Assembly (NCBI GenBank): GCA_964016885.1
Contig: OZ024744.1
Location: 76,756,001-76,820,000, forward strand
Reading direction: 5' to 3'
Source: Eledone cirrhosa
Taxonomy: Eukaryota
Length of the DNA: 64,000 nucleotides
Shown: positions 1 through 64,000 of the stretch, piece by piece
Layout of the letters: every line of letters starts with the position of its first letter
Position numbering within the stretch: the stretch's first letter is position 1
Translations under genes and position numbers: made by a program
Notes under the pieces: generated by a model
What the model was told of the DNA's origin: nothing
What the model saw: the letters and a program-made list of their open reading frames with translations, nothing else
The model's database searches: none

Positions 1-1
1 T

Positions 2-52
2 GGTCTTGATTATACAATTCCAATATAATATTGGAATTGTATAATCAAGACC
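2..52. repeat. Perfect 25-bp inverted repeat with 1-nt spacer
   Basis: ggtcttgattatacaattccaatat-a-atattggaattgtataatcaagacc; lies just upstream of an HHR motif. Confidence 0.9.
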
Positions 53-83
53 GTAGCGGTATGTCATATATCAAATCATATAT

Positions 84-143
84 TTTATCTGATGAAGACA
101 TACTGAAAAAACAACACAGTACCTTTGAAATATATTTAATAAA
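84..143 (+). ncRNA. Minimal type-I hammerhead ribozyme motif
   Basis: tttat-CTGATGA-stem II (tactg/cagta)-GAAA-tatat-TTA-ataaa; stem I tttat/ataaa; palindromic stem III aaatatattt. Confidence 0.7.
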
Positions 144-437
144 GCATATACATTTGTTAATATTTTGAATAATATATATATATATATATGGTGGCTGCGA
201 ACTCGTTTTCGAGTACGGCCACTACTTTATATCCATGTAGGAGAACCCCTACCGATGCGCTGAACGAGTGTGACTTTTTAGTCCAGCCAGCGACTTGAAA
301 ACTCTGGTACAAACACTACACTTGTGACAATTATTGACACATAGTGCTGGGCCCTTGGTACCATGTGACGACAAGTGCAGAGAGATCTCCAGATATAAAG
401 CAATGCCTGTGCCGTGAAGCTTTTATAGTGATATATA

Positions 438-440
<3 letters not shown>

Positions 441-510
<70 letters not shown>
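441..510. repeat. (TA)n microsatellite
   Basis: Direct reading; one of many (TA)n arrays that explain the YIYIYI ORFs. Confidence 0.95.
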
Positions 511-518
<8 letters not shown>

Positions 519-519
<1 letters not shown>

Positions 520-570
520 CATGCAAGCGTGGAAGATGGACGTTAAACGATGATGATGAAGATGATGATA
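519..570 (+). mobile_element. RTE-type 3' tail fragment with (GAT)n
   Basis: ccatgcaagcgtggaagatggacgttaaacgatgatgat, same tail as the RTE fragment at 8110 and copies at ~6885, ~46980 and ~48800. Confidence 0.65.
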
Positions 571-590
571 TACATTATATATATATATAT

Positions 591-3500
591 ATCTTAGTCT
601 TAGTCTTAGTTCCTCCAGTCCCTTGTGGAACATTGGGTGACGAGCTTCCTCCACTTGATCCTGTCACTGGCGGCCCTTCTAACACCTCTCCAGGTAATTC
701 CCATCTACTGCAGGTCCTCCCTGAATGTGCTCCGCCATGTTTTTCGTGGTCTTCCTCGTTTTCACCTGCCACCTTCTGCTACCCAATCCATGGCAATATG
801 AGCAGGTCGATCTGCCGGCAAACAAAGGATGTGGCCCGCGAACCGCCGTCTCCTTTTCCGGACAATGTCCCTTAACCTCTCCAATCCTGACCTCCTCATC
901 ACTTCCTCGTTGCTAACTTGGTCTCTCCATGAAATTTTCAATATGGTCCGAATGCAACGACAGTGGAATACATCAAGCTTGTTACATACACTTTCCGTAC
1001 TCTTCCATGTCTCACAGGCATATATCGCTGTTGGTACTACAATGGACATGTAAACACGGAATTTGACGGCGTTGTCGATGGAACACCTGGACCATACCGG
1101 ACGGAGTCGCTAGAAGACCGCCGCTGCTTTTCCCAGCCTTGTGCGCACATCCACCTCAGCATCCCCATCGTCAGAGATGTTGCTGCCAAGGTATTGGAAG
1201 TGGTTTACACACTCAATGTTACGCTGACCAACCATGATGGGAGGATTTGGAGGGTCACCTGTCGACATGGTCTTGGTTTTTTCACAACTGATGCGCAGGC
1301 CAACTTTCTCTGCATTGTCATTTAGGACGTTTGTAATCTCTTGCAGGTCTTCTCGGGAATGGCCTATCACTGCGATGTCATCGGCAAAGTCCAGATCGCT
1401 TAATCTCCTTCCATCCCAGCTGATGCCAAAATGAAGATCACTCATTGTCTTCTTCATGATGAAATCGATGACAATGAGGAAAAGGAAAGGCAAAAGGATG
1501 CAGCCCTGTCGAACCACCATCAAGATGTCAAACATTTCCATGTTTCCGTCCTTTGTCCTAACGCAGCACCTGGAATGTCGGTACAGCGACCTGAAGATGT
1601 TAATATATTTCTCTGGGACACCGTAGAGTCTTACAATCTTCCACAATGACTCCCGATGAACACTGTCGAAAGCTTTCCTGAAGTCAATGTAGTTGACAAC
1701 AAGGAACTTGTGGAACTCCCGACATTATTCAATGATATTTCGGAGAGTGAAGATCTGCTCTGAACAAGACTTTCCACTGCGGAAGCCAGCCTGTTCGTCT
1801 CGAAGATGACGATCTACTTCTGCTCTCAGCCGGTTCAGGATGACTGTGCAGAATACCTTCCCTGGCACTGATAGCAACGTGATCCCTCTCAAGTTGTTGC
1901 AGTCGCTGAAACAGCCCTTCTTCGGTAGTGGTACAATCACTCCATTTCCCCATTCCTCCGGCACCTCCTCTTCTTGCCAAATCACATTGCATAAATGGGT
2001 GAGCTGCTCCTCTATTACATCCTTGCCGTGCTTCAGAAGCTCTGCAGGAATCTCATCCAGCCATGCTGCTTTGTTATTCTTTTGGCAGCAGATGGCCTTG
2101 GCCACCTCAGCTCTTGTGATGTCGTCTAGTCGTACATCCAGCCGGTAGCTCGCTTCCTCCCAGCCAAGCTCGAAGACTGTGTTAGGGGATGGCTGATTGA
2201 GGACCTCACGAAAGTGTTCGTTCCACCTCTGGGCCTGCTCTTCACTGGCTGCAAGCATCCGACCATCTTTGCTCTTGATTGGCAAGCTGCTTCCACTTCG
2301 TCCTCCAGTTAGCTCCCTGACGATCCGGTACAGCATCTTGGAATCATTTCGATCTGCTTCCACCTGTACCTCTGCAGCCCGATCTTCTAACCACTGGCGC
2401 TTGTCTTTTGGACAGCTCTTCTTTACTTCCTTGTCAAGACGTCTGTACTCTTTGTCCACTTCCTTCCATTGCTGTCGAGTTTTGGTTTGATCTCTTTTGT
2501 TCTTAACATCCTTCCTCTCGTCAATGAGATTCCATGAAGTACTGCTGATCCACTGTTCCCAGTTGGTCCCCCTTCTTCTACCAATAACTACATCAGTACT
2601 CGCCCTGGCTGCCTGAGCAAACATCTGCCACTGGTCTTCACGGTTCTCTGCGTGCTGTAGTTCTTGGAACATATTCCTGATCTCCAGGTAGAATCCCTTT
2701 GACGTGCCTTGGTCTTGCAGGCTTGCGACAGCATATGGCCTCACAGACCTATTTTCTTTGTTCTTCTTCAACCTCAAGCGGATTTTTCCAATCACAAGAT
2801 GAGGGTCAGATCCGACGTCTGCCCCTCAGTAGGTGCGAACATCCAAGAGAGAGGAACGTCACCTCGTGCCAATGCAGATATAATCAATCTCATTCCTGGT
2901 GTTGCCATCAGGGGAAGTCCATGTCATCTTGTGAATCCGCCTATGGGTGAAGAATGTATTCCCAATGGAGAGGTTGCTGATACAGCTCAGGGACAGCAAC
3001 CGTTCCCCGTTGTTATTGGTGGAATCAGCTGAACCGTTGGGGCAAATGGCTGAATGCATTTCTCTCCTGTCTCCATCCAGCCTGGCATTGAAGTCACCAA
3101 TCACCAGCCTAATGTCTGACCTGGGTGTTTCCTCTAGGACATCCTGCAATTGGATAAATAAGGTATCCTTATCTTCATCTGAGGCACCTTCAGTCGGGGC
3201 GTAGACTTGCACTACGGTCACCTTGGTTAACCTTGTACTCAATCTGACAGTAATAATTCGTTCACTCACTGGTCTCCCTCCCACAAGAGCCCGTGATACA
3301 TCTCCGGTGAGGATGATACCAACTCCGTGGACATGGTGGTCATCATCATCGGAGTAGAGAATAGTCATGCCTCCGCTGTCGAGTCGTCCCCGTCCTATCC
3401 ACCTCGTCTCGTTGATGCCCATGATGTCAAGGCGATATTCTCTCATCTCTTTCAGCATCTGCTCCATCCGCCCGTCCCGAAAGAGCGTGCGAACATTCCA

Positions 3501-3725
3501 GGTGCCTACTCTTGTGTTTGATTTGGCGTTGAAGATAGGACTTATCCGCGGTCAGGCCTCCTTTCGGCTTTGACCCGGCCCCATCATAGGTGCATCCAGG
3601 GATGACGTGTCTTCTCTTTTTCGTCGTTTATGTAGCGGTGAAAAGTTTTTACAGGGGTAGGGCTGCTAACCCCACGCCCCAACCCTCCTCCTTTCTCAAC
3701 CGGGCTAGGGACCGGCTAAGGCGGA

Positions 3726-3728
<3 letters not shown>
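591..3728 (-). mobile_element. RTE-clade LINE, near full length, decayed, inserted in (TA)n
   Basis: APE endonuclease (GINETRW, QVYAPT, GDFNA, NEIDYI) and RT (LRGITLLS, QAGFR, RQGCIL, DLDFADD, YLGS), C-terminal YACETW; 3' tail of (GACTAA) repeats; (TA)n on both sides. Confidence 0.93.
762..3467 (-). pseudogene. RTE endonuclease-reverse transcriptase ORF broken by stops/frameshifts
   Basis: Collinear fragments 2859-3467, 1725-2795, 1110-1646 and 762-1049. Confidence 0.9.
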
Positions 3729-3788
<60 letters not shown>

Positions 3789-3795
3789 AAAATGC

Positions 3796-3873
3796 TTCTC
3801 TGATGATCTTTGCTTTTCCATTAATATCTACGTGATATCTAATGTTTTGCAAAGTGAAACTGTACAGTTAGGG
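3796..3873 (+). ncRNA. Hammerhead ribozyme (copy 1 of tandem pair)
   Basis: ttct-CTGATGA-t-ctttgc...gcaaag-t-GAAA-ctgtacag-TT-aggg; palindromic stem III actgtacagt; GUU site. Confidence 0.8.
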
Positions 3874-4319
3874 CCATTTGAATAGGTAAATATTTATATT
3901 ATATTTTTTAATTTTGATTAATTTTAATTGTATATTAATTTTGATTTATTTTGAAAAATTGGTTGAATTTTACTTGTTCTGCTTATCTTGATATTAAGTT
4001 CTGGTATATCAAATTATTACCATAGAACCACCTTAAATCATAGACACACTATATATTTCCGGGGGTACATTGTACCCTCAGATATATATTAACCTTATTC
4101 AATATTCTCCAGTAAGTAGAGAAAAATCTTGTCGTTCTATTTAGTTACTAAAAATCTTTTTTGGTAGCGATCATAGACGGCTAGTCTATGATTTCCCGCC
4201 TTCACTATACACCAACTTATTTATGGGTCACTTTCACGACCTTTCAGACTTGTATTAGTTGGAGTGAGGTCATATATTTTGTTGTTCCTGGGGTTTTTAA
4301 CCCTAGGATAGGAAAATGC

Positions 4320-4397
4320 TTCTCTGATGATCTTTGCTTTTCCATTAATATCTACGTGATATCTAATGTTTTGCAAAGTGAAACTGTACAGTTAGGG
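4320..4397 (+). ncRNA. Hammerhead ribozyme (copy 2 of tandem pair)
   Basis: Same sequence as 3796-3873, 524 nt downstream. Confidence 0.8.
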
Positions 4398-4745
4398 CCA
4401 TTTGAATAGGTAAATATTTATATTATATTTTTTAATTTTGATTAATTTTAATTGTATATTAATTTTGATTTATTTTGAAAAATTGGTTGAATTTTACTTG
4501 TTCTGCTTATCTTGATATATATATATATATATATATATATTTCGTTTCTGAATTTGTTTAGCAAGATTCTTTGTCTGAAAACGTGTGTTGAAACCGATAT
4601 TGTTATACTTTGGGAGGGTCATGTTGCCAATAAGAAACACACGCACCAGTTGCTTTCACTTCATTATAATAAATTTATAAATTTAGGAATTTATAAATTT
4701 CCGGTTGGTTGGTTGGTTCCACAACCAGATGGTTGTTTATATATT

Positions 4746-4787
4746 GTCAAAGTTTTTCGTCACACATTCTGTGACCTCTTCAGTGAC
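4746..4787 (-). ncRNA. Minimal hammerhead ribozyme motif
   Basis: Reverse strand gtca-CTGAAGA-g-gtcaca-gaatg-tgtgac-GAAA-aac-TT-tgac; a fold-back at 4822-4908 lies at the element's 5' side. Confidence 0.65.
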
Positions 4788-4899
4788 TGGGGATTCTTTT
4801 CTTTGTGTTTGTGCCTCTCCTTTGTTCTGTCCTACGCGATTTTGTTTCTGTTTGTGTGTTGTGGGCACACAACACACACACAGAAACAAAAAGGCGTAG

Positions 4900-6645
4900 G
4901 ACAGAACAGGGACCTCTGGAAGTTGTCCATATGTCCCAGGCGGAAAGTCCTACCGAACAGATTGGTGAGTTCGTCGTCTTCGACGCCTAGAGTCTCCCCC
5001 GAGCACGTCGTCGCACTTGTAAAGTACTAACCCCCTATAGAATGTTGAAGTGGAGTCTCCACTGATTGCTGTGCCCGCTTGACAGAGGACTGTGAGCGCC
5101 TGGGCGCATTCAATGTACCAGGCGCCCATCTTCTTCGGTCTTTGCTTGACTCAGGACTGCAGCTCCGTCAGCGAGACAAGTTGTGGGAAGGCCTGTCTCA
5201 CAATGCCCACACTGGTTGGTCGGTGAGGAATGCCTGGTGATGCCGTAGCCTCAGCGCATGTTTGCGCATCATTAGCCACGGCATGCCCAGCCCTCCGTTG
5301 GAAGGGTGTTGACAGCAGATGGATCTTCTCACCAGTGGAGCCTTCTTCCACAGGAACTGGAAGAGCATGCGTTCCATCTTGGTGAGGTATTCACGGGGAC
5401 AAGGCACGACAATCAAGTGGTAGTAGATGACGGACGCTATGAAAGTGTTCGCCACCTCCGCTCGACCTTTCAAAAGACAGTTTACACTCTGCCCACTTCT
5501 GGGTGAACGCAAATACCTTGGCCATGACCTCGTTCCAGTTTTTCTCCACCTGGAGGTCTGGACCGAACCAGACCCCGAGCAATTTCACCGGTCTGTCCGT
5601 CCAGCGTCCAACAATGCTGTCGGACGTCATCGGTTTGCCTCTCTACGTTCCGAGTTGCAAACCGACAGACTTGTCCGGGTTCAGTTTTGCTCCTGTGAAC
5701 CTTTCGTATTCCTGTAGTACGTTGCCGATTACCTCGATTTCCGAGGTTTTCGACACCATTACCGTCACGTCGTCGGCATAAGCAGACGCCTCTTTTCGCA
5801 GTCCCGCAAAAGCTCCAACGTCCGCAGTAGTGGCTCTAGAGTCAATGCGAACAGAATGGAGGAGAGAGGGCATCCCTGTCGAATGAAACGCATGATTGCG
5901 AACGGCTCCGATAGATAACCGTTCACCTTGACCTTCGAGCAGATGTTAGGGTGCATCGCCTTGATCCAGCCTCTGAAAACGGGACCGAAACTGGCCGCGA
6001 TGGTCGACTCTTTCGAATGCCTTAGACTGATCTAAATTGATCAGAGCCCCACGGAAGCCGGGTTTACACCCCACCCTCTCTATGATGTATTGCATGAGGT
6101 GGAGGTTGTCGTATATGGACCTGGTCTGGATTGCACACATTTGCGCTTTCCCTACCAGGTTCTCGACGACAAGCGCCAGCCTCGTTGCTAGCACCTTGGC
6201 CAAAATCTTTAACTCTGTGTTGAGCATAGTTATGGGCCTGAAATTGTTTATTTCGTCCCCCTTGTTCTAGTCTTTCCTGATCAGCGTTACTATGCCCCTG
6301 CCTGCAGAACTGGTAATTGTCCCGCAGTAGACGGCTTCGAGGACGCCAGAGAACAAGTCCGGCATGCCTATGTAAAACTGATAGGGTAGACCATCTATAC
6401 CGGGTGATTTGCGTTTCCTGCAGCGGCCCAGAGCGTCCCGTATCTCAGTGGCTGTGATCGATCTTTCGCAGAACTCGGCCTCCATGCTCGAGAGACGCGG
6501 CAGGCCGTCGAGGTATGAACCAAAGTCCATTGCCTCGTTCGGTGCACCGTCGTTCTGCTCAAACAGTCACGCAAAGTGTCGCTGAAAGGCCGCGCACATA
6601 TGCCTGGGGTCAAGTAGCACACGTCCGATTTAGGATTTCAAAGAC
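4900..6645 (-). mobile_element. Tx1/L1-clade LINE ORF2 fragment, decayed
   Basis: KSPGIDGLP, LNTELKIL, LDQSKAF, RQGCPLS, AYADDVT, GGLGMP motifs over several frames. Confidence 0.9.
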
Positions 6646-6834
6646 CTATTTTCACTAGCTCTGACAGTTGACAGGTAAAATGTATATCGTACTGATAAAG
6701 GGTAATCACCCAGAAACATTAGCGTCTGCTGTTCAGTTTGTATGCCAACACAAGTGCAAGAATGACGAGGTCATTCTACTGACATGGTGTAAGGGGCTGT
6801 TTGCATAATTTCAAACGAATTGAATATTATTATT

Positions 6835-6986
6835 GGTCGAGCGAGACAACCCATGTTGCCTCAAGTGGGACAATTCCCGTTTAAACCCATGCTAGTGTGG
6901 CAGATAGACGTTAAACGATGATGATGATGATGATGATGATGAGGATGATGATGATTATGATGATGATGATGATGATGATGATGATT
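6835..6986 (+). mobile_element. RTE-type 3' tail with (GAT)n
   Basis: aaacccatgctagtgtggcagatagacgttaaacgatgatg... Confidence 0.6.
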
Positions 6987-7981
6987 CAAGAGGCTCAGGT
7001 TTGCATATATATATATATATAAATATATCATCATCGTCGTTGTTATGTCTGCTTTTCCATGCTTGCATGGGTTAGACAGTTCCTTCTCAGCACGGCATCT
7101 CCCTACTTGTCATATTCCTTCGTCATCTTCTCAGTCAGTTTTAATGATTTGTGGTCAGCTCTCACAACCTCTGCCCAGATCTTTCTTGGTCATCCTCCCT
7201 CTACTGTGGTTTGCTTTCACTGGGATTTACTGGTAAAGAACCAGTGCACCCTGTAATGTGGTTGTGTTGATGACAAGAAAAAAATCTCCCAGTTCCCTCT
7301 GTATGGTTGTCGTGATGGTGACACAAGCTCAATGCACTCAGTCCACACTCCAATTGTCATATTTGTGCCACAATGAAAAAAATCACTCAGTCCACCCTGT
7401 CAGGTGGTCGTTCTGGTACCACAATAAAAAGCACCAAGTCTATTTAATACTGTAACATGGATAGTGGTAGGAAAGCAACCCAGCCTTAGAAACCAACCCA
7501 AAGTACACACCCACATGAGCAAGACATGTGTTGAATGAATTTGTTTTTGCAATTGCATGGTTTTAAGTTCAGTCTCATCGCATCACACCTTAAATAAATG
7601 TCTTCAAGTATAGTCTTGTGTTGACTAATCTGAGTGGTATTTGGTTTTGGTTGATGGAGACTGTGTGGAAGCCTCTCATGCATATATATGTCTGTCTTTA
7701 TGTTTTATATAAAATCATATTACAAGATTTAATTTAAATATGAATCCTTTAACCCTTTAGCATTTACATTACTTTATATTTACTCTATATTTACTATTGT
7801 ATTTTCAAGTTAAAGGCTTTATCACGCATAATATCAAATCTACGAGATTTTGATGATATTTATTTTGAGAACAATAATTTAACATTGGTATAAGTGGTCG
7901 GTCACAGCTGGTTTGAACAAAAAGAGGTGAGAGAATTCTAGCCAGATATGGCCAGTTTGAACATCTAAAGGGTTAAAACAC

Positions 7982-8012
<31 letters not shown>

Positions 8013-8109
8013 AGAGTAAGGTTATATGAAAGAGTTGGGACCACGAAGGCTGAGCTCTTGCCATTTCAACAGATAGTTCAGGGTCCTGACTCTTTCATAT
8101 ATATATATA

Positions 8110-8727
8110 TCATCATCATCGTTTAACGTCTATCTTCCACGTTAGCATGGGTTTAGACGGGAATTATCTCACTTGAGGCAAGATTAGTCGTCTCGCTCGT
8201 ATAGGACTGTCTGCCAGGTTTTCTACGGCTGGATGCCCTTCCTAACACCAACCAACGTTTACAGTGTGGACTGGGAGGTTTTTACCGTGTTACCTACACG
8301 GCCACATTACAGCGTGGACTGTGTGTTTTTTTTGTCGTGACACCTACACGACCTCATTTATTTAGGACTGGATGTAGCGGTACCAACTTTACAGAGAAAG
8401 GGTGGTGTTGGCGGGAGTGGGAGGATGGAATGGAGTAGTGGGTTGGGGGGTATGTTTGGTTTGGAGGCACCTACTGACTGTAGGTTAACTTTGCACATAG
8501 GGAAGGTGGGTCTTCTGTATACTGCGTAGCGCCAAAGGTCCCGGTCCAGTGACATTGTCTTAGAGAGGTGTAAGTATGCAAAGTCGGACTTTATCGTGTC
8601 GTCCCAGGTTTTTCTGGGTCTACCTACTCCGCAACTACTATCAATTTTGATCGCCCTGCACTTTTTTATACAGCTGTCGTCTTTCATGCAAATCACGTGA
8701 CCGTACCAACGTAATCTTCTCTCAAGT
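8110..8727 (-). mobile_element. 5'-truncated RTE LINE (3' end)
   Basis: RRLRWYGHV...VGRPRKTW...DRDLWR; same family as 19850-21055; (GAT)n tail. Confidence 0.85.
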
Positions 8728-8943
8728 AATATATATATACATATATAAATGTCAAAGAATATTTTTCCATGAAATAGACAGGGGCTGAATTTTTCTTAAG
8801 TCAGCTAAGATTTAATCTCTGTAAAATATGTTATACGATAAGACAAAATTTTGATGGGACCTGAAGCATTCATCTCAATCAGCCAACTGGGAAATGTCTG
8901 CCATTGTTACGAAATCTTATGAAATCAGGAATTTCAAGTAGTA

Positions 8944-9716
<773 letters not shown>

Positions 9717-9717
<1 letters not shown>

Positions 9718-9745
9718 TAGCAGTGTATCCCGGCGTTGCACGGGT
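9717..9745 (-). mobile_element. Helitron 3' terminus (hairpin + CTAG)
   Basis: Reverse strand cccgtgcaacgccggg-atacactg-CTAG|T. Confidence 0.65.
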
Positions 9746-10191
9746 AAGAACATTTGTAATAGCACCTCCAATGAGAAACGTTTATTTGTGAGTACCTGTT
9801 AAAAACTCACGAAAATATACCGACAGGAAACTTGTTTTATTTGGAGAAAATTAAGAAGTTGAAAGTACAGTTTAGCTGTCTACGTGCATTGTTCATAGAA
9901 ATATTGTTGAGTCCCTTCTTTTCATACTCCTCTGTTTTGACCTATTACAGTAAATGTGAAAGAGAAAGTCACAGGTTAAGTTGGCAGAAGGTTCCAGTGT
10001 CATAGCAGTAAGGCGTAGGCTACTTACCTCAAAAGTTCATTCGCACTCTTTCCACTAAGTTACTCTTTCTCTCTAGCTCTCACGGTGCAGTCCCTTGCGA
10101 ATTATATTATGTATACTCCAGTCCTACAAACTGTAGAGTGCTTCTTATCCGATATCTGCATTGCTTTATTGTACTACAATAAAACTCACCT

Positions 10192-10263
<72 letters not shown>

Positions 10264-10648
10264 TACATTGAAGGTCGCTTTAACCCGTCTTTTATTATTC
10301 AAAAAACTTCTTTCCAATAAACATTAACCCAAATTTGCACCATAGATATAACTTTTTCCAAGTAAAAAAGTGAGGGTATTTTTGCGTACTCAATTTTGTT
10401 AAAAGATAAAAGAGATTATTTAAATATTCACTTCTTTAAAATTTCAAACGTCAACACTTCCGGTTATACGTCATTCCTCAATTTTTCTTATGACGTCGCA
10501 CAACATTCGCCTCTTTTTCTTAGTCTGTCTTTTTAGATAGATACATAGCTATAACATAGCGCCCTTATATGTCTCTGTATGTCTGGCTGTCTGCATTAGA
10601 TAACGTTTTTCAAAATATTTACTTCTGCGTTCACAGACGGATTTTTTT

Positions 10649-10699
10649 AGTTTCAGAAGATCCCGTTAAGGGTGAAAGCAGCGATTCTTTGCTTAAACT
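10649..10699 (+). ncRNA. Hammerhead-like motif with variant CAGAAGA core
   Basis: agttt-CAGAAGA-t-ccc-gttaa-ggg-t-GAAA-gc...gc-TT-aaact; the family recurs at ~13330 and 41968. Confidence 0.6.
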
Positions 10700-10789
10700 T
10701 TAACCTGTTATTTTAATATATATATTCGTGTACAGATATTTTTGCATACACGAAAACAAAAACCTATTTATTTCACGAAAGCACAGATG

Positions 10790-11665
10790 GCTTATTGTCA
10801 TTGTTACTGTTCGAGGTTAGAGGACCACAGTCTTTCCAAGATTTGAGAACCATCAATGGCCATCAATGTTCCACTTACCGTTTGGCTTGCCAGATGCGTG
10901 GTATGTTACACGATGACAGCCATTGGCACCTCACTCTGCAAGTAACAGCAACTGTCCCTTCTCAGTCCCTTTTCAGCTGCGAAAACTTTTTGCTATTATG
11001 TTGCACAACTGCGATCTCGCCGACCCTCCCGCACTGTGGAACAACCACCGTGACAGTCTAGCTGAGGACATCCAATCGTAACATACGATGTCGTTTTCAA
11101 TGAGGCGCTCATTTGTCTTGAAAACAGTGTCCTGGAGATTGGTGGTAGGCCTCTAAGTCACTACAGTTTACCTGCTCCTGACAGGAGTGTCCAGAGGTCA
11201 ACGTCTACAGAGCATCCCCGCGAGACGAGCTCCAAAATCAGTGATTCTCCCATGGTCAATTGTATGTAGGATGCTTTAGGGTGAGCTCGCGAAACAATCT
11301 CTTCATCTTTGCTCCGGAGGGCCGAACAAAAAATATTGTATACTCTGAGGATCTAACAATGTAATTTAAATATTTTCTGTTAATTGGAATTTCCATTATG
11401 GTTGTACAAATTATTGTTTGTTAAAAAAATGTGTTCTCTGTTCAGCCTTTATTGTTGTAACTATCAAGTTTCTTTAACGTACTGGCTGCTGAACTGGGGA
11501 ATCCTAAAAACTATTCAAACCCAACATCAGAGCACCTTAACCCCCCCCCCCTCCTTGCTGACTTGAGAGGGCGTGCGGTATCTTTGCACTGGAGTGTAGG
11601 GGGGATTACTGAAAAGATAAAAGGCCGGAATACCTAGCCAGGCGCCAGCCGGACAGGCCATCTAG
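10790..11665 (+). mobile_element. Internally deleted Helitron (Rep/helicase remnants and 3' end)
   Basis: LLLFEVRGPQSFQDLRTING...TYRLACQMRGMLHDD; C-terminus SHGQLYV..RV..TKNIVY at ~11250-11365; GC-rich segment then CTAG|T at 11662-11666. Confidence 0.85.
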
Positions 11666-11849
11666 TATATATATATATATATATATGTGTATATATATAT
11701 GTATATGTGTATATGTGTGTGTATATGTATATATGTGTATGTATATATATGTATATATAAGTATATATGTATATATATATGTGTTTGTGTGTGTGTAGCG
11801 AATATAATACGTCAGCAATGACGTGTTCGTCAGAATGTCGTTATGCAGA

Positions 11850-12079
11850 CAGCCAGACATACAGACAGATATTATAAGGGCTCAATGGAGATCGATAACC
11901 GGCACCTAACACCCCTTTAACAACAGATAATTGTAAAATAAAACTGCAGTTAGTATCTTTAGATCGCAAAGAATATATAAATGCAAGTTTGAAGTCAATC
12001 GGAGTAGAAATGTGGATTTGTATAGACTTTCCAAAAATGAAGACACACACACAGACAACAACAGTTTTATATATATAGA
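11850..12079 (-). mobile_element. Probable non-autonomous Helitron 5' end
   Basis: Reverse strand A|TCTATATATATAAAA, then GT-rich tract and ccgattgacttcaaactt. Confidence 0.5.
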
Positions 12080-12489
12080 TGATGGCTGCCCTCTCGTTAT
12101 CGAGTATGGCCATTGCACGATATACCATTATTAATAATTATTAATTAATTCTATCGTGCAATGCCTGTGCGTGAAGATATGTTTTAAAGTGAGGAAAGAC
12201 TGTGCACTTAGCCAATCCCGCTCTCTGAGCGACAGTAGCTATAACCCGAAAAGAAGAAAAGATCAACATCATCAGTAACTACTGAGCCGCAGGTTTTATA
12301 TCGGAGTTATCCCAGTTTCCTGAGTTGCCTTCTCCTAGAAGAATGCCCTGACAAAGGTTAGGATTCCTTCACTGCCAGTGGTTTAATCGGCCGGTACATG
12401 TCTATATACATATTTACACAATTTCGGATGGCCGTTGACTCTTATGAGTTCTTCCGCCCTTTGTATGTATATATATATATACATACATA

Positions 12490-12830
<341 letters not shown>

Positions 12831-12949
12831 TGTGTGTGTGTGTATTATTTTTCACGGTAGCCTCCTCCTCCCATTTTGGGGACAGTGTGAGATTTTCTTT
12901 AGAACTGCTGGACTTACAACCTAACAGTTCCTTCTAGCACTGATGGTAA

Positions 12950-13398
12950 TTATCGCTAAATATTGATGTTGATTTAGTTATTAATATTAATATTATTGGG
13001 CACCCACTGAAGATTCGTAAGAGCCCACTTGCATAAGAATCCATTGATTTTACACAAGTTTCTACATAACTTGGTATAATTACACCCACCATGTAGAAAT
13101 CTTACAATGAAATGATTCGGTTGGGAAATGAGATCTTTAATATATCTCATATAAAATAATACAGCTAGGTGTCCACACAATACAATATAGTTAGCACTCC
13201 AAACGTTGAATTGGGAATATACTCCGGTATTTCCTAATATTTGTTGAGTGAGTTGGAAATTTATGGATAAATATATATCAGATTTATAAGAACCGTAGAG
13301 CTAATATTTATTAAAATAACAGAATAAAGGTTAAGCAAAGAATCGCTGCTTTCACCCTTAACGGGATCTTCTGAAGATCCCGTTAAGGGTGAGAGCAG
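12950..13398 (-). mobile_element. Penelope-like non-coding fragment (CAGAAGA-HHR family) ending in a palindrome
   Basis: Matches 41900-42015 and 10650-10715; palindrome 13346-13398 centred on 13372; left boundary uncertain. Confidence 0.6.
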
Positions 13399-14101
13399 GG
13401 TGCTCTTGCCGTAAGCCTGAAGCTTGCCCCCTTCAACAGCATGCAACACACCAGCTGTAATCTATGAAGCTGTGGTCACTTCCAACCGACCAAACGAACC
13501 ACAGGAGGTCAAATCATATGTGGGCATGGCGGAGGGCCGATTCAAGGAGCGTTTCCTGAACCACCAGTCTACCTTCAGATACCCGGACAGACGTTCATCC
13601 ACGAAACTCGCGACCCACGTATGCTCCCTCAAGGACTCAAGTATAGGCTACTCCATTCAATGGAAAGTCATCACTAAGTCCAAGCCATACGCAAGGGGAA
13701 ATCCGACGTGTGGCTTATGTATTGACGAACGAATAACTATCCTAAAGAGATTACGCAATAATGATTGCCTAAACACGCAAAGTGAATTTTTCACACGTTG
13801 TCCACACGTCACCAAACATCTATTGAATAACTACAAGGCTCCGGACTGATTCTTTGTAATTTTATTTTTAATTTTATTTTAACTTTATTTTCAACCTAAA
13901 AACTTTCCGGACTTTCGCAGTTATCTCCCTTACACCTCTCACACGCAGTCTAGTATTGCCTGTGTGAAATGACCGAGTTTCTGCGCATGCGCGTTCGTAC
14001 GGTTGTCCTTCCTGTTCCTATAACCATACACATCTCTAGCTGAAGATCCGCTAAGGTGAAACAATTGTTCTCGGTATGGTGAACTAACTGTTGTGTAACC
14101 A

Positions 14102-14104
<3 letters not shown>
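13396..14104 (+). mobile_element. 5'-truncated Naiad-like Penelope element (GIY-YIG domain and 3' pLTR)
   Basis: VIYEAVV...SYVGMAEG.FKERFLNH...C.LC..E...LN; highly similar to 40790-41496. Confidence 0.9.
14023..14080 (+). ncRNA. Hammerhead ribozyme in Naiad-like pLTR
   Basis: CTGAAGA-t-cc-gctaa-gg-t-GAAA-caattg-TT-ctcg; distal accatac/gtatggt pairing. Confidence 0.7.
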
Positions 14105-14173
<69 letters not shown>

Positions 14174-14260
14174 GGAAAATTTGAACAGGAACAAAACAGA
14201 GAGGCAGTACAACGAATGTTTATTAATTTCACGCTCTGGAGAGTGGGGTGGTGGTGGGGA

Positions 14261-14292
14261 ACGACGTTTCGGGCATAAGCCCTTCCTCAGAT
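14261..14292 (-). ncRNA. Minimal hammerhead motif
   Basis: Reverse strand CTGAGGA-a-gggc-ttat-gccc-GAAAC-GTC; stem I only about 2 bp. Confidence 0.65.
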
Positions 14293-14944
14293 GAAAAGTG
14301 TGTGGGAAGAGAGTTCAAAGGGTGTGTAGGGGAGTGGTGGAGAGACATATAGCGAAAAGGGGGTGGGAGGAAACGGTGCGAATGAAATTAAAAATAAAAA
14401 TAAAAATAAAGCATGATCAAAATAAAATGAAATGAAATAAAAATAAAAGCATGATCAAAATATATAATATTAAGGATACTATTTATGGTTATGTATATAC
14501 TAAAACGTTTTATAGTTATGTATATTTTAAACCCTAAATAGGGAAGGTGAGTAATTTATTACTACCTTATTACCAGTAAGATAAATAGCTCAATGTAATA
14601 ACATCAGTTGTTCTACAGAGCAGTTATATAGAATTCACAAGAATCAAAGCTATGTTCAAAGCATTTATTCACTTACAATTGTTTCATCCAAACCTAGGCT
14701 TGGAGTCTTCGGAGCATTTTTCAATGTTTGTACACATAATTGACCTCCTTTCCAACGCAAGAGACATACAGATACATATATACATATTGATGTACAGTGG
14801 AGTGACATATATTATACTATATTATTTCTGTATAGCAATTCAAATTCAAAATCAAAATCAAAATTAAAATTAAAACGAAATTAAAACAAAATTAAAATAC
14901 ATTCAGCAGTTAACACAGATAATCCAAGAGGATAGTTTGTTAGT

Positions 14945-15688
14945 CAGATGTAGTAGTTAGTGTATGCGTTAGTTACACGTGGAGCATGCAAGTGTGTTTC
15001 ATTTATATATTTTTATTGTGTGGCAGGGTATTACATGTAATACAAGCACTTTAAGCGGGTAAGTAAGAGTATTATAGTGGTTGTAGTGGTAAGGTATTTT
15101 TTGTATATAATAAAAGAGTATGTGTGCAGAAAAATAAAAATTAAAAATTAAAAAAATAAAAAAGAGAAGCAAAAGAAAGTTATGGTTTTCGTATCCACCA
15201 CCATTTTCACATTCGGGAAAAGTAATATATAGTTTTTACATCCATCACATAAGTAACGATGATTCCGTATTGGATGTTTTATGCATTAAATTAATCATTT
15301 TATTTTAGCTTATTACGGCTCAGTGTTATTTAATCTATAATTTAGCAATAAGCTAAAATAATTTAATTTAATGCATTAAACATCCAATACGGAATCATCG
15401 TTACTTATGTGATGGATGTAAAAACTATATATTACTTTTCCCGAATGTGAAAATGGTGGTGGATACGAAAACCATAACTTTCTTTTGCTTCTCCTTTTTA
15501 TTTCTCTGCACACATACATTTTTATTATATACAAAAATTACCTTACCACTACAACCACCATAATACTCTTACTTACCCGCTTAAAGTGCTGTATTACATG
15601 TAACACCCTGCCACACAATAATCATATATAAATGAGACACACTTGCATGCCCCACCTGTAACTAACGCATACACTAACTACTACATCT
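14945..15688. repeat. Large imperfect inverted repeat (arms ~350 bp, spacer ~30 bp)
   Basis: agatgtagtagttagtgtatgcgttagttac... mirrored by ...gtaactaacgcatacactaactactacatct; inner arm ends ttagcttatt/aataagctaa. Confidence 0.9.
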
Positions 15689-15883
15689 AACTACTACATG
15701 CTATTTAGAACACTCGTTTAACCGCTTTGCTTCGCTCCGAAGAAAAGATATTATCTCGAAAATTAAGAACATTTAAATAAATCTAAGGTAAAAGACTAAT
15801 TGTCAACAATATCTTTTGCATTTGCATTCTTTATTCTATGTCTATACCGGCATTGTTTTGGCTTTATTATACATATACAAACG

Positions 15884-15956
<73 letters not shown>

Positions 15957-15959
<3 letters not shown>

Positions 15960-16058
15960 AACAAGTATACTTGTTCCTATTACCCACTCTACTACCCTAA
16001 GTATTGAGTACTTTGGTGCGTTATGGTCCATCTGGTTCCTTACCACATTTCCTTCGTT
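15957..16058 (+). mobile_element. Short fold-back element (family F, copy 2)
   Basis: Starts with palindrome taggaacaagtatacttgttccta, then family core. Confidence 0.75.
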
Positions 16059-16286
16059 ATATATATATAAATGTAAGTATGTATGTATACGTACATAGAT
16101 ATATGTATACAGACGTACAGTAGTATGTATATATATATACATACATGCACACATATATATATATATGTACGTATGGATTCACCGAACATTTATTATAATG
16201 CTCGGTGTGTTTGTAAACAAACATCCCGTATTAAGCCGTAGTGTCTAGCAACCACCGTTGCTCGTTTATTCAACAGTGACAAAGGA

Positions 16287-16329
16287 ACGCTGTACTAGTT
16301 TCAAGCTTGTTAGCTATCGTCAGCAACGT
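16287..16329 (-). ncRNA. Minimal hammerhead ribozyme
   Basis: Reverse strand acgttg-CTGACGA-t-agct-aaca-agct-t-GAAA-ctag-TA-cagcgt; GUA site. Confidence 0.8.
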
Positions 16330-16630
16330 ATACCTTCCTGCCAGATAGTTGAACGTCCGAAAGTATATACTTTCCTTATGCATATTAACGGCTGAGTAGC
16401 CCAATTTGCATATTGAGTGGGTTAATCGGTCGGGTGCACCGAAAACGATAAACGGAAAAAATGAAACGAAATTTCATTTCCCACTCTTAGTACAGCTGTT
16501 ACTTAAATATAAGTATGTATACGTACATACATATATGTATACAGACGTACAGTAGTATGTATATATATATATACATACATGCACACATATATATATGTAC
16601 GTATGGATTCACCGAATATTTATTATAATT

Positions 16631-16817
16631 GTTTCTACTTTTGGCACAAGGCCAGCAATTACCCAGTGTATTACTGGTACTTTATTTTATCGACCCCCGT
16701 AAGGATGAAAGGCAAAGTTAACCTCGGCGGGATTTGAACTCAGAATGGCAAGGGCCGTAACTCTATGCGTCAAAGCATGGCGTCCGACCCTCTACCGATA
16801 CTGCCAATCCACTGCCC
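16631..16817 (-). mobile_element. tRNA-derived Meta-domain SINE with ~14-bp target-site duplication
   Basis: A box tggcagtatcggt, B box gagttcaaatccc, core gcctttcatccttacggggtcgataaaataaagtacc; atatttattataat on both sides. Confidence 0.85.
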
Positions 16818-16984
16818 CATATTTATTATAATGCTCGGTGTCCATACGTACATCTATATATATTTGTACATGTATGTATGTATATATATATATACATACT
16901 ACTGTACGTCTGTATACATATATGTATGTACATATACATACTTATATATATATATATATACCTATAGTCTAAAAATTGAAAGGA

Positions 16985-17079
<95 letters not shown>

Positions 17080-17081
<2 letters not shown>

Positions 17082-17266
17082 CGAAGGAAATGTGGTAAGG
17101 AACCAGATGGACCATAACGCACCAAAGTACTCAATACTTAAGGTAGTAGAGTGGGTAATAGGAACGAGTAGGACCCCGACGGCTAATTCTGGACTAAAAT
17201 CATTTTAGTCCAGAATTAGCCGTCGAAACGGCTTGAGCTCAGCCGTCGGGGTCCTACTCGTTCCTA
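17080..17266 (-). mobile_element. Short fold-back element (family F, copy 3)
   Basis: Family core plus hairpin gacggctaattctggactaaaat-c-attttagtccagaattagccgtc. Confidence 0.75.
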
Positions 17267-17540
17267 TATATATATGTGAATCCTTTCAATTTTTAAGACT
17301 ATAGGTTTGAGGTTTTGATAGCAGATCATCTGCAATTGTCAACAGATCAAATGACCATATAGCAACTCCCTTGTTGGTTTGGTATATATTTGTTATGAGC
17401 TTTATATGAGTAACTGAATGACATATTTTACAAGGGGAGGAAACCCAATGCCAATCCCTTCATTCTTATGTATGGCATGTGTTGTTGAAGATATTTAGAG
17501 ATTTAATGGAGAAGAGAGAGGTTGAATTTTTAACCACACC

Positions 17541-18205
<665 letters not shown>

Positions 18206-18464
18206 TACGAGAATTCCTCAAATTCTCCAAGACTTAAAAAACTATACAACTAGAGAATCCTTCCTTTAGCTGTCTTTAAAAAAAAAGTGTTAAGTCATGT
18301 GGAAGGAGCTGAAAAGACAGAAAGAGATTCTGATAAAAATAATAGTAATGGAATACAACTTCTGTGGAAATGGAACACTGTGTGTTTCTGTTTGTGGGTG
18401 GTTTGGTATTATCACATTACTGACAGTGTAACACCTGGGGTCAAATATATCAAATTACAATGGT

Positions 18465-18690
18465 TGGATAAGGTGGGTGTGGGGCGGACATAAGGTGGGT
18501 GTGGGTGGGGTGGGGGGATTAGGTGGGTGTGAGGTGGGTATTAAGGTGGGTGTGGGGTGGGGATAAGGTGGACATGGGGTGGGTATGGGTGGGGAGAAGG
18601 TGGGTGTGGGTGGGGGATAAGGTGGGTGTGGCGTGGGGGATAAGATGGGTGCGGGATGGGGTGGTTTGTGCTGGGTGGGTGGGTGGGGAA
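18465..18690 (+). repeat. G-rich degenerate minisatellite (ggataaggtgggtgtggg-like)
   Basis: Repeated GGG tracts. Confidence 0.8.
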
Positions 18691-18804
18691 GAAAGAGTTA
18701 CTCACAGCACATGTCTCATTAATAGCAGCAACAAGTATAAAAGCAGTGAATTTTTGTAACTGTAACATTTTAAGGTAACAATAATGTAATGCGTGTATGA
18801 AGAG

Positions 18805-19578
18805 AGAGTGTGTGTGTGTGTGCCTGGGTGTGTGTATGAGGAGTGTGTGTGTGTGTGCGTGCGTGTGTGCGTGTGTGTATGTGTGCGTTTGTAAGTGTGT
18901 GTGTGTGTGTGTGTGCCTGAGCGTGTGTGTATGAGGAGTGTGTGTGTAAGTGTGTGTGAGTGTGTGAGTGTGTGTATGTGTTTGTTTGTGCGTGTGTGTG
19001 GAGTTGGTGTGTGTTTGTTTGTGCGTATGTGAGGAGTGTATGTATGTGTTTGTTTGTGCGTGTATGAGGAGTGTGTGTATGTGTTTGTTTGTGCGTGTGC
19101 GAAGAGTGTGTGTATGTGTTAGTTTGTACATGTGTGAGGTGTGTATATATGTGTTTGTTTGTGCGTGTGTGGGGAGTGTGTGAGGATTGTGTGTATGTGT
19201 TTGTTTGTGCGTATGTGAATGTATAAGAGTGTGTGTGTGTGTGTGTGCTTGTATGTGTGAGGAGTGTGTGTGCGTGTGTGTGTATGAGCGGTGTCTGTGT
19301 ATGAAAGTGTGTATGAAAGCGTGTGTATGAGTGTGTGTGTGTGCTTGTGTGTGTGTGTGTGCATGTGTGTGCGTGTGTGTATGAAAGTGTTAGTGTGTGT
19401 GCGCGCGCACGTGTGTGTGTGTGTGTGAGGAGTGTGTGTGTGTATGTGTGCGTGAGTGTGTGTGTATGTGTGCGTGAGTGTGTGTGTGCGTGTGTGTATG
19501 TGTGTGTATGTATGTATGTGTTTGTTTGTGCTTATATATGTGTGTGCATATATGTGTGTGTTTATATACACACGCAAA

Positions 19579-19609
<31 letters not shown>

Positions 19610-19680
19610 GTTTGTTTGTGCCTATATGTGTGTGTGTATGTTTGTGTGATTACACATACACACACACACACACACACAAA
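18805..19680. repeat. (GT)-rich degenerate minisatellite
   Basis: Recurrent gaggagtgtgtg and gtgtttgtttgtgcg units. Confidence 0.9.
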
Positions 19681-19844
19681 GAACAAATATATATATATGT
19701 ATATTATGTATGTGTGTATTATATACATTTATATACGCATTCATTAAATTAATATATTTCTTCATTGTACTGTGTTGTTTGCTTTGTTATATCCGTTTAC
19801 TTCTTACACACACATATATATCTTCTTCATCTTCTTCACCCAGT

Positions 19845-21055
19845 TTTACAGTGTTACCGTATTACCTACACGGCCACATTACAGCGTGGACTGTGTGTTT
19901 TTTTGTCGTGACACCTACACGATCTCATTTATTTTGGACTGGATGTTGTGGTATCAACATAAGTTTACAGAGAAAAGGTGGTGTTGGGGGGTGGAGTAGG
20001 GGTAATGGGTTGGGGTGTATATTTGGTTAAGAGGTGCCTACTGACTGTAAGTTTCGCTTTGTACATAGCCAAGGCGAGTCTTCTGTATTACTGTGTAGCG
20101 CCAAAGATCTCGGTCCAGTGACATTGTCTTAGAGAGGTGTAAGTGTGTAAGGTCGGAATTTATCAAATCGTCCCAAGTTTTTCTGGGTCTACCTACTCCG
20201 TAACTTCCATCAATTTTTATCGCCCTGCACTTTTTTATACAGCTGTCGTCTTTCATGCGCATCACGTAACTATACCAACGTAGTCTTCTCTCGAGTGAAC
20301 AGCATCTAATCCCTCTTATACCTAATTTCTCACTTAATTCATTTATTCTTTGCCGTTCGCGTATATTACTATTACACATCCAACGGAGCATGCAAGCTTC
20401 TTTCCTCTCCAGTCTGCGTAGATCCTCTGCACACAATGCCCATGTCTCAATGCCATGTAACATCGTTGTTCGTATGCAGGCATCATACAGCCTGTCTTTC
20501 ATTTTTAGAGAGAAACCCTTAGCGGCCAATAGTGTTTTAAGCTCTCTGAACCTTTTCCATCCCGTTCTGACTCTGGCTACTGTACTTTCAGAGCACCCTC
20601 CACCACTGCTGATTTTGTCACCCAGGTAACGGAAGGTGTCCACTATTTCTATAGAACCATCTGGGCAATAGAAGGAGTTAGTATTCTGTGGGCACTTGCT
20701 ACTTATTGCACCTGAGCATCGGCCACATATAAAATCTACGTTCTTAGATAGCTTACCTGTGATCCCACTCCTTTTTTATGTACCCATAGTTTGCATTTGG
20801 GACATAAAATGGAATTTCTGCCTAATCCTTTCCTACACACTGAGCATAGCCATTTTTCAGAGGGCAGCTGTACCCTATTTTCCTTTCTACATACTAGAAC
20901 TTTAGTTTAAGAAGTGTTAACTTTAAGGCCTTTTGATTCTAAGCCATGCTTTCATGTTTGGAATTTCTTCTCTAGTTCGACTATGAAAGTTAGATCATCT
21001 GCGTATAGAAGCTCCCATGGTGAGCCGGTCTTGAACTCCTCTGTTATAGCCTGAA
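19845..21055 (-). mobile_element. 5'-truncated RTE LINE
   Basis: WELLYADDL-like segment at ~21000, FRYLGD, MLHGIETW, RLRWY, GRPRKTW. Confidence 0.9.
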
Positions 21056-21056
21056 G

Positions 21057-21240
21057 GTAGAGGGTCGGACGCCATTCTTTGACGCAAAGAGTTACGGCCC
21101 TTTCCATTCTGAGTTCAAATCCCGCCGAGGTTAATTTTGCCTTTCATCCTTACGAGGTCGTTAACATAAAGTACCAGTAATACACTGGGTAATAGCTGGC
21201 CTTGTGCCAAAAGTAGAAACAATTATTATTATTATTATTA
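21057..21240 (+). mobile_element. Meta-domain SINE with (ATT)n tail
   Basis: Same consensus as 16631-16817. Confidence 0.85.
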
Positions 21241-21393
21241 CAGTTGCATTTATCTTGCATTATGTTCATACGAGTTATCACCAAGTCACAACCAGTAACC
21301 TCAAGAGACAACAAGGTCCGCCATGTTCAAGAAAGAACATACATACACACACATGCATCTTTAGGTGTTTAGACTTGTGATCTGCTTATATTG

Positions 21394-21453
<60 letters not shown>

Positions 21454-21783
21454 GGCGACCTACGTAGTAATTCGTATCATCGTGAGCTCCGCAAAGGTTT
21501 GTTATTTTCAGTTGTTCAAAATTGCTATTCATGGAAAATGTTATTGTTAACTGTATATAAGTGCACATACATTGTTATCTGAAAAGGACACCCAAAAAGA
21601 TTGGGGCCTTGAGTCCAAAATTTAAACTTTTATAATTATCAAACAAAAATTTTTCTTTAAAACATTATCGCTGACTCAGAGTCACTCCTTTCTCACAAAC
21701 TAACACCTCACACCGACACCACCATTGTAAATATTACTACGTTTGCCAACACTAAAAATATAAGCAGTAGCAATAATTTAAAT

Positions 21784-23356
21784 TTGTCTCAGGCAGACAT
21801 TCATTTCCCGCCATTACCAATGACTGCAGGTGTTAAAGCCGCCACCACCACCACCACCGCGACAACCACCACCCCCACCACCACCGCGACAACAGAAACA
21901 AAAGAAAAAAATAAATTAACTCGTGATATCGAAATGAATTCAACCAAAATGAACTCTTCCACACCGAACACCACTGACGCCACCACCACCACAACTGAAA
22001 CTAAAATTAATAATAACAAAAATAACGATAACAACAACAGCAACAATGACATTAAGAAAACCACCCTGAGTTTTGCCAGAGTAGCAAAGCAGTGCAAAGC
22101 ATTTCAGGTAACTCAGGAGGAATTAGAAGAAGCCAAAAAAATGGTAAAGAAAGATGGGTACAGGGTCAGCCTCACCAAGCCCCCCCCCCCCCCCACCCCC
22201 ACCCACCCACCCACGTTCCACCGGCCATCGAAATTCCCTGGCTAATAGCGGCCGTCCTCGCCGGCATCGAAGCCAACATGAAAATAATAGCAATAGCAAA
22301 AGAAAAGCAGGAGAACTGGTCCGGATCTGGGATGGAGCTCCTGATCCAAGCGGACCAAAAAAGCATTGAGGAGATCCCAGAGGTAATAGACCTCACTGAC
22401 GGCGGCCACTTCACCGTAATTGTCGAGGGCAGAAGGCCTAGGTGTGTCGTTTGTGGTGAAGGAACCCACCTAAGTGCTTTCTGCCCTCAGGCTAAAAGGT
22501 TGAGGCCACCTCTCCTACCCACTCCAGTGACTCAACCATCAACACCACCAGCAGCAGAGATGGCAGCAACAACTGTAGCAGCAACAACAGAAGCAACTGT
22601 AACAGCAACAACCCCAGCAACAGTAGCAAAACCAACACCACCACCACCCAACGCGCCAGAACTAGCACCAGCGCCTACACCATCCACCTCGCCACAACCA
22701 AAACTAACGCCTGTGGAGGATTTTCCACTCCCCGGCCTATCACAACTGGAGACAGATTGTGACAACGAGGAGTGGGAAACGGTATCAGGAAAAAAGAAAA
22801 AAGAAACCAAAAAAGAAAAATTCTCTTCCTTCCCCCTCCAAAAACAAAATACAGAGGGAAACAAATAAACTATCAAACAAAAAAGTTAGGACAGATATGC
22901 CACCACCCACACCAGCATCACCAACCCCATCACCCAAAACACCAACACCATCACCATCATTAACCACAACACCACCATCACCTACACCACAAAAGTCACC
23001 AAAAAGCGAAACAAACAAACCCACAACAAACACAAACAAAACAAAACAACCAAAACGATACACACTACACAGCATTAAATTTGAACAACAACCAATTATT
23101 ACACTACATCCAACACAACACCAGCATCACAGAAAAAGACTACACAACAACCCGAAAGTTCACACCACCTCCACACATACAAATCACTCGCATCACACAG
23201 AAAACGTACATGACACTAAAAGAAATTCCCCAAAGGCATCGGAGACTTCCGACAAGCACTCTCCAGGAGGATTTATAAGCACATCCTTCCTGAGGAAGCC
23301 ACAAGCAGTGAAAAGGATGGAGAAACCGTCCTTCCTCTACGAGAAGTAAAGTAAGT
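21784..23356 (+). pseudogene. Tx1 ORF1 (gag-like zinc knuckle, Pro/Thr-rich), frameshifted with an internal deletion
   Basis: Fragments 21784-22245, 22092-22868 and 22759-23349; compared with the copy at 58258. Confidence 0.75.
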
Positions 23357-23388
23357 GGTCTTTCCCATCTTTTCCACTCCATTTCAAC

Positions 23389-26300
23389 ATGACCTCACTC
23401 AGAATAGGCAGCATAAATGCGCGTGGCTTGGGGTCGTCATGGAAGCAGGGCCACCTGCTCAACGACCTCAGGTCACTAAACATAGATGTAGTGGCCATCA
23501 GCGAGACCAGAATCTCCGAAGCATGGGCCTTCGCACCGATCTTCGGCGGCTACGATGTGTACGCATCTCCTAGCCGTCCGGGATCGGGAGGAGTTGCTGT
23601 GCTTTTTCGGAGAGGTTTGGATCTCGCCATACGGGCCATCTCCCTGGACCCAGAAGGTAAGTTGGTGGTGCTGGACGTGACCAGCGGAGACGGGCAAGCT
23701 TTCAGGTTAGTGGCCGTCTATGCCCCGACAGGAGCAGGGCGACCTGATTTCTTCCGGCGTCTGGAGACCTTTCTTGGAACGTCCCGCTTTTTAGTGTTAG
23801 TGGGCGACTGGAACGGGATCTTAGATGCACGCTGGGACTGTGTGGGATTAGCGGATAGGGGAGGAGGGTGAAAGAGTCTCACCAACCTGCTCAGGCGTTT
23901 TGAACTGTCTGACAGGTTCCGATTGGATTTCTCGAATGTGCCAATGTGGACTTGGACAAATCGCATAGGGTCATCCAGATCATATCTAGATAGAGTATTT
24001 TGTAGGGAAATAGATAGATCTAGCATAGGCTGTCCACAATTCAAGATAATCAGCTACACGGACCACAAATGCGTGATCTGTGTGCTTGACTTAGATAGGC
24101 TTCATAAACGAGGACCCGGCTACTGGAAGCTAAACGCGTCCTTACCAGCGCGCAATGCCTACAGAGACCGGATTAGCGAACTAGTTAAGAGGGTGTTGAT
24201 GGGGGCCATCGTCAACAACAAGTGGTGGTTTGCTCTGAAAAGAGCAATTAGAATAGAGTCCATTAGGTTTAGTAAGGCTTTAGCAATAGAGAAAAATAGA
24301 GCAGAGGGAGAATTAGTTAGAAAATTAGACGAGGAGCTTAGCAAAGGCATCGCGACCGACGTACTTGGCCCTTGACCAATTCTTCAATGCAAAGGACGAA
24401 GGCTGCGTTGTCAGAGCTAGGGTGCGTGCTCTCAGACACGAGGGGACGAAAGCCGTTCAATGGGCCCGAGTGGCGGAGGCGCGTCGTGGCAACATAGCCA
24501 CGATCCGGTCTTTGGTGGACCACGACGGGCGCATGCTACTCGATCCCGGGAAAATGTGTGAAGCTTTTCAGCGACACTTCGCACAGCTGTTCGGGGGAAG
24601 CAGCGGGCCGGATCGAGGAATGGACTTTAGTGTCTACCTCGACGGACTGCCGCGGCTCTCGGCCACTGATGCGGAGTGTTGCGAAAAGCCGATAACAGCC
24701 GCTGAAGTACGGGAGGCAATGACTGGCTGCACAAGGGGTAAATCGCCTAGTTTGGATGGTCTGCCCTATGAACTTTACGTACAAATGACAGACTTGTTCG
24801 GAGGCCTCTTGGCGGACGACTACTGAAACTGGCAACAGAACGGGAGAATTCCCACCTCTGTGAGCTGAGAAGCTGTGGCGCTGCTAAGAAAGGATCCGAA
24901 CAAGGGGGATAACATAGAAAATTTTAGGCCCATAACTCCATTTTGGCCAAGGTGCTAGCAAAGAGGTTGGCGCTTGTCGTTGGTGGTCTGGTGGGAGAGG
25001 CGTAGACATGCGCCATTCCCGACAGATCCATCCACGACAACCTCCACCTCATGCGATACATCGTAGAGAGGGTAGCTAGGGAACCTGGCACGGGTGGGTC
25101 CTTGATCAATTTAGATCAGTCGAAAGCTTTCGATAGGGTCGACCATCGTTACCTAGCGGCAGTCCTGAGGGCGGCTGGCTTTGGGCCTGTCTTCATAGGC
25201 TGGATCGCTGCCATGCACAGCGACATCTGCTCTGTGGTGAGAGTGAACGGTCACCTGTCGGAACCGTTCAACATCATGCGCTCGGTCCGCCAAGGATGTC
25301 CCCTCTCGTCCCTCTTGTACGTATTGACTCTCGAGCCATTACTGCACAAACTGGAGACGTTGAGGGGAGTCCCGCGCGAACTAGGATGCGGAAGATCCGT
25401 GTCAGCATATGCGGACGATGTCACTGTAGTAGTGTCGAACGCCAAACACATCGAGGCGATCGGCACTACGCTAAGAGAATACGAAACGGTGACAGGAGCA
25501 ATGATCAACCAGGAAAAGTCGGTGGGCCTGCAGCTCGGCACCTGAAGAGGCAGGTCCATGCCGTCCAACAGCGTTGTCGGGCGCTGGACGGACGGACCGG
25601 TTAAATTGCTAGGGGTTTGGTTCGGTCCGGACCTCCAGACGGACAAAAACTGGGACGAGATGACGAGCAAGGTGGCTTCTCTCACCCAGAAATGGGCGGA
25701 GAGGAAGCTATCTCTGAAATGTCGAGCGGAGGTGCCTAACGCGTACATCGCGTCCGTCATCTACTACCGCCTGACCGTCGTACCTTGTCCTAAGCCCCGC
25801 CTGACTGCGCTGGAGCGTTTGCTCTTTCGCTTTTTGTGGAAGGGACGCGCTCCGATGGTCAGGCGGTCCATCTGTTGTCAACACCCGCTACGTGGAGGGC
25901 TGGGCATGCCGTGGCTGATGATGCGCAAACACGCACTCAGGCTACGACATCTCCACCTCTTCCTCGACGGTGATCAGGTGTGGTCGCCGTTTGCTAAACA
26001 CGTATTTCCCCAGCTCGTCTCCTTGACGGAGCTGCAGTCCTGGGTCAAGCGAAGACCGAGAGGGAGCGCTTGGAGACTGGAATGTCTTCAGGCGCTCACA
26101 GCCCTCGACCAATCGGGCAATGTGATCGGTGGAAACTCCACCTCGGCGTTCTATAGAGGATTAGTTGAGGGGAAGAGCGACGACGTACTTGGGGAAACTC
26201 TAGGCGTCGACGAAAATCAACTAGCCAATCTCTTCGGAAGGACTTTCGGGCCAGGGCCTATGGACAACTTCCAGAAATCTCTGGCCTGGCAGTGCTACCG

Positions 26301-26775
26301 AGGAGCCTTGCCAGTTCGGGATAAACTCTACAGGCATGGAGGTGCCGTCAGCCGGGCATGTCCGAGATGCGCGCAGGGCGACGAAACCGTCCTGCACGCA
26401 CTCGTCCAGTGTCCGAAAATTGCTGACTTGTGGGTTTATGTAGAACACCTGCTGTCGCGTTTAGGACGGCTCCAGCTATCATCTGAGTCCATCGTGAGGA
26501 TTGCCCCGCCCTCCTCCTTTAGCCGGGAAGGGCAGGCAGTTTTTATCTGTCTGGTGGCCATGGCGAAAGAGATAGTATGGTGGACACGTTTGAAAGGGCT
26601 GAAGACGAGCACTTACCTCTTCGGTGATGCTCTGATTGACTTTTTCAAATTTCATTTGAAAAGGAAAATCAGAGTAGAGAGGGAAGTGCTCTCTTCCCAG
26701 CATTTTGTTGAAAGATGGGTGAGAGAAGCAAGAATGGCCCGAGTGAATGGGCCTACTCTGAGTATATATCTGTAA
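23389..26775 (+). pseudogene. Tx1 ORF2 (APE endonuclease, RT, C-terminal CPRC...ETVLHALVQC), disrupted
   Basis: SINARGL, AISETR, VYAP, GDWN, YLDR, TDH, GYWKLN, LDQSKAFDRVDH, QGCPLS, YADD. Confidence 0.92.
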
Positions 26776-27034
26776 ATTAAAGGTGGAAAACTGGGAGAGG
26801 GCACTTGCCTTGGTGGTCAGGGTCATTGTGGCTTTTTACTGGGCTTTCTCCACAAATGTCCCTCCGAAGTCTCCCCCCTATTGGGGAATTTTTCATTGTT
26901 ATTTTCATTGTTATTTTTGTTACATCCTCTGTTTTTGTTTTTTACACGCAGAAATGCCCATTTGTACCGTCCTGCATTGTCCTGCACTGTCCTTAATGTC
27001 TACTTTATGTAAACCCTTGTGGTTAATAAAGAAA

Positions 27035-27078
<44 letters not shown>

Positions 27079-27102
27079 TATTATTATTATTATTATTATT
27101 AT

Positions 27103-28430
27103 TGGGGGATTTCACAATCGGGGTTCCCACGTCTTGAGGAAAGCTCTCCCGAATTTCTTTGAAGGAATCGAGTGACATTCGGACCAGAAGCAAATCTTCT
27201 GGCACGCAAAATGTGCTCATTTCAAAAATCTTCCCCTCTGTTTGAATGTCCTCGCTTCGTGCTAAGAGGGCCATCAGTTTATCGTTGGCCCTTCTGACAA
27301 GCACGAAGTTTTTAACATTTTGTTGGTGTGGTTTTATTTGTTTTCGTTTTGGTATCTGTGGTGGTGATGGTTTTGGTGGTGTTGTTTCGGGTATGTCTGT
27401 GTTTGTTGTAGGTGTGGTGTCTGCAATTTCAGGTATTTGTGTGTTTATTTGTACTTGTGTTTGTTTAGGTTGTTTGCGTTTCAGGGATTGTGGGAGTGGT
27501 GTCGATGTTGCTGTTGGTGCTGATGTTATTGGGGAAGTGTTTGCGTTAGTGGTGTCTGTATTTTTTGTTGTGTATGTTTTTGTGTTTTGTTGGGGCTTTT
27601 TGGGGTGAGTTTTCTCTGTTTCTTTTGCACTTTTGGGTTTTCCTTCATCTTCGCTGGTGGAAGACAAAGGGTCTGTGGCTGTGAGTGTCTCTGTGTCTAT
27701 GTGTGCGTTTATTGTTTTGTCTATGTGTATAATGGGGGGGGTAGGGGAGTGGTAGAGCCTTCCTCGTTTTCCCTTGGATTGGTTTCAGTGTTGGTGGTGG
27801 TCCGGCTGTTTTTGATGTTGGTGTCCGGGTCTTTGTTGGTGTTGTTTTTGGTGGTGGTGGTGGTGGTGGTTCAGCTTTCCGTGCTGACACTGGCGTTGGC
27901 AACAAAGGAGGTTTGCGACCCCCTGCATTTTTGCGCTGAGCGCAGAAGGCTTGTAGATGCGTTGCTTCCCGGCAGACGAAGCAGTGTGGCCTTCTTCCGT
28001 CAATCATTAGTTGGATTGTTGTCCTGTCCTGCAGGCGGGCAAAATCCGGGATGTTGTTTATGTCCTCCGGTTTCATTTGGAGAAGAATCTCCAAATCCAT
28101 TCCGGACCAGTCTTCTCTCTCTGTCCTTTTGCTATCCAGGAGCGTAGTGTCTGTCCCCTCCTCGATTACGCATCCCAGCAGCCACCATATGTTCATTCCT
28201 GGTGGGTTGCTGGGAATGCGGACCTTTACTGTCCTTTTACCCATGTAGGACGGGTGCATGATAATGCGTTCCGTTCTGCAGGGGGTCACCGAGTGTTTAA
28301 TAGCAAGGGCCTCGGTTTTGAACAGTACCGAGATGGTACCGAACTGTTTGGCTCTTGCTTTATACTCTATATTACTTCCGATGCACTCCAAAGCAGCCTC
28401 GACCTCTGCTTGGCTGGCAAGTCCGAGGTC
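27103..28430 (-). mobile_element. Inverted ORF1 region of Tx1 family B
   Basis: Minus-strand ORFs 27645-28547 (RRPHCFVCREATHLQAFC) and 27074-27667 resemble family A ORF1 and abut a plus-strand ORF2. Confidence 0.8.
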
Positions 28431-31400
28431 GAACCACCAAACCTTCACAAGACCCCGGGAGGTAAGTAAATCTTCCCTCTCTCTTTTAGCTTGCCAACAT
28501 GACCATATTAAAAGTAGGAAGTTTAAATGTTCGCGGTCTGGGGTCACCTTGGAAGCAGGGTCGCCTGCTCAACGACCTCAGGTCGCTGGAAATGGATGTG
28601 ATTGCCGTCAGCGAGACCAGAATTTCCGACACGGGCGCACTAGCCCCCATTTTCGACGACTATCAGATTTTCGCATCTGTTAGCAGGCCGGGAATGGGAG
28701 GTGGGGTGGCAGTGGTGTTTAGGAAAGGACTGGATCTCGAGGTAAGGTCGATCTTCCGGGACCCGGACGGTAAGTTGGTGGTCTTGGATGTGAGCAGTAG
28801 CGAAGGTGGTGCCTTTAGACTGCTGGCCGTCTATGCCCTACAGGGGCCGGACGACCGGACATCTTTAGGCGCCTAGAGACCTTTCTGGGTACCCCTCGCT
28901 TTTTACTGTTAGCGGGGAACTGGAATGGCATCTTAGACGCACGCTGGGATTGTGTGGGAGTAGCTGATAGGAGCGGGGGGTGCAAAAGCCTCAAGCACCT
29001 ACAACAGTTCCAACTGTCTGACAGGTATCGACTAGATTTCCCCAATGTGCCAGTATGGACATGGCCCAACCGAATGGGGTCATCTAGATCGTATATAGAC
29101 AGGATCTTCATTACGAAAATAGATAGAAATAGTGTAGGCTGCCCACTTTTTAAAACGGTCGCCTATTCAGATCACAAATTTGTGATCTGTATGGTCGACC
29201 TAGATAAAACGCGTAGGTTGGGACCGGGTTACTGGAAGCTAAACGTGTCATTTCCGGCACGCAAGGCTTACAGGGACCGCGTCAACAATTTAGTTAAGCA
29301 AAAGTTAACAGGGAGGGGGGGGGATCATCAACAACAGATGGTAAGGGCTCTCAAAAGAGAAATTAGAGTAACTTCGATAGAGTTCAGCAAAGAACTAGCG
29401 TTAGAAAAAAATAGAAAGGAGGGGGAGCTGGTAGATAAGTTAGACGAGGCTATTTGTAGTGGCATTGCAACTGACGCGCTAGCGGCGAGAATGGCATTAG
29501 ACCATTTCTTCAATGCGAAACACGAAGGTTGCATTGTCAGAGCTAAGGCGCGGGCGCTGAGAAACGAGGGAACCAAAGCTGTTCGATGGGCCCGCGTGGC
29601 GGAAGCGCAGCGTGGTAATAAAACCAGACGGACACGAGACGGACACGAGATAAGCGATTCCAAGCGGGTGTGTGAGGCCTTTCGCTAGCACTTTGCTCGG
29701 TTGTTCGGGGAGAGTGGCGAGTCAGAGAGAGTAGCGGATTTCAGTCCCTACCTTGACGGTTTGCCGCGCATCTCGACGGTCGACGCTGAGCGCTGCGAAA
29801 GGCCGATTACTTCAGCCGAAATTCAGGACCCCCTTGTCGGCTGCATGAGGCGCAAGTCACCCGGTTTGGATGGCCTGCCTTACGAGCTTTACGTAAATAT
29901 GCCAGACTTGTTCTCCGATCTCCTCGAAGCACTCTACTGCAACTGGCAGCAGAATGGGAGTATTCCCAGTTCTGTGAGCAGCGGAGTGGTGACGCTGATA
30001 AGGAAAGACGAGAACAAGAGGGATACATTAGACAACTTCAGGCCCATAACTCTGCTCAACACAGAGTTTAAGATTTTGACTAAGGTGTTTGCAAAGAGAT
30101 TGGCGCTTGTCGTCGAGGATTTGGTTGGGGAGGCGCAAACTTGCGCAATCTCATCCAGGTCCATACACGACAATCTCCACCTCATGCGATACATCATAGA
30201 GAGGGTAGGGTGTAAACCTGGCTTCGGTGGGGCACTGATCAATTTAGATCAATCGAAAGCATTCGATAAGGTCGACCATCGGTATCTGAAATTTGTCCTC
30301 AAAGCAGCTGGATTCGGCCCTGTCTTCAGACGCTGGATCGCTGCAATGCACAGCGGCACACGCTCGGTGGTCAAGGTTAATGGACACCACTCGGAACCAT
30401 TTTGGCTCTCCCGATCGGTCCGTCAAGGGTTCCCTCTCTCTTCCCTTCTGTACGTATTGACTCTCGGGCCTTTACTGCGGAAGCTCGAACTGGGACGTGG
30501 AAAGGCGGTGTCGGCTTATGCGGACATCACCGTGATGGTGTCGAACACCTCAGAAATCGAGGTGGTCGGCACCTTATTGAAGGAATATGAAAGGTTGACA
30601 GGAGCCAAACTTAACCCGGAAAAGTCGGTGGGCTTGCAGCTCGGAACCTGGAGAGGCAAGCCCATGCCGTCCAACAGCCTCGTGGGCTATGGACGGACGG
30701 ACCGGTAAAGTTGCTCGGGGTTTGGTTCGGACCAGACCTCCAGGTGGAAAAGAATTGGGACGAGGTAACGAACAGAGTAGCCAGTCTCACGCAAAAATGG
30801 GCTGGGAGGAAGCTATCACTGAAAGGTCGCGCGGAGGTGGCGAATGCGTACATCGCGTCCGTCATCTACTACCGCCTGACCGTCGTGCCTTGCCCCCGTC
30901 CGCGCCTCGTCAAGTTGGAACGGCTCCTCTTCAAATACTTGTGGAGGGGACAAGTTCCGTTGGTGAGGCGTTCCATCTGTTGCCAGCACCCTCTACACTG
31001 AGGGCTGGGCATGCCATGGCTAATGATGCGCAGACATGCGTTGAGGCTGCGACATCTCCAGATATTCTGCCTAAATGGTGAACAGGTGTTGTCGCCGTTT
31101 ATCAGACGGGCCTTTCCGCAGCTCGTTTCTTTGACTGAGCTGCAGTCCTGGGTCAAGAAGAGACCGAGACTGGGTGACTGGCACCTGGAAAGTTGCCAGG
31201 CACTCACTACCCTCTACCAAGTGGGCAATGCGATCAGTGGAACCTCCACTCACGAGTTCTATAGAGGATTAGTGGTTGGCAAGTGCGATGACGCACTCGG
31301 AGAATCTTTGGGCCTCGACGAAGTCCAACTGACCAGTCTGTACGGGAGGACTTTCCAGCCGGGGACGATGGACAATTTCCAGAAACCCCTCGCTTGGCAG

Positions 31401-32145
31401 TGCTACCGGGGGGCACTGCCGGTTCGGGATAAACTCTACAGGCACAGAAGTGCTGTCAGACGGACCTGCCCAAGATGCGCACAGAACGACGAAACCGTTC
31501 TGCACGCACTTGTCCAATGTCCGTCCATTACTGACTTATGGAGTTATGTCGAACAGCTACTGTCGCGTGTGGAACGAATCCGGCTATCGGCCGAGTCCAT
31601 AGTGAAGATCGACCCGCCGCCTTCCTTAGGTCAGGAAGAGCAGGCAATTTTCCTGTCTGATGGCAGTTACGAAAGAGGTTATATGGTGGACCATATTAAA
31701 AGGACTGAAGACAGACACTTTTCTCTTCGGCCAATCCCTCATCAACTTCTTTAAGTTTCACCTGGAAAGAAGGTGAGGGTGGAGAGAGAGGTGTTGCCCC
31801 CCAGTACATTTGCTAAAAGGTGGATGAATGTGGCGAGAATGGCGCGTGTGAATGGGCCTATAGGCTAGCTAACTTGAGGAGAGGGGTGCTCTCCCTGGGT
31901 GCCCTAGAAGCGCAGGGTGGTTCAGGATTGGTGGGGTACCCGAGTCACCCCTGGGTCGTCCACCCCCTATAGGGGAATTTATTTTGTTATATTTATGCAT
32001 AGTTTATTTTATATTTTTATATCTTCATTGTTAAATTAGTCTTGCCATTGTGCACTTTTACTCGACCTTATTGTAAACCCACACTGTCCCTGTCTTTGTA
32101 TTGTCCCCTACATGTCGGCCCTTGTGGCTAATAAATGAAATCATT
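28430..32145 (+). mobile_element. Tx1-clade LINE family B, ORF2 (from 28499) and 3' UTR, decayed
   Basis: SLNVRGL, SDH, GYWKLN, NFRPITLLN, LDQSKAFD, YAD, CPRC; ends aataaatgaaat + (ATT)n. Confidence 0.92.
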
Positions 32146-32171
32146 ATTATTATTATTATTATTTATATTAA

Positions 32172-32537
32172 GGGCGGTGGATGAGCAGTATCGGTAGAGG
32201 GTCGGATGCCATGTTTTGCAGCATAGAGTTACGGCCCTTTATGATCTGAGTTCAACCGAGGTTAGCTTTGCCGTTCTTCCTTACGGGGACGATAAAATAA
32301 AGTACCATTAATACACTGGGATCAATTTAATCAACTTTCTCCTCTCCCAAAATTGCTGGCCTTGTGCCTATAGTAGAAACTATTATTATCATTTATATCA
32401 AGGGCGGTGAATTGGCAGTATCAATAGAAGGTCGGATGCCATGCTTTCTAACATGGAGTTACAGCCCATTATGATCTGAGTTCAAATCCTGTTGGGGTTA
32501 ACTTTGCCTTTCATCGTTATGGGATAAATAAAATAAA
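32172..32537 (+). mobile_element. Two tandem Meta-domain SINEs
   Basis: Copies start at ~32172 and ~32402. Confidence 0.85.
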
Positions 32538-32714
32538 CTCCTCATGTGTGAATTAATAGTATTCGTTTGGTATAGACGATGGCCTGTCGAAATTGTAGAC
32601 TTCCCGCTATCAAACCCGGGGCCTAGGGTAGCTACGTTCCTACGTTTTGGCATGTTATCCTGGTACTTTATTTTATAAAGTACACTGGTGCATTACTTTT
32701 GGCATCTATTATCC

Positions 32715-33525
32715 TGGTACTTTATTTTATTTATCCCATAACGATGAAAGGCAAAGTTAACCCCAACAGGATTTGAACTCAGATCATAATGGGCTGTAAC
32801 TCCATGTTAGAAAGCATGGCATCCGACCTTCTACTGATACTGCCAATTCACCGCCCTTGATATAAATGATAATAATGGTTTCTACAAGGCAGCAATTTGG
32901 GGGGAGGAGAAATTCGATTAAATTGATCCCAGTGTATTACTGGTACTTTATTTTATGAACCCCGTAAGGATGAAAGGCAAAGCTAACCTCGGTTGAACTC
33001 AGATCATAAAGGGCCGTAACTCTATGCTGCAAAACATGGCATCCGACGCTCTACCGATACTGCTAATCCACCGCCCTTAATATAAATAATAATAATAATA
33101 ATAATAATGATTTCATTTATTAGCCACAAGGGCCGACATGTAGGGGACAATACAAAGGCAGGGACAGTGGGGGTTTACAATAAGGTCGAGTAAAAGTGCA
33201 CAATGGTAAGACAAATTAAACAATGAAGATATAAAAAATATAAAATAAACTATGCATAAATATAACAAAATAAATTCCCCTATAGAGGGTGGACGACCCT
33301 CGGGTGACTCGGGTAACCCACCAATCCTGAACCACCCTGCGCTTCTAGGGCATCCAGGGAGAGCACCCCTCTCCTCAAGGTAGCTAGCCTATAGGCGCAT
33401 GGTCAGAGTAGGCCCATTCACACGGACCATTCTCGCCACATTCATTCACCTGTTAGCAAATGTACTGGAGGAGGGGGCAGCACTTCTCTCTCCTCCCTCA
33501 CCTTCCTTTCCAGGTGAAACTTGAA
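32715..33525 (-). repeat. Inverted duplicate of ~31750-32537 (Tx1 3' end plus two SINEs)
   Basis: Same LINE-SINE-SINE junctions in reverse complement. Confidence 0.9.
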
Positions 33526-34013
33526 GAAGGGTAGCTACGTTCCTAGAGTACTCGGAAAAATTAATTTCCATTTCTTTCGCTACACGATTGGACGATACCA
33601 CTCGAAACTGGCTGACACGTGGTTAGGAGGTGCTGGCTGGGATTCACAATCGAAGGCTTTAATCTTTACTCTATTATCCCACCCTGATATCTTATCGAGA
33701 GTAACTTTTTCATATAAGACTCTCTCTGTAAGTTCATTAAATACATTTTTTTATTTTTTATTTTTTATTTTTTATTTTTTATTTTTTATTTTTTATTTTT
33801 TTCAAATTTTCAATTTATTATTTTTTTATATAATTTCATCCTATAACTCGTAACATAAGTTTAACGTTCCAATTTTCTGTTCACACATTAGACCATACGG
33901 ACACCCATTATATATGCCTTTGTTAAAATATAGATTCTTTGGAATAACATTTTTCGCGGCGTTTTCTAGCTTGATTGTAGTGTGACCCTTACGCTGACTT
34001 CTTTCTTTTTTTC

Positions 34014-34044
<31 letters not shown>

Positions 34045-34237
34045 CCTTTTTTATTCTTTGACGGAGAGGTGGTGGTACATTATAAGCCTTCGCCCCCTCA
34101 CCAGATGGTCATTAGCAGACCGAGTAGCCATCATTTTGAGGGCGACTGGCCGAGGTGAAAGCAGTTAGTTGGTCAGTCGTCCTCTTTGTCTCTGATTTTT
34201 CGGACCCAAGATTTTTACATATTCCTTTATATTTCGA

Positions 34238-34295
34238 ATACCTGATGAAATCACCGGATTCATATGGAACCCGGTCATTGAAATGATCATAGTAT
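34238..34295 (+). ncRNA. Minimal hammerhead ribozyme
   Basis: atac-CTGATGA-aatcaccgg...ccggtcatt-GAAA-tgatca-TA-gtat; palindromic stem III; (TA)n about 50 nt downstream. Confidence 0.85.
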
Positions 34296-34346
34296 AATAA
34301 ACCTTTCAAGGATTTACACCAGTCCAGCCTCCTGTTATTTTTATTG

Positions 34347-34400
34347 ATATATATATATAAATATATATATACATACATATATATACATACACATATACAT

Positions 34401-34452
<52 letters not shown>

Positions 34453-34473
34453 GTGTGTGTGTGTATATATATA

Positions 34474-34526
<53 letters not shown>

Positions 34527-34542
34527 ATATATATATATATAT
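34347..34542. repeat. (TA)n/(CA)n/(GT)n microsatellite
   Basis: Direct reading. Confidence 0.95.
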
Positions 34543-34874
34543 AAATGTTAAAGGATTAAATCATTCTAGTTTGATGTTTCTGTCTGCAGGAATCGTCAGT
34601 TGGATGGGTCTGGCATAAAACTCCTCCTCTGCAAAATAGTTCAAAAGCTAAGCTGAGCTAAGCTATGTTAAGCTAAGTTAAACTAAGCAACAATTTTCAT
34701 ACATAATTATCTACTATTCCATCAGTTCTTACATATTTCTCTGTCCTTTCGATAGAGGTGACATTTTCATTCTTCCTATTTAGGATAGTTTTAGCTGAAT
34801 GTCATTTAACATTGTGCTGCACCAATCTGCCTCCATCGCTGGCAGCAAAATGATTCACTTAATTCTATAGTAGC

Positions 34875-35415
34875 ACACACGCATACACACATACACATAC
34901 ACACAAATACATATACACACAAATACACACAGACATGCACACACACACACACACACACATTTTTTCTCTCTCTCCCTCTTCCTACCCTCGGTCTCTCTCT
35001 CTCTCTCTCTCTCTCTCCTCCTTCCCTGCCTCGGTCTCTCTCTCTCTCTCTCTCTCTTCCTTCCCTGCCTCGGTCTCTCTCACTCTCTCCTCTCTCTCTC
35101 TCCCTCATTCCCTCTCTCCTCTCTCTCTCCCTCATTCCCTCTCTCCTCTCTCTCTCCCTCTCTCTCTCCCTTTCTCTCTCTCCCTCGGTCTCCCCTTCTC
35201 TCTCCCTCTCTCCCTCTCTCTCTCTTCTCCCTCGGTCTCTCTCTCTCTCTCTCTCTCTCCCTCCTTCCCTCCCTTGGTCTCTCCTCTCTCACTCACTCCT
35301 TTCACTATTCCTCTTTCCCTCCCTCGGTCTCTCTCAATATATATATATATATATATATTCCCTCCTTTGGTCTCTCCCTCTCCCTCACTCCCCCCACACT
35401 CCCCCTCTCACTCTC
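34875..35415. repeat. (CA)n then CT-rich low-complexity tract
   Basis: Direct reading. Confidence 0.9.
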
Positions 35416-35597
35416 GCTGTCAGATTTGTACATATCTGGCAAATAACTTGATCTGAGATCATATGTTGAAACTAAAACAATTACATCGTGGCAGAGTCGT
35501 TTAAAACACTCATATACAGCTATATTCATTTTAGCTTTGTTTTTAGCTTTATATGTATATATTTTTTTTTACTCTAGTGTTATATTATATCCTATTA

Positions 35598-35715
35598 GGC
35601 ATGTGGCTGAATGGTTAGAGAATTGCATTCGCAATCGTGAGGTTGTGAGTTCGATTGCTGGACCAGGCGATGCGTTATGTCCTTGAGCAAGACACTTTAT
35701 TTCACGTTGCTCCTT
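35598..35715 (+). mobile_element. tRNA-derived SINE (CORE-like domain)
   Basis: A box tggctgaatggt, B box gagttcgatt, then gtccttgagcaagacactt. Confidence 0.65.
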
Positions 35716-35967
35716 CTACCTGGAGTTGCGACCGATAGATAGTATTAGCAATTGGAAAGACCAACGGAAACATTGTTTCCTCGGTTCGATTTGTCGAAAG
35801 TCGATCGTTCCTCTTAGGTATCAAGTATCAAGTATCCCTCCTCTAACATTAGTTAGTTATTTGTCCCCTGTCAAACACTGATCCAGCAGACTTATGATTG
35901 AAAATGATTATCCCATTTTTTATTTATTTAACCCATTAGCATTTACATTACTCTATATTTACTAATT

Positions 35968-37672
35968 GGTAGTATCGGGAGAGGTTCGGACGCCATGCTG
36001 TGCAGCATAGAGTTACGTCCCTTTACGGTCTAAATTCAAATTCTACCGAGGTTAATTTTGCCTTTCATCCTTACGGGGTCGATAAAACAAAGTACCAGTA
36101 ATACACTGGGATAATTGCTAGCAGTGTGCCAAAAATAGAAACATAATTATTTCACTTAATATTGAATATTTGAGATTTATTTGAGAACAATACTTTAACA
36201 TCAGTATGACCAGACTGTTATGGCTGGTTTAAACAGAAAGAAGTGAGATAATTCTGCCAGATACAGCCGATATAAATGCTAAAGTGTTAAACATAGTATA
36301 TCCAGAAGTAAGGCAGCAAATTGACAGTTGTAAGAATGTCAGATAGAATGCTGTGTGGTATTTGTTCCGCCTCTCTGCTCTCTGAGTTCAAATCCCATCA
36401 AGGACAACTTTACCTTTCATCCTTTCGAGGTTGATAAAAAAAGTGCCAGTCTAGTACTGGGGTCGATTCTTCCTCTATATCTCTTTCTCACTTCCTCTCT
36501 CTCACTTTCTTTCTATCTTTCTCTGGAAGAACTCTGTTGTATTCAGACCAGGAGAGTAGATGGGCTCTGCCAGGCTTAAAAGGCCCAAGATATACTGCAT
36601 GTCAATACGGCACCCTTATGGCTCCCTAAGGAGCTACGAGAAAAGGGAAAGGATTTTCAGAACTACATTATCTACAGTATCATTATTTTGTTAAAATAGA
36701 AATATGTGATTCAGGGAGATATTTGGCTACTATTTCTAGTCAGTCATATGCCTATGTAAAAAAGAAAAATCCATTATTGGCTTATGTTAGTTAAATTGGA
36801 TTATGTACACATTGTTTATTTAGAAGTGGATTGGCAGAATCGGTAGAGCACGTGACAATATGCTTTGCAGCATAGACTTACGATCCTTTACACTCTGAGT
36901 TCAAATCCGGCCGAGGTTAGCTTTAACTGTTATCCTTACGGGGTCAATGAAATAAAGTACCAGTAATGCACTGGAGTCGATTTAATCGACTTTCCCCTCC
37001 ACCCCCAAAATTGCTTCCCTTGTACCTATAGTAGAAATCATTATTTATTTATCCCGTGAGGGCAGTGGATTGGCAGTATAAGTAGAGAGTTGGACGCCAT
37101 GCTTTGCAGCATAGAGTTACGGCCCTTTATGATCTGAGTTCAAATCCCACTGAGGTTAACTTTGCCTTTCATCCTTACTGAGTCGATAAAATAAAGTACC
37201 AGTCATGCACTGGGGTCAATTTAATCGACTTTCCCCCTCTCCCAAAAAAGGTGGCCTTGTGCCTATATAAGAAACCGTTATTTAGTTATCCATTGGTCAA
37301 CAAGATCTCAGGCCTTATTTGCTTACATAGTAAGATGGAACTTGTCAAATCAAATCAAGGAAATAATGTTTTTTTTTTTTCCTATTGGTATTTCCATTGC
37401 TGATACTATCTGTTGGTCGCAATACTGTAAAAAAATTCAATTATCATGTTTGGATTGATTTTAACATGTTTGATAAAAGATTTGCTTAATCAAAACTGAC
37501 CTAAGGTTAAACAACAACAAATGGTGTATCATCATTTCATCATTATTTCTGTTTAGTATGAGTTCAAATCTCGCCGAGGTTAACTTTGCCTTTCATCCTT
37601 ACGGGGTCGATAAAATAAAGTACCAGTAATGTACTGGGTTATTGCTGGCCTTGTGCCAAAAGTAGAAACAAT
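35968..37672 (+). mobile_element. Cluster of about five Meta-domain SINE copies
   Basis: Copies at ~35968-36145, ~36310-36470, ~36826-37040, ~37060-37278 and ~37558-37672. Confidence 0.8.
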
Positions 37673-37889
37673 TATTTCTGTTTAGCATCAATTCTTCCTC
37701 GCTTGCATGAGTTAGACGGGTTGTTCATGCCAGGGGGCAAGTCTGGCCAGGGTTGGCTATGTTGCACCTTACTCCAGCAAGGACTGTAAATTTGGCCGGG
37801 TATTTTACAGTTGGACACCCTTCCTAAATGTTACAAAAAGAAAAGAGAACATTAATAAATAGAATTTGCAAATATGAATGAGTGCATAC

Positions 37890-38045
37890 ATGGCTTTATA
37901 GGTAAGTGGCTTGCTTTACAATATCAGGGTTCTGTTTTCAATCCCACTGTGTAGTACTTTGGGCAAGTAGCTTTATTTATAGCCTAGGGTTGGTTAAGAC
38001 TCTGCAAATAGAATTTGATAAAGAGAAATAGTGAATAGGCCAGTT
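37890..38045 (+). mobile_element. Decayed tRNA-derived SINE
   Basis: tggctttataggtaag...ttcaatcccactg...ttgggcaagt. Confidence 0.45.
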
Positions 38046-38059
38046 ACATATATATATAT

Positions 38060-38884
38060 AGTGGTAGAACACTGGAAGGTAATATCCGTAGTGGTAGAGC
38101 ACTCAGTCAATGGGACGAGTTAGGTAGAAGTGGTTACACAACAGTTAGTTCACCATACTGAGAACAATTGTTTCACTTTAGCGGATTCTCAGCTCGTAAT
38201 GGGCATGGTTATACGGAACAGGAAGGACAACCGTACGAACGCGCATACGCAGAAACCCGTCACTTCACACAGGCAATACTAAAATGCGTGCGAGAGGTGT
38301 AAGGGAGATAACTGCGAGAGTCCGAAAAGTTTTTAGTTGATAAGAAAAAATATTGATGTTGTTACAATAATTCATTCAATCCGGAGCTTTGTAGTTATGC
38401 AATAGGTGCTTCGAGACGTGTAGACAACGTGTGAAAAATTCATTTCTCGTGTTTAAGCAATCACTATTGCATAATCTATTTATAATATATATTCGTTCGT
38501 CAATACACAGTCCACACGATGGATTTTCCCTTGCGTATGGATTGGACTTAGTGATGGCTTTCCATTGAATGGAGTAGTCTATACTTGAGTCCTTGAGGGA
38601 CCATACGTGGGTCGCGAGTTTCGTGGATGAACGTCTGTCCGGGTACCTAAAGGTCGACTGATGGTTCAGGAAACGTTCCTTAAATCCGCCCTCCGCCATG
38701 CCCATATAGGATTTGACCTCCTGTGGTTGGTTTGGTCGGTTGGAAGTGACCACAGCTTCATAAATTACAGCTGGTGTGTTGCATTTCTGTTGAAGGGGGA
38801 AAGCTTCGGGCTTACGGCAAGAGCACCCTGGTGGGGTGTTGCTCCTAGGGCTGCTGGTGATGTGGGCCTTCATGTTCTTAGCGC
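38060..38884 (-). mobile_element. Inverted 3' pLTR/GIY-YIG copy at the 5' side of the Naiad-like element
   Basis: Reverse complement of 40738-41496 plus 38885-38985; its HHR (38152-38209) has the mutated core CTGAGAA. Confidence 0.9.
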
Positions 38885-39138
38885 GGTATGGTGAACTAAC
38901 GGTTGTGTAACCACTTCTACCTAACTCGTCCCATGGACTGAGTGCTCTACCACTCCGGATATTACCTTCCAGTGTTCTACCACTATATCGTCTCCAGCGC
39001 CGGTCAGCAGATACTCTTCACTCCGTAGAAGTTTGGCTTTTAGCAGATTCTTCACCACGTGCTAGTTTGGCTTACTACCCTGAGAGCGCTCTCTATATCC
39101 TCGTGTCCTACACAATTTTGTGTCTCATCAACGTCAGT

Positions 39139-41246
39139 ATGGATTTATACGAACTGGATTACCCCCTGAAGAACATTCCAACTCCCTCCAACCATGTTTA
39201 CCAAAAGCTTCTCCTACAAAAAGCGGAAGATGTCGTCAGACGCTTAAGATGGCGAGCCCTAGCTTTTGACGGCAAAATTACAAGCACCTATAACACCTTC
39301 AACCTGAAATCGAGAGTCTACCCCCCTAAGGTAACTGAACTTGCTCTTTTCGAGGCGGACTTTCTTGACTTAGTCGCTAACATTTCCTTTCGCAAACACC
39401 CTAACACCTTTCAAACTAAACTCAGAAATGATATTAAGAAATTTAGGTTTTCTAATAACACCTTCGTCTTTCTGACAAAACTAATAATATTTACGAAGTT
39501 GACAACACCACTTTCCGCCACCTGGCCCATAACGCTATTACTTCCAAATATAAGAAAGCTAACCCTATGGCCTACCACGACATTAATACAGAAGCCAAAG
39601 AACTTGCCGCCGCCCTTAAGGTAGATAAGCAGCTACAATCTCTAGCTAAGCGGGAGACGTTCCTCACCCTGAAAGATCACAAGGTAGACTTTACTTCTAA
39701 CCCCACATGTAGACTAATAAACCCGGCACGCACAGATATGGGACTAGTCACTAAGGCCATACTTAGAAACCTAGTTAAGACCATTAGGACCAAGTCCAAC
39801 CTGCCCCAGTGGGAGAACAGCGACTCCGTAATTAAGTGGTTTAACTCCTTAAAATCCAAAAGAGCGAAGTTCACACAGTTTGACATTGTCGATTTTTACC
39901 CGTCGATCTCAGAGACCCAGTTAAACAAAGCGTTGGACTTCGCTACCACTTACACGACCGTCGATGGTTTAGACAGGGAAATCATCGCTCACTGCCGGAA
40001 AAACCTTCTCTTCAACAACGGAGTAGCTTGGGCAAAGAAGTCTACAACTTCAGACTTATTCGACGTCTCCATGGGATCGTTTGACAGTGCTGACGTATGT
40101 GACTTGGTTGGCCTATTTATTTTAGACATATTACGTGTTAGATTCCCGGACTTCCACACGGGAATATACCGCGACGATGGACTGACCTTATCGATCCATA
40201 AAAGTGGTCACGACCTCGACCGGTTTAAAAAAGACTTAGCTTCTACCTTCAATGAGTTAGGACTTAGGATAACAGTAGCTACCAACCTCTCTAGCGTAGA
40301 TTTCTTAGACATTAATTTAGACCTTCGCACACACACCCACAGACCCTTCCATAAACTAAACGAAAATCTCAATTACATTCACAAGGACTCATGCCACCCT
40401 CCCACTGTTTTTAGAAACTTCGTAAATAATATCAGTACTAGAATCTCAAACCTCTCCTCTAATAAGGCTATCTATGACAGAGCAGCACCCTACTATAAGA
40501 CGGCGTTAGCTAACAGCGGCTTCTCACAACCTATCACTTACTCTCCCACTATCAACAACAGCAATAAGAAAAGAAAGCGCAACAATAGACAAACTATCTG
40601 GTTATCTCCTCCCTTCTCACTCAACGTTAAAACCAATGTAGGCAAAATATTTCTAGCCCTCTTAGATAGAGACTTCCCCATAGGTCATAAATACCGCTCC
40701 ATCTTTAACCGACACAAAGTAAAACTGGTATAATCCTGCGCTAAGAACATGAAGGCCCGTATCACCAGCAGCCCTAGGAGCAACACCCCACCAGGGTGCT
40801 CTTGCCGTAAGCCCGAAGCTTGCCACCTTCAACAGCAATGCAACACACCAGCTGTAATTTATGAAGCAGTGGTCACTTCCAACAGACCAAACGAACCACA
40901 GGAGGTCAAATCCTATGTGGGCATGGCGGAGGGCGGATTTAAGGAACGTTTCCTGAACCATCAGTCGACCTTTAGGTACCCGGACAGACGTTCATCCACG
41001 AAACTCGCGACCCACGTATGGTCCCTCAAGGACTCAAGTATAGACTACTCCATTCAATGGAAAGCCATCACTAAGTCCAAGCCATACGCAAGGGGAAATC
41101 CGTCGTGTAGACTGTGTATTGATGAACGAATAAATATTCTAAATAGATTATGCAATAGTGATTGCCTAAACACGAGAAATGAATTTTTCACACGTTGTCC
41201 ACACGTCTCGAAACACCTATTGCATAACTACAAAGCTCCGGATTGA
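39139..41246 (+). pseudogene. PLE RT plus GIY-YIG endonuclease ORF with two lesions
   Basis: 1-nt frameshift at ~39470 (F-[A]-DKT) and in-frame TAA at 40731-40733 (KVKLV*SC). Confidence 0.88.
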
Positions 41247-41412
41247 ATGAATTATTGTAACAACATTAACATTTTTTCTTATCCACTAAAAGGTTTTCGG
41301 ACTTTCGCAGTTATCTCCCTTACACCTCTCGCATGCAGTTTAGTATTGCCTGTGTGAAGGGACGGGTTTCTGCGCATGCGCGTTCCTTCGGTTGTCCTTC
41401 CTGTTCCGTATA

Positions 41413-41470
41413 ACCATGCCCATTACGAGCTGAGGATCCGCTAAGGTGAAACAACTGTTCTCGGTATGGT
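41413..41470 (+). ncRNA. Hammerhead ribozyme in Naiad-like 3' pLTR
   Basis: cgag-CTGAGGA-t-cc-gctaa-gg-t-GAAA-caactg-TT-ctcg. Confidence 0.75.
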
Positions 41471-41511
41471 AAACTAACTTTTGTGTAACCACTTCTATAT
41501 ATATATATATA

Positions 41512-41605
41512 TAGGAACGAGTAGGACCCCGACGGATGAGCTCAAGCCATTTCGACGGCTAATTCTTGACTCCAGAATTAGCCGTCGAAACGGCTTGAGC
41601 TCAGC
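41512..41605. mobile_element. Fold-back element (family F, copy 4)
   Basis: gagctcaagccatttcgacggctaattc...gaattagccgtcgaaacggcttgagctc. Confidence 0.7.
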
Positions 41606-41636
<31 letters not shown>

Positions 41637-41640
41637 CATA

Positions 41641-41675
<35 letters not shown>

Positions 41676-41702
41676 TTATACATATATATATATATACATA
41701 TA

Positions 41703-41843
<141 letters not shown>

Positions 41844-41967
41844 ATATACATTTATATAGTAATAATAATAAAATTGAAGACTAAAATCCAAAGAGGGCTC
41901 GATAAGGAAAATATATATCCAATATATAAGAACCGAAGAGCAAATATTTATTAAAATAACAGATTAA

Positions 41968-42018
41968 AGTTTAAGCAAAGAATCGCTGCTTTCACCCTTA
42001 ACGGGATCTTCTGAAACT
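41968..42018 (-). ncRNA. Hammerhead-like motif with CAGAAGA core
   Basis: Reverse complement of the 10649-10699 motif; a short inverted copy lies at 42064-42097. Confidence 0.6.
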
Positions 42019-42094
42019 AACAAAGTCAATCTGTACACGCAGAACTGGATATTTCAAAAAACGTTTGCTTAAACTTTAATCTGTTATTTTAATA

Positions 42095-42151
<57 letters not shown>

Positions 42152-42171
42152 TATATATATATATATATATA

Positions 42172-42375
42172 TAGGAACCAGTAAGACCCCGACAGCTGAG
42201 CTCAAGCCGTTTCGACGGCTAATTCTGGACCAGAATTAGGTCCAGAATTAGCCGTCGAAACGGCTTGAGCTCAGCTGTCGGGGTCTTACTGGTTCCTATT
42301 ACCCACTCTACTACCTCAAGTATTGAGTACTTTGGTGCGTTATGGTCCACCTGGTTCCTTACCACATTTCCTTCG

Positions 42376-42378
<3 letters not shown>
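42172..42378 (+). mobile_element. Fold-back element (family F, copy 5), 60-bp perfect arms
   Basis: 42172-42231 and 42239-42298 are reverse complements with a 7-nt loop. Confidence 0.85.
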
Positions 42379-42429
<51 letters not shown>

Positions 42430-42431
<2 letters not shown>

Positions 42432-42752
42432 ATGATATTAATAAATGGAAACTATATTTATAAAACCATATTTATTCTATTATATATATTTCAAGGGTAC
42501 CAAAACTTTGGTACGCACACATCAGATAAAATGCAAACTTTGTTTTATAAATATTGACATATCCATGAAGGAGATCTTAACGGTTCAAGTTTTTACGTTA
42601 AGATCTCCTTCCTGGATATGTCAACATTTATAAAACAACAATCTTTGTATTTTATCTGATGAGGGCGTATCAAAGTTTTGGTACCCTTGAAATATATATA
42701 ATAGAATAAATATGGTTTTATAAATATAGTTTCCATTTATTTAATATCATTG
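42430..42752. repeat. Inverted repeat (~150-bp arms) carrying HHR motifs
   Basis: Centre ...ggagatcttaacg-gttcaagttttta-cgttaagatctcc... Confidence 0.9.
42650..42706 (+). ncRNA. Minimal hammerhead ribozyme
   Basis: ttttat-CTGATGA-gggcgtatcaaagttttggtaccctt-GAAA-tatata-TA-atagaa; the opposite arm has the mutated core CTGATGT. Confidence 0.75.
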
Positions 42753-42844
42753 AATATTATAATCCAGAAAACCTGTCGAGTGCTTCGAATCAGTTATAAA
42801 TATATATATTTGTTGAATTACCAACAAATTAAATATCCCTTTTG

Positions 42845-42917
<73 letters not shown>

Positions 42918-43005
42918 AAAGTGTGTATATATATATAATAAAAGTATAGTCCGTATGCCAGAGGTTCAATAGCAAGTTAATAAATTAACAAGCCAGAAAA
43001 TATAA

Positions 43006-43484
<479 letters not shown>

Positions 43485-43654
43485 ATATATGTTCAGTGGA
43501 TCCATACGTACATATATGTATGTGTGCATGTATGTATATATATACATGCTGCTGTGCTTCTGAATTCATATATGTATGTACGTATACATACTTATATTTA
43601 AGTAACAGCCGTACTAAGAGTGAGAAATGAAATTTCGTTTCATTTTTTCCATTT

Positions 43655-43724
<70 letters not shown>

Positions 43725-44236
43725 ATATGTGTATGTGTATATGTATATATATGTATGTATATATATATATATATGTGTGTGTGTATGTGAATGTGTCTGT
43801 TGACACCTGGAATATAGCTTAAGAGAAATATGACAATAATGATATGATAGGCACCCAATATTTTGAACTGGTTTATAGAATTCTCTGGGGCTTTGTCACT
43901 CTAAGTAGAGCTTTAAAGAATTAGCTTTTAAAGAATTTCCCTTTTCTTTAAATCCATCAACCATGACCGACCGACCTCCAACGATCTTATAGACACCTGA
44001 AATATAGGCATTGTTAGCTTAAGAGAAACTTAAAAATAAGGAGTGGCACCCCATTCTGAACTTGTTTATAGAATTCTTTCTGCCTTTGTCACTCTAAATA
44101 TAAATTATAGGCTTAAAGAATTAGCTTTTAATGAATTCCCTTTTCTTTCAACCAATGACCTCCACCCATCACACTCCCCACCCTCTCCTACCACCTGAAA
44201 ACATATAAATACCACAACATTTATTTTTGCAAAGCC

Positions 44237-44287
44237 AGATTCCTGATGATTTCTAAAGAATGAAACAGTTCTAGTCCTGTAGAATCT
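44237..44287 (+). ncRNA. Hammerhead ribozyme
   Basis: agattc-CTGATGA-t-ttc-taaa-gaa-t-GAAA-cag-ttctagtc-ctg-TA-gaatct; GUA site. Confidence 0.85.
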
Positions 44288-44445
44288 CATCTATATTAAA
44301 CTTTTATACTCTGGTATGTATTGAGTACCTTACTTACTGTAGTTACCTCCGATTCAACCCGGAATAACATAAATTTATATATATATAGACAGAGAGATAG
44401 ATAGATAAATATACACTGGTGTGTATGATTGTGTATAAAAGATTA

Positions 44446-46180
44446 TATTAATAAAAGGAATTCCAACTTTGTCTGATTTACTCGTTTTATTTACAATCCT
44501 TTAAAATTTATAATGGTATTAGAATGAAATGGTATGGTAGAATATTAAATGTTAAGTGTTAATTGAACAAGTACTTTCATGCTTTCGCAATCTTCAGGTT
44601 CATAATGTGTGGTGACAGTCAAGTTTGCAATTTTCAACTGTAATGAGATGGGTAAATTTTGTGCCTTATATACAGTGAAAAGTGGCTTCAGAATGCTAAA
44701 TCTTGCAAACTGTATTTCGACCAATCGGTGTGTAGTTTCACTGGATTACTAAAGCTGATTGGTTTAGGTGTCACGGTTGGTTGAGCATGTCTAACGACTA
44801 CTAATTGACCCTATCCAAAGCATCAATTCTTTTGCTATTTTTAGAAATGATGAAAATAGCATTTTATAGTAATCATCACCATCAACATCACTTTTATTAT
44901 TATTATTATTATTATTGTTGTTGTTGTTGTTAGTGGTCGTAGTCATAGTCATAGTAGGATTAATAACCCATTATTATTGTTCATTTAGCTTCGGTTTGAA
45001 TTTATCAATAAAATTCTTTTCTTTGATTTTTCTCTTGATTTCACTTGGGCTGTGTAATTTGTAGAATGGGAATATTATAAATATTCCCTGACCACATGTT
45101 GTTAGATGGTTACTTAGGAGTATCTGACGGACATGTGGGTCTCTGATTTGCTGTCGATGTACCCGTGCACGTTCCGATAGTGCATTTCCAGTTTGACCGA
45201 CATATAGTTCTTCACAATTCGGGCATTTAATGCAGTAAATTAGATTTCTGCTTTTGCAGTTTATATTTGCATTTGGGAATATTTTTCCAGTTTTTGTTTT
45301 CATATATTGACCGGCGTGTATGGATTGATATGTGCCACATCGACTATCATTGCATTTAGATACAGTGAATGATTGGTCTTTGTTGTTAAGGTCAAACTTT
45401 GTTTTTGTTAGTAATTGCTTCAAATTTTTCGGCTGTCTTTTACTAAGAGTCAAAGATCGATCAGTGATTAAGCCTTTTAATTCATTACTTTGAGCAATGA
45501 TCGGTAGGTTTGCTTTGGCAGTGTTGAAGATATTCTGGTGACATCGGTTGTGTGTCATTATAAATGGTATGACCGGTTCTTGGTTTCTTCTTCTTTGGGT
45601 TGTCCTAAGTTGTTGTATAGGTATTTTTATAGCCCGCTGTATGCCATTTTCTATAAGAAGAGATGGGTATTTTTATTTGAGCAAAAATTCTCTTAGTTCT
45701 GTTAGGCGTTTGTACCTGGTATTCGTATCTTCTACAATGGTACAAATTCTTCTGGCTAGGCAGTATGGGCTGTTGCGTTTTGTGTGAGGTGGATGGCACG
45801 ACTTAAAATTCAGATATTGATGGGTGTCTGTGTGTTTATAATATATATCCGTGGTGTCGTTTTTGATTATCATATCTAGGAATGGTAATTTGGTACTACT
45901 CATCTCTTTTGTGAATTGGAGAGATGGGTGTAGGTTATTCAGGAGGATATTGAACTCATCTAGAGTATCTAGAGATTCTGTCCAGATGATGAAACAGTCG
46001 TCAAGGTATCTCTTCCAAGATTTTTCAATGTACTTTCTAAAGTCAGTGCTATATTTTTCCTCTATTTCTTGGTAGAGTTGTTGTTCTAAGTATCCTATTC
46101 ATTCTAATACCATTATAAATTTTAAAGGATTGTAAATAAAACGAGTAAATCAGACAAAGTTGGAATTCCTTTTATTAATA
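44446..46180 (-). mobile_element. 5'-truncated Penelope-like element (Neptune-like) with inverted terminal copy
   Basis: RT WKRYLDDCFIIW, LPFLD, YYKHTD; GIY-YIG NCKSRNLIYCIKCPNC..YVGQT; 46097-46180 mirrors 44446-44528. Confidence 0.88.
44564..44602 (-). ncRNA. Minimal hammerhead ribozyme in PLE 3' pLTR
   Basis: Reverse strand tgaac-CTGAAGA-t-tgc-gaaa-gca-t-GAAA-gtac-TT-gttca. Confidence 0.85.
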
Positions 46181-46193
46181 TATATATACACAC

Positions 46194-46350
<157 letters not shown>

Positions 46351-46543
46351 TATATATATATATATACACATAAATATATATATATATATACACATACATA
46401 TATTTATACATATATATATATGTATATACACACACATATATACATATCTATTGGTATATCATCACCATCATCATCATGGGGTGTTACAATTATTGTCACA
46501 GAGCAACAACTGAAACCAGTAAAAGGAAAAGTTTATATAGTGC

Positions 46544-46595
<52 letters not shown>

Positions 46596-47099
46596 TAGAT
46601 AGATATGAGAGACAACAACAGATGTGTTTAAGATAGAGAAGGATTTATGTTTTCCGACTATATCTTATTTTATTGTATTTTTGATTTTATCTTATCACAA
46701 GTATCTATTCAAATACTTTCTTTTTGTTTTCGTTTATCCATTCATCCGAACATCCTTATTAATGTTCGTTTGCTTTTTGTTACACTACTCCAAAGATCAG
46801 GAAATTTGTTACACTACTCCTCCAAAGATTTGGGAAATTTGAAGATTCAGCTTCAGTAAATAGTATATTTTGATACTCTCTTTATTATCAATATATAAAA
46901 TACTGTCATATTTCTTCTCTTGTTTACACTAAAGTGTTTACATTCAGATGTTTATCTGCATGAATGTATGTGTGTATCATCATCATCATCGTTTAACATC
47001 CATTTTTTTCCCGGGTTGTCCCGCCTGAGGCAAGTCAGGTCAGATGACCGTGTCTTTATTACACAGAACTGATTTTGACTTGGTTCTCTGAATTGAGAG

Positions 47100-47540
47100 A
47101 TCACAGCTACGATACTATGGGCATGTGGTTGAAATGTCTCAAGAAAGAATTGCTGGACAGATTTTACGGGTAGAACCAACCGGCCGAAGACTCAGGGGTA
47201 GACCACGAGCAAAATAGTTGGATAACATCCATGAGCTTGGCTGGTCATGCTTGTGGATCCAGCTGGATCAGTTAGAGACAGTTGCATCTGACAGAACATG
47301 TTGGAAGGCATGCGCGACCCTCCCAGGAAGAAGAAGAAGAAGAAGAAGAAGAAGAAGAAGAAGAAGAAGAAGAAGAAGAAGAAGAAGAAGAAGAAGAAGA
47401 AGAAGAAGAAGAAGAAGAAGAAGAAGAAGAAGAAGAAGAAGAAGAAGAAGAAGAAGAAGAAGAAGAAGAAGAAGAAGAAGAAGAAGAAGAAGAAGAAGAA
47501 GAAGAAGAAGAAGAAGAAGAAGAAGAAGAAGAAGAAGAAG
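47100..47540 (+). mobile_element. RTE-like 3' fragment with long (AAG)n tail
   Basis: YGHV...GRRLRGRP...DRTCWK, then (AAG)n at 47327-47540. Confidence 0.65.
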
Positions 47541-47643
47541 GACCTGGATATATGTTCAGTTGACATTACATTATATGTCTATTGAGCTCTCTCATAATGT
47601 TTACATGAAAATACACATTATTGTATTGGGCCTCTATAAGAGG

Positions 47644-47687
<44 letters not shown>

Positions 47688-48225
47688 GTGATGTTGATGA
47701 TGATGATGATGGTGGTGGTGATGGTGATGATGATGATTATGATGATGATGGTGATGATGATGATGGTGATGATGATGGTGGTGGTGATGGTGATGATGGT
47801 GAGGATGGTGAGGATGGTGGTGGTGATGATGGTGAGGATGGTGGTGATGGTGATGATGGTGATGATGATAGGCATGCTGGTGGTGGTGGTGGTGGTGGTG
47901 GTGGTGATGTTGATGATGATGGTGGTGAGGATGATCATGGTGGTAGTGATGATGGTGATGGTGATGATGGAGAGGATGGTGGTGATGATGGTGGTGGTGG
48001 TGGTTATGGAAAGGATGGTGGTGATGGTGATGATGATGATGGTAATGGTGGTGGTGATGATGGTGATGGTAATGGTGGTGGTGATGATGGAGAGGATGTT
48101 TGGGATTATGATAGTGATGATGATAATAATGATGTTGAAGATGATGATGATGATGATGGTGATGGTGGTGGTAATGATGATGAGTACGATGGTGATGATG
48201 ATGGTGAGGATGATGCAGGTGGTAG
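47644..48225. repeat. (GAT/GGT)n low-complexity tract
   Basis: Direct reading; explains the poly-H/D/M/I ORFs. Confidence 0.95.
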
Positions 48226-48339
48226 GATAAAAGAATAATAACTATTTTTAAACATTTCACTAATTTTAGTTAGATAATCAATTTCAATTATTCAAACTAT
48301 ATTTCATATCAGCTGTCAGAGTAAATTATTGAATATTGA

Positions 48340-48535
48340 TTTCTAAATTAGGTACAAAGCCATCATTTTGAGGGGGTGATAGAGATAGTTGATTATATCG
48401 ACCCCAGCACGTGACTCTTACTTTATTTTATTGACCCCAGAAGGATGAAAGGCAAAGTTGACCTCAGTGGGATTTGAACTCAGAATATAAAGGACTTTGA
48501 CCAATCTTTTAACAATTCTGCCAATCTACTGCCCT
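48340..48535 (-). mobile_element. Meta-domain SINE
   Basis: gaaggatgaaaggcaaagttgacc...gggatttgaactc. Confidence 0.75.
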
Positions 48536-48924
48536 TAAATTTCTTAATATTGCCCCCCCCCCCCCCCCAATAACAAAACTAAGCATTGAAAAAAAACATG
48601 GCATTTCAATGAGGAATCTCGACTTGTTGAACTGGTATTTATGGAGAGATGTGGAATATTGGAACCACTGGATTATTGCAATCAATGGAATTGGAATTGG
48701 TAGTTCACTGATACATATACAATATATTGGTGGTTCATTTAAAATACAGTAGATCAAATTTGGTGGTTCTTTGAAAAATATAGAACATTACATATCTAAC
48801 CCATGCTAGCGTTGAGGATGGACGTTAAACGATGATGGTGATGATTACATCTGGTGTTGAATTGAATTATGTAGAATATTACATCTGGGGATAAATTAAG
48901 TTATGTATAACATTATATCTGGTG

Positions 48925-51870
48925 ATGGAGCACCTCTCTCTCCATTCTGATCCTTCTTCTAAAATAGTATTTGAAAAAAATGGCCAGTTGTTGGCCGGAG
49001 AGAACGGTGTCTGACCTCAGCCCTTTCAACTTCGTCCACCATAGCTATCATACAGAGGAAAACCGCCTCTCATTCGTTTTTGAAGGGAGGAGGCGGTTTG
49101 ATCGTGACAATGTACTCGGTGGTCAACCGGATTGGTCCCACCCGCGACAGTAGTCGTTTCACATAGCCCCACAGGTCAGCGTACGAATGCGTGCGCGACG
49201 GTTTCCTCGTCACGCACGTATCTCGGACAGATCTTTTTCGAGGGGTCCCTACCCGGGCGCCCGTGTCTGTAGAGCTTGTCCCGAACGGGTAGAGCTCCTC
49301 GGTAGCACTGCCAAGCCAGGGACTTTTGGAAGTTGTCAATCGGTCCCGGGCCAAACGTCTTACCGAACAGACTGGCTAGTTCGTCTTCCTCCATGCCCAG
49401 AGCTTCTCCGAGAGCGTCGTTGCACTTGCTGCGCACCAACCCTCTATAGAATGTTGAGGTGGAGTCGCCACTGATTGCCGGATCCGCTTGCCAAAGGGCC
49501 ATGAGCGCCTGGGCACATTCAATGTGCCAGTCGCCCACTTTTCTCGGTCTTTGCTTGACTCAGGATTGCAGCTCGGTGAGTGAGACGAGTCTCGGAAAGG
49601 CTCGCCTCACGAACGGGGCCCAGACCGGTTGACCGGTGAGGAATACCTGGAGATGCCGTAGCCTTAATGCGTGTTTACGCATCGTCAGCCATGGCATCCC
49701 CAGCACGACGGTCAAGCGGTATTAGATGACGGACGCTATATAAGTGTTCGCCACCTCCGCTCGACCTTTCAGGGATAGTTTGCACTCGGCCCACTTCTGG
49801 GCGAGTGCAAACACCCTGCCCGTTACCTCGTCCCAGTTGTTCTCCACCTGAAGGTCTGGTCCGAACCAGACCCCGAGCAGCTTCACCGGCCCCTTCGTCC
49901 AGCGTCGGAGGGAATCGGTTTGTCTCTCCACGTCCTGAGTTGCAAAGCGACGGACTTGTTCCGGTTCAGCTTGGCTCCTGTAAACCTTTCGTATTCCTCC
50001 AGTAAGGTGCCGATCTCCCCGATTTCGGAGGCGCACGACACCATTACTGTCACGCCATCGGCGTACACCGACACCACTTTCCGCAATCCCGGTTCCAAGG
50101 GGATGCCCTGTAACAGCTCCAACTTCCGCAGTAGTGGCTCGAGAGCCAGTACGTACAGAAGGGAGGAGAGAGGGCATCCCTGTCGGATGGATCGCGTGAT
50201 TTGGAACGGCTCCGACAGGTAGCCGTTCACCTTGACCGTCGAACAGGTGTCGCTGCTGTGTATTGCGGCAATCCAGCCCCTGAAAACGGGTCCGAAGCCT
50301 GCCGTCTCGAGCACCGCATCTAGCTACCGATGGTCGACCCTATCGAACGCCTTAGATTGATCCAGGTTGATCAGGGCCCCACCAAAGCCGGGTTCATTCC
50401 CTACCCTCTCTACGATGTATCGCATGAGGTGGAGGTTGTCGTGTATGGACCTGGGCGGGGTTGCGCATGTCTGCGCTTCTCCCACCAGTTTCCCGACGAC
50501 AAGCGCCAACCTCTTCGCTAACACCTTGGCCAAAATATTTAACTCTCTATTTAGCAGAGTTATGGGCCTGAAGTTATCTATGTCATCCCCCTTGTTCTCG
50601 TCCTTCCTCACTAGCGTGACTACGCCCTTGGTCACAGAACTGGGAATTCTCCCGTTCTGTTGCCAGTTGCAGTAGACCGCTCGAGGAGATCGAAGAACAA
50701 GTCCGGCATCGCTACATAAAGTTCGTATGGTAGACCATCGAGACCCGGAGATTTGCGTTTGCCGCATCGGCTCAGCGCTTCCCCTATTTCAGCGGCTGAA
50801 ATCGGCCTTTCGCAGGACTTCGCCTCCTCGTCTGAGAGCCGCGGCAGACCGTCGAGTTATGGACCGAAATCCATGGTCACACCTGGCCCGCCGCCGCTCC
50901 CGAACAGTCGTGTAAAGCGCCGCTGAAAGGCCGCGCATATCCGCTCAGGTTCAAGGATCACACTCCATCCTGGTCCTTCAAAGACCGAATCGTGTACTTG
51001 TTTCCACTGTTTGCCTCTGTCACTCGGGTCCAGCTAACAGCTTTGGCTCCCTCGTTATCCAGAGCACGTATTTTACTCCTGACAACGCAGCCCTCGTGCT
51101 TCGCGTCAAAGAACTGATCTAGGGCCGTTCTTGACGCCAGCACGCCGGCTACGTTAGCATTCCTAAACGCCTCTTCTACTCTATCTATCAATTCCCTTTC
51201 AGTTCTATTCCTATCTAATGCTAATTGCTGATTAAAACCTATTGATTCTATTCTAATTGCTATCTTGAGAGAGCCCCACACCTGCTGTTGACAATTGTTC
51301 CCGTCAACCGCTGCTTAACTAAAGTGCTAATCCGTTTACTGTAAGCTTTGTTTTTCGGTAAGGACAAGTTCAGCTTCCAGTAACCGGGTCCCTGTCTATG
51401 GGTTCTATCAAGGTTGACTACGCAGGTCAGTAACTTGTGATACGAATAGTCAACCATGAACATTCGTGGACAGCTTAATATGTCCCTATCCTTATTTTAT
51501 TTCTAACTAGGAACCTATCTAGGTATGACCTAGATGATCTGCTACGATTAGTCCACGTCTACAGTGGCACAGTCGGAAAATCTAGTTGATATCTATCGGC
51601 CAGGTCAAATCGGCCGATTAACCGTTTGAGGCTGTTACACACCCCTCTATCGTGACATGCCCCTACATAGTCCCAACGTGCATCCAGGATACCATTCCAG
51701 TCCTCCACTAAAAGCAAGAAACGGGACGTTCCCAGAAAAGTCTCTGGACGTTGGAAGAAGTCTGGTCGCGGTGTCCCAGATGGGGCATACGCTGCCACCA
51801 GCCTGAAGGCTCCACCTTCACTACTGCCGACGTCTAGAACCACCAGTCGACCCTCCGGGTCCAGGTGTAC
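48925..51870 (-). mobile_element. Tx1-clade LINE ORF2, decayed
   Basis: DPEGRLVVLDV, GYWKLN, NFRPITLLN, LDQSKAFDRVDH, QGCPLS, YADG, ALPVRDKL. Confidence 0.9.
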
Positions 51871-52350
51871 CTTACGGGATCGATAAAATAAAGCACCAAT
51901 AATGCACTGGGGCAGTTGCTGGCCTTGTGCCAAAAGTAGAAACAATTATTATTATTAGGGCAGTGGATTGGCTGTATCGGTAAAGGGTCGGACGCCATGC
52001 TTTTTATCCTTACGGGGTCAATAAAATAAAGTACCAGTAATGCACTGAGGTAATTACTAGCCTTGTGCCAAAAGTAGAAACAATTATTATTATTATCCGC
52101 AGTGGGTTGGCAGTATCGGTAGAGCATCAGACAACATGCTTTGTGGCATATAGTTACAGTTTAAGTTCTGAGTTCAAATCCCGCTAAAGTTAGTTTAGCC
52201 TTTCATCCTTTTAGGGTCAATAAAATAAAGAACTAGTAACACACGGGGGTTGATTTAATCAGCTTTCCCATCCCCTTCAGTTGCTGGCCTTGTGCCTAAA
52301 GTAGAAACAATTATTATTATTATTATTATTAAACAATTATTATTATTAAA
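51870..52350 (+). mobile_element. Cluster of three Meta-domain SINE pieces with (ATT)n tails
   Basis: Repeated ...ggccttgtgccaaaagtagaaacaattatt. Confidence 0.85.
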
Positions 52351-52356
52351 CAATTA

Positions 52357-53797
52357 ACCGGTTAAATTGCTAGGGTTCTGGTTCGGTCCGGACCTCCAGA
52401 CGGACAAAAATTGGGACGAGGTGACGAGCAGGGTGGCTTCTCTCACCCAGAAATAGGCGGAGAGGAAGCTATCCCTGAAAGGTCGAGCGGAGGTGGCTAA
52501 CGCGTACATCGCGTCCGTCATCTACTACCGCCTGACCGTCGTACCTTTTTCCTAAGCCCCACCTGACTGCGCTGGAGCGTTTGCTCTTTCGCTTTTTGTG
52601 GAAGGGACGCGCTCCGATGGTCAGGCGGTCCATCTGCTGTCAACACCCGCTACGTGGAGGGCTGGGCATGCCGTGGCTGATGATGCGCAGACACGCGCTC
52701 AGGCTACGACATCTCCACCTCTTCCTCGACGGTGATCAGGTGTGGTCGCCGTTTGCTAGACACGTATTTCCACAGCTCGTTTCTTTGACGGAGCTGCAGT
52801 CCTGGGTCAAGCGAAGACAGAGAGGGAGCGCCTGGAGACTGGAATGTCTTCAGGCGCTCACAGCCCTCGACCAATCGGGCAATGTGATCGGTGGAAATTC
52901 CACCTCGGCGTTCTATAGAGGATTAGTGGAGGGGAAGAGCGACGACGTACTTGGGGAAACTCTAGGCGTCGACGAAAATCAACTAGCCAATCTCTTCGGA
53001 AGGACTTTCGGGCCGGGGCCTATGGACAACTTCCAAAAATCTCTGGCCTGGCAGTGTTACCGAGGAGCCTTGCCAGTTCGGGATAAACTCTACAGGCATG
53101 GAGTTGCCGTCAGCCGGGAATTGCCGAGATGCGCGCAGGGCGACGAAACCGTCCTGCACGCACTCGTCCAGTGTCCGAAAATTGCTGACTTGTGGGTTTA
53201 TGTCGAACCCCTGCTGTCGCGTGTAGGACGGATCCGGCTATCATCTGAGTCCATCGTGAGGATTGCCCCGCCCTACTCCTTTAGCCGGGAAGGGCAGGCA
53301 GTTTTTATCCGTCTGGTGGCCATGGCGAAAGAGATAATATGGTGGACACGTTTGAAAGGGCTGAAGACGAGCACTTACCTATTCGGTGATGCCCTGATTG
53401 ACTTTTTCAAATTTCATTTGAAAAGGAAAATCAGAGTAGAGAGGGAAGTGCTTTCTTCCCAGAATTTTGTTGAAAGATGGGTGAGAGAAGCAAGAATGGC
53501 CCGAGTGAATGGGCCTACTCTGAGTATATATCTGTAAATTAAAGGTGGAAAACTGGGAGAGGGCACTTGCCTTGGTGGTCAGGGTCACTGTGGCCTTTTA
53601 CTGGGCTTTCTCCACAAATGTCCCTCCGAAGTCCCCCCCCCCCTATTGGGGAATTTTTCATTGTTATTTTTTTGTTACATCCTCTGTTTTTGTTTTTTAC
53701 ACGCAGAAATGCCCATTTGTACCGTCCTGTATTGTCCTGTACTGTCCTTAATGTCTACTTTATGTAAACCCTTGTGGTTAATAAAGAAAACATTATT
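52357..53797 (+). mobile_element. 5'-truncated Tx1 family A copy
   Basis: Highly similar to 25596-27035. Confidence 0.93.
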
Positions 53798-53853
53798 AAA
53801 CAATTATTATTATTATTATTATTAAAGTAGAAACAATTATTGTTATTATTATT

Positions 53854-54052
53854 GGGCGGTGAATTGGCAGTATCGGTAGAGGGTTGGACGTCATGCTTTC
53901 TAGCATAGAGTTACGTCCCTTTATGGTCTGAGTTCAAATCCCGTCATGGTTAACTTTGCCTTTCATCGTTACGGGGTCGATAAAATAAAGTACCAGTAAT
54001 GCACTGGAAAATTGCTGGCCTTGTGCCAAAAGTAGAAACAATTATTATTATT
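53854..54052 (+). mobile_element. Meta-domain SINE
   Basis: Matches full consensus. Confidence 0.85.
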
Positions 54053-54310
54053 GGGCCTACTCTGAACATGTGCCTATAGGCTGGTTAATTTGAGGTGGAG
54101 ATGGGTGATTTTTCCGGGTGCCCTAAAAACATCAGGTGGTTTAAGATTGGTGGAGTACCTGAGTCAATCCTGGGGGGTTATCCCCCCCCCCCCCCCCCAC
54201 CCCCACCGCTTTTGGGAAACTCTGTATTTTTCTTGTTAATTGTTATTGTTTTTATATTTTTTACTCAGTTTGTTTGTAAACCCCCACTGTCCCTGTCTTT
54301 TGATGTTATT
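54053..54310 (+). mobile_element. Tx1 3' UTR fragment (family B-like)
   Basis: gggcctactctga..gcctataggct...gtaaacccccactgtccctgtctttt, similar to 31855-32100. Confidence 0.7.
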
Positions 54311-54311
54311 T

Positions 54312-57300
54312 AACTGGAAAGTTTGTTGAATTGAATATCAAGCGACTACCTGCAACCTCAGATATTCTGGACGTATCGGAGGGTTCTTGCTGTTCCCAGC
54401 AAGCATGCCTTTTGAAGTGTTCCAAAAAGCGGGGCTGGACTAATTTTCTTTAGCCATCCTTGGAAACACCTTGAGATAGTACCTAGTGCGCCTATGACAA
54501 TCGGGACTACTCTGACATCGTGGTTATTATTATTATTTATTATTATTATAGAGAATTAGTGGAGGGGAAGAGCGACGACGTACTTGGGGAAAATCTAGGC
54601 CTCGACTCTGGCTTATGCTTATACCACTTCTCAGAATGTGGTAAATTGTTTACTTTGCATAGGTGCCAGTGGATCACCCTGTCCATCACATCATGTCTCC
54701 AGCCCTTATAGTGACTCTGGGCTAGGTGTTTACACTCGGATACAATGTGAGCCACAGTCTTCTCTCTCTCTCCACAGATCCTGCACAGTGGGCTAGCCTC
54801 CTCCTTGTAAATATGGTGTTTCAACCACTTCGTTTTGAGGGCCTGCTCTTGCGCAGCCATTAACATTCCTTCTGTAGCCTTTTTAAGGTCTCCTCTTTTC
54901 AACCAGTTCCATGTCTGTGGATCTCTGAATTCAGTTTTCTCAAAGAAGGTACTATGAAGGGATTTTTCATGAAGGCTGCTCTTTCTCCTTGTTGTTATTT
55001 CCTCCTTGGACATCCCCTGGTCTATTGTCCTCTCCTTCAGTACAATTCTGAGCATTGGCTCCTTACTATCAGTCACGTATTTGTGTAGGTTGTTTTTCTC
55101 CATCTCAACACAGTCCTCTATGCTGATAAGACATCTTCCACCTTCAGATCTCCTTAAGTAGAGTCTATCGACATCACTCCTCTCGTGGAACATGTTGTAG
55201 ATAGTCAATAGCTTCCTAGTCTTCCTATCCATTTCTTTTTGTTCAGCAACATTCCATCTCAGAATTCCCGCACTGTACCTAATAATAGACACAGCTCGGG
55301 AATTTACTGCATTTATGGCATTCCTACTGTTCAGATGTGACTTTAATACGCTCCTTACTCTCCGAATGTATTCAGATCTTATCAATTCCTTCATTTTTTT
55401 GTTCTTGATGTCATCAGCCTCCAGAACACCCAAATACTTGTATCCTTCTTCAGTGTCAATTTCCTTTATCATCTCACCTGTTGTTACCTGGATTCCGTTG
55501 CTTCTGCTCAATTTACCCCTCTTCATCACAAGAATTCCACACTTACTAATACCAAATTGCATACATATATCATTGCTGAAAATACGGACAGTGTCAACAA
55601 GCACATCCAACTCCTTCTCACTCTTCCCGAAGAGCTTAAGATCGTCCATGAAGAGGAGGTGATTGATAGTAAGCTCTCCCTTTCCCAACTTGTATCCTGC
55701 TCTCACTTTTCGCAGTATAATGGTCAGGGGCATCAGGGCAAGGACAAACAACAGAGGGGACAGACTATCTCCCTGGAAGATACCTCTCTTTAACTTCACG
55801 CCTCCCAAGGATTCTCCAGCTGATGTTAACTCTGTTTTCCAGGACTTCATACTTTTGCCCAACAACTGTCTGATATTATCTGCCACCTTGAAGATCGCTA
55901 GGCTTTTGGTGATCCAAGAATGAGGCACCATATCAAATGCCTTTTTGTAGTCTATCCATCCCATGGCAAGACCAGTGTGTCTCCTCTTGCAATTCCTCAT
56001 TGCCATCTTATAAATAAGTAACTGGTCCTTTGTACCACGGGACTTCTTTCGGCATCCTTTCTGTTCGTCCGGTAACAAGTTGTTTGTGTGGAGGTGATGG
56101 TATATTTCCTCAGACATAATGCTTGTCAACAGTTTCCACATTACGGACAGGCATGTGATAGGCCTATAGTTGGTAACATCATTACCCTTGATTCGGTCTT
56201 TCATTACCAGAACTGTGGTACCTTTTGTCAACCACTCTGGTACCTCACCTGACATCAAGCAGTCATTGAACATGGTTGTCAGTTTCGGGTGGAGAGATGT
56301 TATATTTTTAATCTAATCCCCCTGCACACCATCTGGGCCTGGTGATTTCCAGTTGGTTAGTTTTTTGGCCTGCCCCTTAAGAGTTTCAACTGTGATACTC
56401 AAATCAGTTTGTTGGTGTGCCTGTTCACTAATCTCTTTTTGTACTATCTCAATCCACACTGCCTGGTCATTATGTTTAACATCCTGCTCACATATTCCTC
56501 TCCAGAATGTCTTAGCTTGTTCCGCATCAGGGATCAAGTCGTTGCCTCTTTCTTTCCCTTCAAGCTGTCCAAACAGCATCTTCTGGTTGTTGTCAAACAT
56601 GCGGTTCTGTCTATACTGACTGACTCTGCTATCGCATCGCCTAATTTTTGCACTCTTTGCTACAATGCGTTGCTTCAGTTCCTCTATGATAATATTTAAT
56701 TTTTTCCTCCTAGTTTTGTACTTTATTTTCAGTCTATTTTTAGTATCTATGTTTTTTAGTGTCCCATTCAGTAGGGACTCAAGCTTTCCAATGTCATTTC
56801 TCATTTCCCTGATTTGGCCACTCAGTCGTTTCTTCCACCAAGGCTCGGCTCTTTCTTGTCTGTTGTTTCCTCTCGCTTTTATACCAAGTAGTTTCCTCAC
56901 CACATTTGCTGTTGCTTTGAGGATATTGTTGCACTGGTGAAGGCTCCTCGCCCCAAGGTATCGGATGGCTTTGTTTACCTTAGCTGTTGTTTCTTTTAAC
57001 TTTTTCCTGTCTACAAATCTTAGGTTCATAGGTTTCCCACTATCATTGTTCAATTCATCTACCACTAAGTTTAGGATATCAACCAAATCTTGTCCTAGCC
57101 CGTCAGCATTCATCAACTTAATGGCCGTATCTTTGTTCCAGGTATTATTTATTTCAGCATTCAGATCATTGTCTGCTTCGGATGGTTCCTCCGTTCTCTC
57201 AACCTCTTCACCTTCATTTCCCACTGGCTCGTTTGCCTGGCATACTCCACTCTCCATTTCCAACCTAATATCTCTGCTCAGTTCCTCCAGTTCCAGCTCG

Positions 57301-57645
57301 CTTATCCATCCATTAGTTCTTATTACCCGAGCCTGCCCGGCCAATTTTTGTTCATCTAATTTAAATAGACCCATCTCGTTCCAGATGTTATGCATCCGTT
57401 TCCTATAGCCTTTCTCCTTGGGGTTACTCTTCAGGTAACATTACATAACAGTTCTATTCAATTCTTTCGTCCAGTTGGTTCTGGTCCCTTTCCTTCTTCT
57501 TCTTCCTCCGACACCAGCAGTATTTGGTTGACAGCCAGGTCCCTGCTGCTGAGCCAGGGAGCACCTGCTGGGTGAGAGTCTATCACATGACATTCCAGTC
57601 TCCACTTCACCGTTATTCGAACTGTTTAGGTTCGACATTTAAACA
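54312..57645 (-). mobile_element. R4/Dong-like non-LTR retrotransposon (RT, CCHC, RLE), near full length
   Basis: NWKSPGPDG, YRPITCL, EQKGC, IDYKKAFD, GIFQGDSLSP, LFMDDLK, YKYLG, CRIC..HIVSEC, RHD; (TAA)n at the 5' side; stop at ~56313, frameshift at ~57400. Confidence 0.92.
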
Positions 57646-57667
57646 TTATTATTATTATTATTATTGT

Positions 57668-58257
57668 TCTTTGAGTCTCAGTCATTGATGTTAGGTAACT
57701 GGAAAGTTTGTTGAAATGAATATCAAGCCACTACCTGCAGCCTCAGATATTCAGGACGTATCGGAGGGTTCTTGCTGTTCCCAGCAAGCATGCCTTTTGA
57801 AGCGTTCCAAAAAGCGTGGCGGGACCAATTTTCTTTAACCATCCTGGAAACATTTTGAGATAGTACCTAGTGCGCTTATGACAATCGGGACCACTTTGAC
57901 TTCATGGCAGTTCCAAATCCTTTTTACCTCCCACTTTAAGTCCTGGTATCGGTTAATTTTCTCCCTCCCCTTCTCTTGCACTCTCGTGTCGAATGGGCAG
58001 GTCACATCCACAATCAGGCACGATCTTTTTTCCTTGTCCAAAACCACCAGGTCAGGTCTATTGTGTTCCAGTTTCTTGTCCGTCTGTATCTTAAAATCCA
58101 ACAGCACCTTCACCTGATCGTTTTCTATCACCGACTCTGGCTTATGCTCTACCACTTCTCAGAATGTGGTAAATTGTTTACTTTGCATAGGTGCCAGTGG
58201 ATCACCCTTCCCATCACATCATGTCTCCAGCCCTTATAGTGAGTCTGGGCTAGGTGT
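57668..58257 (-). mobile_element. 3' end of a second, tandem Dong-like copy (RLE domain)
   Basis: DFKIQTD..NRPDLVV..IVDVTCP..EKINRYQDL; 3' UTR runs into (TAA)n. Confidence 0.88.
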
Positions 58258-61058
58258 TTCAACCAAAATGAACTCTTCCACACCGAACACCACTGACGCC
58301 ACCACCACCACAACTGAAACTAAAATTAATAACAAAAATAACGATAACAACAACAGCAACAATGACATTAAGAAAACCACCCTGAGTTTTGCCAGAGTAG
58401 CAAAACAGTGCGAAGCATTTCAGGTAGCTCAGGAGGAATTAGAAGAAGCCAAAAAAATGGTAAAGAAAGATGGGTACAGGGTCAGCCTCACCCTCCACCC
58501 ACCACCCCACCTAATAAAATGGAGCATCGGCACCTATGCACCGTGTCTTATCGAACAATTAACATAAAATCGCGCCGAGTGGAACCGGCATCCGAGTCCC
58601 AAATCCCAAAAGCTTTGGGACATGTGTGGGCAAACAAAACCCACATCAGACGTGGGCAGAAGTATGGAACGGTGGACGTGTTCTTTGAAACACCAGAGGA
58701 GGCTAGAGCACACTCCATGGCCCCATTAAGAAGTGACGACTTCACACTCGTCCCAAGCTATTGTCGCCAGAGACTCGTAAAGATCAGGGTCACCCACGTT
58801 CCACCGGCCATCGAAATTCCCTGGCTAATAGCTGCCGTCCTCGCCGGCATCGAAGCCAACACCAAGATAATCGAAATAGCGAAAGAAAAGCAGGAGAACT
58901 GGTCCGGATCTGGGATGGAGCTCCTGATCCAAGCGGACCAAAAAAGCATTGAGGAGATCTCAGAGGTAATAGACCTCACTGACGGCAGCCACCTCACCGT
59001 AATTGTCGAGAGCAGAAGGCCTAGGTGTGTCGTTTGTGGTGAAGGAACGACCGCAGCAACAGTAGCAAAACCAACACCACCACCACCCAACCCGCCAGAA
59101 CTAGCACCAGCGCCTACACCATCCACCACGCCACAACCAAAACTAACGCCTGTGGAGGATTTTCCACTCCCCGGCCTATCACAACTGGAGACAAATTGTG
59201 ACGATGAGGAGTGGGAAACAGTATCAGGAAAAAAGAAAAAGAAACCAAAAAAGAAAAAATTCTCTTCCTTCCCCCTCCAAAAACAAAATACAGAGGGAAA
59301 CAAATAAACTATCAAACAAAAAAGTTAGGACAGATATGCCACCATCCACACCAGCATCACCAACCCCATCACCCCAAACACCAACGCCATCACCATCATT
59401 AACCCCAACACCACCATCACCTACACCACAAAAGTCACCAAAAAGCGAAACAGAAACAAACCCACAACAAACGCAAACAAAACAAAACAACCAAAACGAT
59501 ACACACTACACAGCATTAAATTTGAACAACAACCAATTATTACACTACATCCAACACAAGACAAGCATCACAGAAAAAGACTGCACAACAACCCAAAAGT
59601 TCACACCACCTCCACACATACAAATCACTCGCATCACACAGAAAACGTACATGACACTAAAACAAAAATTCCCCAAAGACATCGGAGACTTCCAACAAGC
59701 ACACTCCAGGAAGATTTATAAGGACATCCTTCCTGAGGAGGCTACAAGCAGTGAAAAGGATGGAGAAACCGTCCTTCCTCTACGAGAAGTAAGGTAAGTG
59801 GTCTTTCCCATCTTTTCCACTCCATTTCAACATGACCTCACTCAGAATAGGCAGCATAAATGCGCGTGTCTTGGGGTCGTCGTGGAAGCAGGGCCACCTG
59901 CTCAACGACCTCAGTTCACTAAACATAGATGTAGTGGCCATCAGCGAGACCAGAATCTCCGAAGCACGGGCCTTCGTACCGATCTTCGGCAGCTACGATG
60001 TGTACGCATCTCCCAGCCGTCCGGGATCGGGGGAGGAGTTGCTGTGCTTTTTCGGAGACGTTTGAATCTTGCCATACGGGCCATCTTCCTGGACCCAGAA
60101 GGTAAGTTGGTGGTGCTGGACGTGACCAGCGGAGACGGGCAAGCTTTCAGGCTAGTGGCCGTCTATGCGCCGACAGGAGCAGGGCGGCTTGATTTCTTCC
60201 GGCGTCTGGAGACCTTTCTTGGAACGTCCCGCTCTTTAGTGTTAGTAGGCAACTGGAACAGGATGTTAGATGCACGCTGGGACTGTGTGGAATTAGTGGA
60301 TAGGGGAGGAGCGTGCAAGAGTCTCCCCAACCTACTCAGGCATTTTGAACTGTCTGACAGGTACCGATTGGATTTCCCGAATGTGCCAATGTGGACTTGG
60401 ACAAATCGCATAGGGTCATCCAGATCATATCTAGATAGAGTATTTTGTAGGGAAATAGATAGGTCTAGCAAAGGCTGTCCACCAATTCAAGATAGTCAGC
60501 TACACGGACCACAAATTCGTGATCTGTGTGCTTGACTTAGATAGGCTTCATAGACGAGGACCCGGTACTGGAAGCTAAACGCGTCCTTACCAACGCGCAA
60601 GGCCTACAGAGACCGGATTAGCGAACTAGTTAAGCGAGCGTTGACGGGGGCCATCGTCAACAACAAGTAGTGGTTTGCTCTGAAAAGAGCAATTAGAATA
60701 GAGTCCATTAGGATTAGTAAGGCTTTAGCAATAGAGAAAAATAGAGCAGATGGAGCATTAGTTAGAAAATTAGACGAGGCGCTTAGCAAAGGCATCGCGA
60801 CCGACGTACTTGCGGCGAAATTGGCCCTTGACCAATTCTTCAATGCAAAGCACGAAGGCTGCGTTGTCAGTGCTAGGGTGCGTGCTCTCAGACACGAGGG
60901 GACGAAAGCCGTTCAATGGGCCCGTGTGGCGGAGGCGCGTCGTGGCAACAAAGCCACGATCCGGTCTTTGGTGGACTACGACGGGCGCATGCTACTCGAT
61001 CCCGGGAAAATGTGTGAAGCTTTTCAGCGACACTTCGCACAGCTGTTCGGGGGCAGCG
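58258..61058 (+). mobile_element. Tx1 family A fragment (ORF1 and endonuclease region)
   Basis: Highly similar to 21939-24605 with different deletions. Confidence 0.9.
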
Positions 61059-61059
61059 G

Positions 61060-64000
61060 CAAAAAATCGTGAGAGTCAAACTGACCCCCTCCTCCCGGAT
61101 GGCCCCTTATTGGTTGGCCGCATCTGTCCTCGTCAGAATCGAGGACAAAACAACTGTACTGCAAGTACATAAAAAAGTACGAGAAGATTGGGTCGGCACA
61201 TCCATTGAGATGTTAATCCAAACCAACCAGGAGTGCATCTAAGCTATCCCGGATGTGATAGACTTCGATAACGGCACTCAACTGCCCATAAGGGTTGAGG
61301 GGCAAACGCCCGAAATGCTTTCGCTGTGGATCGAAGACTCACCTCAGGGCCTTCTGCAATGAGAAGACCCTGAGAAAGGAGAAAACCCCCCTCCTTCCGA
61401 AACCGGCTCCACTGCTACCAGCAATAGGACAGGCGGCAAGCAGGAAGGATAGGTCCGTGGCACCGATAGCAACGCCACGGAAATCAAGAATAGCAGCAGC
61501 AGTGGAAATATTAACAACAACAACAGCAATAACAACTGCAGCTGAAACAGAGACTCCACTGCAATCATCACCAACAACAACAAGTGAAAGAGTGGAGCTG
61601 GCACCCCTCCCCGACCTCACAGAATTGGACATGGAGTGTGAGGTGGGAGAGAGATGGCAAAAAGTCGCAAGAAGGCACAAAAGCAGAAGCACTGCATCGT
61701 CGCCTTCGAAAAGGGAGGAAAGAAATGAAAAAAGGGTAAAGGCTATTGCAAAGAGACTTACAGCAACAGCAGCACCAACACCATCACCACCCACACTAGC
61801 ACCATCATCACCACCGGCGGCAACCCCACTGCAAACAACAACAACACCTTCAACACCACCACCACAAGCACCAACATCGCAAACACAACAACAAAACACA
61901 CACCCAGCAACAACGACAAGAAAATAGCAGAACCACACCCCACCCCCAGAAAAAGAAATGCACAGCAATAAATACACACAAGAAACTAATGACTTACATA
62001 ATTGAACACACAGACATTTCACAGCACGACTACATAATACCAGCACCAATCAAAACACCAACGAACATAAGACTGGTAAGAATATCACAGAAACAATACG
62101 CAAACATTAAAATGAAATTCCCCAACACAGTTGGTGATTTCAGAGACCTAGGAGGCACACTCAACCGGAGAGTATACTCGGATATACTCACAGAAGAGCC
62201 GACGACCAGCCGAAGGGACGATTCAACGGTCCTTTCACCAGACGATCAAGGTAAGTGTTCCTTTCTCACTTACCCCGTTCCTCACCCAACATGACCGTAT
62301 TCAGGATCGGAAGTGTAAACGTGCGTGGCTTCAGCTCGGTTTGGAAGCAGGGTCACTTGCTTAACGACCTCAGGTCACTAAACATAGATGTGGTGGCATC
62401 AGCGAGACGAGAATCTCCGAAACGCAAGCTTTCGCACCGATCTTCGACGGTTACGAGGTGTATGCCTCTCCGAGCCGTCCGGGAGCGGGGGGCGTAGTGG
62501 CTGTGTTGTTTAGGGAAGGCTTGGGTCTCGCCATACGGACCATCCTCCTGAACCCAGAAGGTAAGTCGGTGGTGCTGGACTTAAGCGGCACCGAAGGCAA
62601 CGCTTTCAGGCTAGTAGCCGTCTATGCCCCAATAGGGGCAGGACGGCCAGATTTCTTCAGACGTCTAGAGACCTTTCTTGGAACGTCCCGCTCTTTAGTG
62701 TTAGTGGGCGACTGGAACGGTATCTTGGATGCACGTTGGGATTGTGTGGGGCTAGTGGATAGGGGAGGAGGGTTCAAGAGCCCACCAACCTGCTCAGACG
62801 TTTTGAACTGTCTGGCAGGTATCGACTGGATCACCTGAATGTGCCAATGTGGACATGGACAAACCGCATCGGGTCGTCCAGATCGTATCTCGATAGGGTA
62901 TTCTGCAGAGAACTAGATAAGGCTAGTATAAGTTGTCCACAATTTAAAATAGTCGACTAGACAGACCCCAAATTTGTGATCTGTGAGATCGACATAGACA
63001 GACTTCATAGACAAGGGACTGGTTACTGGAAGCTGAATACGTCTTTCCCGGTGCGCAAAGCCTACAGAGACCGGATTAGCGTATTAGTTAAGCGGACTTT
63101 GACGGGTGCGGTCGTCAACAACAGGTGGTTTTTCGCCCTGAAAAAGGCAATTAAAGTAGAGTCGATTAGGTTTAGCAAAGGACTAGTGATAGAGGAAAAA
63201 AGAGTAGAGGGAGAGCTAGTCAGAAAGCTAGAAGAGGCGTTTAGGACAGGCATCGCAACCGACGTGCTTGCGGCGAGATTGACACTCGACCAATTCTTCA
63301 ACGCAAAACGCGAATGCTGCATTGTCAGAGCTAGAGCGCGTGCTCTGAAACACGAGGGGACAAAAGCCGTCCAATGGGCTCGGGTGGCAGAGGCGCGACG
63401 TGGCAATAAAGCCACAATGCGGTCTTTATCTGACCAAAACGAGCGCGTGTTGCTCGAACCCGAGCAGATGTGTGAAGCTTTTCAGCAGCACTTTGCTGAA
63501 CTGTTCGGGAGCACCGGCGGGCCGGGGCGGGGTATGGATTTCAGTGCATACCTCGACGGACTGCCTCGGCTCTCGACGACCGCAGCACAGTGTTGCGGAA
63601 AGCCAATAACACCCAGTGAAATACGGGAAGCGATGGCTAACTGCACGAGGGGTAAATCGCCAGGTTTGGATGGTCTGTCCTAAGAGCTTTGTGCATTTAT
63701 GCCAGACTTGTTCGGTGACCTCTTGGCAGACGTCTACTGCAACTGGCAGCAGAACGGGAGCATTCCCAGTTTTGTGAGCCCGGGAGCGGTGGCGCTGCTG
63801 AGAAAAGACCCGAACAAGGGGGATGTTATCGATAACTTCAGGCCCATAACTCTGCTAAACCCAGAGTTCAAGATTTTGGCCAAGGTGTTAGCAACGAGGT
63901 TAGCGCTTGTCGTCAATGGTCGGGTGGGAGAGGCGCAGACATGCGCCATTCCGGACAGATCCATACACGACAACCTCCATCTCATGCAATACATCATAGA
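61060..64000 (+). mobile_element. Tx1 family C (ORF1 3' part, ORF2 from 62291), runs off window
   Basis: Zinc knuckle CFRCGSKTHLRAFC; SVNVRGF, VYAP, GDWN, GYWKLN, KSPGLDGL, NFRPITLLN. Confidence 0.9.

Follow-up and report, generated by a model that had tools for sequence, protein, structure and literature searches.

The insert at 3787-4514 holds 1.4 units, truncated at the 5' end, of a non-coding family that occurs in multiple copies and has a unit of 524 bases. We propose, at a probability of roughly 0.55, that it represents a young animal non-LTR retrozyme which a Penelope-like element (PLE), acting in trans, copied into a (TA)n microsatellite, probably from a circular RNA. The identity as a non-autonomous, PLE-type retrozyme is very likely. 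The insert is likely a new family of this known kind of element; the supplements of the papers compared here may list the family or a relative.

Repeat structure and hammerhead motifs of the insert

In the window, i.e., the whole 64-kb stretch of DNA analysed here, the insert proper comprises 728 bp, equal to 1.39 units of 524 nt, and has a GC content of 29% (Table 1). The initial annotation had judged repeats of about 210 bp identical by eye, and exact comparison extends this to 211 nt with 100% identity (3784-3994 and 4308-4518) at a spacing of 524. The (TA)n that it had seen on either side corresponds to (TA)29 and (AT)13, which the repeats overlap by ATA (3 bases) at the 5' end and by ATAT (4 bases) at the 3' end. 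Because the insert lies within (TA)n, no TSD is readable. Absence of a convincing open reading frame was also confirmed: the longest stop-to-stop frame entirely within the insert has 74 aa, and the one longer frame that overlaps it (179 aa) runs from 4491 and is mostly outside the insert. No coding remnant was detected in the internal 313 nt by tblastn against the PLE pieces of the window, and the six frames of the insert were unmatched. No further copies of the 524-nt unit were found elsewhere in the 64-kb window.

Table 1 Features of the insert and of hammerhead-bearing elements in the window
Feature	Position	Strand	Remarks
(TA)29, left part of target microsatellite	3729-3786	.	ATA microhomology with unit at 3784-3786
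5' repeat, pseudo-LTR-like	3787-3994	+	truncated 13 nt upstream of hammerhead core
Internal segment, single-copy, 313 nt	3995-4307	+	non-coding, several hairpins; fold z -4.3; diverged copies in all four runs
3' repeat	4308-4518	+	same as 3784-3994; its end is the 3' end common to another family copy; X4 contigs pass into (AT)n at this point
(AT)13, right part of target microsatellite	4515-4540	.	ATAT microhomology at 4515-4518
Predicted 524-nt monomer between cut sites	3870-4393	+	candidate circular RNA; circular fold
Hammerhead 1, type I, predicted	3790-3879	+	cut site from hammerhead consensus
Hammerhead 1 stem I	3790-3799/3870-3879	+	4 pairs, C.C mismatch, 5 pairs
Hammerhead 1 CUGAUGA	3800-3806	+	CTGATGA at 3800; second copy at 4324
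Hammerhead 1 U.U mismatch	3807/3855	+	base of stem II
Hammerhead 1 stem II	3808-3813/3849-3854	+	six pairs plus long extension
Hammerhead 1 GAAA	3856-3859	+	
Hammerhead 1 stem III palindrome	3859-3868	+	ACUGUACAGU
Hammerhead 1 predicted cut after U3869	3869	+	triplet GUU; from consensus
Hammerhead 2, predicted	4314-4403	+	same sequence as hammerhead 1; predicted cut after U4393
Hydra-like PLE, second 3' piece	13396-14103		
Hammerhead-like motif, palindromic helix III	16323-16293	-	
Hammerhead-like motif, palindromic helix III	34242-34291	+	
Hydra-like PLE	~38050-41500		DKT + CxCX5C motifs; hammerheads 33-36 nt from (TA)n
Hammerhead-like motif, palindromic helix III	42656-42700	+	locus at 42.4-42.75 kb, with a 5' inverted copy
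Broken Neptune-like PLE	~44440-46190	-	GIY-YIG match, E 6.8e-7; clade by eye

All core letters of a type I hammerhead (CUGANGA, GAAA and UH, with helix I open) are present in both repeats, with GAAACTGTACAGTT at 3856-3869 and at 4380-4393 and with a stem III, ACTGTACAGT, that is a perfect palindrome. The G10.1-C11.1 pair closing helix II is absent and replaced by U3807.U3855. The motifs had been called intact, which holds for the complete core letters and is qualified by this U.U at the base of stem II, by the long stem II extension and by Rfam, whose hammerhead model did not match the insert at the gathering threshold or at E-values up to 10. Folded singly and without constraint, the hammerhead does not exceed shuffles in stability (z -0.1 to -1.1), and its fold differs from the active one. 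Scanning the window with a type I descriptor returned three loci, the pair in the insert and the minus-strand motif at 16323; 20 block-shuffled windows gave one locus in total and none with a palindromic stem III. Six chance hammerhead loci from a metagenome pattern scan, in which similarity was confined to the 15-17-nt pattern, and two loci from a viral scan, in which CTGANGA was absent upstream, were rejected. PLE hammerheads are described with a long helix II and a short helix I (PMC4209133). The axolotl retrozyme hammerhead HHR_Amex2 also carries U.U at the helix II base and cuts better as a dimer, with only 22% cut in an hour as a monomer (PMC7229834). Both the lack of an Rfam match and the U.U at the base of stem II count against our preferred explanation.

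Stem III has a predicted energy of +1.5 kcal/mol as a hairpin and of -13.4 kcal/mol as a duplex between the two copies. The whole transcript with both repeats folds at -181.6 kcal/mol when constrained as a dimer, at -169.2 as two monomers and at -189.3 without constraint; the active dimer fold lies 7.7 kcal/mol above the unconstrained one, which speaks against our preferred explanation. A double change in stem III, T4387A + A4388T, turns the central TA into AT, keeps the palindrome and defines a subfamily. Counts of the two changes match in each of the four sequencing runs with family copies (six contigs in X1, two in X4, 18/29 reads in X5 and 15/31 in X6), and the swap may be one event inherited by one subfamily. 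Because of the energy models and this palindrome-preserving double change, a dimeric ribozyme is favoured over a monomeric one for the insert, in keeping with the earlier suggestion that the palindromic stem III would suit a dimer. The cut triplet varies between GUU and GUA, both of which are permitted. Among 40 of the 91 variants listed, the core sites 4324-4330, 4380-4383 and 4392 show no change; those at 4333 and 4373 disrupt pairing in stem II, barring partner changes that lie beyond these 40.

The monomer is highly self-paired in the predicted fold, as are those of animal retrozymes. Its circular minimum free energy is -133.7 kcal/mol with 65% of the bases paired (z -6.0), and 0 of 60 shuffles are as stable; a comparison with 15 shuffles gave a z of -7.0. 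The circular z is -6.0 on the plus and -3.8 on the minus strand. Among 11 background windows matched for composition, the only one with a z below that of the monomer was a long inverted repeat, and the next was at -4.5. In 40 of the 91 circle-wide variants listed, 17 are at unpaired and 23 at paired sites, the latter with 10 that keep the pair, 2 that rescue each other and 11 that break the pair; random transitions are expected to keep 56%. Helices I and III are paired elsewhere in the predicted circular fold, a sequestration by which the monomer would resist re-cutting. It appears rather probable that 524-nt circles are produced at all.

Family copies and Penelope-like neighbours

Copies were searched for in four of seven runs (X1, X4, X5 and X6) with 3880-4460 as reference at 80% likeness; the best run contains 0.41 of the words, and the runs may be from another population or species. 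X1 yielded 408 contigs, with 123 at 99% or more, 138 at 95-99%, 106 at 90-95% and 41 under 90% alike, and matches elsewhere amounted to 18 contigs in X4, 149 reads in X5 and 127 reads in X6. Both unit junctions were found in other runs and the head-to-tail unit is hence a property of the family. Single-copy status, which would have indicated a simple local duplication, is not borne out by this multi-copy family in four runs. With direct repeats, type I hammerheads, several diverged copies and non-coding sequence, the retrozyme candidate of the initial annotation agrees with the sequence-level definition of such elements.

The few ends seen in family copies resemble those left by PLEs. One X4 contig (record 9) spans 4138 to the 3994/4518 end and thus has a different 5' end and the same 3' end as the insert; 4138 is preceded by 159 unrelated letters, of which the 30 next to it are TA-rich. 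Two X4 contigs run on into (AT)n at the 3994/4518 end, and summed contig depth, which is no copy number, drops in the bin after 3994 from 30,762 to 6,137 in X1 and from 50 to 0 in X4. Taken together, the insert, the two X4 contigs and the depth step look like a fixed 3' end (3994/4518) with 5' ends that vary, which is the pattern of target-primed insertion by PLEs. Circularly permuted ends had been expected; the few ends seen have this common 3' end and a variable 5' end instead. A joint that 'goes back 523' was rejected as evidence for circles, as it is due to the 57-nt repeat overlap in the reference 3880-4460. Piles of RAD read ends at 3966, 4012 and 4437 were not accepted as element ends; they lie on AATT sites, and both they and the heterogeneous loose ends past them were attributed to restriction or ligation. 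For the same reason, a putative 'tail' with its end near 4015 was discarded.

Variation within the family extends beyond single bases. Behind window position 4345, X1 and X4 contain a subfamily with a different helix II extension, by eye also a hairpin. A deep contig of X1 joins 4434 to 3944 and lacks ~33 nt of the AT-rich tract, from which unit length likely varies (~491 vs 524 nt).

The repeats of the insert have 0 differences in 208 sites, which bounds their divergence at ~1.4% by the rule of three and upholds the recent insertion that the initial annotation had read from their identity. Five internal positions (4115, 4189, 4217, 4250 and 4283) differ from 98-100% of the X1 depth; because the repeats have no differences, these either arose before the insertion or stem from a different population or species. 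Both repeats carry T at 4353/3829, where all of the X1 depth and 29/33 RAD reads have C, and this shared rare base makes a single template likely.

The window is rich in repeats and contains RTE, L1/Tx1-like and Penelope-like elements, a content that points to an animal genome. At each end, the Hydra-like PLE carries a hammerhead and (TA)n; its ORF contains stop codons, and its 5' inverted copy, which is 95% identical to the 3' part, has a tail. Homolog search with the Hydra-like ORF returned 2369 relatives, mostly unnamed, and no clade name; DKT and CxCX5C define the Hydra clade, in which almost all PLE families insert in (TA)n (PMC8557442). The Neptune-like PLE has a hammerhead at 44597-44569 and a terminal inversion of 85 nt that is 100% identical despite the disrupted ORF. 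Both the Hydra-like and the Neptune-like PLE have hammerheads close to their 3' ends; in those scanned, U.U forms the base of stem II and the cut triplet is C/GUU. The three further motifs at 34242, 42656 and 16323 are located 55-126 nt from TA runs and are probably truncated PLE ends. Comparison of the insert with the PLEs of the window by blastn and tblastn gave AT-rich matches only, and no autonomous partner was found within the window. The insert is thus one of the local hammerhead-bearing, TA-associated ends, though without common sequence.

Other structured elements were noted in the vicinity. A Twister-P1 ribozyme-like match at 3679-3733 on the minus strand scores 36 bits (E 1e-5) against a gathering score of 67.2. 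It is found at the 5' terminus of a LINE of the RTE type, whose endonuclease and reverse transcriptase frames occupy 1110-3551 on the minus strand; this LINE and the insert are arranged head to head, with the TA tract between them. Twister variants have reportedly been seen in non-LTR retrotransposons (PMC8501958). A hairpin at 4823-4908 with 41-nt arms (93% complementary) lies close to the 3' terminus of an L1/Tx1-like element; many sub-threshold miRNA-like Rfam matches at 4817-4914 derive from this hairpin, which is unrelated to the insert. A fold-back element at 14941-15693 is ~87% self-complementary, and a 524-nt stretch of it has a z of -19.

Template of the insertion

Copying from 4518 back to 3787 crosses both cut sites, so that a cut linear monomer is excluded as template; we infer that the template was either a circle closed by ligation or a tandem RNA that had stayed uncut. 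The initial annotation had derived the 1.4-unit insert from a circular or tandem template. A template spanning both cut sites is retained from this, with the circle being just one of two that fit. Chances that a circle was the template of the insertion at 3787-4514 appear evenly balanced.

The circular route could proceed as follows. In a transcript over both repeats, the palindromic stem III arms would pair as one 10-bp helix, and the dimeric hammerhead would cut after 3869 and 4393. A host RtcB-type ligase would close the 524-nt monomer. The GIY-YIG endonuclease of a PLE would nick (TA)n, and its reverse transcriptase would begin at the fixed site 3994/4518, 125 nt downstream of the cut site, pass through both cut sites and halt after ~1.4 turns at the ATA microhomology, leaving two identical repeats. 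That all of this applies, i.e., an active, (TA)n-targeted retrozyme with an obligate dimeric hammerhead, whose re-cut-blocking circle is the direct template of the PLE reverse transcriptase with a fixed start, is a model that we regard as rather doubtful in its entirety. Animal retrozymes produce RNA circles (PMC7229834) and circle-templated copying has been proposed (PMC4209133, PMC7229834); PMC8557442 calls the role of the hammerhead in PLEs unclear.

An uncut linear tandem RNA accounts for the insert almost as well as a circle. The same element would have been inserted by a PLE from an uncut linear transcript whose source locus had at least 1.4 units, with a weak or regulatory hammerhead and circles as by-products, which we consider a real possibility, if short of even odds. 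The anole PLE protein nicks AT-rich DNA in vitro, starts at fixed internal sites, uses mainly unprocessed RNA and is indifferent to hammerhead mutations, hammerhead cutting being unnecessary for its reverse transcriptase (PMC11167929). Naiad PLEs without hammerheads still form the same partial tandems (PMC8557442), cutting occurred in vitro in only 1/9 Xenopus retrozyme dimers and 8/9 stayed uncut (bioRxiv 10.64898/2026.07.22.740005), and the U.U at the stem II base points in the same direction. However, a linear template requires a source locus whose two repeats already matched exactly, would seem to have no way to regain length lost through 5' truncation, and leaves unexplained a well-folded monomer that blocks its own ribozyme.

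Two further explanations would do without a mobile 524-base unit. The insert might be what internal deletion left of a single autonomous PLE, or a PLE end that was amplified locally in the manner of a satellite, and so be immobile as a unit; we consider this improbable. Its anatomy is that of PLE-type pseudo-LTRs, X1 depth is far greater over the repeat region than over the internal region, and local amplification from PLE termini has been proposed (bioRxiv 10.64898/2026.07.22.740005), but the internal 313 nt showed no coding remnant by tblastn, many diverged copies have both junctions, and a separate X4 copy has its own TA-rich flank. The 100% identity of the repeats, the lack of a second copy in the window and the fact that none of the listed contigs spans the stretch would also suit a simple duplication at one site, or a faulty assembly between the TA runs, in which the hammerhead arose by chance. 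Against this, which we consider very improbable indeed, stand the multi-copy family with both junctions in four runs and the lack of any palindromic hammerhead in 20 shuffled windows; even so, the insert locus could have been assembled with a wrong number of units.

Retrozymes, Penelope-like elements and (TA)n targeting

We return to the retrozyme copied in trans by a PLE as the preferred reading. As described in the portions of the literature compared here, animal non-LTR retrozymes (Cervera & de la Pena 2020, PMC7229834; Li, Clavereau & Pollet 2026, bioRxiv 10.64898/2026.07.22.740005) are non-coding, have less than 50% GC and are built of head-to-tail units, two or more consecutive ones of which carry a type I hammerhead. 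The insert shares these features, with two hammerheads 524 nt apart in 1.4 units, one per repeat, and likewise shares the weak palindromic helix III, the well-paired predicted monomer, the presence of PLEs in the same genome and the U.U known from axolotl HHR_Amex2. Its unit of 524 nt is above the 150-450 bp given in PMC7229834 and within the 51-972 bp of the 2026 preprint. In contrast to these elements as described there, the insert has only 1.4 units, a long helix II extension and a (TA)n site, and its cleavage and circle are predicted. In the literature listings covered, which took in few subscription papers, we found no TA-targeted animal retrozyme, and 'microsatellite' has 0 matches in PMC7229834.

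The insert is also similar to the pseudo-LTR partial tandems of EN+ PLEs (Hydra, Neptune, Poseidon) and to non-autonomous Chlamys elements such as MRC1 (PMC8557442, PMC4209133, PMC11167929), the latter also carrying pseudo-LTRs (PMC8557442). It has the 5'-truncated upstream repeat, the hammerhead near the 3' end, the long helix II with a short helix I, a 3' end that appears fixed in the few ends seen, and the (TA)n target of Hydra and Naiad families. Unlike PLEs as characterised in these sources, it contains no reverse transcriptase or GIY-YIG ORF, no 30-40 bp tail and no sequence match to the PLEs of the window. Retrozymes have been argued to be non-autonomous PLE derivatives that arose from PLE pseudo-LTRs (bioRxiv 10.64898/2026.07.22.740005). 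Plant LTR retrozymes also have two hammerhead-bearing direct repeats around a non-coding core, but are described with type III hammerheads, PBS/PPT, 4-bp TSDs and Gypsy partners (PMC7229834, 2026 preprint), whereas the insert has type I topology and a TA target, with TA on both sides.

The find itself adds one family to a known class, and its use is that of a test case. The single in vitro PLE system compared gave no support for circle-templated copying (PMC11167929). In a young, short and protein-free insert, one with both cut sites and a defined 3' start, the circle and linear-precursor models can be compared directly. The insert further suggests a link between retrozymes and (TA)n targeting by PLE endonucleases. 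If a circle were indeed the direct template of the PLE reverse transcriptase, the insert would provide a clean test of the unproven circle origin of PLE partial tandems that are longer than one unit.
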